In this document: positions 1-64,000 of the stretch, piece by piece
How positions within the stretch are numbered: the first letter of the stretch is position 1
How the letters are laid out: each line of letters begins with the position of its first letter
Assembly (NCBI GenBank): GCA_965242865.1
Contig: CBDETK010000013.1
Span: 1,440,001 to 1,504,000 of the forward strand
Direction of reading: 5' to 3'
Source of the DNA: Candidatus Latescibacterota bacterium
GTDB taxonomy: Bacteria; Latescibacterota; UBA2968; UBA8231
DNA length: 64,000 nucleotides
Position numbers and translations under genes: made by a program
The notes under the pieces: generated by a model
Told to the model about the DNA's origin: nothing
What the model saw: only the letters and a program-made list of their open reading frames with translations
Databases searched by the model: none

Positions 1-184
1 GGAGGCTCTTGCGCGAGCGGATGCCAATGGCGCGGCAGTTGATAAATTCGACCCCGACCAACCGGGCGCCGAGGCGGGCGCATATCAGGCGGAACACCCA
101 GTTGCTCACCCCGGCCATCGGCGCTAGGGTGAGGATGGGCATATCGTCCCGGAAGGAATTGAGCTGGTGAGGGCCGAGTTGCAC
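1..184 (-). CDS. tRNA-dihydrouridine synthase (Dus family), N-terminal part; runs off the left edge
   Basis: Manual translation from GTG at 184 gives MQLGPHQLNSFRDDMPILTLAPMAGVSNWVFRLICARLGA..., containing the Dus N-terminal LAPMAG...FR.IC motif. Confidence 0.8.
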   Translation of the reverse strand, partial: MQLGPHQLNSFRDDMPILTLAPMAGVSNWVFRLICARLGARLVGVEFINCRAIGIRSRKSL

Positions 185-188
185 GCGC

Positions 189-512
189 TTACAGGGGGTT
201 TTCCATCTGTAGCTTGGCGGCGATGGCCTTTTCCCGTTCGGCCTCGGCGATCATGCCCTTGCGCTGGTAGAACATGGAGAGGCTGGTGTGGACGAGGAAG
301 TCGTCGGGCTGGTGCTCGGCGGCCTTTTGCGCCGCGCTGAGCGCTTGGTCGAGGTCGCCCAATTTCTCGTGGCAATGCGCCATCGCTTGGTAGGCATCGG
401 CAAATTGCGGGTCGAGGGCGATGGCTTGGGCTAAGTCGTCGAGGGCCTCGGCAAAGGCTTGCCGGGCGAATTTGTTCATGCCACTCTTGTAGAGGGCCAA
501 TTTGTCGGTCAT
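189..512 (-). CDS. Tetratricopeptide repeat protein
   Basis: TPR patterns (AIALDPQFADAYQAMAHCHEKLG; QPDDFLVHTSLSMFYQRKG). ATG at 512 chosen because the longer ORF overlaps the opposite-strand gene. Confidence 0.8.
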   Translation of the reverse strand: MTDKLALYKSGMNKFARQAFAEALDDLAQAIALDPQFADAYQAMAHCHEKLGDLDQALSAAQKAAEHQPDDFLVHTSLSMFYQRKGMIAEAEREKAIAAKLQMENPL

Positions 513-605
513 GGCGCGCCTGTTTTGCGTGAATGATCTATGCGGTGCCGTCAAAAAGTAGGCAATGGCGTCAGGCTCGGAAAGCGAGCGAACAAAGGAG
601 GAGAC

Positions 606-1700
606 ATGGTGCATTGGGCTTTGTTGGGCGCGGCCGTACTGGCAGCGGTCGCCGAGGGGCAACCGCGCTTTGACATTGACTACGTAGAAAGCATAGAGCC
701 GCGGATATATGTGGCGCATCGCACGGCCGGGGCCATCGCCATTGACGGCCATCTCGACGAGCTGTCTTGGCAGCGGGCGGATTGGACCGCGCCCTTTGTC
801 GATATCGAGGGCGAGCGCCGGCCTGCGCCGCGCTTGCAGACGCGGGCCAAGATGCTGTGGGACGACGAGTATTTGTACATCGCCGCTGACTTGGAGGAGC
901 CCCACGTGTGGGCTACCATCGCGCAGCGCGATGCGACGATATACCAAGAAAACGACTTTGAAGTCTTTATCGACCCGGACGGCGATACGCATCAGTACTA
1001 CGAGTTTGAGATCAACGCCCTCGGCACGGAGTGGGATTTACTGATGATCAAGCCCTACCGCGACGGCGGCCCCTTTATCGGGGCTTGGGACATCGCCGGC
1101 CTGCAAACGGCCGTGCGCGTGTGGGGCAGCATCAACGACCCCAGCGACGAGGACCAAGGCTGGTCCGTGGAGCTGGCCTTTCCGTGGGCCGTGCTGGCCG
1201 AGGCCACGCATAAGAAGGCACCGCCGGTGGATGGCGATCACTGGCGGATCAATTTTTCGCGGGTGCAATGGGCCTTGGCCGACGATGTGGGCCAGTACGT
1301 CAAGGTGGAGGGCCGCAGCCCGGACAACTGGGTCTGGTCGCCGCAAGGGCTGATCGACATGCACTACCCGGAAAAGTGGGGCTTTGTGCAGTTTGCCGCC
1401 GAGGTCGTCGGCCGGCACAAGGTGCCCTTTCGTCCGGCCGTGGCCGAGGAGGCCCAGCGCGTCTTGCGCGGGATTTACTATCGCCAACAGAATTTTCGCC
1501 GCGCCCACGGTCGCTATGCGGCCAGCGTGGACTCGCTCGGCATGGAGGCGCGGGTCTTGCAGCACTTTCGCTGGCCGCCGGTCATCCAAGTGACCGACCA
1601 CCAGTTTGAGGCGCGGATCGAGGAAGCCACGGATTTGGACGCGGATGGCGCGATCAACCGCTGGTTCATCCGCGCAGACTCGCGCACTTGGCGCGATTAG
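606..1700 (+). CDS. Secreted carbohydrate-binding family 9-like (CBM9/DOMON-like) protein
   Basis: AAGGAGGAG RBS before ATG 606; signal peptide; IDGHLDE..W, LWDDEYLYI, ENDFEVFIDPDGD and WRINFSRV motifs. Confidence 0.8.
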   Translation: MVHWALLGAAVLAAVAEGQPRFDIDYVESIEPRIYVAHRTAGAIAIDGHLDELSWQRADWTAPFVDIEGERRPAPRLQTRAKMLWDDEYLYIAADLEEPHVWATIAQRDATIYQENDFEVFIDPDGDTHQYYEFEINALGTEWDLLMIKPYRDGGPFIGAWDIAGLQTAVRVWGSINDPSDEDQGWSVELAFPWAVLAEATHKKAPPVDGDHWRINFSRVQWALADDVGQYVKVEGRSPDNWVWSPQGLIDMHYPEKWGFVQFAAEVVGRHKVPFRPAVAEEAQRVLRGIYYRQQNFRRAHGRYAASVDSLGMEARVLQHFRWPPVIQVTDHQFEARIEEATDLDADGAINRWFIRADSRTWRD

Positions 1701-1783
1701 GCCCGGGCGAAAATTGCCGCGCTGTCGAAATCGCCCTATAATGCCTTGCCCATATCACGGACCATTTTGCCAAGGAGGCCCTT

Positions 1784-2242
1784 GTGAAGCGTAGAAAATT
1801 GTTGCTCTCGATCTCCTTTTGTCTGTTGGCCGCGCCCGCCCCGCTGTTGGCGCACTGCGAAATTCCCTGCGGCGTTTACGGGGACGATGCGCGGTTTGCC
1901 GCGCTGGAGGAAGATCTCACGACCATTGAAAAGGCCATGGCGCAGATCGCGGCACTGGCCGACCAGACCGACGCCCAAAGCGCGAACCAGCTAGCGCGGT
2001 GGGTGGCCACCAAAGAAGATCACGCCAACAAAATCCAGCGCGTCGTCGCCCAGTACTTTATGACGCAGCGGCTCAAGGAGGTGGAAGAAGGCGACGAGGC
2101 TATGGCCGCATACACCGGCAAGCTGGTGCTTTTGCACAAGATGCTCCGGGGGGCCATGCGGTGTAAGCAGACGGTCGATTTGGAGCAGGTGGAAAAGATG
2201 CGGGCCTTATTGCACGAGTTTAAGCACGCCTACCAAACCTGA
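1784..2242 (+). CDS. sodN: Nickel superoxide dismutase with N-terminal signal peptide
   Basis: Ni-hook HCEIPCGVY directly after a hydrophobic leader; AGGAGG RBS before GTG. Confidence 0.92.
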   Translation: MKRRKLLLSISFCLLAAPAPLLAHCEIPCGVYGDDARFAALEEDLTTIEKAMAQIAALADQTDAQSANQLARWVATKEDHANKIQRVVAQYFMTQRLKEVEEGDEAMAAYTGKLVLLHKMLRGAMRCKQTVDLEQVEKMRALLHEFKHAYQT

Positions 2243-2272
2243 CGCACCTAAGTACGCGGCAGTACCGGCCCG

Positions 2273-2309
2273 CCTTCCGTGGATCGAGGGCATCTTGCCC
2301 TCGATCCCG
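2273..2309. repeat. REP-like palindrome GGATCGAGGGCA-TCT-TGCCCTCGATCC, copy 1
   Basis: Perfect 12-bp stem at 2281-2307; identical core at 49179-49205. Confidence 0.8.
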
Positions 2310-2338
2310 ATTCAGCAGGAACCGCAGAAAAGGCGGAC

Positions 2339-3346
2339 TTAACGCAGGGGTCGTGTACCGAGCTGACGCATTGTGGACGATGGATGTCTCCAGATCAGCA
2401 GTTCGTGCGATGCCTTGACGTGCGACCCTCCGTTGAGCTTTTCCCGGTTCGCGCCGATCCGCGTATCGCCCTGCCCGAAAGTGTACTGCCATGTAGGGGT
2501 CGTCATTTCGCAGTCGGAATACCATTTCCGAATTGTATCGCAGTCGTTGTACGAGAGCACAAAGCCGCCCTTGTGAGCTAGGAGCAGGTCGCGCAGCAGT
2601 TCGTGCCGGAATCCCTTATGGTGAATCGGGAAATTCCGGTGCGGATACATGCCGACAAAGGTCTTCCCCTCTTCGAGATAGTACGGAGGATCGCAGTAGA
2701 GAAAGTCGTTTCGATGGCGTTTGATCGCTTCCTCAAAGCTGAAGCACTGAACGGAAAGCGTTGCGGCCCGAAAGTCGCGCACTTTCTCGATCATGGTCTG
2801 ATAGCGCTTGGCGTTCAGGTAAATGTCGGAAGGCCATCCGAGAAAGTGCGGACCGTACGACGTATTGGAGTTGAAGTAGTAGTGCGCGGCGAGATCGTAG
2901 CGATCCAGCCGGTCGCCCTCCTGCCAATGCGCCGATAAGCGGCGTTTCACTCGGGCAAACGTTTGACGGTTGGGTTTGAATTTCTGCAACCGCTGGTAGA
3001 GGGCGTTGGCGTTCCGCAATTGTACGCGCCAGTAGTTGCAGAGGATGTCGAACACGTCGTATGCCACCACCTCCAATTCCAACTCGCGGGCGCAGGCAAC
3101 TTCCACCGATCCCCCGCCGATGAACGGCGAAACGAGCCGCTCCAACCCTTCCGGCAGGCGTTCTACGACGTACCCGACTGCAAGGCTCTTGCCTCCTGCA
3201 TACCGAAGCGGCGACCCCAGATACCTCTTGTAGTCAAGTTTGCCAGTGCTTTTGAGGGCGACCAGAAACTCTGCCTTGCTGTTCTGCGCTGTGGACGACG
3301 TCGCTTCGGAGCCGAATAGCAGCATTTGATCACGGCGCCAGTTCAC
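2339..3346 (-). CDS. N6-adenine DNA methyltransferase (D12/Dam class), apparently orphan
   Basis: PLRYAGGKS, SPFIGGGSV and YCDPPY motifs. Confidence 0.9.
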   Translation of the reverse strand: MNWRRDQMLLFGSEATSSTAQNSKAEFLVALKSTGKLDYKRYLGSPLRYAGGKSLAVGYVVERLPEGLERLVSPFIGGGSVEVACARELELEVVAYDVFDILCNYWRVQLRNANALYQRLQKFKPNRQTFARVKRRLSAHWQEGDRLDRYDLAAHYYFNSNTSYGPHFLGWPSDIYLNAKRYQTMIEKVRDFRAATLSVQCFSFEEAIKRHRNDFLYCDPPYYLEEGKTFVGMYPHRNFPIHHKGFRHELLRDLLLAHKGGFVLSYNDCDTIRKWYSDCEMTTPTWQYTFGQGDTRIGANREKLNGGSHVKASHELLIWRHPSSTMRQLGTRPLR

Positions 3347-3446
3347 TACTGAAAGCCTTTTCTAAAAGCATTTTCTTAGGCATCAGACGACCTCCTGATT
3401 GCAGAAAGAATGGTATCCATTCTCTCAGCCCTCAGCAAGCTCGGCC

Positions 3447-6400
3447 TCAGCGGAGGAGGACGAGCTTGGCGTAGCGCGGGGGGGTATGGGTGCTGCGGAA
3501 GCGGGCGAAGTACGGGCCGGTGGCGGCTGCATGGCCGCGGTCGTCTCGGCCATCCCACAGCATCCGGTGGACGCCCGCGTGGAGTGGCGCGTCCACGAGC
3601 GTGCGCACGAGTTGGCCTTGGACGTTGTAGATCGCCAAGCAGATGGATGCGGCCCGGCTGAGGTGGAAGCCGAGGTGGGCGGTTGCGTTGAAGGGGTTGG
3701 GCCAAACTTGGAGGGAGGAGGCCGGACCGGGCGGTTTGGTCGCGAATTCGGACACTCGCTCTACAGCTCGCCCGGGCGAAAAGGGCGCCCCGGTCGGGGA
3801 AGCGGTTTTGTGCGGGACCCACGCGCCGCCGTCGGGCGGATAGCGGGCGATGGACTGGTCGTCGGGCCAAGTGGGTAGGGAGACGCCAGCCACCGGCTCG
3901 CCCGTGCCATCGATCAGGTGAATGGCTTCGCCGCTGTTTTGTAGGCCATCGCCGATGCGCCCGTCGTCGGTATAGACGGGGACGGCAAACCCCGAGGGGC
4001 TGCCCCCGCCAAAGAGGACGACGTACGATCGGGGGCCGATCACCGCCCCGGGCGGGAAGCGGAAGTACGACAAGAGGGAGGCTGTGTCGCCCAATCGCCA
4101 GCCGCTTAGATCGACCGAGGTGGAACCGGCATTGTAGAGTTCGACGAATTCGTCTTCGTACGGGTCGTGCCGCCCGTCTCGATTGGCGTCGCCAGCCGCC
4201 CCGGAAGGCGGATCGGCCAGCACCTCGCTGATGAAGAGGGCGTAGATCGGCTTGGGGATGGGCGGCGGTTTGGGTTTTTCTGGTTTCTTAGTCTGCGTCT
4301 TTGGGGCCTGTCCCGGGGAAAAGGGAGCGTAGATCGGGGAGGCGGTTTTGTGCGGGACTAGCGCGCCGCCCGCCGCTGGGACGCGGACCAGGGATTGGTC
4401 GTCGGGCCACGTGGATTGGGAGAGAAACGCGACCTCATCGCCGCGATCGTCAATTAGGTGAATGGACTCGCCGCTGTTTTGCAAACCGTCGCCAATGCGT
4501 CCGTCGTCGGTATAGACGGGGACGGTGAATCCCGAGGGCTGGCCGCCGCCAAAGAGGACGAGGTACGAGCGCGGAGCCACGACCGCGTTGCGCGGAAAGC
4601 GAAAGTAATCGCCGAGGGGGCCGGCGTCGCCCAACCGCCAGCCGGCCAAGGCAATGGGCACGGGGCCGGCGTTGTACAGCTCGATGAACTCGTCTTCGTA
4701 GGGGTCGTGCCGCCCGTCTTGGTTGGCGTCGCCAGCCGCCCCTGCTGGCGGGTCGGCCAGCACTTCGCTGATGAAGAGGGAATGGACGATGACCGGCCGC
4801 GTGTCCGGGGCGTGCCCAGGGGAAAAGGGTGCCCCGGTCGGGGAGACGGTTTTGTGCGGAACCAGCGCGCCGCCGGCCGAGGGGACGCGGACCAAGGATT
4901 GGGTGTCGGGCCACGTGGATTGGAAGAGGGACGCGGCCTCATGGCCGTGATCGTTGATCAGGTGGATGGCTTCGCCGCTGTTTTGCAGGCCGTCGCCGAT
5001 GCGCCCGTCGTCGGTATAGACGGGGATGGTGAATCCCGAGGGCTTGCCGCCGCCAAAGAGGACGACGTACGAGCGCGGGGCCAGAACCGCTTTGCGCGGA
5101 AAGCGGAAGTAATCGCTTAAGGCCCCGGCGTCGCCCAATCGCCAGCCGGCGAGGGCGATGGGCACGGGCCCGGCGTTGTACAGCTCGACGAATTCGTCTT
5201 CGTGGGGGTCGTGCCGCCCGTCTCGATTGGCGTCGCCAGTCGCCCCCGCTGGCGGGTCGGCCAGCACTTCGCTGATGAAAAGCGGATAGGTGATGACCGG
5301 CCGCGTGTCCGAAGCGTGTCCGGGGGAGAAGGGTGCTCCAGACGGGGAAGCGGTTTTGTGCGGAACCATGGTGCCCCCGGCGACTGGGATGCGGACGAAG
5401 GACTGGTCTTTGGGCCAATCGTCGTGCGAGACGGTGGCGATCTCGTGGCCGTTGTTGTCGGTCAGGCTAATTTTCTCGCCGCTGTTGGTCAGGCCGTTGC
5501 CAATGCGCCCGTCGTCGGTATAGACGGGGGTGGTGAATCCCGTTGGCATACCGCCGCCAAAGAGGACGACGTACGAGTGCCCGGCGATGACCGCGCCGGA
5601 GGGAAATTGGAAGTGGGTGCTCGGCGGCTTGCTGTCGCCCAGCCGCCAGCCGGCCAAGGAAATGGCAATCGGCCCGGCGTTGTACAGCTCAACGAACTCG
5701 TCTTCGTAGGAGTCGCGCTGCCCGTCTCGATTGGCGTCGCCGCGGAGCCCCGAGGGCGGATCGGCCAGCACTTCGCTGATGAAGAGCGGATAGTCCGGTT
5801 TGGGGATGATGTGCGTGCGGCCGGGCGAGAAGAGGGCTTTGACCGTGGAGGCAGTTTTGTGCGGGACCAGCACGTCGCCGTCAGGTGGATGGCGGACGAG
5901 GGATTGCTTGCTCGGCCAAGTGCCGTGTGAGACGATGGCGATCTCCGCGCCGGTGTCGTCGGTCAGGCTAATTTTCTCGCCCTTGTTGGTCAGGCCGTTG
6001 CCGATTTTTCCGTCGTCGGCATAGACCGGGACAGCGAATCCCGTTGGGCTGCCGCCGCCGAAAAGGACGACGTACGAGCCGGGGGCGATTACCGCGCCGG
6101 GCGGGAATTGGAAGTGGGTGCTCAACGCCTTGCTATCGCCCAGCCGCCAGCCGCTTAGGTCGATGGGGGTTGAACCGGCGTTGTACAGCTCGATGAATTC
6201 GTCTTGAGAGGTGTGGCGCTCGCCATCTTGGTTTGCGTCGCCAGCCGCTCCCAAAGGCGGATCGGCCAGCACTTCGCTGATGAAGAGCGGGTAGTCCGGT
6301 TGGGGGGACTGGGGCTCGGCTGGCGGTTCGGCCGGCGGTTCGGCCGGCGGCTCGGCAGGTGGCTCGGCTGGCGGCTCGGCTGGCGGTTCGGCAGGCGGTT

Positions 6401-6965
6401 CGGCAGGTGGCTCGGCCGGCGAGTCATTGACGGCGCGGCCGGGCGAAAAGGGTGCCCTAGTTGACGAGGCCGTTTTGTGGGGTGTAAACGCGCCGCTGTC
6501 AGGTGGGTGGCGGACGATAGACTGGTCGTTGGGCCAAGTGTCGTGCGAAACGCTTGCAATCTCCGCGCCGTTGCCGTCGGTCAGGACGATTTTCTCGCCG
6601 CTGTTTTTCAGACCGTCGCCAATGCGTCCGTCGTCGGTATAGACGGGGACGGTGAATCCCGTTGGAGTGCCGCCGCCGAAGAGGACGACGTACGAGCCGG
6701 GGGCGATCTCCGCGCCAGCCGGGAATTGGAAGTGGGTGCTCCGCGGCTTGCTGTCGCCCAGCCGCCAGTTGCTTATATCGACCGAGGTGGAACCAGCGTT
6801 GTACAGCTCGATGAATTCGTCTTCGTAGGTGTTGCGTTGGCCATCTTGGTTGGCGTCGCCGGTAGCCCCGGAAGGTGGATCGGCGAGCACTTCGCTGATG
6901 ACGACGCTGGCTTCGGCTAGGGAGGCGAATCCAAGCAGGAGGACGAGGGACAAGATGCGGGCCAT
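3447..6965 (-). CDS. Secreted protein with six lamin-tail-domain repeats and a C-terminal FlgD-Ig/T9SS-like sorting domain
   Basis: Six ISEVLADPP...DEF(I/V)ELYN...W.L.D units; signal peptide; C-terminal PNPFN...IYNVQGQLVRTLV...WDGRD. Confidence 0.85.
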   Translation of the reverse strand: MARILSLVLLLGFASLAEASVVISEVLADPPSGATGDANQDGQRNTYEDEFIELYNAGSTSVDISNWRLGDSKPRSTHFQFPAGAEIAPGSYVVLFGGGTPTGFTVPVYTDDGRIGDGLKNSGEKIVLTDGNGAEIASVSHDTWPNDQSIVRHPPDSGAFTPHKTASSTRAPFSPGRAVNDSPAEPPAEPPAEPPAEPPAEPPAEPPAEPPAEPPAEPQSPQPDYPLFISEVLADPPLGAAGDANQDGERHTSQDEFIELYNAGSTPIDLSGWRLGDSKALSTHFQFPPGAVIAPGSYVVLFGGGSPTGFAVPVYADDGKIGNGLTNKGEKISLTDDTGAEIAIVSHGTWPSKQSLVRHPPDGDVLVPHKTASTVKALFSPGRTHIIPKPDYPLFISEVLADPPSGLRGDANRDGQRDSYEDEFVELYNAGPIAISLAGWRLGDSKPPSTHFQFPSGAVIAGHSYVVLFGGGMPTGFTTPVYTDDGRIGNGLTNSGEKISLTDNNGHEIATVSHDDWPKDQSFVRIPVAGGTMVPHKTASPSGAPFSPGHASDTRPVITYPLFISEVLADPPAGATGDANRDGRHDPHEDEFVELYNAGPVPIALAGWRLGDAGALSDYFRFPRKAVLAPRSYVVLFGGGKPSGFTIPVYTDDGRIGDGLQNSGEAIHLINDHGHEAASLFQSTWPDTQSLVRVPSAGGALVPHKTVSPTGAPFSPGHAPDTRPVIVHSLFISEVLADPPAGAAGDANQDGRHDPYEDEFIELYNAGPVPIALAGWRLGDAGPLGDYFRFPRNAVVAPRSYLVLFGGGQPSGFTVPVYTDDGRIGDGLQNSGESIHLIDDRGDEVAFLSQSTWPDDQSLVRVPAAGGALVPHKTASPIYAPFSPGQAPKTQTKKPEKPKPPPIPKPIYALFISEVLADPPSGAAGDANRDGRHDPYEDEFVELYNAGSTSVDLSGWRLGDTASLLSYFRFPPGAVIGPRSYVVLFGGGSPSGFAVPVYTDDGRIGDGLQNSGEAIHLIDGTGEPVAGVSLPTWPDDQSIARYPPDGGAWVPHKTASPTGAPFSPGRAVERVSEFATKPPGPASSLQVWPNPFNATAHLGFHLSRAASICLAIYNVQGQLVRTLVDAPLHAGVHRMLWDGRDDRGHAAATGPYFARFRSTHTPPRYAKLVLLR
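6312..6419. repeat. 12-bp tandem repeat x9 encoding a (PAEP)9 linker
   Basis: Nine degenerate CCN-GCC-GAR-CCN units on the minus strand. Confidence 0.9.
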
Positions 6966-7101
6966 GCCCCTGCTTCTGCAAAGATCGGGCCAAGCGATCC
7001 GCTACGCCATTATTTCTTTAGGAACAAAGGGTTATGCAAAGGCGGCATCCCGCCGCGCCCGGGTACAATGCCCCATTTGGGACACAGCGATGCAGACTGC
7101 G

Positions 7102-7214
7102 GGTAACGCTGCTGGGACGACCAACGCTTCGCGTGCAATTCAGTTGGAGTTGGAGTACTTCACGATCCTCGGTGGCGGTAACGCTGTTGGGACGACCAAC
7201 GCTTCGCGTGCAAT
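7102..7214. CRISPR. Orphan CRISPR-like mini-array (2 x 38-bp repeats, 37-bp spacer); no cas genes in window
   Basis: GGTAACGCTG(C/T)TGGGACGACCAACGCTTCGCGTGCAAT at 7102-7139 and 7177-7214 (1 mismatch); internal GTTGG/CCAAC hairpin; unique spacer 7140-7176. Confidence 0.45.
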
Positions 7215-7240
7215 AGGGATGGTTCGCGAACCGCCCCTAC
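7214..7240. repeat. REP-like palindrome of the GTAG type
   Basis: TAGGGATGGTTCGCGAACCGCCCCTAC; reverse strand starts GTAGGGGCGGTTCGCGAACC. Confidence 0.65.
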
Positions 7241-7249
7241 CGACAGCGG

Positions 7250-8164
7250 TCAGGCCCAGCGATAGGTCCTAGCCCCGCAACTGGAGACGCGGGCGAATTT
7301 CCAAGCCGTCAGCCACTCCGCACGGTCGCGCACCACGAGTTCGGGACGCTCTCGGCTGCGGACGAAAAGGCCCGGCAGGTGGGGCCGGCCATTGGGCTTG
7401 CGGGCGTCGTTCCAGCGCAAGTCCATGCTCCAGCGGATCGCGTCCGAGCGGTTGGGCTGGCTGCCGTGCGGGGTGCGGCAGTGCAGGGCAATAAGCCCGC
7501 CGCGTTGGACCGGGATGGCGATTGGGTCCCAAGGCGGCAGCTCTTCCGGGGCGATGGTGAAACTGCCGCCTTGGTCCGCGGGGGGGCGCACGTGCCGGCG
7601 CAACGGCTCTCGGTGGCAGCGCGGGTAAATCATCAGGGTGCCGTTTTCCTCGTCGGCATCGACTAGGGGAATCCAAGTGGTGACCACGAGGGTGTCATCG
7701 GCCTCGGGCAGCAACACCCCGAGGTCTTGGTGCCAAGCCGTCGAGCGCGCCCATTCGCTTTGCGAGAAGGCACCGGCGTACTCGGTGCTGGCCGGGACTT
7801 TGGCGCGGATGTGCTGGCAGGAGTTGGCGTAGATTTCCGGGCCGATCAGGGATTCGACCCGATCGAGCAGCCGGGGGTTGTGCAAAAAGGCGAAGATGTT
7901 AGGCCCCAGATTCGCGGGGAAATTGATGCCGGCCGAGGCGCTGGCGTCGGCTTTGGCGAGGGGAATCAAGCGCTTGGCAAACGGCAACTCCGCATAGTCG
8001 CGCGCTATTTTGCCGGCCGCCAGCAGGCGTTGGGCCGCTCGGTCGACGATGTCTTCCAGTTCCTCTTGCACTGGGTCCAAGTCTTCGGCGGCCAAGGCAT
8101 TGGGCACGTGGACGTAGCCCTCGGCGTGGAAGAATGCAAGTTGCTCCGAGCTGAGGCCGGGCAT
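7250..8164 (-). CDS. Phytanoyl-CoA dioxygenase (PhyH) family protein
   Basis: FHAEGY, WHQD, TWIPLVDA..ENGTL, HGSQPNRS...RWS motifs. Confidence 0.88.
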   Translation of the reverse strand: MPGLSSEQLAFFHAEGYVHVPNALAAEDLDPVQEELEDIVDRAAQRLLAAGKIARDYAELPFAKRLIPLAKADASASAGINFPANLGPNIFAFLHNPRLLDRVESLIGPEIYANSCQHIRAKVPASTEYAGAFSQSEWARSTAWHQDLGVLLPEADDTLVVTTWIPLVDADEENGTLMIYPRCHREPLRRHVRPPADQGGSFTIAPEELPPWDPIAIPVQRGGLIALHCRTPHGSQPNRSDAIRWSMDLRWNDARKPNGRPHLPGLFVRSRERPELVVRDRAEWLTAWKFARVSSCGARTYRWA

Positions 8165-8172
8165 GGTGCGCG

Positions 8173-9099
8173 TCAAAAGGTGCCGATGAGCGATACCCGA
8201 TGGACTGGCCCCAAATCGAGCGAGGACGAGTAGGCGTAGTCAACCGCATAGCGGCGCATGGTCAGACCGGCCCCGGCGCTCAGGCCCACCGGCCCCTCGT
8301 CGCGGCTGCCGATGGATTGGGTGCTGTACCCGGGCCGGATGTAGAGGCCATCGGCGAGCTGGACTTCGAGGCCGAAGGCTAGATAGGAGTCATTGTCGTT
8401 GGGCAAGTTGAAATCGGCCACCAAGAGCGCCGGCACGGGCAGGTGCGCGAGGCGATGGGCCATCCCCAAGCGGATGTGGACCGGAAGCGAGTCCTTGAAG
8501 CCAGCCGTATAGCCCGACCGCACAAACCCGAGATTGGCGATGGCCGCGCCGAGGGTCGTGCCTTCAAGCGGGGCGTGGACGAGGAGGCCGAGATCAGCGA
8601 GATAAGCGTCCGCAGAAAACTCGGCCATGGTTGAATAGACGGCTTTTAGATTCGCGCCGAGGACCAGCCAGTCGGGACCGAGCGGTTGGGCAAAGGACAG
8701 ATAAGCGGCGAGATCGGTGGCCGAAAAGGTCCCCAAAACTTTTCCTTCCAAGTCGGTTTCCAGCAAGTCGCCGTGGGAGACGTAGTGGACGCTCAGAGCG
8801 TGGACGCGCGACCCCTTGGGGACGGCGATGGAGGCGAAGCCGGCTTGGGAATCGACGAAATAGCTGTTGTACGCCAGCGCGGCCGTGCGCTCGTCTAAGC
8901 CGGAAAGCCCGGCGGGATTCCAAGCCGATGACTCAATGGTGCCGGGCACGGCCGCATAGGCCCCACCGAGCGCGGCCGCGCGGGTGCCAACGCCGATTTT
9001 GAGAAAGTTGAAGCCCGTGGTGCCGGCGTTGGGGTTGATCGCCGCAGCGGGCGGCACGGTCGAAAGCAAGATGCAGGCCGCGAGGGCGCAGTATCGCAT
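8173..9099 (-). CDS. PorV/PorQ (UPF0164)-like outer-membrane beta-barrel protein
   Basis: FLKIGVGTRAAALGGAYAA...WNPAGL at N-terminus; DYAY...HRVSL..F at C-terminus. Confidence 0.8.
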   Translation of the reverse strand: MRYCALAACILLSTVPPAAAINPNAGTTGFNFLKIGVGTRAAALGGAYAAVPGTIESSAWNPAGLSGLDERTAALAYNSYFVDSQAGFASIAVPKGSRVHALSVHYVSHGDLLETDLEGKVLGTFSATDLAAYLSFAQPLGPDWLVLGANLKAVYSTMAEFSADAYLADLGLLVHAPLEGTTLGAAIANLGFVRSGYTAGFKDSLPVHIRLGMAHRLAHLPVPALLVADFNLPNDNDSYLAFGLEVQLADGLYIRPGYSTQSIGSRDEGPVGLSAGAGLTMRRYAVDYAYSSSLDLGPVHRVSLIGTF

Positions 9100-9122
9100 G
9101 GTTTGATCTCCGGTTTGCTCGC

Positions 9123-10568
<1,446 letters not shown>

Positions 10569-10571
10569 GAG

Positions 10572-10814
10572 CTAGGAGGCGGCTTGGTCTTTGTCTTTGT
10601 CGTTGGACTGGGCCTCGGTCTGGGCCGGCGGAGCCGCTGGCGGCGTGGGTTGCTTAGGGACCTCGATTTCGTCCTGCACGTCGCGCATGGCGCTGCGGAA
10701 CTCGCGGATGCCCTTGCCCAAGCCCTGAGCCATCTCCGGGATGCGCTTGGCGCCGAAGATGAGCAGAATGACGACGAAGATGATGAGTATTTCCCAATGG
10801 CCCATACCGAACAT
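10572..10814 (-). CDS. tatA: Twin-arginine translocase TatA/E
   Basis: TM helix followed by FGAKRIPEMAQGLGKGIREF. Confidence 0.93.
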   Translation of the reverse strand: MFGMGHWEILIIFVVILLIFGAKRIPEMAQGLGKGIREFRSAMRDVQDEIEVPKQPTPPAAPPAQTEAQSNDKDKDQAAS

Positions 10815-10838
10815 GGCTCTATCCCCCGGAAGATGGTT

Positions 10839-11120
10839 TTAATAGCTGTGGCGGAAGTAGTACCAGCCGACGAAGAGTCCCAACATAGTGATTAGGTTGA
10901 ACTTTAGCGACAGCTCAAACGAAAAGGACAGGATGATGAGGTTGAACATGTGCGGCCCAATGGAATACTCCACGTAGCGCAACAGGGCGAGCTCGACGAT
11001 GGTATCGGGGCCGACGAGGCCGATGAGGACGAACCGCAGCATCTCGCCGACGAGGTTGGCGCCGATCATACAGGTGAAGAGGATGAGGATCAGGTGGCTG
11101 AGGGGCTTGTCGTGCGGCAT
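10839..11120 (-). CDS. Small membrane protein (DUF4321-like)
   Basis: Hydrophobic 93-aa ORF tightly packed between pssA and tatA. Confidence 0.6.
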   Translation of the reverse strand: MPHDKPLSHLILILFTCMIGANLVGEMLRFVLIGLVGPDTIVELALLRYVEYSIGPHMFNLIILSFSFELSLKFNLITMLGLFVGWYYFRHSY

Positions 11121-11126
11121 GATAAC

Positions 11127-11822
11127 TCAGGCGTGTTGCGTGACGTCGCCGTGCAAGAGCCGGAAGATCCAGCGACACGGCCCGGAGAAGACATACACGA
11201 GGATCATAGGAAAGAAAAAGAGGCCGTCGTAAATGATCAGCCCGACCGTGGCGATGAAGTAAAGCTGCTTGAAGCGGTCGCTCAAGGAAGTGCCGCGAAA
11301 GTTGGGAACGCTGTCGTACGAGAGCCGACTCACCATCAGGAGAGACAGCACCAAAATCAGGAGCACGGCCAGCGGCGTGGCGTGGGGAATGGGCCAGGCT
11401 TTGACAAAGACCACGTATTGGGTGAGGCAGACCGCGGCCGTGGGAATGGCCAACCCCATGTAAAATTCGCCGCGCTCGCCCTCTAGACTAAGCGCGTTGA
11501 AGCGGGCGAGACGCATGGTGCCGCACAACAGGTATGCAAAGGCCAGCGCCAGCCCCCAGCCGGTTGGCAGGTGGGCCTGATAGACGATGGCCGCGGGGAC
11601 AATGCCAAAGGTGCAAGCATCGACGATGGAGTCGAAGTGAAGCCCAAACGGGGAATCGCGCCCCATGACCCGGGCGAGTTGACCGTCCATTTTGTCGAGG
11701 ACCGCGCCCAAGAAGATGAGCCAAGCGGCTGGTACATAGCTGCCGTTGAAGGCGTAGTGCAGGGCGAGGAACCCGCAGAACAAGTTGCCGATGGTGAACG
11801 CGTTGGGTATGAACTGCCTCAT
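11127..11822 (-). CDS. pssA: CDP-diacylglycerol--serine O-phosphatidyltransferase
   Basis: IPNAFTIGNLFCGF, DKMDGQLAR...FG..FDS..D, RLARFN. Confidence 0.9.
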   Translation of the reverse strand: MRQFIPNAFTIGNLFCGFLALHYAFNGSYVPAAWLIFLGAVLDKMDGQLARVMGRDSPFGLHFDSIVDACTFGIVPAAIVYQAHLPTGWGLALAFAYLLCGTMRLARFNALSLEGERGEFYMGLAIPTAAVCLTQYVVFVKAWPIPHATPLAVLLILVLSLLMVSRLSYDSVPNFRGTSLSDRFKQLYFIATVGLIIYDGLFFFPMILVYVFSGPCRWIFRLLHGDVTQHA

Positions 11823-11841
11823 TTTTGCATCCTTCTCGTCG

Positions 11842-12978
11842 CTAGCGGCGCGTCCGGTGGGGACGCTCTTCAAGGGTTAGGTCTAGGGTGTAGGGCTCGT
11901 TGTGGCGCACCACCTCTAGGGCGGCCACTTCGCCGACTCGCAAGACGCGCAGCGCGTGAATGGCTTCGTCGGCGTTGGCGATTGGCTCGTGGTTGATCGC
12001 GACGATCACATCGCCGCTTTCGAGGCCGGCCCGCTCGGCCGGACTGTCGCGGGTGATTCGGACGACTAAGGCTCCAGCGGTGGAAGCGAGCTTTAGGTAC
12101 TCGGCTAGATTCGCGGTGATGTCTTGGACAGCTAGGATGCCGGTCCAAGCGCGGCGCACTTGGCCGTGCTGGCGAATTTCCTCCAGGAAGCTGGCGGCCG
12201 TGTCAATGGGAATGGCGAAGCCAATGCCGATAGAGCCGCTGTCGTACTCGCTGCCGGTGTAGATGAAGCTGTTGATGCCTATGACTTGGCCATCGGCATT
12301 GACGAGAGGACCGCCGCTGTTGCCCCTGTTAATGGCTGCATCGGTCTGAATCATGTCTCGATAGTAGTAGTCGCCTTGGGGTTCGGAAAAATCGCGATCT
12401 AGGGCACTGACGACGCCGATGCTGACGGTAGGCCCCAAATCGAAGGGATTGCCGATGGCAATGGCCCATTCGCCGACCAGAATATCGCCCGAAGTCCCCA
12501 GCGGCGCAACCGGCAGGTTGCCGTCATCTACCTTGAGAACCGCGAGGTCAAAGTTGAAGTCTGAGGCCACGTAGCGGGCCTCAAAGGTGCGGCCGTCGGG
12601 CGCGGACAGCGAGGCCGTGATCTTCTGTACATGGCGTGGGTCGCCGACGACGTGGCTGTTGGTGAGAATGTAGCCCTCGCCATCGACGACAAATCCCGAG
12701 CCGGTAGAGGTGCGGTATTGATCTTGGGGCACGTAGTAGAACGGCGAGAAAAAGTTCCAATACGGGTCGCGCGGCCGGTACAGGCTATAGGCGCGCTGTC
12801 GGTAGCGCACATAGAGGCTGACGACGGCCGGCTGCACCCGCTCTACGGCCTGCACTACGGCGGTGCGGCGCGATTGGCTAATGGACGCGCCGGCCGAGTT
12901 CAGGGCCAATGCCAGCAGAGCGAGGGACCAGATAAAGGGCAAGAGCGCACCTCGGGAAATGAATTTTGCCAACGACAA
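11842..12978 (-). CDS. HtrA/DegP-family serine protease with PDZ domain
   Basis: GSGFVV, ILTNSHVV, DLAVLK, IQTDAAINRGNSGGPL, SPAERAGL; start codon uncertain. Confidence 0.92.
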   Translation of the reverse strand: MSLAKFISRGALLPFIWSLALLALALNSAGASISQSRRTAVVQAVERVQPAVVSLYVRYRQRAYSLYRPRDPYWNFFSPFYYVPQDQYRTSTGSGFVVDGEGYILTNSHVVGDPRHVQKITASLSAPDGRTFEARYVASDFNFDLAVLKVDDGNLPVAPLGTSGDILVGEWAIAIGNPFDLGPTVSIGVVSALDRDFSEPQGDYYYRDMIQTDAAINRGNSGGPLVNADGQVIGINSFIYTGSEYDSGSIGIGFAIPIDTAASFLEEIRQHGQVRRAWTGILAVQDITANLAEYLKLASTAGALVVRITRDSPAERAGLESGDVIVAINHEPIANADEAIHALRVLRVGEVAALEVVRHNEPYTLDLTLEERPHRTRR

Positions 12979-13043
12979 AACGTAGAAATTATATAATCAT
13001 CATACCCATAGGTTGCAAGTAGTACGCGCCGCTCTTTGATCTA

Positions 13044-13199
13044 GTTGGGGCGGCCCTCCGTACCTACCCGTAAGAATTTCGTTGGGGCGGCCCTCCGTAC
13101 CTGCCCGTAAGAATTTCGTTGGGGCAGGCCTCCGTACCTGCCCGTAAGAATTTCGTTGGGGCAGGCCTCCGTTGGGGCAGGCCCCCGTGCCTGCCCGTT
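13044..13199. repeat. 37-bp tandem REP-like array (3 full units plus partial units)
   Basis: GTTGGGGC(G/A)G(C/G)CCTCCGTACCT(A/G)CCCGTAAGAATTTC starting at 13044, 13081, 13118; shortened units at 13155 and 13171. Confidence 0.85.
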
Positions 13200-13633
13200 A
13201 CAGCGGCAAACTTAGCACCAGCGGTTAGCGAATGAACGAGACGATGGTTAAGCATTTCATATCAGGCAGGGGCTTTGCTGTGGGGCAAAACCCTGTTGGG
13301 TGCTTGGAATCGTCGTCGGATTTAATATATCGTAAGTCCTTGAAAAATAATAACCTAACCCCCTCCCGAAAATTCTCCGCTAGCACCAAGCACTAAACTC
13401 TCTACTTCTCAGCATCGGCCGACGGATCGTGTGCGACCATTGGGCGTCGCGTCGGTCTGGCCGCGTGGCCCCAAACCGCACGCGGCCGGTCGGCCTTCGT
13501 CTGTACGCCGTGTTCTTAGGCTGGGGTCCTGTCCAAGTCTCGCCCTAGGATGCGCCCCGCCGCTTTTGGGGCGTCATGCCCCTCTTCCACACCTCCATAC
13601 CATTTCTTCCCAAACCATACAAAGGAGCAAAAC

Positions 13634-14344
13634 ATGCCTTCGTTGAAATCGATAAAACCCCTGCTTGCGTTCGTCCTTTTGGGCATCGTCGGTGCTTGGA
13701 TGGGCTGTTCGGACTCCGCGCCGGTGGCCTCTCGTCCGGCGGGCAAAGCCACCTGTTCCTTATGCGAATTCTTGGGCGACGACACCTATACCGCTACCGA
13801 CGGGCTGCCCGCCCCGGAAAACCCCGACACCACCCAAACCGACGCCGACGCCGATAGCACCCAAGCGGCCACCGTGGAGTTTGCCGACGCCAATCTGGAG
13901 CGGTGTATGCGGGAAGCGTTGGATCGCCCGGCAGGGCCGCTGACCCCGGCGGACTTGGCGGCCCTGACCGAACTCGACGCGAGCTATAAGAACATTGAGA
14001 GCGTGGCCGGCCTCCAACACGCGACAGCACTAGACACGTTGGAGCTAAATAACAACTCGATTGCGAGTGTGGATTCGTTGAGACGCCTAACCAATATGAC
14101 AAGGATGACGCTACGCAACAACCAGATTGTGAGTGTGGATTCGTTGAAACACCTAACCAATATGACACTTCTGGATCTACAAAACAACCAGATTACGGAT
14201 GCGAGTCCGTTGATCCCCATAGCTGAGGCGCAAGGCTTGAGCTTGTGGATATATCTGACGAACAATCCCCTCAGCCAAGCATCAAAAACCACACACATCC
14301 CCGCCATGCAGGCCGTCGGCACCACGGTTCAATATTCCCCCTAA
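13634..14344 (+). CDS. Internalin-type leucine-rich-repeat lipoprotein
   Basis: AAGGAG RBS; lipobox-like AWMGC; FADANLE cap; L.L.NNQI repeats. Confidence 0.8.
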   Translation: MPSLKSIKPLLAFVLLGIVGAWMGCSDSAPVASRPAGKATCSLCEFLGDDTYTATDGLPAPENPDTTQTDADADSTQAATVEFADANLERCMREALDRPAGPLTPADLAALTELDASYKNIESVAGLQHATALDTLELNNNSIASVDSLRRLTNMTRMTLRNNQIVSVDSLKHLTNMTLLDLQNNQITDASPLIPIAEAQGLSLWIYLTNNPLSQASKTTHIPAMQAVGTTVQYSP

Positions 14345-14435
14345 GGATGAGGCCAGCGAGGCGATTAGCACGGTTATCGGCTTAGTGCGGAGGCTGTTGT
14401 CCCCAGCGTCCGGGCTGGAGGGCGTCGCGCTGGGG

Positions 14436-14741
14436 CTAGTCCGGCAAGAGGCCGCCTAGGCGAAGGAGCGCGTCAAAGCGGTCGTTTTTGGCGGCCTTGT
14501 TCTTTTTGATCATGCCGCACTCGGTGCAGCGGTGGACGAGGACGTACTCGCCGCGTTTGATGGTAAATCCCACCGGCTCCATTGAGCCGCGACACCGCGC
14601 TGCGCGATCGCCCGGATGTACATCGACGTGTTGGCTCCAAAGGCATTCGGGGCAGTGATTGGTGTAGCCATTGCCCTGCGCGAAAAAGCCACAATGGACG
14701 CAGGTAAAATTTTCAAGACGCCGCTGGAATTTCCTGCCCAT
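14436..14741 (-). CDS. RNHCP domain (Zn-binding) protein
   Basis: FTCVHCG, TNHCPECLWSQHVD..PGDRA..C.G.MEP, HRCTECG. Confidence 0.88.
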   Translation of the reverse strand: MGRKFQRRLENFTCVHCGFFAQGNGYTNHCPECLWSQHVDVHPGDRAARCRGSMEPVGFTIKRGEYVLVHRCTECGMIKKNKAAKNDRFDALLRLGGLLPD

Positions 14742-14746
14742 TTAGA

Positions 14747-15496
14747 CTAGCCCATTTCCGCGCTCGCGGGGTATGCCACCCACAACAGGCACAGGCCACG
14801 CGCTGGGGCGGTGGCACCGGCTGCGGTGCGGTCGCCGCTGGCGAGCAGCTCGCCCATGGCCGTTGCCGGCCGCACGCCGCGGCCGATTTCGACCATCGTG
14901 CCGACGAGGATCCGCACCATGTGGCGGAGGAAGCGGTTGGCCTCAATTTCAAAGACCAGCTCGGGGCCGCGTTGGAACCAAGCCGCGTCAAAGACGCGAC
15001 AGGTCTGATGTTCGGGGATGGGGTCTTGCTTGCAAAAGGCCCCGAAAGAGTGGGAGCCGCACAGCGCACGCGCCGCCGCGACCATGGGCGCCAAAGATAG
15101 CTTTGGATAATAGGTCCACACCTGAGCGCGGTTGACCGCGGCCTTGCCTTGGTGAATGCGGTAGCGATAGCACTTGCGGGTCGCGCTGTAGCGAGCGTGG
15201 AAGTCGGCGGCGACTTCGTCGGCCATGCACACGGCAATGTCTGGGGGCAATAGGCCGTTGAGGCCGCGGACTAACCGGTCGGCGGGCAGCGCGGCCTCGG
15301 TCTGGAAATGAGCCACCTGCCCGAGGGCATGGGTCCCGGCGTCCGTGCGCCCCGCGCCGATCAGGCGAGTTGGTGCTTTGAGTAGGATACACAGGGCTTG
15401 TTCGAGCGTGTCTTGCACGGTGCGACCGCTCTTTTGGCACTGCCAACCGGCAAAGTGGGTGCCGTCGTATTCGAGCACCAAGCGCAGCGTCCGCAT
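14747..15496 (-). CDS. truA: tRNA pseudouridine(38-40) synthase
   Basis: EYDGTHFAGWQ, GAGRTDAGTHA, FLRHMVR. Confidence 0.96.
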   Translation of the reverse strand: MRTLRLVLEYDGTHFAGWQCQKSGRTVQDTLEQALCILLKAPTRLIGAGRTDAGTHALGQVAHFQTEAALPADRLVRGLNGLLPPDIAVCMADEVAADFHARYSATRKCYRYRIHQGKAAVNRAQVWTYYPKLSLAPMVAAARALCGSHSFGAFCKQDPIPEHQTCRVFDAAWFQRGPELVFEIEANRFLRHMVRILVGTMVEIGRGVRPATAMGELLASGDRTAAGATAPARGLCLLWVAYPASAEMG

Positions 15497-15500
15497 CGCC

Positions 15501-16298
15501 CTAGTGCAGATAGTACACGAACGCGACCAAGCCTAGGGCGGCCAAGGCGGCTAGGCCGTCGGCGCGGCCAAAGCGCAACGGGCGATAGTGCGTGCGCGTC
15601 GTCCCGCAGGTGTAGCACTGGCTTTCCATGGCCAAGGCGAGGCGGTCGGCGCGGCTACAGGCCGCCACGAGGAGGGGCACGAGCAAGGGGACGAGGCTTT
15701 TGATGCGGCGCAGAAACGGGCCGCTAAAGTCGGCTCCGCGCGCCAATTGGGCTTTGTGCAGACGCTCGGCTTCGTCGAGGAGCACGGGAATAAACCGCAG
15801 GGCAATGGCGATCATCAGGGCCAGATCGCCGGCCGGAAAGCCGAAGCGGCGCAAGGGACTGAAGAGGTGCTGGAGCCCGCTGGTTATTTCCATCGGCGCG
15901 GTGGTCAGGGTCAACAGGGTAGCAGCGACAATGGCCGCGGCCAGCCGCGCCGTAAAGAAGGCCCCTAAGCGCAGGCCCTCGGCCGTCAGCGCGTGCTCAA
16001 AAGGCCCCGACAAAATGGCCCGACCCGGCGTGAGCAGCGCGTGGAGACCAAAGGTGAACAGGAAGAGCCACGCAAAGGTCTTGAGCTGGCGCAGCATGAG
16101 GCGCGCCGGCACCCGCGCCAAGACGGTGGCCAAAAGCAGGAAGGCCCCCAGTAGCAGCAGGGCGAGTGCATTGGGTGCTGCAAAGGCCGCCAGCGTCAGC
16201 GCGCCAACGGCCCCCAGCTTGGTGCGCGGGTCGAGGCGATGGATCGGGGAATCGAGCGCGATGTAGCGGCCGAGCGCGATGTCCTGCAAAAAGGCCAC
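15501..16298 (-). CDS. ecfT: Energy-coupling factor transporter transmembrane component T
   Basis: SPIHRLDPRTKL, IALRFIP, AQLARG, LALAMES. Confidence 0.9.
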   Translation of the reverse strand: MAFLQDIALGRYIALDSPIHRLDPRTKLGAVGALTLAAFAAPNALALLLLGAFLLLATVLARVPARLMLRQLKTFAWLFLFTFGLHALLTPGRAILSGPFEHALTAEGLRLGAFFTARLAAAIVAATLLTLTTAPMEITSGLQHLFSPLRRFGFPAGDLALMIAIALRFIPVLLDEAERLHKAQLARGADFSGPFLRRIKSLVPLLVPLLVAACSRADRLALAMESQCYTCGTTRTHYRPLRFGRADGLAALAALGLVAFVYYLH

Positions 16299-16301
16299 GG
16301 G

Positions 16302-17267
16302 CTAGGGCAAGAAGCGGTTGGTAAAAACCGCGCCCGCTTGTACGACGCCTTCTTCGATCAGGCCGACGGTCACCATTTGTTCCACTAGCTCCTGCCAGCG
16401 CTCTAGGGTCATGCTGCCGAGGCCGTTTTGTTGGGCTACGGGGTCGAGAATCATGGCGATGGATTCGGCCGCGCCATAAGCCAGAATGTCCATACCCATC
16501 TCGGGGTTGAGCGCGTTGATATGTCGGTTGGTCGCCTCGGGCTCGGCGAGGTATTGCTCCCATCCTTTGACGCTGGCGCGGACCATCGCCCCGACGAGTT
16601 CGGGCTCGGCCTTGACGCGCTCTTCAGTGGTGATGAGCACACTGGCATAGGGATTGAAGCCGGTGTCGGCTACGAGCAGGGCCTTGGGGTTGGCCCCCTT
16701 GGCCTTGGCGACAAACGGCTCGCTAAAGACGTAGCCCTGCTGGGCGAAATTCTCGTCGGCGAGGAATTGGGCCACATTGCCGGGGTAGGGGACGATGGTG
16801 ACGCCTTCAAATGGGTATTTCCAGCGCAGATAGTGCGAGAAGGCCGGGCGTTGGGCTAGGGCCAACGTGATGTTGTTGATTTGGGCGATGGAATCGATGC
16901 CCGCGCTCTCGTGGACCATGATGCAGTGCGGGCTGATCTGGTAGGAAGCCATGAGCGCGACCACCGGGATTTGTTGGGCGCGGGCGTAGAGGATGTCGTC
17001 GGCGTTGACGATGCCAAAGGCCACCGCACCGGTTGCCACGCGCTGGACGACCGGCGCGTCCGGGCCGCCGCCGAGGATTTCGACCTCAACGCCGCTTTCT
17101 GCGTAGTATCCGTGGACAGCCGCCGCGTACAAGCCGCCGTGCTCGGCTTCCGGGAACCAGTTGAGCGCGACTTGGACGGCGGGCGGGGCTTCGGCTGAAG
17201 GTGCTTCTTCCTTAGCGGCGCAGGCGATTAGTACGAGGCTAGCTAGCAGTGCGTAAGTCGGTAGCAT
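16302..17267 (-). CDS. NitT/TauT (NMT1/THI5-like) ABC substrate-binding lipoprotein
   Basis: LNWFPEAEHGGLYAA...GYY, GGPD, GFNPY; lipobox LIAC. Confidence 0.88.
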   Translation of the reverse strand: MLPTYALLASLVLIACAAKEEAPSAEAPPAVQVALNWFPEAEHGGLYAAAVHGYYAESGVEVEILGGGPDAPVVQRVATGAVAFGIVNADDILYARAQQIPVVALMASYQISPHCIMVHESAGIDSIAQINNITLALAQRPAFSHYLRWKYPFEGVTIVPYPGNVAQFLADENFAQQGYVFSEPFVAKAKGANPKALLVADTGFNPYASVLITTEERVKAEPELVGAMVRASVKGWEQYLAEPEATNRHINALNPEMGMDILAYGAAESIAMILDPVAQQNGLGSMTLERWQELVEQMVTVGLIEEGVVQAGAVFTNRFLP

Positions 17268-17438
17268 GACGAGACTCCGTGGTTTAGAAGGTTTTGAAAA
17301 CTCTTGAGCGGCTGTCGCCGCTGTATCCGCAACGGGGCTTGTTCAAGCGATTCGTCAAAGCGAATGACGCGGCTCTGGCTGCGCTCTCCTCGGCGGCCAT
17401 TTCGCGCTTTGAGCTCATTTTTTAGTTACTTTCTCTGT

Positions 17439-17750
17439 ATGTATGAGGTCGTCGTCAAGCGTAGCCTCCTCAAAAGCATCGAGAAGATGCCCCAGCCTAT
17501 CCAGCGCAAGATGGCAAACGTCTTTGAGACTGAATGGTATCGCCAGATTAAATTGAGCATGACTCCCGGCGATAATCTCAAAATTTATCGGGACAATCGC
17601 GGCTGGACTCAAGCTCAGTTGGGCGACAAGCTAGGCGGCCTACCGCGGCAGCACATTTCCAACATGGAACGGGGCGTGCGCCCTATCAGCAAAAACATGG
17701 CGAAAAGACTCGCGCTGATTTTTGCGGTCCCTCCAAGCAAGTTTATCTGA
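17439..17750 (+). pseudogene. In-frame fusion of a RelE-like toxin N-terminus to an XRE/HigA-type HTH antitoxin C-terminus
   Basis: MYEVVVKRSLLKSIEKMPQPIQRKMA (RelE-like start) joined to NVFETEWY...PGDNLKIYRDNRGWTQAQLG...ISNMERG (HTH_3). Confidence 0.6.
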
Positions 17751-17857
17751 CTGCTATCGCTCGTCGGCATAGCTGACGGCGTGGGACAGCCACTGTTGCG
17801 GCGTCCGGCCAGCAAGACGCGCTCGCGTTCCGAATTGAACTGAAATTACGCGGTGGC

Positions 17858-18829
17858 CTACTCGGCTTGGTCTAACAGAGGTCTAAAGGCTTCAAGGCTG
17901 GAGACCTGTATGGCCGCCCGATGCAACTGCTTGAGACGCTGCACATCGTCGATGGCCCCAATGCGGGCGGCCAACGGATCCGACGCCGCCAGCCCAAAGC
18001 GAATCGCTAGCACCTCGAGCAGATCTTCAACGGCGCGTTCTCGGCCGCCTTGCTCGATGCCTTGCTCGATGCCCTGCTCGATGCCCTGCTCGATGCCCTG
18101 CTCAATGCCCTGCTCGATGCCCTGCTCAATGCCCTGCTTGATGCCCTGCTCAATGCCCTTTTCCGTGAAATACTGCACTACCGACGACTCGTACATGGTC
18201 TCCTCCGCGATGATGGTCGTAATCGTGTCTAAGTTATACACCAACCCGCTCAATATCGCAAGATTGGCCAAGTAATTGGCCTGGCGGGATTCGTCTAGCG
18301 GCACCTGTTGTGCCCGGTTGACACACTGGCGCAACCACCCCTCGGCATCTATCCCCGCGGGCGGCTGCATCAACGGCGCAAACGGCAGTAAGCCCGAAGG
18401 CCCCTCCTCAAGTATGCGTTGGCCATCGAGCTCAATCAGCCGACTCACCTTGTATTGCACCAACACGCGGTAGCCGGGTCGCTCTTGGAGATAATACCCC
18501 GGATCGTGCCGGCCGGCGTCCGGGCGCAAGTAGATGACGTTGGAGTAGATCGGGCACTTGTGCTGCTCAATGCCGCGTCCGATATAGCCGACCATGCGGA
18601 GGGGCATGGGCGGTTTGCTGTCGGTGGTTTGAAACTCGTGATGGACCAACGCCTCGATGCCATCGACATGGACGCGAATGAGGCTATCGGTGCGATGGGT
18701 TTCGACGGTGGTTTGCTCGGTCTCGACGACGCCGCGGACTTGGATGTCGTCCTGTTGAAGGGCGAATCGGGCGAAGTCCGTTGGGTAGGCGTGGATGAGA
18801 TGCTTGGCGATGGTGTCGAATTCGGCCAT
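17858..18829 (-). CDS. Rpn/YhgA-like PD-(D/E)XK protein with GIEQ coiled-coil repeats
   Basis: FDTIAKHL, RTDSL, HHEFQT, MPLRM..Y; (GIEQ)n; C-terminal LLEVLAIRFG...L.QL...A. Confidence 0.85.
   Translation of the reverse strand: MAEFDTIAKHLIHAYPTDFARFALQQDDIQVRGVVETEQTTVETHRTDSLIRVHVDGIEALVHHEFQTTDSKPPMPLRMVGYIGRGIEQHKCPIYSNVIYLRPDAGRHDPGYYLQERPGYRVLVQYKVSRLIELDGQRILEEGPSGLLPFAPLMQPPAGIDAEGWLRQCVNRAQQVPLDESRQANYLANLAILSGLVYNLDTITTIIAEETMYESSVVQYFTEKGIEQGIKQGIEQGIEQGIEQGIEQGIEQGIEQGIEQGGRERAVEDLLEVLAIRFGLAASDPLAARIGAIDDVQRLKQLHRAAIQVSSLEAFRPLLDQAE
18050..18157. repeat. 12-bp tandem repeat x9 encoding GI(E/K)Q
   Basis: GGCAT(C/T)(G/A)AGCA(G/A) units on the minus strand. Confidence 0.9.
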
Positions 18830-19049
18830 GGGTTTTGCCTTGGTTGCGGGTGGGGTGGTATCCGCAATAAGGCAAAAATCGTGCCATGGCGTCGGCTCAG
18901 AGGGGCGGCTTGGGATCGGCGGCGTTGGAGTGTAGCGAAAAGGGTACAGGCGTGGGACGTTGGGGACAAAAGCGGCGTACCGACATGGTCAACGGTGATC
19001 TGGTTGTGATTTGCATGGCATGTCGATGAGTTCCACTTGCCGCTAGTCG

Positions 19050-20117
19050 CTACTTCTGTGCAACCCTCATAAAACGTCTCACCTGTTCAGATGGGTTTGC
19101 GTAGTCAGACTCAAACGGGTCAGCGTCGTCGAACTGGGGGTTGATGACGATAGCCCCTTTGGTGTCAATAAAGCCCCACCTGTCGCCGATCTTTACATAC
19201 GCCAAGCCCTCCGAAAAATTCCCAGCGTCGTCGAACTGTGGGTTAATGACGATGGCCCCTTTGGTGTCAATAAAGCCCCACTTGTCGCTGACCTTTATAT
19301 ACGCCAAGCCTTCCGAAAAATTCCCAACGTCGTCGAACTGCGGGTTGATGACGATGGCCCCTTTCGTGTCAATGAATCCCCACTTGTCGCCGATCTTTAC
19401 ATTCGCCAAGCCTTCCGAAAACAACCAAGCGTCGTCGAATTGGGGGTTAATGACGATGGCCCCTTTCGTGTCAATAAACCCCACCTTCTCTCCGATCTTT
19501 ATACGCGCTAAGCCTTCCGAAAACCACCACCAAGCGTCATCGAACTGCGGGTTGATGACGATGGCCCCTTTCGTGTCAATAAAGCCCACCTTCTCTCCGA
19601 TCTTTACACGCGCCAACCCTTCCGAAAACCACCACCCAACGTCGTCGAACTGCGGGTTGATGACGTAGCGTCCTTTAGCGTCGATAAATCCATACTTGTC
19701 GCCGATCTTTACACGCGCTAAGCCCTCCGAAAACCACCAAGCGTGGTCGAATTGGGGGTTAATGACGATCTCCCCTTTCGTGTCAATGAATCCCCACTTC
19801 TCTCCGATCTTTACGCGCGCCAACCCTTCCGAAAACCACCAAGGGCCATCGAATTGAGGGGTAATGACGATCTCCCCTTTGGTGTCAATGAATCCATACT
19901 TGTCGCCGACCTTTATACGCGCCAACCCTTCCGAAAACCAGAGAGCGTCGTCGAACTGCGGGTTAATGACGTAGCGTCCTTTCGTGTTAATGAACCCGTA
20001 CCTATCGCCGATCTTTACGCGCGCCAATTTTTCAGGTTCAACTCGTTCGACTTCTTCAGAGTTAGAATGCGAAACAAGCAGGGTCAAGCACATCAGAGCG
20101 CATAGTATGGAGCGCAT
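19050..20117 (-). CDS. Secreted WG-repeat (KWG/WG_beta_rep) protein
   Basis: Nine GFI(D/N)(T/A)KG..VI.PQFD units, mostly followed by FSEGLA; signal peptide. Confidence 0.9.
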   Translation of the reverse strand: MRSILCALMCLTLLVSHSNSEEVERVEPEKLARVKIGDRYGFINTKGRYVINPQFDDALWFSEGLARIKVGDKYGFIDTKGEIVITPQFDGPWWFSEGLARVKIGEKWGFIDTKGEIVINPQFDHAWWFSEGLARVKIGDKYGFIDAKGRYVINPQFDDVGWWFSEGLARVKIGEKVGFIDTKGAIVINPQFDDAWWWFSEGLARIKIGEKVGFIDTKGAIVINPQFDDAWLFSEGLANVKIGDKWGFIDTKGAIVINPQFDDVGNFSEGLAYIKVSDKWGFIDTKGAIVINPQFDDAGNFSEGLAYVKIGDRWGFIDTKGAIVINPQFDDADPFESDYANPSEQVRRFMRVAQK

Positions 20118-20238
20118 GGTCGTATCCTTCTCGTTTGGGTTTAGAGTATCTTGCGTAGCAAGTTAGATTACGGCTGATTGCGTAGCAAGTCCGGTTGGTC
20201 CCCTCCCTCGCCTTCGATACCCACGCCCCCCGCCCAAT

Positions 20239-21021
20239 TCACTCCGGCCCCCCCGTCCAGCGTCTGAGCAAGAAGGAGCTCAAGCTGCCCACGGCCGTAA
20301 ACAGCCCCAAGCCGAGCAATGTGCAAAACAAAATGCAGGCGAACAGGTAGTCGGTTTTGGCTTGGCCGTTGGTGAGGATGATCAAGTAGCCGAGGCCAAA
20401 GTCTTTGGTGCCGTAGCCGGCGAAAAACTCGCCGACAATCGCGCCGATGACCGACAGGCCACTGGAGATGCGAGCACCGACGAGCATCTGGGGCACGGCA
20501 CCCGGGACGCGCAGCTTGAACAGCACCTGCCAGCGGCTGGCCTTGTTGAGCGCGAAGAAATCGAGGATGTGGGAATCGACGCGGGTCAGGCCGTCGGTGG
20601 TATTGGCGATGATCGGGAAGAGGGCGATGATGAAGGAGACCGCCACCACGCCTTGCAGACCGTAGCCGATCCACAGGATGATCAGGGGCGCGATGGCCAC
20701 GATGGGCATGGTTTGCAAGAAGATCGCGTACGGGTAGAGGCTGCGCTCGATGAGGCGCGACTGAGAAAACAGCAGGGCTACCAAGAAGCCAACGGCAAAG
20801 CTGAGGACAAAGCCCAAGAGCGCGCCCAAAGCCGTCAGCAGAGTAGCCGACAGCAGGCGCGGCAAGTTGTCGGCGACGGCTTGGGCCACGCGCCAGGGGC
20901 CGGGCAGCAGGAAAGGCTCGATCGCCAAGAGCGAGACCGCGCCTTGCCAAACGCACAGGACCAAGGCAAAAAACAGCAGCGGCGGCAGGGCGTTGGCCGC
21001 GAGGGAGCGCAGGGGTTTCAC
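20239..21021 (-). CDS. NitT/TauT ABC transporter permease
   Basis: QTMPIVAIAPL, FPIIANT..GL, GAIVGEF. Confidence 0.9.
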   Translation of the reverse strand: MKPLRSLAANALPPLLFFALVLCVWQGAVSLLAIEPFLLPGPWRVAQAVADNLPRLLSATLLTALGALLGFVLSFAVGFLVALLFSQSRLIERSLYPYAIFLQTMPIVAIAPLIILWIGYGLQGVVAVSFIIALFPIIANTTDGLTRVDSHILDFFALNKASRWQVLFKLRVPGAVPQMLVGARISSGLSVIGAIVGEFFAGYGTKDFGLGYLIILTNGQAKTDYLFACILFCTLLGLGLFTAVGSLSSFLLRRWTGGPE

Positions 21022-21758
21022 GGGTCGTCGGCGCGGGCGAGTTGGCGCGAAATCCCATTGACTAGGCGAATGAATTCAGGCGCGCTACGCAGGTACGGGG
21101 AGCGCGGATAGGGAAACGGAATGGGAATGTCGGCGAGGAGGCGACCGGGCCGCGCACTCAGCACGAGGACCCGCTGGCTGAGGAACACGGCTTCGGAGAC
21201 ATTGTGCGTGACAAAGAGGCCGGTCCAGCGGTCTTCCTGCCACAGGCGCGACAACTCCTCGTTGAGCCGCTGGCGGGTGATTTCGTCGAGCGCGCCAAAC
21301 GGCTCGTCGAGGAGCAGGATCTGGGGGCGGGTCACCAGCGCGCGGGCAATGGAGACCCGCATCCGCATGCCGCCGGAAAGCTGGGCCGGGTACGCCGCGG
21401 CAAAGTCGGTTAGGCCGACCAGATCTAGCGTCTGGGCGACGTGCGCGTCGTCGGCTTGGCGGCGCAGCTCCAGGGGGAGGGTAACGTTGCGCTCGACCGA
21501 GCGCCAAGGCAGCAAGGTGGCGTCTTGGAAGACGAAGGCGAGGCCGAGCGGGTCGTGGTCGCTGACGCGCAACTGGCCGCTGGTGGGCGCATCGAGCCCG
21601 GCCACGAGGCGGAGGAAGGTGGATTTGCCGCAGCCGGAAGGCCCGACGATGGAGACGAATTGACCGCGGCTAATTTCCAAATTGAGGTCGCGCAGGGCTT
21701 GCACCCCGGCGGGGAAGTGCTTGTCGAGCCCGGCGGCGACCACGAGCGGCGACTCCAT
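21018..21758 (-). CDS. NitT/TauT ABC transporter ATP-binding protein
   Basis: GPSGCGKST, LSGGMRMR, LLLDEPFGALD, FVTH. Confidence 0.93.
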   Translation of the reverse strand: MESPLVVAAGLDKHFPAGVQALRDLNLEISRGQFVSIVGPSGCGKSTFLRLVAGLDAPTSGQLRVSDHDPLGLAFVFQDATLLPWRSVERNVTLPLELRRQADDAHVAQTLDLVGLTDFAAAYPAQLSGGMRMRVSIARALVTRPQILLLDEPFGALDEITRQRLNEELSRLWQEDRWTGLFVTHNVSEAVFLSQRVLVLSARPGRLLADIPIPFPYPRSPYLRSAPEFIRLVNGISRQLARADDP

Positions 21759-22679
21759 TTAGCCTCGGGGGTGATAGGTTTTGTGGACCTCTTTGAGATA
21801 GCTGAGGTCGAGGTGGGTGTAAATCTGGGTGGTGGAGATGTCGGCGTGCCCCAACAGCTCCTGCACGGCGCGGAGGTTCGCGCCGCCTTCCAACAGATGC
21901 GTGGCAAAGGAGTGGCGCAGGGTGTGGGGGCTGATCTCCTTGCCGATGTGGGCGCCGGCCGTTTTGATGATCTTCCACACGCTCATGCGCGAGAGCGAGC
22001 CGCCTTGGGCGTTGAGAAAGACGTGGTCGGTCGAGTCGGGGCGGGCGAGGTGGGGGCGGCCCTGCCGCAGGTAGCGTTTGAGCGTACGGATGTCTTTGGC
22101 TGCAATGGGGACGATGCGCGCCCGCCGGCCGCGGATGCGGACGAGGCCGCGCGCCAGCAGCAGGGCGGCCTGTTGCAGCGCGGTCAGCTCGGAGACCCGA
22201 ATCCCGGTGGCGTAGAGCACGGCGAGGATGGCCCGGTCGCGCTGGCCCAGCGGCTCGTCCGCGTCGGGTGCGGCGAGGAGGGCGGCGATTTCCTCGACCG
22301 CTAGCACATCGGGCAGGCGGCGTTCTAGCTTGGGCGGATCGAGGTGTTCGGCCGGATTGTGCGACGCTGTCCCTTGCACCAGTAAGTACTGGTGGAAACG
22401 CTTTATCGAGGTGAGGTTGCGGGCCATGGTGGAAGGGGTCAGGCCAGCGTCGCTCAGGGAGTGGAGCAAGTGGGCGATGTGCTGGTGCTCGACCGCTTCT
22501 ACGCGCTCGACGCCTTGGGCGGACAGGTGGTGTAGATAGCGGTTGAGGTCGCGGCGATAGGCGTCGAGGGTGTTGGCCGACAGCCCATTGTCGCGCTCCA
22601 TGGCTTGGAGGAAGCGCTCGCAGGGCGTGGCTAAGGCCGCGGGCAGCGGCTGCTCAGGCGTGGTTTTCGGGCGGGCCAT
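21759..22679 (-). CDS. xerD: Site-specific tyrosine recombinase XerD
   Basis: LSANTLDAYRRDL, LYATGIRVSEL, ISPHTLRHSFATHLLEGGA.LRAVQELLGHADISTTQIYTH, HPRG end. Confidence 0.9.
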   Translation of the reverse strand: MARPKTTPEQPLPAALATPCERFLQAMERDNGLSANTLDAYRRDLNRYLHHLSAQGVERVEAVEHQHIAHLLHSLSDAGLTPSTMARNLTSIKRFHQYLLVQGTASHNPAEHLDPPKLERRLPDVLAVEEIAALLAAPDADEPLGQRDRAILAVLYATGIRVSELTALQQAALLLARGLVRIRGRRARIVPIAAKDIRTLKRYLRQGRPHLARPDSTDHVFLNAQGGSLSRMSVWKIIKTAGAHIGKEISPHTLRHSFATHLLEGGANLRAVQELLGHADISTTQIYTHLDLSYLKEVHKTYHPRG

Positions 22680-24492
22680 TGAGCTGGGCGAGCAAGGCGT
22701 CGGCCTGCTTGCGGCTGAAGCCGGGGAGGGCGGCGATTTGCTCGGCCGGCGCGGCCGCAATGCGCTTGACCGAGCCAAAGGCCACGAGCAGGGCCTTGCG
22801 CTTTTGCGGCCCAATGCCCGGGACGCGGTCCAACTTTGAGCTGAACGCGCTCTTGGCGCGTTGCTGGCGGTGGTTTTTGAGCGCGAAGCGGTGGGCCTCG
22901 TCGCGCAGCATCTGCAACAGGCGCAGGCTGGCCGAGGTCTTGGGCAGCAGCAGGGGCTCGCGCTGGCCCGGCAGAAAGACTTCTTCAAAGCGCTTGGCCA
23001 AGCCGACGACGGGTTGATCGGCCATCCCGAGCGCGTGCAGGGCGGCCACTGCGCTGGCGAGCTGGCCCGGGCCGCCGTCGATCAGCAGCAAGTCGGGCCG
23101 GGGCTCGTTGCGCTCGGCTAGGCCGCGGCCGCGGCGATAGACCACTTGGTAGATGGAAGCGTAGTCGTCGGGTTGGGCGAGGTCGCGGATTTTGAAGTAG
23201 CGGTACTGGCTGCGCTTGGCCCGGCCATCGACAAAGCAAACTACCGAGCCGACCGGGTGTTCGCCTTGGAAGGTGGAGATGTCAATGCCTTCGATGCGGC
23301 GGGGCGGCGCGGCTAGCTGTAAGTCGCGCTGGAGGGCATAGACCGATTGGGGGATGCGGTCGCGCTTCATCTCGCGCTTGTGCTGGCGTTCGGCGAGCAT
23401 TTGGGCGGCGTTTTTGGCGGCCATATCCAGCATCTGGGCCTTGGCCCCGCGCTGGGGGGTTGCCAACTCGACCTTGCCGCTGGCCTTTTGCGACAGCCAA
23501 GCGGCCATGGCGTCGGCGTCGGCTGGCTGGGCTGGCAGGTAAATCTCGGGCGGGACAAAGTCGCTTTGCAGATAGAATTGGCGCACAAAGGCCGAGAGGA
23601 TTTCCCCGTCGGCCGACTCCATGACCCCGCCGAGGAAGTGGTGCTTTTTGCCGAGCAGGCGGCCCTCGCGGATTTCGAGGACGCTGCAACAGGCTTCGTC
23701 GTCGCTGCGGGCCATGCCGAGGACGTCGCGGTCAACCGGGGCGTCGAGGACGACCTTCTGGCGGGCGCGCATGGATTCTAACGCTTGAATTTGGTCGCGG
23801 TAGCGGGCGGCTTTCTCGTAGCGCATGGCTTCGGCCGCCTCGGTCATGCGCTTTTGCAACTCGCGGGTCACTTCGGCGTTTTGGCCGCGCAAAAAGCGCA
23901 CGGCCCGCTCCACGGTTTTGCGGTAGTCGGAAGCCGAGACGAGGTTTTCGCAGGGGCCTTCGCAGCGCTTGATGTGGTATTCGAGGCACAGCGGCACCGT
24001 GTCGGAGGGCAGCTGGGCGTTGCAAGAGCGGATGGGGAAGACCTTGCGCAGCATGTCGAGGGTGGTGTGCATGGCGCGGACGTTGCTGTACGGGCCGAGG
24101 TAGCGCGAGCCGTCGCGGACCACGTCGCGGGTGGCGAAGATGCGGGGAAACGGCTCGGCGGTGATGCGGATATAGGGGTATTTCTTGTCGTCTTTGAGCA
24201 GGATGTTGTAGCGCGGTTTGTGGGTGTGGATTTGGGTGGCTTCGAGGATGAGGGCTTCCTGCTCGCTGCTCGTTACGATGTAGTCAATATCGGCGATGTT
24301 GCGGACTAGGGCCTTGAACTGACGCCGGCCATCGCCGCCCGAGGTGCGAAAGTACGAGCGCACCCGGTCGCGCAGGTTTTTGGCCTTGCCAATGTAGATT
24401 ATTTGCCCGTCGCGCCTTTTCATAATATAGACGCCGGATTCGGTGGGCAGGGCGTCGAGCTTGAGGCGCAAATCTTCGGAGAAGTCTTTCAT
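22654..24492 (-). CDS. uvrC: Excinuclease ABC subunit C
   Basis: GIY-YIG (GVY...IYIGKAKNLRDRVRSYF), PRYNILLKDDKKYPY, LIDGG.GQL, RDEAHRFA, HhH. Confidence 0.97.
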   Translation of the reverse strand: MKDFSEDLRLKLDALPTESGVYIMKRRDGQIIYIGKAKNLRDRVRSYFRTSGGDGRRQFKALVRNIADIDYIVTSSEQEALILEATQIHTHKPRYNILLKDDKKYPYIRITAEPFPRIFATRDVVRDGSRYLGPYSNVRAMHTTLDMLRKVFPIRSCNAQLPSDTVPLCLEYHIKRCEGPCENLVSASDYRKTVERAVRFLRGQNAEVTRELQKRMTEAAEAMRYEKAARYRDQIQALESMRARQKVVLDAPVDRDVLGMARSDDEACCSVLEIREGRLLGKKHHFLGGVMESADGEILSAFVRQFYLQSDFVPPEIYLPAQPADADAMAAWLSQKASGKVELATPQRGAKAQMLDMAAKNAAQMLAERQHKREMKRDRIPQSVYALQRDLQLAAPPRRIEGIDISTFQGEHPVGSVVCFVDGRAKRSQYRYFKIRDLAQPDDYASIYQVVYRRGRGLAERNEPRPDLLLIDGGPGQLASAVAALHALGMADQPVVGLAKRFEEVFLPGQREPLLLPKTSASLRLLQMLRDEAHRFALKNHRQQRAKSAFSSKLDRVPGIGPQKRKALLVAFGSVKRIAAAPAEQIAALPGFSRKQADALLAQLNGPPENHA

Positions 24493-24580
24493 CAGAAGGG
24501 GATGCAGGTTGACATAAGGCCACGAGGATAGGCGTTTTGCGCGGCCGTGTCAAGACGGGCAAACGACGCGGGTTGGGCGA

Positions 24581-26368
24581 CTATTTGAGCAAGAGCAAGC
24601 GCCGGGTTTGCTCGCCGCCGGGATAGCGCAGACGCACGAGATAGACCCCCGCCGCCAAGGCCGCGCCTCGTTGGTCGCGGGCGTCCCAGCGGACTTGGTG
24701 CGATCCGACCGCTTGGAACTGATCCACCAGCGTCCGCACGAGGTGGCCCAAGGTGTTGTAGATTTTTAGCTGTACTGAACCGGAGGCGGCTAGGTGGTAG
24801 GCGATTTGGGTGCTGGCGTTGAAGGGGTTGGGGTAATTGGGCGATAGGCCGCTGGTGGCTGGCTGGGCGGATGTTAGCTCGGGAGACGCGACCGCCGTTA
24901 TGACTTCTCGATAGCCAGGATAGCCGGGTCCGGGATGCAGGCCGTATTCCTCGCCATCAATACGCGCCCATATTAGTTCATCGTCCGTCGTGCTGGGGAA
25001 GAGTGAACCCGTACTACGGGTTTTAATAATGCCGATACCGCGCTGAAAGGTCTGAGTGGTGCCCCCCTCGGGTCCCGGAACTCCAAACGATCGCTGATCT
25101 GGGGCAGGTTCGCCAACCTTCCGTACAATCAAGAGGCCATACAACAGTTCGTGGAATCGCTGATCTATGTCCCAAGTCGGCGAGTCTGGGTCTGGATACA
25201 ATTCAGGAATGACGCCATCGAAGTCGTAGATTAGGAAATCCTCTTGGTCGGGATCTAAATTTTTGGATAAAGAAGATTGTTGGTACTGTTGGTAGTACTG
25301 AGACTCTCGCAGTTCGGGATGCTCGTCTATGGCCTGTAAGAAGTCGCGCATTTGTTCTGAGAAGTACGAATTTTTCCGAAACCAGATATCGCCGCTCTCG
25401 TCCACGCGGAAAGGCCCTCCGAGCAACCCCATACTCCAGTACTGTTTCCCCTCAATGATCTGACTCTCCAATACATAGGCGGTGGTATCCACGCTAGGCG
25501 GGCCCCAGCTATGTGTATGAGACGCCATAATCCAGATATTGCCTTCGTGGACCGGGAAAAATGGGCCTGAGCTATCTTGGGGAAAGGGAATGGGCTCGGG
25601 GATGACTATGTCGAGCGGCACTCCCTTGAGAAGACGCATACCGGTAGTGTAGTCACTAGTCCCAGGGTCGGAATACATAGAGTAAGCCGACGACGTGATA
25701 AAAGCATCATAGGCGTAGCTTCCTCCTCGTAGTATGCGGTAGTGGCCCGATATGGGACCTGACGGATCTGTCTGCGGCGTGCCAGTGCCATCGTAGAAAC
25801 TATAATTATACCAGTCGTGTACCCACTCCTCAGTGTTTCCGTACATGTCAAACAGCCCCCAAGGATTGGGAAGTTTCGCGCCAACGGACTGAACTCCGGC
25901 ATCCTTGGCGTTGGCTTTGTACCACGCATAAGATGCCAGCAGGCTCTCGTCATCTCCAAAGAACCAGCGCGTCGTCGTGCCCGCCCGGCAGGCATACTCC
26001 CACTCAGCTTCGGTGGGCAGGCGATAGGCGTCCTCGCCAAAGTGGTCGTTTAGCCTTTGGGCAAAGGTCTGTGCATCGTACCAAGTAAGGCCGAAGGCAG
26101 GATGCCTGGGGCCTTGGTAGTTGCTCGGCGCAGACGACCACGGCGCAGTGCCCATGACCGCCTGCCATTGCTCTTGGGTGATCTCGTACTTGCCTAGGTA
26201 GAAGCCCTGAGAGATCGTCACTTCTCTCAGCGGCCATTCCATAGTGAAGCTGCCCGGTTCGATCCACACCATTTCTAGCGGCACTCCACTCGGCAACTCA
26301 ATGGTGGTTTCGTCGTTGGCTTGCCCCAGCGTTGCCGACAGGAAAATGAGCGCGATTACCCGTTTCAT
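24581..26368 (-). CDS. Secreted FGE-sulfatase (SUMF1/C-type-lectin-fold) domain protein with C-terminal FlgD-Ig sorting domain
   Basis: YRLPTEAEWEYACRAG, PNPWGLFDMYGN..EWVHD, RGGS; C-terminal NYPNPFN...WDARD. Confidence 0.85.
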   Translation of the reverse strand: MKRVIALIFLSATLGQANDETTIELPSGVPLEMVWIEPGSFTMEWPLREVTISQGFYLGKYEITQEQWQAVMGTAPWSSAPSNYQGPRHPAFGLTWYDAQTFAQRLNDHFGEDAYRLPTEAEWEYACRAGTTTRWFFGDDESLLASYAWYKANAKDAGVQSVGAKLPNPWGLFDMYGNTEEWVHDWYNYSFYDGTGTPQTDPSGPISGHYRILRGGSYAYDAFITSSAYSMYSDPGTSDYTTGMRLLKGVPLDIVIPEPIPFPQDSSGPFFPVHEGNIWIMASHTHSWGPPSVDTTAYVLESQIIEGKQYWSMGLLGGPFRVDESGDIWFRKNSYFSEQMRDFLQAIDEHPELRESQYYQQYQQSSLSKNLDPDQEDFLIYDFDGVIPELYPDPDSPTWDIDQRFHELLYGLLIVRKVGEPAPDQRSFGVPGPEGGTTQTFQRGIGIIKTRSTGSLFPSTTDDELIWARIDGEEYGLHPGPGYPGYREVITAVASPELTSAQPATSGLSPNYPNPFNASTQIAYHLAASGSVQLKIYNTLGHLVRTLVDQFQAVGSHQVRWDARDQRGAALAAGVYLVRLRYPGGEQTRRLLLLK

Positions 26369-26616
26369 CTAGGCCTCCTTGGAAAGGGGCGATCATTGGA
26401 ATTTACGTTCTCGCAATCGGCTTGGATCGCTTCAGCCATCTTGTCCAAATCTGCTCTATCTATTGTGCCAGCAAAGCGCAGTAGCGTCTTGCCGGGCACG
26501 CCTGTCATCTCGGACTTTGCTAACGAACGCACGAATTCCAGCACCTCTGCTTGTTGGCCTTTTTCCAATTTATGAATCTCGTCGAGAATCTCTTGTTTTA
26601 CAGACGTAGCTTCCAT
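26365..26616 (-). CDS. DUF2281-like antitoxin, cognate toxin absent
   Basis: EI.KL...QQAEVLEFVRSL...GVPGK.LLRFAGTI...DL..M..AI...CE pattern; GGAGG RBS. Confidence 0.65.
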   Translation of the reverse strand: MEATSVKQEILDEIHKLEKGQQAEVLEFVRSLAKSEMTGVPGKTLLRFAGTIDRADLDKMAEAIQADCENVNSNDRPFPRRPR

Positions 26617-26642
26617 TTTTTGCCCTCCGCGTTCGCGAAAAT

Positions 26643-26671
26643 AGTGTACAGCGTTATTAACGCTTTGGCGA
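26643..26671 (-). promoter_or_regulatory. Putative sigma70 promoter with palindromic operator in the spacer
   Basis: Minus strand TCGCCA-N17-TACACT; spacer contains AGCGTTA-A-TAACGCT (26650-26664). Confidence 0.45.
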
Positions 26672-26705
26672 ACTTGCGTTCACAAGCTATGCCCTATACC
26701 GGCAC

Positions 26706-28502
26706 TTACTTGAGCAGGGCAGTCCGTCGGGTTTGCTCGCCGCCGGGATAGCGCAGACGCACGAGATAGACCCCCGCCGCCAAGGCCGCGCCTTGTTGGT
26801 CGCTGGCGTCCCAGCGGACTTGGTGCGATCCGATGGCTTGGAACTGATCCACCAGCGTCCGCACGGGGTGGCCCAAGGTGTTGTAGATTTTTAGCTGTAC
26901 TGGACCGGAGGCGGCTAGGTGGTAGGCGATTTGGGTGCTGGCGTTGAAGGGGTTGGGGTAATTGGGCGATAGGCCGCTGGTGGTCGGCAAGCTCTGAGAT
27001 ACTGCTTCCATCGAGGTAGCGGTCGCATGGGACGCGCTCGGGACGTCTGGGCAAAGCGGCAGGTCATCGGCCCACTCGGCCAAGGCCTCCGGTACACAGG
27101 TCAACCGATTGGAGTAGAGGTTTAACAGCTTGAGCTTTGTTAGTTGACCCAACCCCGGAGGGATCGTCCCGGTCAGCGCGTTATGGCCGAGAATCAACCC
27201 CTTTAGCTCCCTTAGTTTAGCCAGTTCGGGGGGTATCGTCCCGGTCAACTCGTTGTTGTGGAGGCTCAACGCCCTGAGTTGGGTCAACTGACCCAGTTCG
27301 GGTGGGATCGTCCCGGTCAAGGCGTTGTCGCCAAGCCATAGACTTTCCAGATGATTTATTTGGCCCACCTCTGGAGGAATTGGACCTATTAACTGATTGG
27401 TGTCCAAGTTCAGTCGCACGAGTTTGGTCAATGTTGCCAGTTCGGGTGGTATCGTCCCAGTTAAGGCGTTGTCGTTAAGAGACAGATTCTTCAAGTGGAG
27501 CAGTTGGCCTAACTCAGGGGGTATCGTTTGGGTCAGGGCGTTTCCATTGAGGGCCAAATGCTGCAAGTGGCCTAGCTGGCCTAACTCGGCGGGGATCGCC
27601 CCGGTCAGGGCGTTGTCGTTGAGGGCCAAATGCTCCAAGCGGCCTAGCTGGCCCACCGCTGGCGGGATCGCCCCGGTCAGCCCATTGTAGCCGAGGAACA
27701 ACCACTTCAATTCGCTTAGTTGACCCAATTCGGGGGGGATCGCCCCGGTCAGTTCATTGAATTCGAGAGCCAGCACCTTGAGTTGCGTCAGTTGTCCCAA
27801 CTCCGGGGGGATCGTCCCGGTCAGGGTGTTGCCGTGGAGGAGCAACCCCGTCAGTTCGCTCAGTTGGGCCAACTTAGGCGAAATCGTCCCCATCAAGTGC
27901 CGGGCACCGAGAACCAATTCCGTGACGCGACCATTGCGTACTGTAACGCCGACCCAGTCGCTGATCGGTATGTCCGCGCTCCAGTTCAAGGGGGTTCCTC
28001 TGAGCCCGGCCAGACTGTCGCGTACGGCCAAGAGCACTTCGCAGTCTTTCACCAAGCCTCGATTCTCTTGCGGCTCGGGCACGGCAATGCCGTTGGCGCA
28101 TAGAGCCGCGAGATAGATTGCTGGGAGAGGTTCTCCAATTTCGCTTCTAACGCTAACCCTCCCTTGGAAGAACCGCGCCATTTCCTTCAAGGACACGTAG
28201 TTCAAGTGTGCCAGTCTTATTACATCACTGGACTCATCATCGCGGCCAACTCGCAGCGAGGTCGGTGCTTTATGTCCGCCGGTATCGTAGCGGGCGTAGT
28301 AATAGTACCCAGTGCTCTGATTCTGAACTACATAGCCCTTTTCTGTGGATGCGTAGTGTCCAAATTCGTCCACTAATTCGTTTACGATAAAGCGGGTCCC
28401 ATCCGGCTGAACCACGATCCGAGAGCCTAAGTCAAAAGGGACTGCCGAGGCGGACTGGACAGAGCAGGAGAGGACGAAAGCGATTATACCATTTCGCGCC
28501 AT
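26706..28502 (-). CDS. Secreted plant-type LRR protein with N-terminal M6-protease-like propeptide and C-terminal FlgD-Ig domain
   Basis: 24-aa LxxNxLTGxIPPELGQL repeats; W.GVT...GRVTEL cap; QPDG..DE..H...T..GY....G.YYYA N-terminus; NYPNPFN C-terminus. Confidence 0.88.
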   Translation of the reverse strand: MARNGIIAFVLSCSVQSASAVPFDLGSRIVVQPDGTRFIVNELVDEFGHYASTEKGYVVQNQSTGYYYYARYDTGGHKAPTSLRVGRDDESSDVIRLAHLNYVSLKEMARFFQGRVSVRSEIGEPLPAIYLAALCANGIAVPEPQENRGLVKDCEVLLAVRDSLAGLRGTPLNWSADIPISDWVGVTVRNGRVTELVLGARHLMGTISPKLAQLSELTGLLLHGNTLTGTIPPELGQLTQLKVLALEFNELTGAIPPELGQLSELKWLFLGYNGLTGAIPPAVGQLGRLEHLALNDNALTGAIPAELGQLGHLQHLALNGNALTQTIPPELGQLLHLKNLSLNDNALTGTIPPELATLTKLVRLNLDTNQLIGPIPPEVGQINHLESLWLGDNALTGTIPPELGQLTQLRALSLHNNELTGTIPPELAKLRELKGLILGHNALTGTIPPGLGQLTKLKLLNLYSNRLTCVPEALAEWADDLPLCPDVPSASHATATSMEAVSQSLPTTSGLSPNYPNPFNASTQIAYHLAASGPVQLKIYNTLGHPVRTLVDQFQAIGSHQVRWDASDQQGAALAAGVYLVRLRYPGGEQTRRTALLK

Positions 28503-28524
28503 TGCGGATTCCTCCCGGTCGGCG

Positions 28525-29748
28525 TCACGGTCGAGCCATTTCTTGGCGAGAGACCCGGGCGAAGATGCACTTGAGGTAGCGGCCGTCGGGGAAGGCCGGG
28601 TCTATTGGGTGATCGGCGGGGTGCAGGTTGTAGGCGAGGAGGCGGGTGCGGACCCGGGCGCCAGCCGCGGCGCGGCGGACGACTTGGAAAAAGTCCTCTT
28701 GGGAAATCCGCGCCGAGCACGAGGCGGTCACCAACAGCCCGCCATCGGCGATCAGGCGCAAGGCGTTGCGATTGAGTTTGGTATAGACGCCCATGGCCTG
28801 TTTGTGCTGGCTGCGCTTCCGCAGCAGCGACGGGGGATCGCAGACGACGACATCGAAGCGGGGGCCGCGATCGGCCAGTTGTTCTACCAAGGGAAAGACA
28901 TCGGCGATCAACAGGTCGGAGCGGACGCCTTGGGGGCGGTTGGCCGCGAGGGCGCAGCGGGCGGCGGGCACGACTTGGGGCGATATATCGACGTCGAGGG
29001 TGCGGGCGGCCCCGCCTTTGAGGGCGTGGGCGGAAAAGCCGCTCGAATAGGAGAACAGGTTGAGCACGCGCTGGCCGCGGGCGAGTTGCTGGAGATAGAA
29101 GCGGTTGGCGCGTTGGTCGAGAAAGAAGCCGGTCTTTTGGCCGCGATAGAGATCGGCGTACAGGCGCGTGCCGTGCTCTTGGATTTCGACGAATTCGGGC
29201 GGTGCTTGGCCGGCGAGCAGGCCGGTGGGGCGGTCGGCCAACCCCTCGGCGCGGCGAGTGCCCACATCGCTGCGTTCGTACAGGCTGCGGGGAGCGAGCC
29301 GGGATTGGAGCGCGTCGAGGATGACGGAGCGTTGTTTTTCCATGCCGGCCGTGTGGAATTGCACCACTAGGTAGCCGGCGTAGGAGTCGGCGATGAGCCC
29401 GGGCAGGCCGTCGCTTTCGCCGTGGACTAGGCGCAGGGCGTTGGTGTGGGCTGCTAGGCCGGCGCGGTCGCGGAGGGCAATGGCTTGGGCGATGCGCTCG
29501 GCAAAGAAGGCCGCGTCGATGGGGCGGCTGGGGTCTTGGGTGAGGCTGCGCACCCGGATCAGCGAGCGCCGATTGTAAAACCCGCGACAGACGAACCGCT
29601 CTTGCGCGTCAAAGACATCGACGATGTCGCCGGTGTCGGCGTCCCGAGGGGGTCGGGCGACCGCACCGGAAAAGACCCAGGGGTGGCCGTTGCGCACGGT
29701 GCGCTCGCTGTTGGGGCGCAGGTAAAGAGGGGGATAGTGAGGGGCCAT
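28525..29748 (-). CDS. RlmI/RlmK-like class I SAM-dependent rRNA methyltransferase
   Basis: GHPWVFSG (PUA), ESDGLPGL, GQKTGFFLDQR, LNLFSYS.GF, DPPS. Confidence 0.9.
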   Translation of the reverse strand: MAPHYPPLYLRPNSERTVRNGHPWVFSGAVARPPRDADTGDIVDVFDAQERFVCRGFYNRRSLIRVRSLTQDPSRPIDAAFFAERIAQAIALRDRAGLAAHTNALRLVHGESDGLPGLIADSYAGYLVVQFHTAGMEKQRSVILDALQSRLAPRSLYERSDVGTRRAEGLADRPTGLLAGQAPPEFVEIQEHGTRLYADLYRGQKTGFFLDQRANRFYLQQLARGQRVLNLFSYSSGFSAHALKGGAARTLDVDISPQVVPAARCALAANRPQGVRSDLLIADVFPLVEQLADRGPRFDVVVCDPPSLLRKRSQHKQAMGVYTKLNRNALRLIADGGLLVTASCSARISQEDFFQVVRRAAAGARVRTRLLAYNLHPADHPIDPAFPDGRYLKCIFARVSRQEMARP

Positions 29749-29784
29749 GCTCTTTTTCGACCTTGAGCAATGCACTTCGCCGGC

Positions 29785-30510
29785 CTAATCCCAGCTCGGG
29801 CTCGGGGTCTGAAGCGGGGCGTCGATCCAGAGAAAGCGCCCGTTGATGTCGCTCTCGAGGATGTCGAGCACGAGTTGGGCTGCCTTCTCCGGCGGATCCC
29901 CCCCCGTTTGCTCCACCCACGCCACCCAGCGGTCGTAGCCGCTTTCGCCGACCGCGCCCGCCTTGGCGCGGATATCCGCCCACATCGCGGTCTTGACGTC
30001 GCCGGGATGGATGACGTTGGCGGTGACGCCCGTTCCCGCTAGCTCGGCCGCGAGGTGTCGGGTGAACTGGTTGAGCGCGACCTTGGCCGTGCCGTAGGCG
30101 CTGTTCAGCCGCCCGGGCGGGTGCAGCGACGCCGCAGACGAAAGGCTCACGATCCGGCCCCAGCCGGCGTCCAGCATGCCGCGTAGGAAGGCGCGGGACA
30201 CGAGATAGGGGCCTACCGAGTCAATCATAAGCGTTTCGATCCATTCCGCTGGATCGCTGTCCTGTACGAGGGCAATCGGGCCGAAGACGCCGGCCGCATT
30301 GACCAAGACGGTGGGCCGGCCGAGCTCGGCTTCGACTGTGGTTTTGAGGCGGTCAACATCGGCCGGATTGGAGACGTCGGCCGCGAATCGCGCTGAGCGG
30401 CGCGCAACCGTTGCGACGGTGAGGCCGCGCGCTTCCAGTGCCTCTGCGATGGCCCGCCCGACGCCGCGACTGGCGCCGGTGACGACCGCGATGTGCCCGG
30501 CGAGGTTCAT
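29785..30510 (-). CDS. SDR family oxidoreductase
   Basis: VTGASRGVG, VNAAG, YGTAK catalytic motif. Confidence 0.9.
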   Translation of the reverse strand: MNLAGHIAVVTGASRGVGRAIAEALEARGLTVATVARRSARFAADVSNPADVDRLKTTVEAELGRPTVLVNAAGVFGPIALVQDSDPAEWIETLMIDSVGPYLVSRAFLRGMLDAGWGRIVSLSSAASLHPPGRLNSAYGTAKVALNQFTRHLAAELAGTGVTANVIHPGDVKTAMWADIRAKAGAVGESGYDRWVAWVEQTGGDPPEKAAQLVLDILESDINGRFLWIDAPLQTPSPSWD

Positions 30511-31307
30511 GGGTTGGCCCCGGACACGATGGGATTGTGCTCGTCGCCCAAGCGTTTCCGCTCGCTGCCCCAGTTGCTGGCGCTGCCGTTCCAGTAGCGG
30601 GTGTCGGCCGGGCTGTACGAGAACAGGTACGACCAGCGCGGCTCGTCCGTGGTGTTGGCCGGGCCGCCGTGGACGGTGTAGCCGTGATGCACGGTGCAGT
30701 CGCCCGGTTGGTAGTGCAAGGGCGGCGAGAGTTCGAGTACGGACGTCAGGTTCGGGAACTGCTTGAGCAGGTCGCCGCGGTCGTCGTTGAACACCGAGCC
30801 GAGCGGTCCTTCGCGGTGGGAGCGGCTGACGAACCGCATGGCGCCCCTCTCGGGTGGGACTTCTGCCAACGCGAGCCAGAACTGGAGCTCGCCGACCCGG
30901 TCGGAGCCGTGCTCGGACGAGTCTTGGTGATAGGTGGACCCGGCTGCGCCGGGGAGCCTTTTTAGGAGGAGATCGATGCGGTAGCGGAGCGGAACATCTA
31001 CGCCCTTGAGCCGCTTCCGGTTGACGAGGCGGGTCGCGTTTTGCGCCATGCGCTCGCTGAACATAAATGAACGAAACGGTTCGGTCTCTTGCTTCCGAGC
31101 GAGGCCGGCGACTGGCTTGCCGGGGCCAACCTCCTCGCGGTTGCGCTCGGCCCACTCTCGCCCGACGCGCAGGAGCTGGGTGGCGAACGCTGGATCGACG
31201 AGCCGCGGCATCATAACCCAGCCGTATTCGTGGTAGAAGGCGACTTCCTCGTCTGTGACCTCTCGGACGATGGCCTCGATCTCGCGCTCGGTCATTGCTC
31301 GTTCCAT
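30507..31307 (-). CDS. Phytanoyl-CoA dioxygenase (PhyH) family protein
   Basis: FYHEYGW, YHQD, FWLAL, HGYTVHGGPAN...RW; GAGGAG RBS. Confidence 0.85.
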   Translation of the reverse strand: MERAMTEREIEAIVREVTDEEVAFYHEYGWVMMPRLVDPAFATQLLRVGREWAERNREEVGPGKPVAGLARKQETEPFRSFMFSERMAQNATRLVNRKRLKGVDVPLRYRIDLLLKRLPGAAGSTYHQDSSEHGSDRVGELQFWLALAEVPPERGAMRFVSRSHREGPLGSVFNDDRGDLLKQFPNLTSVLELSPPLHYQPGDCTVHHGYTVHGGPANTTDEPRWSYLFSYSPADTRYWNGSASNWGSERKRLGDEHNPIVSGANP

Positions 31308-31472
31308 TGTTTGTGCTCCTCGCTGATCTCCGCCGCGACAGTGCGTGCAGAGCAGAACGATAAGAAGCCTTTGCGAAGGGGCTGTCAAGGGAGTTCGCCA
31401 AGGGATGGCGCGAATGTCCGAGCGCAAAGCGTGGGGTGCGTCAACGCGGCAGGCTAGGACGCCGCCGGCTGG

Positions 31473-33533
31473 CTACTTGAGATAGAGCAACCGTCGGGTC
31501 TGCGTTCCGGCGGGGTAGCGCAGGCGCGTGAGATAGATGCCGGCCGCGAGCGCAGCCCCCCGCTGGTCGCGGGCATCCCAAGGGACTTGGTAGAAGCCGG
31601 CGGGTTGGAACTGGTTCACCAGCGTCCGCACGGGCTGGCCTAAGACGTTGTAGATTTCCAGCCGCACCGGGCCGGGCGCGGCGAGACGGTAGGCGATCTG
31701 GGTGTTGGCGTTGAAGGGATTGGGGAAATTGGGGTCTAGGCCGCTGGTGGTTGGTATCGCCGGTGTGGTGCTGGGCGTTGCGACCGAGGTCGGGTGGGGG
31801 ATGTGTAGGGCGATGTCGGTGGGCCCCCAGTCCCACCCTGTACGCATGGATTGGATTTCCTCGACATTGGTGCCATCCAAGTTAGATCGGAAAATACTAG
31901 AATACATTACTGAATCACCGGTGGAGGGCGGCTGGTACAAGGTCGTCCAGTATATCCTTCTTCCAACGGGATCTACGGCGAGTGCTTTTATCGAATGATA
32001 CCAATCAAAAACCTTGAGCCAATCAAGGATGTCGAACTTTTCGGCATGTGAGCCATCCAAGTTGGCGCGGAAAATGGCGAATGCCTCCGACCAGTAAATT
32101 TTGGAACTATCCTCGTCCAAGGCGATCGCGCGAGGGGGCCAGTTGTCCGCTGTTGAGATCTCTTCGACCTGCGAGCCATTGAGGTTAGCCCGTTGGATCG
32201 TTTCCCATTCCGACCAGTAAATTTTGGCACGGCCCCGGTCCAAAGTGATGGCAGATGGACGATCCAACCCGGTGATGATATCCTTGACCTGTGAGCCGTC
32301 TAAGTCTGCCGCCTGAATTTTCCCCGTTCCCGAGTCGGCCCAGTAGATTTTGCGCCCGGCTGTCAGGGCAATGCCCATCGGCTGATCCAACCCGGTTACG
32401 AGAACTTCCATGCCTGAGCCATCGAGATTGGCCCGTAAGATGGAACCCGCTATCGAGTCGCTCCAGTACATTTTGTCTATGTCGAGGGCAATGCCGTGTG
32501 GTCTTCGCACGATTGGATCGAATAGGACTTCGCGGTTTTGTCCGTCCAAGTCCGCTCGCTGAAGCGTCCCTGTCCCCCAGTCGTTCAGCCTCCGACCCTC
32601 TATCTCAGAGTCCGTCCAATATACCTTGCCCCCGTCTAAATCAAGGGCGATGCCTGCTAGCCATCCCGTGAGATGGAGTTGGCCTAAGTCGAAGAAGTGT
32701 TCGGCGTTTTGTCCGTTGAGGTCAGCCCGCTGAATCGTCTGAGTGCCCGGATTGGTCCAGTATAGTTTGCCACCATCCGCATCGAGGAGGATGATTTCTT
32801 GGGGATAGCCATCTGATACCGTGAGGATCTCTTCGGCGTTTTGTCCGTTGAGGTCAGCCCGCTGAATCGTCTGGGCGTCCGGATTGGTCCAGTATAGTTT
32901 GCCGCCGTCCATGTCGAGGGCAATACTATAAGCACTTGTAGAAGCACTTGAGATATATTCTTCATCATAATCATAATCATTGCCGCCGAGATCGGCCCAA
33001 GCGATACCATATCCGTCCGTCCAGTACACTTTGCCTCTGACTAGATCCAGAGCACTGTCTTCTATATAATTCAATCCGTAAAAGAGGATTTCGGCGTTGG
33101 AGCCATCTAGATCGGATCGTTCGACGTTAAAAGTAAAATAGTCCCCTGCGTCACCTCTCGTCGTCCAGTATATTTTGCCTCCGGCCACATCCAGAGTGAT
33201 GTCTATTATCCAAGCCCTTCTTGAGGGATTATATCCTTCCACAAGAGTTTTGGTGTTAGAGCCATCTAGATCGGACCGATGGATGCCATCCACCCCTCTT
33301 TCCGTCCAGTATATCTTCCCCCCTGCTACATCGAGAGCGATTTTGTCTGGCCCTCTCAAATCTGGGATGACGAGTTGTTCGACATTGGCACCATCCAAGC
33401 TAGATCGGTGGATTCCCCACTCCGAATCCGTCCAGTAGATTTTCCCCTCCTCACTCGGCGGCTGTCCGTAGCCGCTTTGCACTCCCAAGATCGACCATGC
33501 CGAGGTGAATGCGGCGGTAATTGAGCGTATCAT
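31473..33533 (-). CDS. Secreted YWTD (LDL-receptor class B) repeat protein with C-terminal FlgD-Ig domain
   Basis: Many IALD..GGK(I/L)YWT....I.R.DLDG repeats; NFPNPFN C-terminus; AGGAGG RBS. Confidence 0.9.
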   Translation of the reverse strand: MIRSITAAFTSAWSILGVQSGYGQPPSEEGKIYWTDSEWGIHRSSLDGANVEQLVIPDLRGPDKIALDVAGGKIYWTERGVDGIHRSDLDGSNTKTLVEGYNPSRRAWIIDITLDVAGGKIYWTTRGDAGDYFTFNVERSDLDGSNAEILFYGLNYIEDSALDLVRGKVYWTDGYGIAWADLGGNDYDYDEEYISSASTSAYSIALDMDGGKLYWTNPDAQTIQRADLNGQNAEEILTVSDGYPQEIILLDADGGKLYWTNPGTQTIQRADLNGQNAEHFFDLGQLHLTGWLAGIALDLDGGKVYWTDSEIEGRRLNDWGTGTLQRADLDGQNREVLFDPIVRRPHGIALDIDKMYWSDSIAGSILRANLDGSGMEVLVTGLDQPMGIALTAGRKIYWADSGTGKIQAADLDGSQVKDIITGLDRPSAITLDRGRAKIYWSEWETIQRANLNGSQVEEISTADNWPPRAIALDEDSSKIYWSEAFAIFRANLDGSHAEKFDILDWLKVFDWYHSIKALAVDPVGRRIYWTTLYQPPSTGDSVMYSSIFRSNLDGTNVEEIQSMRTGWDWGPTDIALHIPHPTSVATPSTTPAIPTTSGLDPNFPNPFNANTQIAYRLAAPGPVRLEIYNVLGQPVRTLVNQFQPAGFYQVPWDARDQRGAALAAGIYLTRLRYPAGTQTRRLLYLK

Positions 33534-33709
33534 CGAATACCTCCTCTGGTGCTAGTGTTTTACAATCCGAACTCCGCGATAGCCAACAGGACGCATCCGT
33601 TTTTATTGGGCTGCATACCATGTCCCTGCCCCAGCAGATTGAACGCGGCCATGGCGAATAGACCACGGTCAACATACTAGCACCATTGGCTAATATAGCG
33701 GATTGTAGG

Positions 33710-35002
33710 TCAGCGTCTATGCGCCAGCATGGCCACGCGGTGCCAACCCCAGCCGAGCAAGAGCAGCCCCAACCCACTAAGCCAGATTGTGCGCTCGACA
33801 AAAAACGCCAGTCCCAAGCAGGCGACTAGGCCCACGATGGCTATCCAGCGCGGGTAGAGCCGCTGGGCGGCGGGCAAGCACAGGGCGCAGAAGTTGGTGA
33901 TGGCGTAATAGACCAAAATGGAGAAGGCGCTAAAGGACCAAGTGGTTTCGACGTTGCCCACGAGGACTAGCCCGGCGATGGCCAGCCCGACGACCACCAC
34001 GGCCCTAGCGGGCGTAGTCTGGCCTCGATTGAGGCGGGCCAGCGCCCGGGGCATATCCCCGCGGCGGCCCATGGCCAGCAGGACCCGCGACAGGCCGAGG
34101 ATTAGGTTGAGCAGCACCCCAGCCATGGCGGTGATCGCCCCTAAGGCCAAGAGCCAAGAGAGGCCGGGGGCGTCAAAGGTCTGGGCGATGACCTTTAGGG
34201 GCGCGGCCTCGTCCACGGTGGCCGCGTAGAACGCCTCCGACCCTACGGCCGCTAGGGCCACCGCCCCAACGCCGAGGTAGAGCAGCATGGCGATGAGCAG
34301 CGCGGCGACGATGGCGCGGGGGATCGTCTTGTGGGGCTGGCGCACTTCTTCGCCCAGCGTGGCGATGCGCCCGTACCCCGTATAAGCCACGAACATCAAG
34401 GCACTCGCTTGCAGCAGGGCTAACCCGCCATCGTCCCTTGCGAAAGGGGTTAGATGCAGGCGGTGCAGTGCGCTGGGCGCACCGGCCACGATAAAGGCCA
34501 GCAGCGAGCCGAGCGTCGCGGCGACGATCGCGATGTTGACCTTGTTGGTGCGGTCCATGCCCAAGAGGGCGACGAGCGTGAGCACCAGCACGGCCGCCAA
34601 GGCGACCGGGGTGATCGAGGCGGCCCAATCTAGGGCGTTGAGCAGGTAGCCGGAAAGGCCCAGCGCGGCGGTGGCCGCGGTCGCGCTCTTGGCGCAGAGG
34701 AACATCCACCCGGCCGTAAAGCCGAGGGCGGGCCAAGCGTACTCATAGCCGTATTGGTACGTGCCACCGCTGAGCGGATGACTGGCGGCTAGCTGGGCAC
34801 TCGACAGGCCGTTGCAGAGGGCGACCAGCGCGGCGATGGCAATGGCGACCAAGACGGCCGGTCCAGCAATGCCCGCGCCGATGCCAATGCTGACAAAGAC
34901 GCCGGTGCCGACGATCGATCCCAAGCCGAGGGCGACGGTGCCGACCAACCCCAGCTCGGGTCGCAGGCGTTCGGAGGGAACGGGTGGAGGCGAGGAGGTC
35001 AT
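33710..35002 (-). CDS. APC family amino acid permease
   Basis: GLGSIVGTGVF, SGGTY.Y, FVAYTGY..IATLGEEV..P.KTIPRAI. Confidence 0.9.
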   Translation of the reverse strand: MTSSPPPVPSERLRPELGLVGTVALGLGSIVGTGVFVSIGIGAGIAGPAVLVAIAIAALVALCNGLSSAQLAASHPLSGGTYQYGYEYAWPALGFTAGWMFLCAKSATAATAALGLSGYLLNALDWAASITPVALAAVLVLTLVALLGMDRTNKVNIAIVAATLGSLLAFIVAGAPSALHRLHLTPFARDDGGLALLQASALMFVAYTGYGRIATLGEEVRQPHKTIPRAIVAALLIAMLLYLGVGAVALAAVGSEAFYAATVDEAAPLKVIAQTFDAPGLSWLLALGAITAMAGVLLNLILGLSRVLLAMGRRGDMPRALARLNRGQTTPARAVVVVGLAIAGLVLVGNVETTWSFSAFSILVYYAITNFCALCLPAAQRLYPRWIAIVGLVACLGLAFFVERTIWLSGLGLLLLGWGWHRVAMLAHRR

Positions 35003-35137
35003 GCGACAAATATAGCCCGGCCGGGCACTCGCGTCTCGTCAGGCTGTCCGGCCGCGCCTTGAATGCGGGCCTAAATCCCTATATTCTTTTATACCCTATC
35101 ACTGAGCGCAGTGCTCATTAACTACGAGGAGGAAATC

Positions 35138-35680
35138 ATGATCCGAATGATGTCGTTTATCTTGGTTGCGCTGGGGCTGTTGGCCGGCGTCGAAAAAGCC
35201 GCGGCGGCGGCCAGAGACGTAGTCGACCGAGAGACGCTGAAAATGTTCGTGCTCGAAGCGAAGAGCGCGCTGGAGTCGGCGCAAGATGCGGAAGAGCGGG
35301 TGGCGATTCTGGAGAGCTTCAGGACCGAAGAATGGCTACAGGGGCCGATTTACCTATTCATCACCGGGTACGACGGCACCAGCTTCTTTCACGGCGCCCA
35401 ACCAGAGCGCGTGGGCACCAACAACATCGACCTAGAGGACAGCAACGGCGTCAAGGTGACGCAGCAGAATATCGCAGCGGCGCAAGCCGGGGGCGGCTTT
35501 GTGGAATATCTCTGGGACAATCCCGCGATAGAGGGCGAAGACGAATCCCCCAAGGTGAGCTACGTGGCTCCCATCGAGATCGGGGGGACCTCCTATTACA
35601 TTGGGGCTGGGTTGTATATTGCGCCGGAGCCGACGAGTGTCGCGCCCATTTCGTGGGGGCGGCTGAAAGCGCGGCTGTAA
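35138..35680 (+). CDS. Secreted single-Cache-domain protein, copy 1
   Basis: GAGGAGG RBS; signal peptide; YLFI...DG...FH...P...G.N..D.EDSNG...GGGF.EY.W.NP...PKVSYV (sCache_2-like); SWGRLKARL tail. Confidence 0.82.
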   Translation: MIRMMSFILVALGLLAGVEKAAAAARDVVDRETLKMFVLEAKSALESAQDAEERVAILESFRTEEWLQGPIYLFITGYDGTSFFHGAQPERVGTNNIDLEDSNGVKVTQQNIAAAQAGGGFVEYLWDNPAIEGEDESPKVSYVAPIEIGGTSYYIGAGLYIAPEPTSVAPISWGRLKARL

Positions 35681-35683
35681 CCC

Positions 35684-35710
35684 GTGAGCATCGTCGTCCT
35701 CGACTTTGGC
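35684..35710 (+). pseudogene. Duplicated first 27 bp of guaA
   Basis: GTGAGCATCGTCGTCCTCGACTTTGGC identical to 37214-37240, in the same position after a Cache gene stop. Confidence 0.85.
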
Positions 35711-35720
35711 TGTCGTCTTA

Positions 35721-35856
35721 GAGGCGGTCTGAAAATCCCCCTTGGGGCAGGTTGAACAAGCCGTAGAGCCGGGCTCCGTCATTCCCGTGAAAACGGGAAT
35801 CCAGCCGGGACCGTTTGGACGCAAGGGACGTCAGAGTTTGCAGAGCAGACAGCCTC
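35721..35856. mobile_element. MITE with 11-bp imperfect terminal inverted repeats and TTA direct repeats
   Basis: TTA|GAGGCGGTCTG ... CAGACAGCCTC|TTA; internal ATTCCC-N8-GGGAAT. Confidence 0.65.
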
Positions 35857-35859
35857 TTA

Positions 35860-36006
35860 GAAGCGTTCTTAAAACTAGGGTTTCGGTCTCTGATTCGGCT
35901 TGGTCCTTTGCTGGATTCCCGCCCCGTGTCGGAGCACGGGGTGACGTTCTTGCGCGGGAATGACCGTACGAGTCGTCATGCAAGACTAGAGTTTTAAGAA
36001 CGCTTC
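35860..36006. mobile_element. MITE with perfect 16-bp terminal inverted repeats
   Basis: GAAGCGTTCTTAAAAC ... GTTTTAAGAACGCTTC, flanked by TTA and TAA; internal GGATTCCCGC...GCGGGAATGAC. Confidence 0.7.
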
Positions 36007-36094
36007 TAAGGACGCGAAAAGACGCTGTGCGGGCTTAAAATACAATCTATCACTGAGCGCAGTGCTCATTAACTACAATTACGAGGAGGAAATC

Positions 36095-36637
36095 ATGATC
36101 CGCATGGGGTCGTTTGTGTTGGTTGCGCTGGGGCTGTTGGCCGGTGTCGAAAAAGCCGCGGCGGCGGCCAGAGACGTAGTCGATCGAGAGACGCTGAAGA
36201 TGTTCGTGCTCGAAGCGAAGAGCGTGCTGGAGTCGGCGCAAGATGCAGAAGAGCGGGCGGCCATTCTGGAGAGCTTTAGGACCGAAGAATGGAGACAGGG
36301 GCCGATTTACCTGTTCATCTCTGGGTACGACGGCACCAGCTTCTTTCACGGTGCCCAACCAGAGCGCGAGGGCACTAATAATATCGACTACGAGGACAGC
36401 AACGGCGTCAACATAGCGCGGCAGAATATCGCAACGGCGCAAGCTGGGGGCGGGTTTTCGGAATATCTTTTGGATAATCCCGCGATAGAAGGGGAAGACG
36501 AATCCCCTAAGGTGAGCTACGTGGCTCCCATCGAGATTGAGGGGACATCCTACTACATTGGGGCTGGGTTGTATATCGCGCCGGAGCCGACGAGTGTCTC
36601 GCCCATTTCGTGGGGGCGGCTAAAAGCGCGGCTGTAA
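36095..36637 (+). CDS. Secreted single-Cache-domain protein, copy 2
   Basis: Near-identical paralogue of 35138-35680. Confidence 0.82.
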   Translation: MIRMGSFVLVALGLLAGVEKAAAAARDVVDRETLKMFVLEAKSVLESAQDAEERAAILESFRTEEWRQGPIYLFISGYDGTSFFHGAQPEREGTNNIDYEDSNGVNIARQNIATAQAGGGFSEYLLDNPAIEGEDESPKVSYVAPIEIEGTSYYIGAGLYIAPEPTSVSPISWGRLKARL

Positions 36638-36667
36638 CCTTTTAACTACAACTGCGAGGAGGAAACC

Positions 36668-37210
36668 ATGATCCGAATGGGGTCGTTTGTGTTGGTTGCG
36701 CTAGGGCTGTTGGCCGGTGTCGAAAAAGCCGCGGCGGCGGCCAGAGACGTAGTCGACCGAGAGACGCTGAAGAGGTTCGTGCTCGAAGCGAAGAGCGCGC
36801 TGGAGTCGGCGCAAGATGCAGAAGAGCGGGCGGCCATTCTGGCGAGCTTTAGGACCGAAGAATGGAGACAAGGGCCGATTTATCTGTTCATCTCCGGGTA
36901 CGACGGCACCAGCTTCTTTCACGGCGCCCAACCAGAGCGCGAGGGCACTAATAATATCGACTACGAGGACAGCAACGGCGTCAACATAGCGCGGCAGAAT
37001 ATCGCAACGGCGCAAGCTGGGGGCGGGTTTTCGGAATATCTTTTGGATAATCCCGCGATAGAAGGGGAAGACGAATCCCCTAAGGTGAGCTACGTGGCTC
37101 CCATCGAGATTGAGGGGACATCCTATTACATTGGGGCTGGGTTGTATATTGCGCCGGAGCCGACGAGTGTCGCGCCCATTTCGTGGGGTCGGCTGAAAGC
37201 GCGGCTGTAA
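36668..37210 (+). CDS. Secreted single-Cache-domain protein, copy 3
   Basis: Near-identical paralogue of copy 2. Confidence 0.82.
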   Translation: MIRMGSFVLVALGLLAGVEKAAAAARDVVDRETLKRFVLEAKSALESAQDAEERAAILASFRTEEWRQGPIYLFISGYDGTSFFHGAQPEREGTNNIDYEDSNGVNIARQNIATAQAGGGFSEYLLDNPAIEGEDESPKVSYVAPIEIEGTSYYIGAGLYIAPEPTSVAPISWGRLKARL

Positions 37211-37213
37211 CCC

Positions 37214-39001
37214 GTGAGCATCGTCGTCCTCGACTTTGGCGGGCAGTACGCCCACCTAATCGCCAACCGCCTGCGCCGCCTGCGCGTCCATGCCGAAATT
37301 CGCTCGCCAGCGACCGCGGTCGCCGATTTACAAGACGCCGACGGGCTGATTCTGTCGGGCGGCCCGGCCAGCGTCTATGATCCGCAAGCCCCAGCGTACA
37401 ACCCCGAGATTTTGGCGATGGGCAAGCCAATGCTGGGCTTGTGCTACGGCCACCAACTGCTCTGCCACCGCTTGGGGGGCCAAGTCGAGCGGGGGGCGAC
37501 GCACGAGTTTGGCGCGGCCCATCTACACGTCCAAAGAGCAGAGGGCGTGCTGGCCGGACTAGACGCCCGCGAGCGGGTGTGGATGAGCCATCGCGACCAC
37601 GTCGCAGCCCTGCCGCCCGGGTTTGCCGTCTTGGGCGCGACCGAAAACTGCCCGGTGGCGGCGATGGGCGACCCCGAGCGCAAGATCTACGGCTTGCAGT
37701 TCCATCCCGAAGTGACGCACACCGTCCGGGGCATGGACATCCTCGACAATTTTGCCGCGCTCTGCGGGGCCGAGCGGTGCTGGACGATGGAGCGCTACAC
37801 CGAGCAGGCGATAGAGCGCATCCGAGCGCAGGCTAAGGGGCGCAACGTCTTTCTGTTCGTCAGCGGCGGGGTCGATTCGTCGGTGGCGTTCCTCTTGCTC
37901 AACCGCGCCTTGGGCGCAGAGCGGGTGCGGGGCTTGCACATTGACAACGGCTTTATGCGCGAGGGAGAGAGCGCACGGGTCGAGCGGCTGATGAAGGAGG
38001 CCGGCCTGCACAACCTAACGGTCGTTGATGCCAGCGCGGATTTCCTCGCGGCTACGGCGGAGATTGCCGACCCCGAGGAAAAGCGGCGGCGGATCGGCGC
38101 GGAGTTCATCCGCGCCCGCGAGCGGGCACTGGCCGCGCTGGCACTGAACCCGGACGAGTGGCTGTTGGGCCAAGGGACGCTCTACACGGATACCATTGAA
38201 TCCGGCGGCACGGAAAACGCCGCGGTCATCAAGACTCATCACAATCGCGTCGGCGTCCTCGAGCAGCTTTTGGACGAGGGCAAGGTCATTGAGCCGCTCG
38301 ATCAGCTCTACAAGGACGAAGTGCGCGCCTTGGGCGAAACGCTCGGCTTGCCACCCCACTTGGTCTGGCGGCATCCGTTCCCGGGGCCGGGGCTGGCGGT
38401 GCGGGTTTTGTGCAGCGAGACGCCGAGCACACGGGCACTTGAGACCGCCCCCGAGGCGCAGAAGGTGGCCGCGACATTCGGCCTAGCGCTCGACGTGCTG
38501 CCGCTGCGCAGCGTCGGGGTGCAGGGCGATGAGCGGACCTACGCCCATCCAGCGGTGGTTACCGGCCCGAGCGAGTGGAAAACGCTGGCGGCCCTGTCCA
38601 CCGAGCTGACCAATCGCTTTCCAGCGATCAATCGGGTGATTTACCTGTTGGGACCGACGCCGCGGCCGCTGCAAACGCTCAAACCCGGGTATTTAACCCG
38701 CGACCGGCTCGACCTCCTGCGCCGGGCCGATGCCATCGCCATGGCGGCCTTAGAGCGGCACGGGCTGATGCGGGAAGTGACCCAAATGCCGACGGTGCTG
38801 CTCCCGCTGTCGTCGGATGGGGTCCAAGAGAGCGTAGTGCTGCGGCCGATTGCGACGTCCGACTTTATGACCGCACGCTTTTGCCGGTTGCCGCCGCCGT
38901 TTTTGGACGATGTGTGCGAGCGGCTGTTGGCACTCGCGGGCATTGAGGCCGTTTTCTACGACATTACCCACAAGCCGCCGGGCACAGTGGAGTGGGAGTG
39001 A
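37214..39001 (+). CDS. guaA: GMP synthase (glutamine-hydrolysing)
   Basis: VLDFGGQY, GLCYGHQL, QFHPEV, SGGVDSSV, IKTHHN, HPFPGPGL, KPPGTVEWE. Confidence 0.97.
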   Translation: MSIVVLDFGGQYAHLIANRLRRLRVHAEIRSPATAVADLQDADGLILSGGPASVYDPQAPAYNPEILAMGKPMLGLCYGHQLLCHRLGGQVERGATHEFGAAHLHVQRAEGVLAGLDARERVWMSHRDHVAALPPGFAVLGATENCPVAAMGDPERKIYGLQFHPEVTHTVRGMDILDNFAALCGAERCWTMERYTEQAIERIRAQAKGRNVFLFVSGGVDSSVAFLLLNRALGAERVRGLHIDNGFMREGESARVERLMKEAGLHNLTVVDASADFLAATAEIADPEEKRRRIGAEFIRARERALAALALNPDEWLLGQGTLYTDTIESGGTENAAVIKTHHNRVGVLEQLLDEGKVIEPLDQLYKDEVRALGETLGLPPHLVWRHPFPGPGLAVRVLCSETPSTRALETAPEAQKVAATFGLALDVLPLRSVGVQGDERTYAHPAVVTGPSEWKTLAALSTELTNRFPAINRVIYLLGPTPRPLQTLKPGYLTRDRLDLLRRADAIAMAALERHGLMREVTQMPTVLLPLSSDGVQESVVLRPIATSDFMTARFCRLPPPFLDDVCERLLALAGIEAVFYDITHKPPGTVEWE

Positions 39002-39005
39002 GAGT

Positions 39006-39344
39006 ATGTTCGACACCCGCATCCGCGACGAAGCCGTGAGCAAGCGCCGCGAGCGGCTGCGAGCAGAGCAAGCCGAGTTGCTCGCCTGTGTCCGCAGCAC
39101 CCTGTTGGCCCTGCGCCAGCCGCTCGGTATTGAGGCCGCGTACATTGTCGGCTCGCTGCGGTCGCCCAATTCTTGGCGGGAGTCGTCCGACCTTGACGTG
39201 GCCGTGGGCGGCTGCTCGCCCGTTGTGCTCGAAGTAATGAAAGCACTAGAGGACGCGACCGGCAGAGTGGTAGATGTAATTGACCTCGACCGGCATCCCG
39301 CCCCCCAATCCTTTGTCCAGTCGGGCGTCAAGGTGTATGGATAA
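39006..39344 (+). CDS. Minimal nucleotidyltransferase (MNT/MntA-like) antitoxin
   Basis: YIVGSL...SSDLDVAV...VDVIDL. Confidence 0.85.
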   Translation: MFDTRIRDEAVSKRRERLRAEQAELLACVRSTLLALRQPLGIEAAYIVGSLRSPNSWRESSDLDVAVGGCSPVVLEVMKALEDATGRVVDVIDLDRHPAPQSFVQSGVKVYG

Positions 39345-39801
39345 AGGAGCCTTCTCCATCCTCGAAGCGGAATTGCGGTCGCGTTCCCGAGATATCGACC
39401 GCATCGGCGGGCGCATTGAGGAACGCCTGAGCGCGTTTGCCCATAGTGCCGAAGGGATAGACAGCATGGGATACCAACTCCACAACCTCTACGGCGCGTT
39501 TGAGCAGTTGTTTGAGGAGGTGGCGCGCTTCTTTGAAAACCAAATCGACGAATCAAGGTATCACGCGGACATGATTAGGCGAATGCAGCTAGAGCTCCAA
39601 GGCATCCGCCCGGCGCTCCTGTCCGCCGAAACGGCTGCCGACCTCGATGAGTTGCGACGCTTTCGCCATCTATTTCGCCACGCGTACGCCGCAGAATTGG
39701 ACCCCGACAAAGTGGCGGATTTGGCGGCCCAAGCCGTGCGTGCCCGGCGCGCCTTTGCGCGAGACTTCGAGCGGTTCCTAGCGCGCTTGCGGCCCGAGTA
39801 G
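39337..39801 (+). CDS. HEPN (HepT-like) ribonuclease toxin
   Basis: LHNLY...E; RX4HXY motif RHLFRHAY; overlaps the MNT gene. Confidence 0.85.
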   Translation: MDKGAFSILEAELRSRSRDIDRIGGRIEERLSAFAHSAEGIDSMGYQLHNLYGAFEQLFEEVARFFENQIDESRYHADMIRRMQLELQGIRPALLSAETAADLDELRRFRHLFRHAYAAELDPDKVADLAAQAVRARRAFARDFERFLARLRPE

Positions 39802-39802
39802 C

Positions 39803-39920
39803 TATAGCAACCCTCCATCCTTCAAGACTGGATTCCCGCTGTTGCGGGAATGACATCTCGTCGGCAAAAAGACGGCGTCGATGAACATTCCATGCTTTCA
39901 AGTCACTTAGGACCGCTATA
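39803..39920. mobile_element. ~118-bp MITE (TATAGC termini) with dRS3-like core, copy 1
   Basis: TATAGCAACCCT...AGGACCGCTATA; similar to 57891-58007 and 59045-59161. Confidence 0.75.
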
Positions 39921-41165
39921 GCAAACGAGGGTGTACTGCTTCTTGCCGCGGCGCACGATCCAGTATTGGCCGTGGAGGCCCTCTTGGCGGCGTACGCGCC
40001 GCGCCAAGTCCGTGCAGCGCTCGCCGTTGATGTAGATGGAGCCGTTTTGCACATCTTGGCGGGCTTGGCGTTTGGAGGAAGAGACGCCGGCCGCGACGAG
40101 CAGATCAATCAGTCCTAGTTCCCCCGGACCCATCGCGTGCGTTGGCACGTCGCCAAAGCCTTCGAGGATTTCGGCCTCGGATAAATCCTGAAACGCTCCG
40201 TAAAAGAGCGCGTGCGAGATGCGCTCGGCCCGGTGCGCGGCGTCGGCCCCATGCACCAAGGTCGTCACTTGGGCCGCGAGGGTGCGCTGGGCTTCGCGCC
40301 GCTCGGGCCGGTCGCGGACGGTTTCGGCGAGCTGGAGGATCGCGTCCTGCGCCAAGAAGGTGTACGCTTTCAGGTACTCGACGACCTTTTGGTCCTCGGC
40401 GTTGATCCAGAACTGGTAAAACTGATAGGCCGAAGTCTTGGCCGCGTCGAGCCAGATGGTGCCCGCTTCGGTCTTGCCGAATTTGCTGCCGTCTGCTTTG
40501 GTCACCAGCGGGCAAGTCAGGCCAAAGGCCCGGCGGCCGGCGGCGCGGCGGATTAGATCGGTGCCAGCGGTGATATTGCCCCACTGATCAGAGCCGCCGG
40601 TCTGCAACTCGCAGCCGTATTCTTTGTTGAGGACCAAGAAGTCGTAGGCCTGGAGCACCATGTAGCTGAACTCGGTGTAGGAAATGCCCGCTTCCAAGCG
40701 CGAGGCGACCGAGTCCTTGGCCAGCATGGAGGAGATGGGAAAGTGCTTGCCGACGTCGCGCATAAAATCAATGGCCGCGAGTTGGCTGAGCCAGTCGTAG
40801 TTATTGACCGCGACGGCCGGGTTGGGGCCATCGAACTCCAAGAAGCGCGCGAGTTGAGTTTTGACCTGCTCGGTCCATTCGGCCACCACGTCGCTGGCAT
40901 TGAGCTGGCGCTCCTCGGCCTTGCCGCTTGGGTCGCCGATTAGGCCGGTGCCGCCGCCGGCGAGGGCAATGACCTTGTGACCGGCGAGCTGGAAGCGGCG
41001 CAGGAGCAAGATCGGCACGAGGTTGCCGACCGTCAGGCTGTCGGCGGTGGGGTCGAAGCCATTGTAGAGCGCGATTGGACCGGCCGCGAGGCGTGCGGCG
41101 AGGCTGTCGAGGTCCGTGGCTTGGTAGATCAAGCCGCGAAATTGAAGATCGGGGATGATGTTCAT
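39903..41165 (-). CDS. tyrS: Tyrosine--tRNA ligase
   Basis: LYNGFDPTADSL, GGSDQWGNI, KFGKT, C-terminal S4 domain with RRGKK. Confidence 0.96.
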   Translation of the reverse strand: MNIIPDLQFRGLIYQATDLDSLAARLAAGPIALYNGFDPTADSLTVGNLVPILLLRRFQLAGHKVIALAGGGTGLIGDPSGKAEERQLNASDVVAEWTEQVKTQLARFLEFDGPNPAVAVNNYDWLSQLAAIDFMRDVGKHFPISSMLAKDSVASRLEAGISYTEFSYMVLQAYDFLVLNKEYGCELQTGGSDQWGNITAGTDLIRRAAGRRAFGLTCPLVTKADGSKFGKTEAGTIWLDAAKTSAYQFYQFWINAEDQKVVEYLKAYTFLAQDAILQLAETVRDRPERREAQRTLAAQVTTLVHGADAAHRAERISHALFYGAFQDLSEAEILEGFGDVPTHAMGPGELGLIDLLVAAGVSSSKRQARQDVQNGSIYINGERCTDLARRVRRQEGLHGQYWIVRRGKKQYTLVCYSGPK

Positions 41166-41184
41166 TAGGGGTCCTTATGGGCAT

Positions 41185-41211
41185 AAAAAAAGCCCCTGTA
41201 ATCAGGGGCTT
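41185..41211 (-). terminator. Intrinsic terminator (attenuator) in the tyrS leader
   Basis: Minus strand AAGCCCCTG-ATTA-CAGGGGCTT followed by a T run, about 20 nt upstream of the tyrS ATG. Confidence 0.8.
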
Positions 41212-41243
41212 GTAACCGCGGTTGAGACGATAAAACGAGCGCA

Positions 41244-41306
41244 CTACCCCTCTGTGTGAAGCGAATAATAGGGGTAGCGGCGATTGGGGCGTAAGGTCTG
41301 CATCAT
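41244..41306 (-). CDS. Putative tyrS leader peptide MMQTLRPNRRYPYYSLHTEG
   Basis: GGAG RBS 5 nt before ATG; three Tyr codons (TAC CCC TAT TAT); TAG stop. Confidence 0.7.
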   Translation of the reverse strand: MMQTLRPNRRYPYYSLHTEG

Positions 41307-41322
41307 TCATTCTCCGCGCAAA

Positions 41323-41351
41323 AATATAACCGCGCCCTCTATCTCCGTCAA
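41323..41351 (-). promoter_or_regulatory. Sigma70 promoter of the tyrS leader
   Basis: TTGACG-N17-TATATT on the minus strand. Confidence 0.7.
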
Positions 41352-42604
41352 TCGCCCAGATAGCCTTGGGCGGCCCAGACTTTGCGGGCCAGCTTTTTCG
41401 CCTCGGCCGAAGGTTCGATTGCGCCCAAAAGGCTGCTCGGCGGCTGCCCTTGCTTTTTGCGCTCCGGGTCGGGCGACCAGTCGTCTTGGGCGTATTTTTG
41501 GCGCACGGACTCGCAACGGAAATCGGGCACCTCCATCGGTGCCGAGTCGTTTAGCACCGAACGCCACGCTTGGATCCCGGCGATGCTCATGTCGAGGCCG
41601 CGGTACACGTCGAGATAGGGCGGCTCGCCGGTGCGGATGGCCTCGGCAAAGTGGTAGCTGGTGAAAAAGTCGCCGCCGCCGTGGCCGGTGCGTGTGGCTT
41701 CGGCGTGATGCACGGGGAAGTCGGGCTTGTATACCATTTCGACCGGATCGCGCTGGCGCTTTTCCCACGGCTCGTACCACACGCGCAGCCGCTGTTTGTC
41801 GCCATGGCGGCAGTTTTCCATCACCCCCTTGTTGCCGTGGATGCGGACGTAGTTGCCGTGGCCGCGCAGCGCGCCGTGCAGCGACTTCACCACCGCGTCG
41901 TTGTCCATCCGGCAGATGATCACCGCGGCCGTGTCGCTGCGGTTCACGTGCAGCGTTTGGGTGGGGTCGGCGAAATCATAGGGGACGACAAAGCCGTTGA
42001 CTTTTACGGGCCGGGTATCGGTGATGTACAGGACCGGGGCGATGGAATGGGTGCAGTAGTACGTGGCGGGAATCCAGTTGCGCCAGTGATCGCGCCCGCA
42101 GCTGCGCGCCAGTTTCACTTCCGGCGGATCGGGATGGACGTACTCGCCCTCGCCGTATTTGAACTCGCCGACGCGCCCCTGTTGGTAGAGCCGCTTCATC
42201 TCCTGATTGAAGACCATGTAGGGGTAGTTCTCGGCGAACATGTACATTTTGCCGCTTTGCTCGACTGCTCGCGCCAGTGCCGCGCCTTCGCCCAAGGTGT
42301 GGCAGGCCGCGGTTTCGCTCATTACGTGTTTGCCGGCGTTGAGTGCTTGGATAGCGAACGGGGCGTGCTGGTGGAAGTAGTTGGCGAGCACGACCGCGTC
42401 CAGATCGCAGCCGAGAAATTCGTCGTACTCCACGAAGGTCGGCACGTTGAGGGCCTTGCCCTCTGCCCCGAGGCGCTCTTCCCACATGTCGCAAATGGCG
42501 ACGAGTTCCATGCCGGTCGCAGCGGCCGCCCGCATAAAGGAGCGACCGCGACCAACGCCGACTACGCCGACTCGGATGGGACGTGGTTTGCCGCGTTTTT
42601 TCAT
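41348..42604 (-). CDS. Gfo/Idh/MocA family oxidoreductase
   Basis: VGVVGVGRG, AGKHVMSE, GEGEYVH, GHGGGD. Confidence 0.88.
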   Translation of the reverse strand: MKKRGKPRPIRVGVVGVGRGRSFMRAAAATGMELVAICDMWEERLGAEGKALNVPTFVEYDEFLGCDLDAVVLANYFHQHAPFAIQALNAGKHVMSETAACHTLGEGAALARAVEQSGKMYMFAENYPYMVFNQEMKRLYQQGRVGEFKYGEGEYVHPDPPEVKLARSCGRDHWRNWIPATYYCTHSIAPVLYITDTRPVKVNGFVVPYDFADPTQTLHVNRSDTAAVIICRMDNDAVVKSLHGALRGHGNYVRIHGNKGVMENCRHGDKQRLRVWYEPWEKRQRDPVEMVYKPDFPVHHAEATRTGHGGGDFFTSYHFAEAIRTGEPPYLDVYRGLDMSIAGIQAWRSVLNDSAPMEVPDFRCESVRQKYAQDDWSPDPERKKQGQPPSSLLGAIEPSAEAKKLARKVWAAQGYLGD

Positions 42605-42646
42605 GGTTTAAGCCTTTGTCTAAGTGCCGCTATCCCAGCACTTACT

Positions 42647-43315
42647 TTAGGTGTTTTCAACGGTTTCTATAGCGATCTCACCAGTCCGAGAGTCGAGCGT
42701 AATTTTTACCAAGTCCTGATATTCCGGATCACGGATCGCGGACCGCTTGAAAACGGGTACGTTGGAACCATTCTCCCGGCGTGCGGAAGGAACGACTAAA
42801 CCGTCCAATTCCAACCGAACTGCTTCCGCACCAATCCGATTACAGAACGTGTAATCACTATCGTGTACCAGTTCCGGCCACTCGCTCAGTTTGTCTCGGA
42901 GGTCTTTTTCTTTGCCTTCAAACAAACAGGTAAAACACCGATAATAGGCACTGCGTTGACCTTGGGGGCGACCTCCAAAACCCTTTTTGAACCCATGCGC
43001 GACCTCTGCCTCGGCAGTCGCGGGGTCAAGGGCACTATAAAAGACGGGATAGGATCCATCTGAGTACCTCGTCGTGTGCCCTAGGTGGCGTTTCGGACGA
43101 AATGGCGCATCCCAGCGTTCTTCAGTAGCTACGAGTAGCTCGCTCAGTTCCTGTTCACTAAGATCATCCAATTCTAGTTCGGCAAGGAGTTCGTCGTACT
43201 CAAGCAAGCTGGCCAATCGGTATATCCGCCAGCGGCGGCGGACGGTAGGAATCTCGTTGAGCAGGTCGTCAACCGATTGGCGGGACTTGGGCGCGTCATC
43301 GTCCTGCGGCCGCAT
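42647..43315 (-). CDS. RES domain protein (toxin-like)
   Basis: YRL, RYSDGSYPVFYSALD..TAEAEV, GLVVPSAR...G.N. Confidence 0.82.
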   Translation of the reverse strand: MRPQDDDAPKSRQSVDDLLNEIPTVRRRWRIYRLASLLEYDELLAELELDDLSEQELSELLVATEERWDAPFRPKRHLGHTTRYSDGSYPVFYSALDPATAEAEVAHGFKKGFGGRPQGQRSAYYRCFTCLFEGKEKDLRDKLSEWPELVHDSDYTFCNRIGAEAVRLELDGLVVPSARRENGSNVPVFKRSAIRDPEYQDLVKITLDSRTGEIAIETVENT

Positions 43316-43919
43316 CCACGTACTCCTTCACCAAAAGAAGGTCTTCCATGGAGCCGCCCAACAGCAACTCCAACGGCTCTCGTTCATCTAGCAAGGTGTG
43401 CGGTTCGCGCAGCCATTCGTTTTCGACATCCAAATCGCGAAAGAGCGAGGACAGCGTCGCCCTGATATGAAAAAGGTGGGCAATTCTATCGCGAACATCC
43501 CGGCCGTGTAGGTTGACAGTTCCTGCCAAAATAGTTCGCACGAAACCTTTGGCCGCCGCATCGAATCCCAGCAGGAAGACTGCGTCATCTTCGCTCAAAC
43601 GCCAACTCTCAAGCAATTTTAAGACAAACTGAACTGGCCCGCTGATCCGTTTCGGCGCAAAGGCAAGCGATCGCCAATTCCCAACGTCGGGACCGATATC
43701 TGGAGAGAGAACTGCGGTAAGTCCGGACTGCAACTGATAAGGGGACGAACCGCTGGCGGAGGATGGAAAGGTAAGTTTCGGATTCCGCCTATAGCGGCGG
43801 AGCGCATGTGAATCGGCACCGACATCGGACGGCCCATCATAGCCGGAGTTCGACTTCAAGAGGGAGTCATTAGCACCTCCTCCAAGAGCCGGTCCTAATA
43901 GTTCTGTTGCAGTCGTCAT
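43296..43919 (-). CDS. Xre/MbcA/ParS-type antitoxin with N-terminal extension
   Basis: RIAHLFHI...L.SLF...ENEWLREPH..L....PLELLL.G..EDL..V..YVD. Confidence 0.72.
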   Translation of the reverse strand: MTTATELLGPALGGGANDSLLKSNSGYDGPSDVGADSHALRRYRRNPKLTFPSSASGSSPYQLQSGLTAVLSPDIGPDVGNWRSLAFAPKRISGPVQFVLKLLESWRLSEDDAVFLLGFDAAAKGFVRTILAGTVNLHGRDVRDRIAHLFHIRATLSSLFRDLDVENEWLREPHTLLDEREPLELLLGGSMEDLLLVKEYVDAAAGR

Positions 43920-44590
43920 GTTAATTCCACCTGAATCCGCGATAGTATCCCGCCTATCAGGCGATACTGTGCATCAATGTGATCGCGGACCGATTGTTGA
44001 CTGCCAACATGAAGGCTTTGGCAGAATATTGAAAATTCTTCTTGCTCGGCGGTCACCTTGATCGACGATCTCCATCGATCCACCAAATTGCCGATATCAA
44101 TGGCGACGACCGGATGCTCCTCCGTTGCCCCAAACTGAGACGGATCTACGCGGACATTTGCGGCGGCAATTCTTCCGAGGTGTTCGGCGGCGTTGCCTTC
44201 TCCACTCAGTTTGAGAAAGATACTGATCGTCTCATTGAGCATGGCTACATCGGTACAGGTCTCGTTCAGGGCCACCGCGATCAGGTCAATACATTCCTTG
44301 CAAATCTCGACATCGTTCTCATTCAAGTTGGAAAAGTCTATAGCCAACCGCATCGGTGTTAGATGGACCGATGCGTTGCCGCTAAACATCTTAATCCGTA
44401 GCCCGGTGTCCGATTGCATCCCATCTGTCGAAACATACATGTCGTCCGCGTTCAAGGCGTGTGGATAAAGATCCCGGACGCCCGCGTAAATACGTGCTTG
44501 AAGTTTGGGTGCTTGGGGTATCACATCGAACAACGGAACGTCGAAGTCGGCCTGATAGCCGATGTCCATCCCAGCAAATGACGCTTTCAT
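43916..44590 (-). CDS. Hypothetical protein, first gene of the RES cassette
   Basis: AAGGA RBS; 4-nt overlap with the next gene; same AT-richer composition. Confidence 0.65.
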   Translation of the reverse strand: MKASFAGMDIGYQADFDVPLFDVIPQAPKLQARIYAGVRDLYPHALNADDMYVSTDGMQSDTGLRIKMFSGNASVHLTPMRLAIDFSNLNENDVEICKECIDLIAVALNETCTDVAMLNETISIFLKLSGEGNAAEHLGRIAAANVRVDPSQFGATEEHPVVAIDIGNLVDRWRSSIKVTAEQEEFSIFCQSLHVGSQQSVRDHIDAQYRLIGGILSRIQVELT

Positions 44591-44738
44591 TCTATTTCCT
44601 TGGCTTCAGTGCTCGCCCGTCAAGGCGGTTCTACGATACCACATTCCGTCTCTCCGGTTTTCTATTTATATCGTTGTCGGTGCGCTGTCAACCTACCCCG
44701 ACCAGCTAACGTCTAGGCGGCGATGATCCACGCGGCAC

Positions 44739-46082
44739 TCAAAACGTCGAAGGTTTGGGCGTTGCCGGCGGCCAGTAGCCCTCGGGGTTTTCGTCCCATG
44801 CCGCGCCGCACATCCGCGAGATGACCGCCCATTCGGCCGCGGTCAGGTGGGCGTGGTTGTGGAAGAGGAAGCGTTGCAGCCCGGCTGCTTCCGACGCTTG
44901 GAGAATGCGGTAGAGGTCGCCGGCGGTCATGGGGTCGCCGCCGTGGGGTATGCGCCCGGTATCGACCCAAGGGACGATCTTTTGCGGATCGCCGACTGCG
45001 GCAATGGCGCGGCGCGTCTCTTCCTGTACCACCTCGTTGAAAAACGCCGGCGGAAATCCCAACTCCAAGTCGGCGAGGCACTCCACCTCGGGCAAGCGGA
45101 CGCCGAGCCAAGCGCGGACGATGGTCCAGCACTGGGCCTCGCTCAACGCTGGATTCCATTCCCAAATCTGCCGCACCCAACGGGCGACTGTGCCGTACAG
45201 GCCGTCAAAGCCGCGATGCCAGAAGTAGTGCTTGACCAAGAGCAAATCCACGATTTGACCCCAAGCGCAAAAGTCGAGCGCGGTCATGCCGGAAAACACG
45301 GCCGAGCGCGGGCCGTTGCCCAAAAGCAGGGGGCGCGGCAACTCGTCGAGGGCTTGGCGGAAGGCGCGTCCTTGGCGGATGCCGTCTTCGCGTCGCCAGC
45401 GCAGCCAGTAGAGCGCGTCCTCGTTGATGTCGAAGAGGTTCATCTCCGCGAGCACGCCGTAAGTGCCGTAGTAATCCACTTCGGCCGGCGTGAAGGACTG
45501 AAAGCGCCGGTGCAAATGCTGGCGGCCCCGATCGAGCCGCGCCGCGTCGTAGCCCCTAGCGGTCGCCTCTTGGTGCTGGCGGTCGCTGAGCGGGCGGAAG
45601 ACCGCATTGCCGTGGTGGTACGTCAGCTCGTAGGCCGACTCAGTCCAGCCATCGACAATGCCGCCGTCGGCTTCCGGGAACGCCGCGAAGATGTCCTCCC
45701 AAGCCGCCGCATGCAGCTGGGTGCCGTAGGGATCCTCGGCTAACGGCAGCCCCTCGGCGGCAATGGTGCCAGAGGCCGGCGCGAAGATCATCAGGGTCCA
45801 GCCGCGATCTTTGGCGTTGGCCAGCATGGCGTGTAGCCGCTTTTCTTTGGCAGGTTGCAGGGGCACATCGCGCAGTTGGGCGGGGAGGCCGCGCTTTTGG
45901 TAGGGGGCGAGATCGCCCTTGAACGCCGGGATGGTGCATTGGCCCTGCTCGTCGGCAAACAGCAGGCGGCCAAAGACTAAGCCGCGAATGCCGCCTCGTT
46001 CCCAAGCGTCGAAGATGCGCTCGTAGTCGGACAGGACCGCCTCTAAAGGCTGGCCAATGCGAATCCAAGGGGTCAGAGCCAT
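44739..46082 (-). CDS. Hypothetical protein (possible TIM-barrel, glycoside-hydrolase-like fold)
   Basis: Long ORF with host-like codon usage, co-oriented downstream of the enolase-superfamily gene. Confidence 0.6.
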   Translation of the reverse strand: MALTPWIRIGQPLEAVLSDYERIFDAWERGGIRGLVFGRLLFADEQGQCTIPAFKGDLAPYQKRGLPAQLRDVPLQPAKEKRLHAMLANAKDRGWTLMIFAPASGTIAAEGLPLAEDPYGTQLHAAAWEDIFAAFPEADGGIVDGWTESAYELTYHHGNAVFRPLSDRQHQEATARGYDAARLDRGRQHLHRRFQSFTPAEVDYYGTYGVLAEMNLFDINEDALYWLRWRREDGIRQGRAFRQALDELPRPLLLGNGPRSAVFSGMTALDFCAWGQIVDLLLVKHYFWHRGFDGLYGTVARWVRQIWEWNPALSEAQCWTIVRAWLGVRLPEVECLADLELGFPPAFFNEVVQEETRRAIAAVGDPQKIVPWVDTGRIPHGGDPMTAGDLYRILQASEAAGLQRFLFHNHAHLTAAEWAVISRMCGAAWDENPEGYWPPATPKPSTF

Positions 46083-46098
46083 GGCTGGGTCGCGCTCC

Positions 46099-47211
46099 CT
46101 AAGAGACGACAATGGAGTGAATTGTAGCCGTGGCCATGGCCTCCCAGTCCACCGCGAGGCCGAGACCCGGCCCGGTGGGCGCATAGACATAGCCGTCGGG
46201 TTGGGCGCGGATGACGTCTTGCATCCCGTATTCGTAGGGTTCGCAGGGAACCGACTGCTCAAAATAGGAGCAGCTATCGTGGGCTAGCATCAGGTGCAGG
46301 TTGGCGGCCGCCACCAAGCTGTAGCCCCACGACATGATCTCGCATTTCACGCCGGCCGCTTCGGCCAGCGCGACCGCTTTGTTGGCTTGGGTTATCCCGC
46401 CCATCATGGCCGCATCGGTCCGGGCGCGTCCCCACGCCTTTGAATGAAGGGCCGCGGCAAAGGTGTGGAGGTCTTGGAACCAGTTGCCGGACGGCAGGAT
46501 GGGAATGCGTACTCGGCTCGTCAGCGTGCGATAGCCATCGAGGTCCGAGTCGTGCAGGGGCGCTTCAAACCACGTAAAGCCCATCGCGTCGAGTTGTTGG
46601 GCGACGCGCAGGGCCCCGTCGCGGTCGTAGTTGTTTTCGGCGTCGAGCATGAAGGCGATGTCGTCGCCGGGGTACTGCTTGCGGACGGCGCGGGCGAGTT
46701 CGAGGTCCAGCTCGGGGATGCACCAAGTGTGGAACTTAATGGCCTTGAAGCCTTGGGCGATAAATTCCTCGGCGTTCTTCAGATAGGACTCGACATCGTC
46801 AAAAAGCGGGGTGCTGGCGTAGGCGGGGATTTTGTCGCGCGCTCCGCCCAACAGCCGGTAGAGCGGCAGCCCGGCCGCCTTGCCGGCCAGATCCCACAGG
46901 GCGGTGTCGAGGGCCGCCAGCGACTGGGGCGGCAGCGGAAAGACGCGCGGCCTGAGCTCGCGCCATAGCTGCTCCCGCAAGAGCGGGTCCTTGCCCAGCA
47001 GAATGGGGGCTAGGTGGCGGATGGCCTCGGCGGTATAGCGCTCGAAGTCAAAGGAGGTCGCATTCCAGACGCCCGCGACGCCTTCAAGGCCCGCGTCCGT
47101 GTAGATGCGGACGACCGTGTTGGTCGAGTATTGGTCTGGCAGGTCGTCCGACCAAGTGAAGCGATCGACCGGCGGGGCCACAGTGCGTATTTCGACTTTG
47201 GTGATGTGCAT
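46099..47211 (-). CDS. Mandelate racemase/muconate lactonizing enzyme family protein
   Basis: ALDTALWDLAGKAAGLPLYRLLGG, KAIKFH, MLDA, WFEAP, PGLG. Confidence 0.9.
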   Translation of the reverse strand: MHITKVEIRTVAPPVDRFTWSDDLPDQYSTNTVVRIYTDAGLEGVAGVWNATSFDFERYTAEAIRHLAPILLGKDPLLREQLWRELRPRVFPLPPQSLAALDTALWDLAGKAAGLPLYRLLGGARDKIPAYASTPLFDDVESYLKNAEEFIAQGFKAIKFHTWCIPELDLELARAVRKQYPGDDIAFMLDAENNYDRDGALRVAQQLDAMGFTWFEAPLHDSDLDGYRTLTSRVRIPILPSGNWFQDLHTFAAALHSKAWGRARTDAAMMGGITQANKAVALAEAAGVKCEIMSWGYSLVAAANLHLMLAHDSCSYFEQSVPCEPYEYGMQDVIRAQPDGYVYAPTGPGLGLAVDWEAMATATIHSIVVS

Positions 47212-47252
47212 GGAATCCCTTTCGTTGAACAGACGACTGGATTGAAGCCAGC

Positions 47253-48809
47253 CTACGCGCTCTTTTGCACCAATCCCACCTCATCGGTCCACAAGCGCAA
47301 AATCCGTGCGGACTCGCGCAACAGATGCACGTAGAGCGAGCCGGCCCGGCGTCTCTTCTCCAGCCGCTCCCGCTGGTTGAGTGCCATGTTGAACTTGCCG
47401 CGCACTTGGGTGACGGCGCGCTGGCGGTTGTCAACCGCGATGGTGAGGACGCGCTTTTCGAGGGCCTCTTCGGCGTCGGCGTTGAGTGCCCGCAACGACC
47501 AAATCGAGGTGTCGCCAGCCAAGCAGCGATCGGTGTACGAAAAGACGCAGTGGCCCATGATGCGGCCCTCGGCTTGGAGCTGCTGCGAGGTGCAGAGCTC
47601 GCCGATGGTCCAGACGAGGTTGCACTGGAGCTGGGCGTCGTATTCCTCGCGGCAAAACCCAGCCAACCCCGTAGCCGCCCACGTCTTGAGCGGCACATCC
47701 TCTGCGCCCGACAACATCTCGTGCCACTCATCCACTTGGTTGAGCAACTTGGCGGCGCTGCGGCCCTTCATGCAGAAGTTGGGCTGCGGCGGCGGCCCTT
47801 CGATTTGGGTCCCGTCGGGCTGGGCGATCGGCTGGGGCCGGTACTTTTGGTGGCGGATGTAATCGTAGATCGGCAGAAAGTAGCTGCGGTGGAGCATGGG
47901 GTAGTTGTTGACATAGAAGTGGACGACCGAGACCCAGAAGTCCTCGTTTTCCAGCGAGTCCCCCAGCGGCGTCGCGGCCACGTACCAAGAGACGTGGGAA
48001 TCGCCGCCGAGTGCCTCCACTTGGGCCATGCGTAGGGCTTGGAGCAGGGTGTGATGCGGATGATTGTTCTGCATGAAGAGGTGCGCCATGCGCTTGGTGA
48101 CCTTCATCTGCACCCCGGCGGTGCGGAGGTTTTGGCCACCGGCCACGTGCTTGAACCACGCCTGCTGCTGATAGGCGGCGGCCGTATGCCCTTGGAACCA
48201 AGCGGTGTCCATGGACGCGGGGACGTCGTAGCGGGCGAGCAAGTGCCGCACCAGCGACCGGAACTGCGGCCGCTCCTTAGCCGTGTCGGGCCGCCAAGTC
48301 TCCACCGGTCGCAGCCAGTCGCGGTGGTGCCGTGCAAGCTGGCCGAGGGCGGCGATATAGGTGTTGGCGCGGTTGGCCCCGAGCCGCTTGAGCACGGGCA
48401 TGGGCCGCAGCAAGTGGCCGTATTGTTCGACGTGCAACACCAGCCGCCCGAGGGCCTTTTGCGCGGTCGGGTCGCTGGCCAGCGCGTTGCGTTCGACGCG
48501 CAGCCGCGAGAGCAGGTCGTTGAGCTTTTCGCCGGCCAACTCGCCGTTGAATAGCCGGCGGAGCAGGGCGGCGCGACGCGGGTCGTGCTCCTTGCTGGCC
48601 GCGGGATCGACCGCCGGCTGCAACGAAGCGAAAAGCCCGCGCTCTGCGGCCCGCTCTTGCGGCGTTTTGTCGAGGGCCGTGCTCAGCCCGTGCCGGTAGC
48701 ACCAGAGCTTGTACGCGGCGATGGTGCCGACGCCGAGCGCGGCAAAGTGCGCGGCGAGGACCTCGTCGACTTGGTTGGGAATTAGGAGGGTGTGTGCGGT
48801 GGTGGGCAT
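47253..48809 (-). CDS. PcfJ-domain protein
   Basis: LQAEGRIMGHCVFSY..RC..G..SIWSL...LTI.V......QVRGKFN. Confidence 0.78.
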   Translation of the reverse strand: MPTTAHTLLIPNQVDEVLAAHFAALGVGTIAAYKLWCYRHGLSTALDKTPQERAAERGLFASLQPAVDPAASKEHDPRRAALLRRLFNGELAGEKLNDLLSRLRVERNALASDPTAQKALGRLVLHVEQYGHLLRPMPVLKRLGANRANTYIAALGQLARHHRDWLRPVETWRPDTAKERPQFRSLVRHLLARYDVPASMDTAWFQGHTAAAYQQQAWFKHVAGGQNLRTAGVQMKVTKRMAHLFMQNNHPHHTLLQALRMAQVEALGGDSHVSWYVAATPLGDSLENEDFWVSVVHFYVNNYPMLHRSYFLPIYDYIRHQKYRPQPIAQPDGTQIEGPPPQPNFCMKGRSAAKLLNQVDEWHEMLSGAEDVPLKTWAATGLAGFCREEYDAQLQCNLVWTIGELCTSQQLQAEGRIMGHCVFSYTDRCLAGDTSIWSLRALNADAEEALEKRVLTIAVDNRQRAVTQVRGKFNMALNQRERLEKRRRAGSLYVHLLRESARILRLWTDEVGLVQKSA

Positions 48810-48979
48810 GTCCTGTGCTCGCTAATCGGCGTCGGTTAATGCTAAGGCCGGCGCTCAACAATGCCAAGCGGTTTCTCGCCCGGCCGTGCGGGGTTGGCCC
48901 ACCGGGAACAGGGCCTTGACGCCGAGGCGGCCATGGCCCGGTACGAACAAATCGCCGCGGCTGGAGAGCCATAATCGCT

Positions 48980-49008
48980 TTGCGCGTGTGCGGCGGAATG
49001 GCTATGCT
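48980..49008 (+). promoter_or_regulatory. Putative sigma70 promoter of tRNA-Val
   Basis: TTGCGC-N17-TATGCT ending 8 nt before the tRNA. Confidence 0.55.
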
Positions 49009-49016
49009 TAGAGGAC

Positions 49017-49093
49017 GGGCGGTTAGCTCAGTTGGTCAGAGCGCCTGCCTTACAAGCAGGATGTCCCCAGTTCGAGTCTGGGATCGCCCACCA
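49017..49093 (+). tRNA. tRNA-Val(TAC)
   Basis: Acceptor GGGCGGT/ATCGCCC, anticodon arm CCTGC-CT-TAC-AA-GCAGG, GTTCGAG T-loop, encoded CCA. Confidence 0.97.
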
Positions 49094-49098
49094 TCACC

Positions 49099-49126
49099 AG
49101 CCCCTGAGCAATCAGGGGCTTTTTTT
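49099..49126 (+). terminator. Intrinsic terminator after tRNA-Val
   Basis: AGCCCCTGA-GCAA-TCAGGGGCT followed by TTTTTT. Confidence 0.85.
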
Positions 49127-49170
49127 ATGGGCGACTTGTGTATCTCCTTACTACACGATCCCAGCGGTCA

Positions 49171-49207
49171 CCTTCCACGGATCGAGGGCATCTTGCCCTC
49201 GATCCCG
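49171..49207. repeat. REP-like palindrome GGATCGAGGGCA-TCT-TGCCCTCGATCC, copy 2
   Basis: Matches 2273-2309. Confidence 0.8.
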
Positions 49208-49263
49208 GCGCAGCGGCAACACCAGCAACGGAGGTATCCCCCTTGGCAAATTGGGCAAGAGCT

Positions 49264-51228
49264 TCAATAGACCACGGCGAGGCTGCGTTCCCGCGCCCAT
49301 TGCCCGTAGTCGGTTTGGGCGCGCACCTGCACGACGTACAGCCCGGGCGCGACGAGTTGCTCCTTTTCGTCGCGCCCGTTCCACGTCGCTCGATGGCGAC
49401 CGCTGAGTTGCGCGCCGAGGGCTTGCCGCCACGCCGAGCGGCCGTCGAGCGCGTAGATTTCCAGCTCGACCTCGGCGGCCGCTAGCAAGCGGAACAAGGT
49501 GTACTCGACCGTCACGTAATCGTTGATGCCGTCGCCCTGCGGGGTGAACGCGGTCGGCCGCACCGCTACATTTCCCAATACCTCCTCCAACGCTCGCCCG
49601 CTGGCGACTAAGCGCAGCTGATCTGTGCCCAAGGCGTCGCTGGCGTCGCCTCCTTCCACTTGCTGCGGTAGGCTCTGCCCGGAGCGCGCAAAGACTTCGG
49701 CTTGCACCGCGCCCGACGCCGTGTACAGGCTGGTTGCCAAGCGCAAGCGCAGCGTTTGCGCCGCCCCGGCGCGGATCGGTTCGGGCAGGTAGATCGCTAG
49801 GCCGTCGGGTTCGGAGACTACGCTGTCGGCCACCACCGGCTGCAAGGGATGGCCCATTTCCACGCTGAGCAAGGCCCCTGCGCCGGGCAGGGTCAGGCGC
49901 ACCGCGTCAAAACCGGCTTGTCCGGTCGCCACCTCGGCCCGCAGGTCGCAGACCAGCTCGATCGGTTGCCCAGCCGGGACCTCGGCAATATGGCCTGTGG
50001 GCCGGAGGTCGTCGGCCGCGGCCACCTCGCCCACGATCCGCTCGGCCAGCCGCGGCGAATACTCAATCGCCAGCGAATCCAAGCGCGTAAAATCCCACAG
50101 CGTTTCGGTCGTTAAGGTCAGGCGCACCTGCCAGTAGCGACCGCTCGGTACTCGGGGCCGCTGGCCGGAATGGCGCAGCGGCGGCGACCAAAAGCTCCAG
50201 TGGTCCGCGTCGTCGATAATGGGGCCGCGCCAGCCTACGGCCGGGGGATCCCAAGGCCATATACGCTGCTTGAGCCGCTCGTAGGCACTTTGCGTCACTT
50301 CCACGAGTTGGCCGATGTCGTCGTACCCGTGATAGCCCGTGGGCGTGGGGTCTAGACCGGACTTGATCTCTACTTGCGCGGATGGGGGCGCGTCGGGCGC
50401 GGCCGCGATTTGGTCGCCTGCGCGCCGCCACCGGCTCGCGCCAAAGCGCACGCGCCCGATGTTGACCTCTTGCCCCAAATCGATCACTTGCGATGTCCAT
50501 ATCGCACGCGGGGGGAATCCCCGGCCGGACACTTCTAGTTCGGCCAAGGCGAATTTGGTGTAGAACCGGCCGTCGTCCGGGAAGAAGTAGATGCGCAGAA
50601 AGCGCAGGTATTGCAGGGGGAACTCGATCTGGACGACGGCCTCGGTATTCAGGGCGACGCTGGACAGCAGGATGTCTAAGGGCCGGTAGTGGGTGCCCTC
50701 TTCTTCGGCGACGCCGGCCGGGTCGAGGCTGCCGGAGAGTTCGTATTTGGCAAAGGCAAAGTTGGGGCGATACGGCTCTTGGGTGAGCGCGTCGCGGCCC
50801 TCGGGTGGGTAGAAGGCAAAGCGATCGACCGGCGCGGGTACGCCGAGGTCAATGGTGTAGAACTCGTGGGGGTCGTAGTAGGAGTGGGCCGAGAAAAAGG
50901 TCGCGAGGTCGCCGTCGACAAAGTCGCGGGGCTCGGCGCGGGGGCGGAGGTAATTGATGCCGCGCCAGATGCGGACGTCGCCCAAGCGGTAGGTGGATTC
51001 CCCGGGGGAGCGCCAGCGATACCAAGGCCCTAATTGGGGAAGCAAGTTTTCCCCGGGTTTGAGCTCGCGTGGCTGGAGCACTGACGGGTCGGTCGCGTCG
51101 TCCATCATCCGCAGTTGCCCGGTCCACGCCGCCCACGGCTCCGCGCCGCCGAGGCGAAACTCATCGATCGCCCACGAGCGCGCCGACAGACCGCTGAGTA
51201 TCAGGGCAAGGGCGAACGCATGTCGCAT
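49264..51228 (-). CDS. Secreted hypothetical protein with C-terminal FlgD-Ig-like domain
   Basis: AGGAGG RBS; signal peptide; FTPQGDGIND...IYALDG...WNGRD...PGLY. Confidence 0.75.
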   Translation of the reverse strand: MRHAFALALILSGLSARSWAIDEFRLGGAEPWAAWTGQLRMMDDATDPSVLQPRELKPGENLLPQLGPWYRWRSPGESTYRLGDVRIWRGINYLRPRAEPRDFVDGDLATFFSAHSYYDPHEFYTIDLGVPAPVDRFAFYPPEGRDALTQEPYRPNFAFAKYELSGSLDPAGVAEEEGTHYRPLDILLSSVALNTEAVVQIEFPLQYLRFLRIYFFPDDGRFYTKFALAELEVSGRGFPPRAIWTSQVIDLGQEVNIGRVRFGASRWRRAGDQIAAAPDAPPSAQVEIKSGLDPTPTGYHGYDDIGQLVEVTQSAYERLKQRIWPWDPPAVGWRGPIIDDADHWSFWSPPLRHSGQRPRVPSGRYWQVRLTLTTETLWDFTRLDSLAIEYSPRLAERIVGEVAAADDLRPTGHIAEVPAGQPIELVCDLRAEVATGQAGFDAVRLTLPGAGALLSVEMGHPLQPVVADSVVSEPDGLAIYLPEPIRAGAAQTLRLRLATSLYTASGAVQAEVFARSGQSLPQQVEGGDASDALGTDQLRLVASGRALEEVLGNVAVRPTAFTPQGDGINDYVTVEYTLFRLLAAAEVELEIYALDGRSAWRQALGAQLSGRHRATWNGRDEKEQLVAPGLYVVQVRAQTDYGQWARERSLAVVY

Positions 51229-51450
51229 GGGGGACCTCCTTGGGGAAAGTTACATTACTGACGATCCGCATCGTTGAGGCGTTGGAGCTTCCTTCGCGGG
51301 CCACTCGACGGTCTTACTGCCCTTGGGAAGGTGCTGTCCTTGACAACAAGGTGCTCCTACGCATTATTTTTCCACAGGCATAACTGTGGTCATAAATCGA
51401 ACCGGAGAAAGAGTGCCTTCCATACTAATGAATGGCGTTAGGAGTTTGAT

Positions 51451-51654
51451 ATGAAGTTGAACATTTTGATTTATGAAGCCGAAGAAGGTGGATACTGGGC
51501 AGAAGTGCCGGCTTTACGGGGGTGTGTATCAGAAGGCGAAACACTGGACGAGACCTTGATGAACATTAAAGAGGCCGCATTGGGTTGGCTGGAAACAGCG
51601 TCTGAAAGTCGTCAATCCGTTGGAAAAGTGCGCCTCGTAGAAATGGAATTGTGA
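51451..51654 (+). CDS. hicB: HicB-family antitoxin (short form)
   Basis: EEGGYWAEVPAL.GC.SEGETLDE...NIKEA. Confidence 0.9.
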   Translation: MKLNILIYEAEEGGYWAEVPALRGCVSEGETLDETLMNIKEAALGWLETASESRQSVGKVRLVEMEL

Positions 51655-51851
51655 AGGCGATCTCAGGGAAAAATTTTTGTAAACTGTTGGAACGGAATGG
51701 TTGGCTACTGCAACGCATTCGCGGCAGTCATCACATTTATACAAAACCTGACAGAGAGGAGATATTAACAGTACCAGTACACGGAAACAAGAACTTAAAA
51801 AAAGGAACACTTGGAAAGCTATTAAAAGACTCGAGATTGAATTTAGATTGA
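51651..51851 (+). CDS. hicA: HicA-family toxin
   Basis: LERNGW...RIRGSHHIY...VPVHGNK.L.KGTL; GTGA overlap with hicB. Confidence 0.9.
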   Translation: MKAISGKNFCKLLERNGWLLQRIRGSHHIYTKPDREEILTVPVHGNKNLKKGTLGKLLKDSRLNLD

Positions 51852-51967
51852 TTCACAGCGTTGAGACCTTTCTACGGCACTGATGAGCGTTATGCCGCCA
51901 GATGTTACGCCCCCAAAATCCTGATCACTATCACATCGGCTTCTCAAGTCTCTATTGAGAGGCCATG

Positions 51968-52018
51968 CCCCGCCCTTCTGGATTCCGGCTTTCGCCGGAA
52001 TGACAAATGTTCGCCGGA
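51968..52018. repeat. CTGGATTCCGGCTTTCGCCGGAATGAC palindromic repeat
   Basis: Shares core and flanks with 52392-52442. Confidence 0.7.
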
Positions 52019-52049
52019 TGCCTTTAAGGGGCCAACCCCGCCGCAGCGG

Positions 52050-52217
52050 TTACTCTAGGACTATCATCTTGCGGACTTGGGCGACGGCCCCAGCCTGAAG
52101 CCGGTACAGGTAAACCCCATTGGCGACGCGGGCACCGCGCCGGTCGTGGCCATCCCAAGAGACTTGGTACGCGCCAGCCGCTTGGAACTCATCTACCAGC
52201 GTGCGCACCGGCCGCCC
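52050..52217 (-). pseudogene. Orphan 3' fragment of a FlgD-Ig C-terminal sorting domain
   Basis: Manual translation GRPVRTLVDEFQAAGAYQVSWDGHDRRGARVANGVYLYRLQAGAVAQVRKMIVLE*. Confidence 0.78.
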
Positions 52218-52357
52218 CCGGCGTCATCCTCGACTATGGGGCCGCCGATCAGGTGATCGGCATTGAAATTCTGTACCTCTCGAAACGGCCCTATTCGGTC
52301 AATTTGATGGATTTTCAGTTTGAGACCCGGCCGAAGAAATTGGTAGAAAGCGCGTAG
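52217..52357 (+). pseudogene. 3' fragment of a DUF2283-like gene
   Basis: Manual translation PGVILDYGAADQVIGIEILYLSKR...*; no start codon. Confidence 0.7.
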
Positions 52358-52391
52358 CGTAGAGCCTGTTGTCGCCTAGAAACAGCCCGCC

Positions 52392-52442
52392 CCCCGCCTT
52401 TCTGGATTCGGGCTTTCGCCGGAATGACGAGTGTTCGCTGGA
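52392..52442. repeat. CTGGATTCGGGCTTTCGCCGGAATGAC palindromic repeat
   Basis: Variant of 51968-52018. Confidence 0.7.
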
Positions 52443-52507
52443 AGGGCGAAGTACGCACTGCGAGCACGTATCGTACACCCCCCCAGATTCCCAACGAGTT
52501 ATGAGTA

Positions 52508-53764
52508 CTAGCGTCCTCCGGCAGGGGGGCGCGTCGGCCGCAGTCCAAAGAAGGCTGCCATGATTAGGCCGCTCGCAATCCGCGCCGCGCAGGCCAAGCC
52601 AAAGGCCGCCCCGTAGCCATAGTCGAGGATGAGTATGCCGCCCAAGAGGCTGCCGAGGAAGTTCAAAAGCTGGAAGCCGCAGACGCGCAGGCCCTGAATC
52701 CGCGCCCAGTAGCGTCGGGGGAGCACTTGGGTGGAAAAGTGCTGGTCGGACGGGTTGTCAATGACTTCGCCGATGCGCGTGAGCAGGAACATGGGCACGG
52801 CCAACGGCAGGCTGATAAAGGCCCCCATGACTCCGAGGGCACTGCCGCCGGCGATGCGGGCCGGGAGAATGGTCAGGGTCGGTCCGAAGCGGCGCACCAG
52901 CGTCGGCGCGGCAAAGGTCGCGGGCAGGCCGGCGAGTTGGCTGAGGAAGAAGATCGCGCCGATCGCGGCTGGGCCGATGCCCAACTCGGCCTCGAAAAAC
53001 ACGTTGAAGAACGGGTACGTCAGCCCCATGGAGAAGCCGCGCATCCCGCTCGAAGCGGTGATGGCGGCGAAAACCCGCCACGGCGCGACCACCGGCGGGT
53101 CCGCGCTCGGCGACCGGGGTGGCGCGGGCACTCTTTCGCGGCGGGTTTGCCCGGACGCGTACCACAGCGGCACGACCGAGATGAGCGAGCAGGCCGCGCC
53201 GAGCAGCAGGGCGTAGCGGAAGGGCGCGGGGGCCTCGGTCGAAAGCCCGAGGAAGTAGCCCATGACCCCGGGCATGAAGCCGCCGACTAAGCTCAAGAGC
53301 ATGCGGACGATGATTTGCAGGGCCGACCATATCGCGAGGGCTTCGGCGCGCCGGGCCGGGTGGGCGTTGTCCGAGAGGAAGGGCACGTGGTTGACCCAGA
53401 CGAAGGCCATGGCCACGCCGCCGACAAACGAAAACGCCAGCAGCGCACCCGGCGACGTGGTCACACACAGGCCCACTTGGGAGACGGCCAGCAGCAGGCC
53501 CGAGGCAATGAGGAAGGGCCGGCGGCCGAGGCGGTCGCTGAGGATGCCCGTGGGCAGTGCCAACAGGCCGGTCGCCAACGGCGCCATGCTGGCGACTTGG
53601 CCGATGAAGTCCTCTTGGTAGCTCAGGCGCAGTAGGTAGAGGTTGTACAGCAGGATGAAGAGTGCCATGCCGGCGTTGATCGAGGTGCCATAAGCGAAAA
53701 ATAGCCGGACATTGCGGTTGAACTCCTGCAGCCGAAAGCGGCTTAGGGCATGGCCGAGGGGCAT
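52508..53764 (-). CDS. MFS transporter
   Basis: Motif A GILSDRLGRR; about 12 hydrophobic segments. Confidence 0.88.
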   Translation of the reverse strand: MPLGHALSRFRLQEFNRNVRLFFAYGTSINAGMALFILLYNLYLLRLSYQEDFIGQVASMAPLATGLLALPTGILSDRLGRRPFLIASGLLLAVSQVGLCVTTSPGALLAFSFVGGVAMAFVWVNHVPFLSDNAHPARRAEALAIWSALQIIVRMLLSLVGGFMPGVMGYFLGLSTEAPAPFRYALLLGAACSLISVVPLWYASGQTRRERVPAPPRSPSADPPVVAPWRVFAAITASSGMRGFSMGLTYPFFNVFFEAELGIGPAAIGAIFFLSQLAGLPATFAAPTLVRRFGPTLTILPARIAGGSALGVMGAFISLPLAVPMFLLTRIGEVIDNPSDQHFSTQVLPRRYWARIQGLRVCGFQLLNFLGSLLGGILILDYGYGAAFGLACAARIASGLIMAAFFGLRPTRPPAGGR

Positions 53765-54765
53765 CCGGCGTGGCGTTTCTCAAAGACTTCAATGGCTTTT
53801 TGCGCGGCTATCTTTGCGGTGTGGACCCGCTCGGCAAAGGGCCGCTCCATGCCGGTCTCAATGGTGAAGGCCAAGCCGTAGGTGTGCGCGGCAAAGTCGG
53901 CGAGATTGAAGCCTTCGCCGCGTTGCTGGGGATTGAGCCAGAAGACGCTGGGCCGGCCTTTGGTAAAGAAAGCCCCGGGCAAGTAATCGCTCGGAGCGAG
54001 GGCCACGCCCGAGGCCGCGACCGCGGCGATCATCTCGCCGGCCATGGCTTCCTCCCACTGCTGGTCGCTGGAGGTGCGCTGGTGCCGCGCTGAAAACCAG
54101 AAGAAGTCGCCTTGGTGCTCGTGCAGGTCCAGCGTCAGCCCGGGCCTGATGGCGGCCATTAGCTCGCGGGTGCAGCGCGGCTCAACGGGCGCCCAAGGAG
54201 TGTCGTGGAAGCGATTGAGGTGGAGGACTTGGCCGGTCGGGTCGATCACCAGCGTGTACGCGCGTTCAACGCTGTGGGGGGCGAAGTAGAGCCGCCGGCC
54301 CTTGAGCGCTTCGATCCAGTCCCCGACCCGATGGTTGTACAGATTGCGCGTGGCGTACCCGCACTCGCCGATGAGGGCGACCACCATATCGCCGTCGTCC
54401 GCGAGGACTTGGCCGTGCGCTTTGAGCAACGGGGCTAGGTCGTTGAGGCCGCCGAGATCGGGGACGACCGCTAGGCTCAGGCTGAGCGCGTAGGCCAGCC
54501 CATTCATGCCGATGGGGTCGCGACTCGGAATGGTATAGAGCGCGTACTCGGTCTCGAGCTCGTCGATGAGGGCACAGGCCGCGCTGACGCCCGCTTGTTC
54601 GGTGGCGTGGCTACCGGCGCTGATGAAAATGGCCGGTGATTTGTCGCCGCCGCTTTTGATTGCGACGATGGGTTGTCCGTCGGGGGCGTGGCCAATAACC
54701 TGCGGGGTGTGGCCGGCGTCCTGTACATAGATGAGCAAGTCCGCGTAGCGGTTGAATGGCTGCAT
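53743..54765 (-). CDS. M14 zinc carboxypeptidase/deacylase-like protein
   Basis: HATE (HxxE), LNR, DLHE, FTIE. Confidence 0.75.
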   Translation of the reverse strand: MQPFNRYADLLIYVQDAGHTPQVIGHAPDGQPIVAIKSGGDKSPAIFISAGSHATEQAGVSAACALIDELETEYALYTIPSRDPIGMNGLAYALSLSLAVVPDLGGLNDLAPLLKAHGQVLADDGDMVVALIGECGYATRNLYNHRVGDWIEALKGRRLYFAPHSVERAYTLVIDPTGQVLHLNRFHDTPWAPVEPRCTRELMAAIRPGLTLDLHEHQGDFFWFSARHQRTSSDQQWEEAMAGEMIAAVAASGVALAPSDYLPGAFFTKGRPSVFWLNPQQRGEGFNLADFAAHTYGLAFTIETGMERPFAERVHTAKIAAQKAIEVFEKRHAGCPSAMP

Positions 54766-54770
54766 GGCGT

Positions 54771-55778
54771 TTAGGCACACAGGGGATGCGCTAGCTGGGC
54801 GCGGCGGAAGGGGATGTCGATTTGGTCGCCCTGATTGATGGCGGCCATGTTGGCCCGCGCCTCTAGCCACAGTTGGTGCCACTCGGCCGGATCGCGCAAT
54901 TCGCTGGCCGGGTCGCGGCGGCTGCGGGCGACAAACCCGGGGAAGGCGATGCGCCCGGTGGGCTGGTCCGTGGGATTGTAGCGCAAGTCAAAGCTCCAAC
55001 GCACCTCGTCGCTGACGTTGGGATACGAGCCGTGGACGGTCTGCTTGTGGACGCAGATGACGTCGCCGCGCTCCACCGGCAGGGGGATGGCTCGGTCGGC
55101 CGCGAACAGTTTTTCCGGGACTTGCGCGGCTCCGGCGAATTGGGGCGCGTTGTCCATGTAGTTGGGGCAGTGCGGCAAAAGGCCGCTCTTGTGCGAGCCG
55201 GGCGCCACCATCAGCGGCCCCTTCTCAATGGGGGTGTCTTGCAGGGAGAACCACACCGTCAGCATCTGGGTGTCGTCGGCGTCTTCGGTTACGACGCCGT
55301 GGTCTTGGTGCCACTGGGTCGCGCCGAGGATGGGGTTGCCGAACTGGTTTTTGGGCAGGTGGCGCTCGGGCGGCTTGATGCGGACGTGCTGGACCGGATT
55401 GGAGTAAATCTCCGGGCCGATGAGCGACTCAACCACGTCGAGCAGGTTGGGGTCGGTGAAGGCGCGGAAGACGGCCGGCCCGGCCCAGAAGGGGGTGTCG
55501 GACTGGACGTTTTGGAAGGGCAGCGAAAAGTCGAAATACTGGCTGTGGACGCGGCAGGTCTCAATGCAGATTTGGATGTAGCGGTCGCCAAAGTCGAGCT
55601 CTTCGTAGCGCGAGGCGATTTCGCCCTGTGCGTAGAGCGCGTCGGCCAAGCGGTCGAGGACGGTGGCGTATTCGTCGATGACCGGGTCGAGCGTGTTGAC
55701 CGGATCGAGGACGCCTTTGACGACGAGGTAGCCTTCGTTGGCAAAGTGGTCGAGTTGGGCGGGGGTGAGCGCGGGCAT
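54771..55778 (-). CDS. Phytanoyl-CoA dioxygenase (PhyH) family protein
   Basis: FANEGYL, WHQD, PGSH, HGSYPN.S..RWS.DLRY. Confidence 0.88.
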   Translation of the reverse strand: MPALTPAQLDHFANEGYLVVKGVLDPVNTLDPVIDEYATVLDRLADALYAQGEIASRYEELDFGDRYIQICIETCRVHSQYFDFSLPFQNVQSDTPFWAGPAVFRAFTDPNLLDVVESLIGPEIYSNPVQHVRIKPPERHLPKNQFGNPILGATQWHQDHGVVTEDADDTQMLTVWFSLQDTPIEKGPLMVAPGSHKSGLLPHCPNYMDNAPQFAGAAQVPEKLFAADRAIPLPVERGDVICVHKQTVHGSYPNVSDEVRWSFDLRYNPTDQPTGRIAFPGFVARSRRDPASELRDPAEWHQLWLEARANMAAINQGDQIDIPFRRAQLAHPLCA

Positions 55779-55942
55779 GGTTTCCTCCAATGGGTGCGCG
55801 GTTGGCGATGCGTTGCCTCTAAATAACACGCGCAAGGTATGCGAGGCAAGCGCGGGGTTTCGGGGATGTTGGGCCGGTCTTTACAGAAGCGTTGACTTGC
55901 TTTCGCAAAGGGGGCGAATAGGGCGATGGCGATAGATCGCGT

Positions 55943-57874
55943 TCAATCGAGACCATTTGCCGCTTTCTGCTTTGCTTTTTGTAGTTGGTTATATCGCTCC
56001 AGAAATTCGTCGTGTGCTCGTTTTACCATGTCGAGTAAATCTATGTACCTTCTGACGTAGATTTGCGAGTTTGCTAAGTTTCGTTTTTTCCCTCTCACTT
56101 GATAGGTGTCAACCAAATCACCGCAAAGGAGATAGCCCGTAACGGCCTCATATTGATAATCGGGATCCGTCGTCCGTTGAATGTAGTCCTGCATGAAGCT
56201 AACATATTCTTCAATTTGGTTGAGTTCTTGCACAGAAGCCTTTAACTGTGGACGTTTGATTTCCACTACGACTAAGTTCGTGCCTTCTCGTACACAGAGG
56301 AAATCAATTCGTCTATCGCTTTCCGGTACATCGCCATCTTCTGGAAATTTCCCACGTAGTAAGTCACTGTATCTCTTCTCGTCATCTACCAGCGACCAAC
56401 GCGGGTCAATCACCCAAGGGAATTCTTTTAGGAAGTTGTGGAGCGTCGGCACTTCCAGCGCATTGTCTTCAATCAGTTTTTGCAGTTTTTCAATCGTCGT
56501 TATGCGCCCTTGGGTGACGCGCGCCATTTCTTTGGCTTCGACGATTTCCCACTCGCGGAATAGGTTGAGGAGCTTGTCGGTGTCTTCAAACTCCGTTTCG
56601 GTTAAGTCGGCGGCGATTTCCCAAAAGGCATCGAACTCGAGAAAATCGAGGGACGTTTGGATGACGGGTTCAATTTCCTCGACATCGGCGGTTGGGTTCT
56701 TGTCGATCACTTGACGCACCAAGCGGTCGGCGAGTTTAAGGGCGCGGTTATTGCCCGTTTCTTTGGCTTGCTCGCGGAACTTAACGTAGAGCGCGTTTTC
56801 TTCTAGCTGCTGTTCGTTATCGTCGCGGCGTTTCTTGCCCCACTTGCGGGCAATTTTGTTGACCTCTTTTTGACCCCACTTTTTGAGGGCCGTATTGGGC
56901 TCCGTGTCCCATACTAGCGAGTTTCGCGTCGTTCCGATTGTATCTTCCCCCTCATCGACAAACTCGACATGGAGTTCGCCAATAAGGTAAGAAAGGGCGA
57001 ACTGTTGACCGACAACGGCTTCAAAAACAAAAGGCTCTTGTACTAGCTTGCCTCTCGCCATGAGAACGATTCCTCGGTCTATGCCGTCAATATCTGGCGT
57101 CGTGCGGTTTAGTGCGCCGATCCAGCCCGATACAGTCCAGCTCGTTTGGGGCTGGATTTCTACGGCGTCGTACTCCCATAAATACGGCTTGCCGTCCATG
57201 TCTTTGTCGAGCAAGAGTTTTAAGTCGCGATCTTCAGGCGAGATTGGGTCGCCGTTAATGACGACCTCGAAGTCTCGTTGTGCGCCAATGACGGCGAATC
57301 GTCTGGCGAGTCCGCGGCGGATGCGGTTGATCGAGATGCGGCGGCTTTTGAATTTGGTGATGTGTCTGAGGGTGATTTTCGTGCCTTTGGAGACGGTTCC
57401 AGTAGAATCTAACGGCGGAAACTCGATGGTGCGTTCGTCTGCTTTTTCCAACAGTTCGTCGTAGTTCATGCGGAAGTGGCTGCCTTCGCCGTCTTTCACG
57501 CTTTCTAGGTCGATCTCTTTGGCGATGCCAAAGGCCGAGAGTTTGCCAATGCCCTTTCGGCCCATGATCTTGCGGTTGCGCGGCGGAGGCGTCAGGTCGG
57601 ATTGCTCGTTTTCGCGGCGGTCTCGACCGACGATGAGGTACTTGTTTCGCACGTCCTCGTCGGACATGCCCATTCCATCGTCGCTGATGACGATCTCCGA
57701 ATGCTCGTCAATCGGTACTTCTGGTATGGCAATCTCAACTTTGGTCGCGTTTGCGTCCCAGCCGTTGGCGACGAGTTCGCCGATGACGGGCGGCAGGGTC
57801 GAGTACATCTGCAAGCCGAGATGCTTGATGGTGCAGACGTCAAATTCCATTCGATATGCTTCTTTAGAATCCAT
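55943..57874 (-). CDS. GHKL/MORC-like ATPase fused to a C-terminal PD-(D/E)XK nuclease (R-M associated)
   Basis: ELVANGWDA.A, DDGMGM, GRKGIGKL, GTKITL; C-terminal RIDFL...VVVEIKRP. Confidence 0.82.
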   Translation of the reverse strand: MDSKEAYRMEFDVCTIKHLGLQMYSTLPPVIGELVANGWDANATKVEIAIPEVPIDEHSEIVISDDGMGMSDEDVRNKYLIVGRDRRENEQSDLTPPPRNRKIMGRKGIGKLSAFGIAKEIDLESVKDGEGSHFRMNYDELLEKADERTIEFPPLDSTGTVSKGTKITLRHITKFKSRRISINRIRRGLARRFAVIGAQRDFEVVINGDPISPEDRDLKLLLDKDMDGKPYLWEYDAVEIQPQTSWTVSGWIGALNRTTPDIDGIDRGIVLMARGKLVQEPFVFEAVVGQQFALSYLIGELHVEFVDEGEDTIGTTRNSLVWDTEPNTALKKWGQKEVNKIARKWGKKRRDDNEQQLEENALYVKFREQAKETGNNRALKLADRLVRQVIDKNPTADVEEIEPVIQTSLDFLEFDAFWEIAADLTETEFEDTDKLLNLFREWEIVEAKEMARVTQGRITTIEKLQKLIEDNALEVPTLHNFLKEFPWVIDPRWSLVDDEKRYSDLLRGKFPEDGDVPESDRRIDFLCVREGTNLVVVEIKRPQLKASVQELNQIEEYVSFMQDYIQRTTDPDYQYEAVTGYLLCGDLVDTYQVRGKKRNLANSQIYVRRYIDLLDMVKRAHDEFLERYNQLQKAKQKAANGLD

Positions 57875-57890
57875 AACATGTCTCCTTCAG

Positions 57891-58007
57891 TATGGAAATC
57901 CTACATCATTCAAGGCTGGATTCCCGCGTTCGCGGGAATGACTTCTCGTAAATAAAAAACAGTGCCGATCAACATTCCATGCTTTCAAGTCATTGAGGAC
58001 GGATCTA
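57891..58007. mobile_element. ~118-bp MITE with dRS3-like core, copy 2 (degenerate ends)
   Basis: ATCCTACATCATTCAAG.CTGGATTCCCGCGTTCGCGGGAATGAC...CCATGCTTTCAAGTCATT. Confidence 0.72.
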
Positions 58008-59027
58008 TCAGCATGACGCGGCGATTGATTGGCCTAATTGTTCGGCGAGTTTTACCGGGACTGCGTTGCCGATTTGGCCCGATAGAAATAAAAAGGATGG
58101 GCCGAAAAATTCGTAATCGTCGCCAAAGGTTTGGAGCGCGGCGGCCTCGCGCAATGAGATGCCTCTGTCTTGGTCGGGGTGGATGAAGCGGCCGCAATAG
58201 ACGTCTGTGCAGCGGCACGTCAGGGTTGGACTTGGCGCGTCCCATGCCATGCGGCCAAATACGTCTTTGTGGGCGTTTGGCTGCTTTTGGTGGCACTTGA
58301 GTAGGATGGACGGGTCTGTTACTTCCCGTCGGCTGCCGCCGTTTTTGGGGACGGCCGCGACAATGCGTTTGTGGTGTGGTTGCAGTTTTCTGGCGACGTG
58401 ATTCGGGTATGCAGTTGATGCTTCGCCGTCGGCAATAGTCGGGTACTGGCCAATGGCGCGTCGCACGGTGGCATGGGCGGCGGTGTGTGGGCTGGGGAGC
58501 GAGGCGGTCCCGTGTCTGGAAGCTACGATGATGAATCGCTTGCGCGTCTGCGGAACGCCGAAATGTTTCGCGTCGAGTAAGTCCGCTGCTGCTGAAAAGC
58601 CGCATCTTCGCAGAACCGACAGAAACTCTCGGTAGATTTCTTTGCCGTAAGCGTTGTTCAGTCCGGGGACGTTCTCCGCTAGGATGAAATCAGGGGGGCG
58701 TTCTTCGACGATTTTGGCAAAGTCCAATAGGAGTGCTTTTCGTTTATCTTGGCCTTTCAGCTTATTGAGGGTGGAGAAGGGTTGGCACGGCGTGCAAGCC
58801 GCGTAGAGCGTCAAGTCGCCATCTTCTATGCCGAGTGCTTGGCGGAGTTTGTGGATTTGAATGTCGTTGATGTCGCTGTTGATGAAGCGGCATGGTTTGT
58901 TATTGTGTAGGTAGGTCTCCCGCAAGCGTAGATCATTATCGACGCCGGCCAGCACCGAGATGCCGACATTTAACAGTCCTCTGGTTAGGCCGCCGGCTCC
59001 GCAGAAGAAGTCAATTGCTTTAATCAT
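58008..59027 (-). CDS. DNA (cytosine-5)-methyltransferase
   Basis: DFFCGAGG, PCQPFS, ENV, GVPQTRKR, REAAALQTF, QIGNAVP; alternative start at 59039. Confidence 0.93.
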   Translation of the reverse strand: MIKAIDFFCGAGGLTRGLLNVGISVLAGVDNDLRLRETYLHNNKPCRFINSDINDIQIHKLRQALGIEDGDLTLYAACTPCQPFSTLNKLKGQDKRKALLLDFAKIVEERPPDFILAENVPGLNNAYGKEIYREFLSVLRRCGFSAAADLLDAKHFGVPQTRKRFIIVASRHGTASLPSPHTAAHATVRRAIGQYPTIADGEASTAYPNHVARKLQPHHKRIVAAVPKNGGSRREVTDPSILLKCHQKQPNAHKDVFGRMAWDAPSPTLTCRCTDVYCGRFIHPDQDRGISLREAAALQTFGDDYEFFGPSFLFLSGQIGNAVPVKLAEQLGQSIAASC

Positions 59028-59044
59028 GGGGGGCCTCATTTATA

Positions 59045-59161
59045 TATAGCAATCCTACATCATTCAAGACTGGATTCCCGCTTTCGCGGGAATGACGCTT
59101 CATAGGCAAAAAACAGTGCCGATCAACACTCCATGCTTTCGAGTCATTTAGGACTGCTATA
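59045..59161. mobile_element. ~118-bp MITE with dRS3-like core, copy 3
   Basis: Terminal inverted repeats TATAGCAATCCTA / TAGGACTGCTATA. Confidence 0.78.
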
Positions 59162-59162
59162 T

Positions 59163-62100
59163 CTACCGGAAAATCTCGTCAAGACGCCAAACGAGTCTGA
59201 GTGCGTCCGGCCAGCCTGTTTTGGCGAAAATATCCAATAGGTTCAACAGATCCTCCAAGCTATCCCCTTCGCGTACTTCGCTCCGGTGGTCGGCGAGGAC
59301 AGTCTCGACTAATTTGACAACCTCCGTAACTGCGAGGGAATCGAGATTGTAACCAGACGGTTCACTTGAACGTGCGACTCCCGCCGCTAAATGCAAGACC
59401 TCTTTTGGATTACAGCTTAGAAAACTTGCTAGAAGCTGCATAAAACGGTGTGCCGTCGGTGCGAACATGACGCCATTTTCTTCATCTCGTGCGAAATCAA
59501 TGATCCGCTCCATAAGCGGCTTTACTTCGTTATAGAATCGACAGCGCAACTTATCCGGGATTTTCTCTGCTGGTTTCTTAGAGGTTTTGTTTTCGTATGC
59601 AACCTCAAGGTAGAGATCCATAACCACTCCATCAATGACTTGGTAGGTAGCATGTAATTTTTTTTGTTCTTCCTTGGTGTTACTGAAGGTCTTACACAAT
59701 TTTTGAATTGCGGGAGAAACAGCATCAACCGCTTGCTCTAACCATTTAATAGCCCGTTGAATTTTTTTGCGTCCTTCAGAAGTTTCGAGGTTCTTCGGGA
59801 CGACATAATTTTTTATGACATAAGACACAGCGCGATTTAGGGGATTGGCGAATCGGACAGGATCGCTTAAAAAGGTATCTTTGATTGTTTTTAATGACCA
59901 TGAATTTTCACGGTCGATTGCCAGCCACATCAACAAAGCAATAAGCGAATCTTTTGGATCTGCACTCTCTGGCAGTATGCGCTTGAGCATCTTATCCATG
60001 ACATGGATTGTCTTATCTTCATTCTCTTTCTTCAATGCGGCGACTTTAGTCAACGTATAGTAGAGGTACTTTTGTACGACGTGAGTCCCTTCATGAGTTG
60101 CCCTATACTCTACGATTTTCCAGAATTTTTCGGGCTCTTTATCGTAAATTAGGAACAATTCCGTAGCTGCTACCATCCGAACAGAGGACACAGGGTCACT
60201 GGCAAGAGATTCGATTGCGCCTAACATCTCCGCATCAGGTCGCCGAGCTGCGAACCTTAGCAGGCCTTGGACAGCGTCATGCCGTGGGAATGGAGAATAC
60301 ATAGGAGTATTGGATTGAGCATTGCTTGAATCTGGCTTGGGCAGTTCGTGCCTTGCAGCTTCTAAAAACACTTGACGACAAAAAGAGAATTGTTTGTCCT
60401 CAAGATTAGAAATTCGACCGAGGATTGCAATGCAAGCCGTCAGTTTATACCAGAGAGAATCAATTACCTTTTTGTCAGCTTTAGTATTCCCCTTTACAGC
60501 GGTGTATGCTTCGTGTAAAGGCGGAAAAATCAACTTGGTAGCTGTCGCATTTGGTACTTCATTTAGCCACTCTGAGTTGAATTTATTGAGAGCTCCGAAA
60601 AGGCGTTGTAGTTCTTGATTTTCTGGTTTAGTTGTGTCAACACCTTGATCTTGAAGCAACATTTCTTCAGAATAGGGCACTCTTGAAGATTTGAAGCTGA
60701 ATAAAGGATCATTTCGGGGCACTTGATCCTTCTGCTCCATTTCTTTCCAGATCTCTTTAGCTTCTTGAGTCTGAATCAAGTCCTTTGATATCCTTGCTAT
60801 GAGCCGGTTTCTTCGTCGTTCAAAGTCTTTGGACTCATCTTCGTTCGTTGCTTCTGAGGGCAGCTCCAAAATGGCATTTTCAATCTGACGTAGTTGATCG
60901 GGCGTAAATTTAGATGCAGCCGCTTCTAAAAATAGACCGAGTTCGTGAAGGACCTCGCGACTCTTTTGTATCGGTTTTGCTATACAAATTTCAAACAAGT
61001 GTGGTGCGAAAACTTCGGGAGACTGAGCCGCAGTCTTTAAGAGTCGTTTCCAGAAAAATGCGACCTGCACGTGATCGCAGAAAACGTCAAGCAGTGAATC
61101 GAGAGAAAAGTCTTTAGACTTGTCTAAATCAGCGATGAATGTAAATAAAGAATCCGCGATTTTGATAGACTCATTGTGCCTAGCCTCATCCCAGATATGA
61201 CTGTTGTCTGGCACAAAGTACGCGGATTTTCCACGAAACTCGAATATCTCCTCCAAGTCTTTCATTGTCCGCTCTTCTCTGAGGTCCCCGACGATATGTT
61301 TTTGAATAATAAAAGAATTTAGGCTTTGGATCGCCGCTTGTGCTGCAACTAACGGCTTTGCCTCAAGAAATCTGGAGAAATGCATTATCAACCGAGATTG
61401 ACAGCTATCGTAGTCTTGGCGACGGTTGCTCGTTAAAGGTAAAACGGGGCCACTACTTAGGCTTGTCTGCTCAGTGCTCGTCTCGGAATACGTGAATACC
61501 GTGCGATAGACCAAGGCGACAAACTTAGGGTCAAAAGTCCAAATTTCGTCAACATGTTCGGTTAGCCACCACAGAAATTTTATTGGGAATTTACTTTCTT
61601 GAGTCAGGTCGAGAACCTTTTTAAGAAGAGGGCGAGATTCTTTGGGATTTGTACCATACGTTTTGGCAACAAGCGGCACCGCCCAAGAACTACCAAACCG
61701 ATTATACCAATCATTGTCACTGGTCTTTCTCTCTTGCCATACCCATCCAAGTAATCGTCGCCCAACTCGTCCACAAGTGTCTCTGATAGTCATGTTCTCG
61801 GTTTTTATCGCTCGCTCAAGAATATCCGAAGTGATGACTGCCAAATCCCAAGCAAAGTCGGCGTGGTAAGGAGGTAAAACTTGATCGAAGAAATCAATCC
61901 AGAGCTCGTCGCGTTTTATTTTAAGTGCCCGGATTGATTGCAAAAGCCGCATCATCGCCTCATTTGCGATAGATTCCCTTTTCTGCAATCTCTCCAAAAG
62001 CGGGGTCAGTTCCGTAGTTTTGCGGGCCTCATTTGCAATAACGCTCGTCGGAATTAAGCGGGCAAATAGACGTAAATGCACAGATTGATTACTTGGTAAA

Positions 62101-63218
62101 ATATGCCAGAAAGTACTCCAGAAATTTTCGGAGGTATTGTACCAGAGACGGGTAAAAAAGTAAGTGAGGCTTGGACGGAGAAAGAGTGGACGAGACGGTT
62201 CTTGAAGCACAAATGATACAAGTTTTTGAGGGCTATCTTCAATGAACAAGATACTGATTGCGTAATCAAAGAGAATGTTGTGAGAAAAGGCAATCCGTTG
62301 TCCAGCCGAAGAAGTCTTGGACAGGATCTCATCGCTCAGGAGAGCGTTCCATGCTGTCAGTCTCGCTTCTTTGTCAAGGTCAAGAGATTCATAAATGTAT
62401 CCCCGTCTGACGGTCAATGAACTTTCCTCAACCATCTGGTGTGCGATCTTTGTGAGGATGAAGCTACGGGCATCTGCATCGTTTGAACCCTCAATCCGTC
62501 GTTGCCAAAACAAATCGAGCAACTGGACTTCAGAACGGATCTGACTAAAATCAGGAACATCCTGTGAAGTCTTTAGGATTTTTTCTAATAGCCAGATATT
62601 GAACGGATTTGCAAGGAGGTTCTTAAAATCCTGAGAACCAGATTGATAGATAGACTCCAGACGTGGAATCTGATTAAAGACTTGTCGAATCTCATCCTCA
62701 TTCAAGGGTGGAATTGTAAAGTGTCGGCATAAAATCTCTTTGCTTTTGCTATAGTATGGAGACAGATCCGTATTATAAGGATTACTAAACAGATCCAAGA
62801 GGTCTTGCGATTTCTTTGCATCGTAAGTCCGTACTGTAACGACAACATTCCATGACTCCTTGAGCTCATGGACTGCACGTCTGATCAGGCGTAGAAAGCG
62901 TTTGCGCGTTTGTTCATTTCGAGCAGCATCGAAGGCGTCAAATAATAAAACCGATTTCTCGCGTGAAGCAGGAACGGACTTCAATTTTTCGATCAGATCG
63001 CCTTCGTAGGACAATTCTTCTTGTAAAGTTTCGCTCTTACCGTCTCCAAGTTGGTCAATCCGCAAAAAAAGATGAGGAGTTTTGTCTGCTTTTAGGCTTT
63101 GGCGAAGCTCTTTCAGTAGATAGGTTTTTCCAACACCAGGACTACCGATAACTACGCCATTTCCTTGAGAAGCAAAATCCTTCAAACTTTTGATCAATTT
63201 TTTTCGATCAATTTTCAT
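59163..63218 (-). CDS. Large STAND/NACHT-like NTPase (Avs-like) with long helical C-terminus and no N-terminal effector
   Basis: Walker A GSPGVGKT near the N-terminus, Walker B LLFDAFD, VVTVR sensor, NPF, FSHNILFDY; ATG 63218 overlaps the SIR2 stop region. Confidence 0.75.
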   Translation of the reverse strand: MKIDRKKLIKSLKDFASQGNGVVIGSPGVGKTYLLKELRQSLKADKTPHLFLRIDQLGDGKSETLQEELSYEGDLIEKLKSVPASREKSVLLFDAFDAARNEQTRKRFLRLIRRAVHELKESWNVVVTVRTYDAKKSQDLLDLFSNPYNTDLSPYYSKSKEILCRHFTIPPLNEDEIRQVFNQIPRLESIYQSGSQDFKNLLANPFNIWLLEKILKTSQDVPDFSQIRSEVQLLDLFWQRRIEGSNDADARSFILTKIAHQMVEESSLTVRRGYIYESLDLDKEARLTAWNALLSDEILSKTSSAGQRIAFSHNILFDYAISILFIEDSPQKLVSFVLQEPSRPLFLRPSLTYFFTRLWYNTSENFWSTFWHILPSNQSVHLRLFARLIPTSVIANEARKTTELTPLLERLQKRESIANEAMMRLLQSIRALKIKRDELWIDFFDQVLPPYHADFAWDLAVITSDILERAIKTENMTIRDTCGRVGRRLLGWVWQERKTSDNDWYNRFGSSWAVPLVAKTYGTNPKESRPLLKKVLDLTQESKFPIKFLWWLTEHVDEIWTFDPKFVALVYRTVFTYSETSTEQTSLSSGPVLPLTSNRRQDYDSCQSRLIMHFSRFLEAKPLVAAQAAIQSLNSFIIQKHIVGDLREERTMKDLEEIFEFRGKSAYFVPDNSHIWDEARHNESIKIADSLFTFIADLDKSKDFSLDSLLDVFCDHVQVAFFWKRLLKTAAQSPEVFAPHLFEICIAKPIQKSREVLHELGLFLEAAASKFTPDQLRQIENAILELPSEATNEDESKDFERRRNRLIARISKDLIQTQEAKEIWKEMEQKDQVPRNDPLFSFKSSRVPYSEEMLLQDQGVDTTKPENQELQRLFGALNKFNSEWLNEVPNATATKLIFPPLHEAYTAVKGNTKADKKVIDSLWYKLTACIAILGRISNLEDKQFSFCRQVFLEAARHELPKPDSSNAQSNTPMYSPFPRHDAVQGLLRFAARRPDAEMLGAIESLASDPVSSVRMVAATELFLIYDKEPEKFWKIVEYRATHEGTHVVQKYLYYTLTKVAALKKENEDKTIHVMDKMLKRILPESADPKDSLIALLMWLAIDRENSWSLKTIKDTFLSDPVRFANPLNRAVSYVIKNYVVPKNLETSEGRKKIQRAIKWLEQAVDAVSPAIQKLCKTFSNTKEEQKKLHATYQVIDGVVMDLYLEVAYENKTSKKPAEKIPDKLRCRFYNEVKPLMERIIDFARDEENGVMFAPTAHRFMQLLASFLSCNPKEVLHLAAGVARSSEPSGYNLDSLAVTEVVKLVETVLADHRSEVREGDSLEDLLNLLDIFAKTGWPDALRLVWRLDEIFR

Positions 63219-64000
63219 CGTCGCCAATTCCCCTTTCCATGAGTTTATTCACTTGTTCCAGCCAATCCAATACATCTTGGGACTTACTCTGCGGTACAAT
63301 AGATGCCGGAGTCTCAACACCACACGCCTTGGCGATTTCAGTGACAATATTATCCAAATTCTGATGCGATCCGTCCAAATCCTCATAGAATACAGTCTCG
63401 ACACCATACTCTCTTCTGAGTCCTGTCGCTTTTGTTTTTGAATTCTCTGCACCGTCAGGAGAAATACTCGTGATTGTAAAATAAATGGATTTATTCCATC
63501 GCCGTAAATCCTCACTGACAGTTTCTAATATCTTGTTGAGATAGGGGTCGTTCATGCTGAAACCAAGAAAAACGACCTTACAGGTTGCGAAGACTGCCCA
63601 AAGTAATTTGCGATGGAGTTTCAATTCAGTTTCTTGCTGTCTGTTTTCATTAGTAAGATCCAAACCATAAGCGTGTTTGTAGTCTTCAATACTCAAAATT
63701 ATACTGCTTGGAGGATCAAATTTTCCATGTAAATGTGCAATACGTCGTGTCAAGTTACCATCATTCATTGCTCTAAGAAATTCATCAACTCGATCGGCAG
63801 ATCCACTATCAATAACCAAGGAGTTATCGGTAGCAGACAACGGCTCAATTTCAGCCAATGCGGTTTCGAGCACTGTATCATAGTTTGTCGTCAAGATTCC
63901 TCTAAAGGGTAACCGGACCAGCGTTTTGTGTAAATTATCAACTGGATAATTTTTAGGCTTAAATAAGTCATAAAGCAAAGCCTCATATCTTTCCTTTTTA
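63208..64000 (-). CDS. SIR2-like (SIR2_2) NAD-consuming domain protein; 5' end beyond the window
   Basis: ILTTNYD, HLHG, VFLGFSMNDP; frame open to the right edge. Confidence 0.85.
   Translation of the reverse strand, partial: KKERYEALLYDLFKPKNYPVDNLHKTLVRLPFRGILTTNYDTVLETALAEIEPLSATDNSLVIDSGSADRVDEFLRAMNDGNLTRRIAHLHGKFDPPSSIILSIEDYKHAYGLDLTNENRQQETELKLHRKLLWAVFATCKVVFLGFSMNDPYLNKILETVSEDLRRWNKSIYFTITSISPDGAENSKTKATGLRREYGVETVFYEDLDGSHQNLDNIVTEIAKACGVETPASIVPQSKSQDVLDWLEQVNKLMERGIGDDEN

Follow-up and report, generated by a model that had tools for sequence, protein, structure and literature searches.

A probable tyrosine-codon leader-peptide attenuator upstream of tyrS in a Latescibacterota family

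Parts and folds of the tyrS leader

The window, a 64,000-nucleotide stretch of a Candidatus Latescibacterota contig, carries tyrS on its minus strand. The tyrS product contains tRNA-synt_1b (E 7.5e-80), SYY C-terminal and S4 domains (Pfam), and no other TyrRS-type gene was found in the genome; a second tRNA-synt_1b match closes the trp gene cluster and is presumably trpS. We know of no work on gene regulation in this uncultured lineage. An original prediction, made from the sequence, had placed upstream of tyrS a promoter, a GGAG ribosome-binding site, a 20-aa ORF with three Tyr codons, a hairpin (1:2), a terminator (3:4) with its T run, and the tyrS ribosome-binding site and ATG. All of these are present at the coordinates and in the order that had been proposed. 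Read from 5' to 3' on the minus strand, the locus is composed as follows:

41346..41351, minus strand: -35 hexamer TTGACG (TTGAC kept in family loci)
41323..41328, minus strand: -10 hexamer TATATT, at a 17-nt spacer from the -35 (invariant in a 23-sequence alignment from the genus)
41312..41315, minus strand: leader Shine-Dalgarno (SD) sequence GGAG, 5 nt 5' of the first ATG (kept in the 23-sequence alignment)
41306-41301, minus strand: leader start codons ATG ATG
41244..41306, minus strand: leader ORF MMQTLRPNRRYPYYSLHTEG, 20 codons plus TAG (stop at 41246-41244)
41270..41281, minus strand: segment 1 (GCCGCUACCCCU), 5' strand of hairpin 1:2 in the minimum-free-energy fold, covering the first Tyr codon
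41265..41276, minus strand: regulatory codons TAC CCC TAT TAT (Tyr-Pro-Tyr-Tyr)
41239..41251, minus strand: segment 2 (AGGGGUAGUGCGC), spanning the stop codon and able to pair with segment 1 or segment 3
41216..41236, minus strand: spacer, whose UUUUAUCGUCUC pairs with the leader SD/start region (41301-41318)
41203..41211, minus strand: segment 3, the terminator 5' arm AAGCCCCUG
41190..41198, minus strand: segment 4, the terminator 3' arm CAGGGGCUU
41185..41191, minus strand: U7 tract of the intrinsic terminator (T columns invariant in the 23-sequence alignment)
41172..41176, minus strand: tyrS ribosome-binding site AAGGA
39903..41165, minus strand: tyrS, tyrosyl-tRNA synthetase, 420 aa, with its ATG at 41165

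The promoter, TTGACG-N17-TATATT, matches 10 of 12 consensus positions and its -35 hexamer overlaps the TGA stop codon (41350-41348) of the upstream GFO/IDH/MocA oxidoreductase gene. It is one of two promoter-like sites in 3.5 kb, where shuffled sequences give 0.7 +/- 0.9. The leader ORF holds three Tyr codons in total, TAC at 41276-41274 and TAT TAT at 41270-41265. Between this ORF and the gene lies the intrinsic terminator, AAGCCCCUG-AUUA-CAGGGGCUU (41211-41190; 9 pairs, -15.5 kcal/mol), 20 nt ahead of tyrS.

Hairpin 1:2 (41281-41270 with 41251-41239; -19.2 kcal/mol alone) is part of the minimum-free-energy fold, in which the SD/start region also pairs at long range with the spacer. The CCGCG of the spacer can find its partner either in the leader 5' end or in a UGCG past the stop codon, which extends the antiterminator. 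The 2:3 antiterminator had been predicted as a pairing of AGGGGU with GCCCCU; this complementarity is indeed present, and the structure was refined in this copy to a composite of the 6-bp AGGGGU/GCCCCU core and UGCG/CGCG (-12.3 kcal/mol). As a whole, the 160-nt leader folds with a moderate excess over shuffled sequences (z -2.11, 5/200 shuffles as good), and the case against chance therefore rests on conservation and comparison. RNA data comprised seven runs from two studies, with small word shares (0.04-0.09), four of which were examined as assembled contigs only. The metatranscriptome contigs, from relatives at 90-95% identity, contribute 61 nt over 41198-41251 and 249 nt over 41274-41353, two pieces that carry no information on ends, strand or levels.

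Conservation and codon content in the genus and the family

A TyrRS protein search of 41 related genomes returned 30 loci, 23 from the same genus and 7 from a sister family. The same promoter, an in-frame leader ORF and the same terminator precede tyrS in 23/23 of the same-genus loci; these ORFs have 18-21 codons, of which 2-6 encode Tyr (in L002, for example, MQTLRADRYYYYYYTSRPKGG). In all 29 loci of the genus, 2-6 Tyr codons stand at the regulatory position. The upstream neighbour varies among loci, being mostly a divergent gene and in a few cases an oxidoreductase, and the element therefore belongs to, and travels with, tyrS. Across the genus the U-tract is separated from the tyrS start by 19-30 nt, too short a distance for a second promoter. 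The Tyr columns of the 23-sequence alignment differ by TAT/TAC, with indels there of 3 or 6 nt; such synonymous changes and whole-codon indels are signs of a probable coding constraint.

RNAalifold, applied to the 23-sequence alignment, recovers the terminator and the long-range SD/start-spacer helix. Sliding the 3' partners lowers pairing on this structure from 95.0% of cells to 41-56%. Both sides changed in six pairs, for which shuffles give 1.5 +/- 1.0 (0/500); all these figures lean towards a structure derived from the same alignment. Four of these six pairs belong to the SD/start-spacer helix, which thus shows compensatory changes in 4/8 of its pairs. The nine pairs of the terminator are all kept in 23/23 sequences, with variation that is one-sided at most. 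No covariation of segments 2 and 3 was seen within the genus, both segments being invariant in the 23-sequence alignment.

The class comprises 132 genomes in four families, and tyrS upstream regions were taken from 68 genomes of the family, in 18 genera. The element rule required an ATG ORF (else GTG) of at least 10 codons, with its stop 15-55 nt before the terminator and the closest stop taken, and a terminator within 170 nt of tyrS; the final ORF rule replaced the 'closest stop' choice (7-8 loci mis-picked) and a 'first ATG' choice (5 loci), which were misled by out-of-frame overlapping ORFs. A leader ORF of 13-28 codons with Tyr codons, followed by a terminator, lies ahead of tyrS in 61/68 family genomes and 15/18 genera, and the conserved ORFs begin with ATG, or GTG in one. 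Conservation of the Tyr codons upstream of tyrS orthologues, which had been put forward as the first point to check, is thus borne out in frame in these 61 genomes. Among the seven misses, L051 lies on a truncated contig, L060 has Tyr codons and a terminator without a start codon, and L138 has the ORF with no terminator by the rule used; L055, L058, L130 and L140, from three genera, show no trace of the element upstream of tyrS. Outside the family, the element is absent from the 7 sister-family loci, where tyrS directly follows a trpF-like gene, and from the loci sampled in a third family (3), a fourth family (4) and another class of the phylum (8). Two stray ORFs with YY inside or at the end, in L153 and L158, start more than 300 nt upstream and lack a terminator.

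The leader peptides of the family are diverse (MTRTIAYRYYYYASGG, MKNCYRYYHLEISGG, MKMPVITPAFAYYRYRYYRDTYRGALL, MTLKSYYYRLEKQYGG, MESHTPTTVSDRRYRRAEAIRTGGTER) and have in common their G-rich end and their Tyr codons flanked by Arg codons. Of all residues, Tyr shows the strongest enrichment (genus-averaged 15.9% vs 2.94% in the long ORFs of this genome, 5.4-fold), with runs of 3-6 Tyr codons in most genera; for Arg the values are 15.2% and 7.68% (2-fold). A clustered-Tyr ATG ORF is present in 12 of 15 genera, taking one locus each, vs 51 of 3000 dinucleotide shuffles. The leader Tyr codons divide into 115 TAT and 67 TAC, vs 9817 TAT and 19930 TAC in the genome, the many same-genus loci behind the leader counts not being independent. 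At the low end is genus g22, whose 9 loci each have only one or two Tyr codons, with a single Tyr among four Arg codons in several (for example L056 and L129).

Promoter, ORF and terminator could also be taken for an independent small gene, encoding a peptide or a small RNA, with tyrS transcribed by leakage. Sinorhizobium offers a parallel, where according to the available part of the literature the attenuator RNA rnTrpL and the leader peptide peTrpL act in trans. We regard such a gene as very improbable here, because the element is found only beside tyrS, whatever gene lies upstream, because the peptide is unconserved between genera save for Tyr, Arg and the Gly-rich end, and because the essential tyrS would be left without promoter room past the terminator.

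The specificity of the element was assessed within the genome. Scanning its 5,997,474 bases for short ORFs with at least 3 Tyr codons in 5 codons, followed by a hairpin and T-run within 110 nt, gave a single match, the tyrS leader itself. Another scan, anchored on promoters, required TTGAC-N16-19-TAnnnT followed by a terminator (T6 or more) and a gene. Of the 17 loci that it gave, three hold a short ORF with a single-amino-acid run, the tyrS leader among them. The same genome has a Trp-codon leader (MNFSPHIRRWWRAWHF...) preceding a fused anthranilate synthase gene, TrpE(G), and a Thr-codon leader (...PTASPTPTTTW...) preceding the threonyl-tRNA synthetase gene, thrS. Under a lenient pattern, 28/28 same-genus loci have the Thr leader before thrS, and its Thr runs reach 12-13 consecutive codons. 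Across 15 aminoacyl-tRNA synthetase loci of five Pfam families (a set that leaves out the Glu/Gln, Arg, Cys and Ala enzymes), such a leader occurs only at thrS and tyrS. Two de novo scans were too noisy to be used: one for any amino-acid run with a perfect-stem terminator (85 candidates), and one for any 5' terminator (1215 matches), whose filter lost tyrS itself.

Arg codons flank the Tyr codons in 14/15 genera (CGC CGC in this copy, CGA in relatives), and 28.7% of the Arg codons in leaders are CGA, vs 10.9% genome-wide. One reading of this context is that the ORF and terminator form a general translation sensor or a constitutive brake, in which read-through would change whenever the leading ribosome slows or coupling is lost, and the Tyr codons would be there by chance or as one part of a slow Arg/Tyr context. 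The Arg flanks, the excess of CGA, the Arg share of leader residues and the one or two Tyr codons of the nine g22 loci all speak for it. We nevertheless consider it improbable: Tyr is enriched 5.4-fold and Arg 2-fold, most genera have runs of 3-6 Tyr codons, and the controlled gene is always tyrS; moreover, Thr runs precede thrS and Trp codons precede trpE(G) in the same genome, so the codon matches the gene. A somewhat less improbable view, still an unlikely one, is that Arg-Tyr-Arg, rich in rare CGA and in some g22 loci reduced to the single Tyr of RRYRR, would be a context-dependent stall site, making the leader a cross between an arrest peptide and a starvation-sensing leader. The leader ORF of some genera starts 7 nt past the -10 box, and some leader ORFs may accordingly stand at the transcript 5' end; if this is true, the first ribosome would load on leaderless RNA right behind RNA polymerase.

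Alternative pairings and the proposed switch

Divergence between genera is too great for a reliable alignment of the 60 distinct leaders, and alignment-free duplex tests were used. Every one of the 15 genera has a G-run, located at the leader stop or just ahead of it, that complements a C-run of the terminator 5' arm, and the longer complementarity changes along with the terminator arm between genera, as in these pairs of segment 2 and arm:

This genus: (C)AGGGGU / AGCCCCUG
Genus g9: CGGGGG / CCCCCG
One g16 locus: AGGGGCUC / GAGCCCCU
One g22 group: CCGCACCGGGGG / CCCCCGGUGACGG
The other g22 group: CCGUCCUCG / CGAGGAUGG

In L126, from the second g22 group, the pair is CCGUGCUC / GAGUACGG, a G-U to C-G exchange relative to L128 as read by eye. 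As to the helix covariation that had been suggested as a check on the prediction, segment 2 changes with the terminator arm between genera, and segments 2 and 3 are invariant within the genus. The comparison as a whole speaks for the original prediction. Cognate duplexes had a mean of -15.16 kcal/mol vs -14.06 kcal/mol for non-cognate ones, with 683/20000 permutations as good (about 0.034), which is a weak test. Counted from the first Tyr codon, segment 2 begins 12-41 nt downstream. Leader stops fall inside segment 2 or at most about 29 nt past its start, except in L127, whose stop comes 4 nt before the segment. This spacing of Tyr codons, stop and segment 2 fits a ribosome footprint.

When the full leader was folded at equilibrium, the mean terminator probability was 0.94 untranslated, 0.89-0.91 with a stalled ribosome and 0.99 with a ribosome at the stop. 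The terminator being dominant in every equilibrium state, the switch has to be kinetic, as in textbook cases. We modelled the nascent transcript, cut before the terminator 3' arm, with the ribosome represented either by a mask of its 28-nt footprint or by a mask of everything 5' of its leading edge. With the 28-nt mask, the mean pairing probability of the 5' arm was 0.57 without a ribosome, 0.81 at the Tyr stall and 0.46 at the stop, and the difference reached at least 0.3 in 8/15 genera only. Most same-genus copies gave 0.98-1.00 in the stalled state, and this copy 0.52, 0.52 and 0.51 in the three states, that is, no difference. With the all-5' mask, 5'-arm pairing (genus means) was 0.83 at the Tyr stall vs 0.39 at the stop, with a difference of at least 0.3 in 51/61 loci and 11/15 genera; this copy gave 0.85 vs 0.51. 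In these folding models, the switch thus appears in this copy only under the stronger masking assumption, that of the all-5' mask.

Taken together, we consider it likely that the tyrS element is a ribosome-mediated (leader-peptide) transcription attenuator tied to the supply of charged tRNA-Tyr. Transcription would start about 7 nt past the TATATT box and a ribosome would load on the 20-codon leader ORF. With Tyr-tRNA plentiful, the ribosome would reach the TAG inside segment 2 and cover this segment, so that the terminator (3:4 + U7) could form and transcription would end 20 nt before tyrS. With Tyr-tRNA scarce, we infer that the ribosome would stall on UAC/UAU UAU, holding segment 1 with its leading edge short of segment 2; the freed segment 2 (AGGGGU + UGCG) could then pair with the 5' arm (GCCCCU + CGCG) before the 3' arm is made, a kinetic competition in which formation of 2:3 would let RNA polymerase read through into tyrS. 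In the absence of translation, 1:2 would form, clamped by the helix between SD region and spacer, and termination would follow. The expected outcome of this tyrosine response is that more TyrRS is made when charged tyrosine tRNA runs short. The 61 divergent copies also form a natural mutational series, bearing on how many regulatory codons are needed (1 to 6 here) and at what distance from the antiterminator, and these leaders could seed a covariance model for annotation.

Relation to known attenuators and tyrS controls

In the trpL model, the regulatory codons lie in or next to segment 1 and the stop near segment 2, an antiterminator 2:3 competes with a terminator 3:4 and its U-tract, and an untranslated leader leads to termination. 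In its proposed form, the tyrS element has the same four-segment logic as this E. coli trp attenuator, which controls a biosynthetic operon whereas the tyrS element controls a synthetase gene. It further differs from trpL by a stop codon inside segment 2 and, in this genus, by the extra covarying SD/start-spacer helix. Closer in its target is E. coli pheM, the Phe leader peptide of the pheST attenuator, with cognate codons, alternative hairpins and an intrinsic terminator; here too a probable leader-peptide attenuator, with cognate codons, predicted alternative hairpins and an intrinsic terminator, stands before a synthetase gene, but pheST senses Phe and the tyrS element would sense Tyr, and there is no sequence relation between the two. 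We found no Rfam family at threshold for this leader; the best leader-type match is Phe_leader (RF01859), at 20.5 bits over 41183-41307 vs a gathering score of 55, and it is the only leader family among the matches listed at E up to 10. Across 15 loci, none of the curated leader families reaches its gathering score.

Known tyrS control in Firmicutes is by T-box (RF00230), which shares with the tyrS element the gene and, in the proposed mechanism, the signal (tRNA-Tyr charging) and control of a terminator, and differs from it in binding tRNA directly, in an RNA of more than 200 nt and without translation. At gathering score, T-boxes were absent from 14 loci of the phylum in a search that scored the T-box of a Paenibacillus tyrS control locus (L064) at 94.2 bits; this leader also gave no T-box match at E up to 10. 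It could still be imagined that a trans-acting factor sets antitermination, this factor being an autoregulating TyrRS or, in the manner of a T-box, uncharged tRNA-Tyr, with the UAY triplets as recognition elements. The T-box control of Firmicutes tyrS, as given in the available part of PMC1262725, and the naming of E. coli ThrRS as a self-regulating aminoacyl-tRNA synthetase in that of PMC2965389, make this conceivable. The leader, of about 130 nt only, has no T-box match, however; its UAY triplets always fall in the reading frame of an ORF that has both a start (ATG, one GTG) and a stop, and they vary in number by whole codons and change synonymously, so that we give a trans-acting factor very little credence.

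Synthetase genes are known targets of leader-peptide attenuation. In its available portions, PMC1262725 names pheST as the gamma-proteobacterial attenuator case, predicts classical attenuators for Streptomyces trpS and leuS, and places tyrosine under T-boxes. Leader peptides before alaS, thrS, trpS and leuS, several of them leaderless, are described for S. lividans in the accessible text of PMC8079986, which gives none for tyrS. His leaders precede hisS paralogues in bacilli according to the available text of PMC2965389, where tyrS and tyrosyl are absent; tyrosine is likewise absent from the available text of PMC4833913, and PMC12310071 and PMC9413887 mention tyrS in unrelated contexts. In the literature searched, as far as these texts are available, the described leader-peptide attenuators of synthetase genes are thus pheST, trpS, leuS, thrS, alaS and hisS paralogues, and not a Tyr case. 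The original prediction had added that no Tyr-leader attenuator of tyrS was known to have been described. This agrees with the literature searched, which contains no Tyr-codon leader for tyrS or tyrosine genes; a broad survey of synthetase attenuators outside that literature may list cases. The tyrS element is best filed as a member of the known class of ribosome-mediated attenuators, in which the Tyr/tyrS case is new and the concept of attenuation unchanged. With it, tyrosine would join the amino acids that are sensed through ribosome stalling, the tyrS control described before being that of T-boxes.

In the parts of these studies that are available, the Streptomyces synthetase leaders resemble the tyrS element in being short cognate-codon ORFs outside Proteobacteria, and their leaderless cases recall the family members whose ORF starts 7 nt past the -10 box. 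Several of the Streptomyces cases are, according to their authors in the same available text, without a clear terminator, whereas a strong terminator is always present in the tyrS element.

Thr- and Trp-codon leaders elsewhere in the genome

Two further leaders rich in the codons of a single amino acid, each with a terminator, were found in the genome of the window, both outside the window itself.

Contig C13, 2815774-2816000 (positions 75-300 of the fetched thrS locus, L151): Thr-codon leader and terminator
Contig C13, 240853-241045 (fetched trpE(G) locus, L152): Trp-codon leader and terminator

The Thr-codon leader reads MISAMHTVAFAAYPSGFPSGPTASPTPTTTWICAG; the -10 box lies only 7 nt upstream of its ATG, and thrS starts 18 nt downstream of the leader and its terminator. 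Under a lenient pattern, this leader was kept in all of the same-genus loci (28/28), and its longest Thr runs reach 12-13 codons. Upstream of the fused trpE(G), the Trp-codon leader MNFSPHIRRWWRAWHFPSRERGASIR is followed by the terminator, and a second tRNA-synt_1b gene, presumably trpS, is found ~2.4 kb further downstream. This presumed trpS overlaps the end of the gene before it and may therefore belong to the same transcription unit.

Codon context and start of the Tyr leader

In 14 of the 15 genera that carry the Tyr leader, the Tyr codons of the leader ORF are directly flanked by Arg codons (Y-R-Y, RRYRR), as exemplified in the window.

41282-41277, minus strand: Arg codons CGC CGC preceding TAC

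CGA makes up 28.7% of the Arg codons in the leaders vs 10.9% in the genome. At six loci of two genera of the family (L129, L056, L132, L133 and L137 in g22; L053 in g17), only 7 nt lie between the -10 hexamer and the start of the leader ORF downstream of it, leaving no space for a Shine-Dalgarno sequence; leaderless RNA may serve as the template for the translation of these peptides.

At L060 (genus g13), Tyr codons and a terminator are present 5' of tyrS, an in-frame ATG, GTG or TTG start is absent, and GAAGTAACC occurs three times in tandem in the 5' part. In the sister family, the heptamer GTCTCCC forms two arrays, of 3 and ~8 copies, within the intergenic region upstream of tyrS at L025. 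A tRNA gene lies upstream of the tyrS leader within the stretch fetched from one g16 genome (L112, 374-447).

The tyrS gene and its neighbours

In one same-genus genome (G107, C1:1164558-1165925), the tyrS match is split into residues 1-234 and 225-416 with ~100 nt between, whereas its upstream Tyr leader is intact; an inserted segment, a frameshift or faulty assembly may account for the split. In the window, the tyrS locus has the following neighbours.

42647-43919, minus strand, and 38910-39801, plus strand: two toxin-antitoxin-like pairs, either side of the tyrS locus
37214-39001: guaA

In one pair, an Xre/MbcA/ParS antitoxin accompanies a RES domain protein; the second consists of a HepT-like protein and a Pol-beta-type nucleotidyltransferase, the latter a weak match (24.2 bits vs a cut-off of 26.9).

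Follow-up and report, generated by a model that had tools for sequence, protein, structure and literature searches.

A separately encoded SIR2 protein and a NACHT-type STAND NTPase form a conserved gene pair, a probable two-component NLR-like immune module, in a Latescibacterota genome

The stretch of Latescibacterota DNA analysed here (64,000 nucleotides, the window) ends in two overlapping genes, one encoding a SIR2_2 protein and the other a STAND NTPase. We propose that the pair is probably a horizontally acquired, two-gene NLR-like immune (abortive-infection) module in which the SIR2 NADase effector acts in trans. In most of the bacterial NLR-like receptors examined to date, among them Avs1-5 and the bNACHTs, the effector is part of the same polypeptide, and sensing is therefore hard to separate from killing. 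A two-component NLR-like system with a separate SIR2 NADase had been suggested in the initial annotation of the window. That reading gains support because the split is conserved in other genomes, the junction in natural fusions corresponds to the gene boundary, the motifs of both proteins are invariant and the two proteins co-fold in a controlled prediction.

The STAND gene (59163..63218, reverse strand, as are all features described below) encodes 1351 residues, from an ATG at 63218-63216 to a stop codon at 59165-59163, and lacks an effector domain at the N terminus. The same ATG is the start of the database gene call P0003, and most of the close homologues shown begin, like it, with MKI(D/N)R, which makes the TTG at 63227, the choice of the ORF finder, an unlikely start. 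The Walker A motif (GSPGVGKT, 63123..63146) occupies residues 25-32 and the frame upstream of the ATG is open for 10 sense codons only, leaving no space for an N-terminal domain. Within Walker A, G25, P27, G28, G30 and K31 are invariant in 38 sequences, as are D94 and D97 in Walker B (LLFDAFD, residues 91-97, 62928..62948); R130 is also invariant in the alignment. In the winged-helix region, the FSHNILFD motif (residues 311-318, 62265..62288) is invariant from S312 to D318. It sits at a strand-helix junction in the AF2 model, and its histidine is probably the analogue of the histidine in the NLR 'MHD' motif. Pfam NACHT (PF05729) matches residues 25-185 with an E value of 1e-7 and 32.4 bits against a cutoff of 26.7, and nSTAND3 scores 24.8 bits, under its cutoff of 27.2. 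The AF2 model of residues 1-640 (pLDDT 90.2, pTM 0.86) contains a nucleotide-binding domain, a helical domain and a winged helix in a NACHT-like arrangement. The best Foldseek matches of the NTPase fold are NLRP3 (8swk, E 3.5e-9, TMq 0.44) and NLRC4 (4kxf), with Avs4 also among the matches. Judged by profile match and modelled fold, the NTPase is of the NACHT type. Residues 641-1351 (59166..61298) are modelled as an all-helical, HEAT/ARM-like solenoid (pLDDT 88.1), the presumed sensor. Its top Foldseek matches are Avs4 (8dgf), PP2A PR65 and importins, with low TM scores.

The SIR2_2 gene (63208..64000) is open at the window edge. The C-terminal 263 of its 351 codons lie inside the window, and the first 88, beginning with a GTG, extend to the window-equivalent position 64263 on the genome contig (the whole gene is L001 8208-9263). 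The ORF inside the window (63208-63999) ends in ...MERGIGDDEN followed by the stop codon and matches Pfam SIR2_2 with an E value of 3.5e-20; the full 351-residue protein matches with an E value of 5.5e-20. The closest solved relative is the SIR2 domain of ThsA (PDB 6lhx, E 3.9e-12). Among the PADLOC defence profiles, the best matches are ThsA (E 8.3e-23), LmuA (3.8e-19), DSR2 (9.6e-11) and also KomC. In 33 aligned SIR2 partners, G36, G38, N127, D129 and H179 are all invariant. Asn127 (63883..63885) belongs to a TTNYD motif, in which T125 is invariant as well, and His179 (63727..63729) to an HLHG motif; we take both to be catalytic, from work on ThsA and DSR2. Its SIR2_2 homology and these conserved residues make the protein a probable NADase.

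The two genes have 11 nt in common (ATGAAAATTGA, 63208..63218). The STAND ATG lies within the last SIR2 codons, and the overlap ends with the SIR2 stop codon, a TGA at 63210-63208. A purine-rich, Shine-Dalgarno-like run (GAAAGGGG, 63229..63236) is located 10 nt before the ATG, within the SIR2 coding sequence. This layout had been read correctly in the initial annotation: the SIR2_2 ORF ending in ...GIGDDEN and overlapping an ATG by 11 nt, the purine-rich ribosome-binding site of that ATG, the Walker A motif within the first ~35 residues that leaves no room for an N-terminal effector, and the SIR2 5' end outside the window all agree with the coordinates and the Pfam match given here. An SD-like tetramer is present at positions -18 to -5 in all 34 loci with STAND identity of at least 50%; the background frequency within these SIR2 genes is 0.17. 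The 11-nt overlap of the ORFs and the SD-like run before the second start point to translational coupling as the probable way in which the subunits are produced. Across 57 related split loci the exact 11-nt overlap is found in 35 and an overlap of at least 1 nt in 53, and 53 have ATG or GTG at the aligned STAND start. Other overlap lengths are 4, 14, 17 and 20 nt, and small gaps occur too. Conservation of the junction goes well beyond what would be expected from chance or error. Logan contigs from four runs are free of indels at the junction. A variant from another study (X1, 97-98% identical, depth 12.3) has indels only at 62741-62760. The Logan contigs X8 and X10 do not differ from the window, which may have been derived from them. 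A promoter and terminator scan of L001 2800-13700 gave 15 promoter-like and 15 terminator-like sites, with 11.7 expected for each, and was uninformative.

To place the pair in context, we compared it with 79 related loci from genome contigs, which represent several phyla and archaea. The STAND ORF is full length in 71 of them. It has at most 31 open codons upstream in 61 loci, of which 57 have a same-strand SIR2_2 ORF upstream and the remaining 4 have broken SIR2 pieces; Pfam SIR2_2 matched 57 of the 58 upstream ORFs submitted. In its usual form (57/79), the locus has a STAND gene without an effector domain, immediately preceded by an intact SIR2_2 ORF. The STAND family as a whole comprises 1901 representative clusters at E <= 1e-3, and an N-terminal extension of more than 100 residues is absent in 140 of the best 150 of these. 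Fusions of SIR2 to STAND are rare (P0107, P0121 and L079). The fused SIR2 of P0107 and P0121 is 48-50% identical to the window SIR2 over essentially its whole length, and their fusion junction, ...NRRMEQFMGRRIDNEINREKLL, spans the window's SIR2/STAND gene boundary. L079 is counted as a decayed fused copy because its STAND part is broken: the downstream ORF contains 46 stops and the STAND frame is open for 266 residues only. In 14 loci a SMEK_N nuclease-like domain, which matches a short-pAgo REase effector with an E value of 6.4e-63, is fused to STAND, and other members of the family have a fused Trypsin_2 or PNP_UDP_1 domain. In a tree drawn with no outgroup rooting, the SIR2-STAND and SMEK-STAND fusions nest inside split clades, with at least 2 changes to SIR2 fusion and at least 8 to SMEK-fused states (5 with SMEK alone, 3 with SMEK and a SIR2 gene); on this tree the fused homologues are a derived minority.

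The pair differs in composition from its surroundings. The GC content is 0.402 for the SIR2 gene and 0.439 for the STAND gene, compared with 0.606 for the contig, in line with the earlier remark that the region is AT-richer than the backbone. The genome contains one copy of the pair, and no close homologue was found among the 30 relatives searched. The pair is flanked by a Type IIG/ISP-like restriction-modification (RM) gene and by a restriction-like pair consisting of a C5-methylase and a HATPase. The Type IIG/ISP-like gene lies upstream, encodes 1092 residues, has a GC content of 0.536 and is separated from the pair by 21 nt. A homologue of ~1030 residues is located directly upstream on the same strand in 31 of 80 loci, with gaps of 21 nt in L005 and 8 nt in L003. 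Clustering of all ORFs of at least 100 residues in the 80 loci revealed no third gene conserved across phyla. Clusters 4, 5, 6 and 8 reflect shared gene order on the downstream side in 16-19 loci of Poribacteria; the window's locus lacks them. Clusters 2, 3, 7, 9, 10, 12 and 13 are, by their lengths and positions, seemingly spurious short ORFs inside or antisense to large genes. A tRNA scan of L001 found none, and thus gave no clue to an integration site.

Could the split be a recent frameshift, a pseudogenization or an assembly error in a gene that is normally fused? Fused homologues are known (P0107, P0121 and L079) and the SIR2 and STAND frames are one base apart at the junction. The initial annotation had named a frameshift or sequencing error among the findings that would overturn its own reading, and had proposed looking for the split in other genomes and in raw reads. 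Other genomes and contigs from sequencing runs both speak strongly against it: the same split recurs in 57 of 79 loci in several phyla and archaea, 35 of them with the identical 11-nt overlap, and the contigs from four runs contain no junction indel. Moreover, the start codon and the SD-like run are conserved, both ORFs are intact with invariant motifs, and the fused forms nest in split clades. We regard such an artefact or decay as extremely improbable. A different reading of the overlap is that it serves as a programmed +1 frameshift site, so that a fused SIR2-STAND protein is made alongside or instead of two subunits. The STAND frame is indeed +1 to that of SIR2, and the shift would fall on the stop codon (AAT TGA). 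Known +1 frameshift sites with the shift at a stop codon include that of prfB. The overlap length is also unusually conserved, and the natural fusions show that a fused protein is functional. However, ATG or GTG is kept at the aligned start in 53 of 57 split loci, and the SD-like run is found with initiation-type spacing in all 34 closer loci. The overlaps of 4, 14, 17 and 20 nt and the small gaps indicate that no single slippery site is preserved, and the re-pairing from AAT to ATT would likely be poor. A programmed frameshift is therefore very unlikely.

Other alternatives concern the extent and the purpose of the module. Since the Type IIG/ISP-like gene is tightly upstream in the sponge-symbiont clade, the functional unit could exceed two genes. 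In such a three-gene operon, the RM-like protein would act as a first layer of defence or as a partner of the NLR. The same-strand RM homologue is found in 31 of 80 loci, including SMEK-fused loci and loci with differing downstream neighbours, and the gaps are short (21, 21 and 8 nt). In addition, the PDC systems of PADLOC are candidates that, according to excerpts of their description, were found embedded in RM, BREX or DISARM (Payne et al., bioRxiv 10.1101/2024.01.29.577857). On the other hand, the RM link is confined to the Poribacteria/Latescibacterota clade (STAND identity of at least 53%), and the RM gene is present at no Bacteroidota, Acidobacteriota or archaeal locus, although SIR2-STAND persists there. 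The link can be explained by shared synteny among relatives, and the GC content differs (0.536 versus 0.40-0.44). We consider a three-gene unit unlikely. SIR2 folds include deacetylases, and the pair might instead act in housekeeping or signalling, as a regulated NAD-dependent protein deacylase or ADP-ribosyltransferase. This is hard to reconcile with the best matches of the SIR2 protein, which are the defence proteins ThsA, LmuA, DSR2 and KomC. It also fits poorly with the relatives, in which nuclease-like, protease or phosphorylase domains take the place of this effector, and with the patchy distribution, foreign GC content and restriction-rich island. We give a non-immune function very little weight.

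Co-folding, another check proposed at the outset, points to the C-terminal tail of SIR2 as the element that would hold the effector on the receptor. In the predicted complex, a helix formed by residues 327-347 (...QDVLDWLEQVNKLMERGIG, 63223..63285) is placed on the nucleotide-binding domain of STAND. Three runs with the SIR2 and STAND proteins gave ipSAE values of 0.65, 0.66 and 0.66, compared with 0.00 for the best control, with partner pLDDT of at least 76 and at least 44% of contacts shared between runs. In the predicted interface, SIR2 327-347 packs against STAND 32-94, 300 and 312. Of 157 solved complexes, 116 attain the mark used for co-folds, as do 2 of 215 mismatched pairs; these counts are only rough here because our own alignments were used. 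Structures of the fused SIR2-STAND protein Avs5 have been solved, so the pass could partly reflect likeness to them, although searches detected no sequence similarity of STAND to any solved STAND. The binding is to be read at the level of a model. The LDWL..N helix is kept in all three architectures, as the SIR2 tail when the genes are split and as the linker preceding the NTPase in the SIR2-fused and SMEK-fused forms. In five loci, a SIR2 gene that lacks the tail helix lies upstream of a SMEK-fused STAND; the docking-helix model leaves these five loci unexplained.

These predictions suggest how the module may work. The tail helix of SIR2 (~20 residues) would dock where the P-loop helix and the strand next to it lie close to the winged-helix motif of the receptor, and would keep the effector on the receptor non-covalently; in the fused relatives this helix is the covalent linker. 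If the pair behaves like Avs5, DSR2 and ThsA, a phage protein would bind to the solenoid. The NTPase would then bind ATP and oligomerize, the tethered SIR2 subunits would be gathered together and thereby activated, and NAD+ would be destroyed and the infection aborted. The gene structure, the conserved split and junction, the domain identities, the invariant motifs and the fused homologues are observed and the binding is predicted by a model; NADase activity, phage sensing, oligomerization and defence are inferred. Since the helix touches the P-loop region and the invariant FSHN, it could couple the nucleotide state of the receptor to the release or activation of the NADase.

Among the described systems, Avs5 resembles the pair in overall design. 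The available excerpts of the Avs5 papers describe NAD+ hydrolysis upon sensing of phage proteins (PMC12931631; PMC11897194) and name its NTPase nSTAND3 (PMC12931631). From these excerpts, a SIR2 effector, a STAND NTPase and a C-terminal repeat sensor are present in both, but Avs5 combines them in one polypeptide and the pair studied here encodes them in two ORFs with an 11-nt overlap. The PADLOC matches of STAND at E <= 0.1 include no model named Avs5, in a library that may hold none so named, and the only Avs model that matches is Avs4 (E 6.7e-6, on the NTPase). Neither phmmer nor the profile search detected similarity of STAND to any solved STAND. The AVAST5 filament (9nc9) appears only at Foldseek rank 48 with TMq 0.19, and the NTPase is closer by fold to NLRP3 and NLRC4. 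We rejected membership in Avs5 on sequence, as none of the PADLOC, phmmer and profile searches links STAND to it. The term 'Avs-like' in the initial annotation is thus right in a loose sense; the NACHT match above cutoff, the NLRP3 and NLRC4 top folds and the missing sequence link to Avs5 argue against a narrower one.

The bNACHT proteins are also similar. Excerpts of the preprint on them (Kibby et al., 10.1101/2022.07.19.500537) list SIR2 among the N-terminal effector domains and give D[GAS]hDE as the Walker B pattern. As far as these excerpts go, both have a NACHT NTPase, modular effectors, a C-terminus of the repeat or HEAT type and a suggested role against phages. They differ in that the effector here has a gene of its own, which overlaps the receptor gene in a strongly conserved arrangement. 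The Walker B pattern is found in part (DAFDA): D94-A-F-D97-A has the small residue and the first acidic residue, with an Ala where the second acidic residue would be. STAND matches three PADLOC profiles for PDC-M54A, the best with an E value of 5.7e-196 over positions 300-1657 of 1657. Nothing in the STAND or SIR2 proteins here corresponds to the first ~300 positions of the profile. We considered SIR2 as this missing N-terminus and rejected it, as the window SIR2, the fused SIR2s and the SMEK domains all fail to align to positions 1-300. PDC-M54 models other than A had no match in STAND and the neighbours scanned. PADLOC already contains the STAND family, as protein A of the multi-gene candidate PDC-M54, and the family is in this sense not wholly unflagged.

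In the other SIR2 systems compared, ThsA, DSR2, KomC and the SIR2-type LmuA, the partner is not a NACHT receptor as it is here. The match to Thoeris ThsA is confined to the SIR2 part (residues 20-283, corresponding to profile positions 11-243 of 478), and a scan of 6 neighbouring proteins revealed neither of the missing Thoeris features, the TIR and SLOG domains. The SMC-like LmuB of Lamassu had no match in the five neighbouring proteins scanned nor in STAND, and the DSR2 C-terminal region was not seen in the SIR2 protein or the neighbours scanned. The EAD conflict systems, in excerpts of their description (Kaur et al. 2021, PMC8195603), have separate-gene effectors beside a STAND-type NTPase that are recruited through a small adaptor. 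Compared with what those excerpts describe, the pair has no adaptor domain common to both proteins, and one C-terminal helix, placed by prediction on the NTPase domain itself, would serve as the tether. We found no description of a conserved split SIR2 and NACHT pair in the literature searched, with subscription papers and supplements outside the search; the papers listed for SIR2-STAND dealt with fused Avs5 or with pAgo systems, or were reviews. The initial suggestion of a possibly undescribed subtype holds to this extent, and is weakened by the PADLOC entry for the receptor.

A broader interpretation, which we offer tentatively, is that an effector in trans is the ancestral and dominant state in a large NACHT family of Bacteria and Archaea, in which the helix would plug into the cleft between the nucleotide-binding domain and the winged helix, and that fusion came later and repeatedly. 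If this is true, the effectors would be exchangeable 'cartridges', with a possible account of how they are exchanged between receptors. A naturally separate effector with a short predicted docking helix would allow direct study of the control that an NLR-type NTPase exerts over a SIR2 NADase. It would also give a system name to a large family now annotated 'ATP-binding protein' or 'hypothetical'. The SIR2-STAND module is carried and diversified in MAGs of Poribacteria and Latescibacterota, both sponge-symbiont lineages.

The SIR2 and NACHT genes at the end of the window form a real, conserved two-gene module. Both lie on the minus strand. The SIR2 ORF (63208-63999) is open at its 5' end at the window edge, terminates in ...LMERGIGDDEN and a stop codon (63210-63208), and matches Pfam SIR2_2 (E 3.5e-20). 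The ORF finder lists the STAND ORF from a TTG (59163-63227). However, the ATG at 63218-63216 is the start (MKIDRKK...) in 8 of the 11 close homologues shown and in the genome's database gene call, so the STAND protein has 1351 residues with Walker A at residues 25-32. It matches Pfam NACHT with 32.4 bits (cutoff 26.7); matches to AAA_22 and nSTAND3 are weaker. The two ORFs share 11 nt, ATGAAAATTGA (63208-63218), from the STAND ATG to the SIR2 stop, and the ATG is preceded by a purine-rich run, GAAAGGGG (63236-63229). GC content is 0.402 in SIR2 and 0.439 in the STAND gene vs 0.606 in the contig. The initial annotation had described this SIR2_2 C-terminus, the overlap with its purine-rich RBS, a Walker A within the first ~35 residues and an AT-rich region, all of which hold. 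It also placed the SIR2 5' end outside the window; the extended locus, L001, completes a 351-residue ORF with a GTG start, and its N-terminus (MND...) is common to homologues.

The closest profiles to SIR2 are ThsA (8.3e-23), SIR2-type LmuA (3.8e-19) and DSR2, and the closest solved chains are ThsA (6lhx, 3.9e-12), KomC and DSR2. Gly36, Gly38, Thr125, Asn127, Asp129, His179, Gly234 and Asp239 are invariant in 33 sequences; we take Asn127 and His179 to be catalytic, from work on ThsA and DSR2. The AF2 model of STAND residues 1-640 (pLDDT 90.2, pTM 0.86) best matches NLRP3 (8swk, E 3.5e-9, TMq 0.44) and NLRC4 in Foldseek, where Avs4 comes 11th and the AVAST5 filament 48th. Walker A, Asp94, Asp97, Arg130 and the Ser312-Asp318 block (FSHNILFD) are invariant in 38 sequences. 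The Walker B motif, DAFDA, agrees only in part with the NACHT signature D[GAS]hDE (Kibby et al.). Residues 641-1351 are predicted to form an all-helical solenoid (pLDDT 88.1), which resembles the Avs4 sensor, PP2A PR65 and importins with low TM scores.

A split gene could also arise by frameshift or sequencing error in a fused ORF, and fused relatives do exist. A word-index search found 747 relatives. The best 120 are mostly ~1350 residues long; a minority of ~1550 residues carry PF21941 (SMEK_N), and two of ~1700 residues (the database proteins P0107 and P0121) carry PF13289 (SIR2_2). The N-terminal SIR2 of these two aligns with practically the full length of the window SIR2, at 50% and 48% identity, as far as ...DWLEQTNRRMEQFMG, and runs straight on into RRIDNEINREKLL..., the STAND N-terminus. 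The gene boundary in the window thus coincides exactly with the domain linker in these fused proteins. The initial annotation had proposed asking whether homologous pairs are split at the same point and whether sequencing runs agree. Both answers favour a genuine split. We sampled 79 related loci on one-genome-per-species contigs, mostly from Poribacteria and Latescibacterota MAGs but also from Bacteroidota, Acidobacteriota, Verrucomicrobiota, Desulfobacterota and several archaeal MAGs. In 61 of them at most 31 open codons lie upstream of STAND, 17 have an in-frame N-terminal extension of ~200-350 residues, and one (L031) is cut by the contig end. Fused forms are thus only a minority: Pfam identifies SMEK_N in 14 of the 17 extensions, SIR2_2 in one (L079) and no family in two (L059, L080). 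Among the 61 effector-less loci, 57 of the 58 upstream same-strand ORFs submitted to Pfam are SIR2_2. The 58th (L054) and three loci whose upstream ORFs were not submitted (L028, L058, L074) have SIR2 pieces in several frames, and these copies are therefore broken. The 57 include L004, truncated by the contig end (12-713, 233 residues), and the decayed L036, whose SIR2 is spread over two frames and whose STAND stays open for just 392 residues.

The junction itself is also conserved. The 11-nt overlap recurs exactly in 35 of the 57 loci (34 with ATG, one with GTG). Other overlaps are of 4 nt (n=7), 14 nt (n=3), 17 nt (n=2), 20 nt (n=1) and 1 nt (n=2); in three junctions the aligned start position reads TTT and a GTG lies 3 nt before it, and in four the genes are 2-13 nt apart. 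All 34 loci at 50% identity or more, and 11 of 23 more distant loci, have an SD-like tetramer 5-18 nt before the STAND start, compared with backgrounds within the same SIR2 genes of 0.17 and 0.15, respectively. A full-length STAND ORF is present in 71 of the 79 loci. Logan contigs from four public runs cover the window junction with no indel; X1, which comes from a different study, represents a 97-98% variant with indels only at 62741-62760, and X8 and X10 are identical to the window and may be its source. The conserved split and junctions, the intact STAND ORFs and the indel-free contigs lead us to reject a frameshift or sequencing error.

To consider the direction of change, we used FastTree on the first 640 residues of STAND (75 rows; eight broken or truncated loci excluded save the 264-residue L079 piece), with a midpoint root and SH-like supports only. 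The split form occurs in every deep clade, including 14/14 rows of the clade with Bacteroidota-type loci, and the fused forms are nested inside the Poribacteria/Latescibacterota crown. The tree requires at least two changes for fused SIR2, at least five for SMEK alone and at least three for SMEK with a separate SIR2 gene. This distribution favours an ancestral split with repeated fusion or module insertion; the root of the tree is not established, and several of its long branches come together.

Over their last ~25 residues, the split SIR2 proteins share a conserved helix, (L/M)DW(L/I)(E/K)(Q/K)xN..ME. The same helix immediately precedes the NTPase core in the SIR2-fused proteins and lies in the linker of the SMEK-fused proteins, e.g. 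...PLDWLKKANQYMEGSTDQKSTIKINREKLL. Co-folding of the two proteins had also been proposed. We co-folded the 351-residue SIR2 (33-row alignment) with STAND residues 1-640 (38-row alignment), supplying our own alignments, and obtained ipSAE values of 0.65, 0.66 and 0.66 vs 0.00 for the best of three controls, with partner pLDDT of at least 76 and contact agreement between runs of at least 44%. The confident interface pairs SIR2 327-347 with STAND 32-33, 36, 39, 43, 48-53, 56, 69-71, 78, 81-83, 94, 300 and 312. This mark is reached by 116 of 157 solved complexes and 2 of 215 mismatched pairs, counts that are approximate here because the alignments were our own. Fused SIR2-STAND complexes (Avs5) have been solved, so resemblance to these may account for some of the pass; sequence and profile searches found no solved STAND with detectable sequence similarity to the window STAND, which counts against this. 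The prediction supports, without proving, binding of the SIR2 tail helix to the STAND NTPase. In five loci (L039, L040, L042, L047, L050), a SMEK_N-fused STAND follows a SIR2 gene without the tail helix; the docking-helix model does not account for these loci, which would be receptors with two effectors, or cases of SIR2 en route to loss. In L047, for instance, SIR2 spans 4332-5381 and the SMEK-STAND begins at 5362.

The two-component, NLR-like receptor with a separate SIR2 suggested by the initial annotation is thus upheld as a conserved module by the split loci, the fused relatives and the co-fold. We infer that it is very probably an abortive-infection defence system, in which the docking helix on SIR2 would hold the NADase effector in trans on the NACHT receptor. 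Such an arrangement is moderately surprising and readily testable. Its nearest characterised analogue in mode of action is Avs5, which combines a SIR2 effector, STAND and a repeat sensor and hydrolyses NAD+ when triggered by a phage protein (PMC12931631). The pair falls outside Avs5, being encoded by two genes instead of a single polypeptide and failing on sequence similarity. The STAND shares its NTPase type with bNACHT proteins, whose genes are said to occur seldom in operons, and then in poorly conserved ones (Kibby et al.). EAD systems offer a precedent for separately encoded effectors but, unlike this pair, rely on a shared adaptor domain (Kaur et al.). STAND matches the PADLOC profile PDC-M54A (E 5.7e-196) over positions 300-1657 only; neither SIR2 nor SMEK fits its first 300 positions. 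It belongs to a set of 145 candidate PDC systems, all untested, that Payne et al. (bioRxiv 10.1101/2024.01.29.577857) detected inside RM, BREX and DISARM systems by 'guilt by embedding'. Our searches of open-access literature turned up no account of a conserved, split SIR2-NACHT pair.

Effectors are swapped within the family, as is typical of NLR-like defence proteins. In an exhaustive HMMER search, STAND residues 1-1200 hit 1901 representative clusters at E <= 1e-3, of which 939 reached E <= 1e-30, and only 10 of the best 150 have more than 100 residues ahead of the aligned start. Pfam identifies an N-terminal Trypsin_2 in two of these 10 and PNP_UDP_1 in one (distant relatives P0226, P0246 and P0233). 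The other seven extensions, of 165-316 residues, match no Pfam family, and one may correspond to the PDC-M54A N-terminus. SMEK_N, named as a nuclease domain (PMC10810196), matches the PADLOC short-pAgo REase-type effector model (E 6.4e-63).

SIR2-STAND is present in a single copy in the genome. No close homologue was found in a sample of 30 relatives (18 of the same genus, some genomes incomplete), where the best match was partial (E 1.6e-26). Together with the low GC content, this indicates horizontal acquisition. Upstream, 21 nt from SIR2 and outside the window, lies a 1092-residue Type IIG/ISP-like enzyme (L001 9285-12563, window-equivalent 64285-67563, minus strand) with ISP_coupler, N6_Mtase and Type_ISP_C domains (PADLOC REase_MTase_IIG, E 2.1e-232). 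A proline/threonine-rich tandem repeat, ...PVPTTADTPVPTTADTPVPTTADT... (L001 ~9740-9925, minus strand), interrupts Type_ISP_C, which Pfam gives as two stretches. When all ORFs of the 80 loci were clustered, a homologue occupied the same upstream position in 31, all from Poribacteria/Latescibacterota with split or SMEK-fused STAND, and in none of the distant loci. No further gene was conserved across phyla in this clustering, so the universal core is SIR2 and STAND. In the Poribacteria/Latescibacterota clade the three genes may form an operon, and a functional link to the RM gene is possible in this sponge-symbiont clade.

Directly downstream of STAND, a C5 cytosine methylase (343 residues) and a HATPase_c_3 protein (643 residues) that matches PADLOC Type II REase models (window 55943-59039, L001 943-4039, minus strand; GC 0.51-0.56) probably form a second restriction-modification module. 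A 168-residue ORF (L001 12721-13227, window-equivalent 67721-68227, minus strand) matches the PADLOC candidate PDC-S11 (E 1.1e-13) over only positions ~45-128 of ~314, and the C-terminus of the HATPase protein also matches it weakly; these matches possibly reflect a gene fragment and a shared nuclease-like motif, respectively. Beyond a 1542-residue FtsX/M28-peptidase gene, GC falls sharply again to 0.37-0.40 (L001 18500-20000, window-equivalent 73500-75000, plus strand) over a 364-residue ORF and another, open ORF; this stretch is probably a second insertion of foreign DNA.
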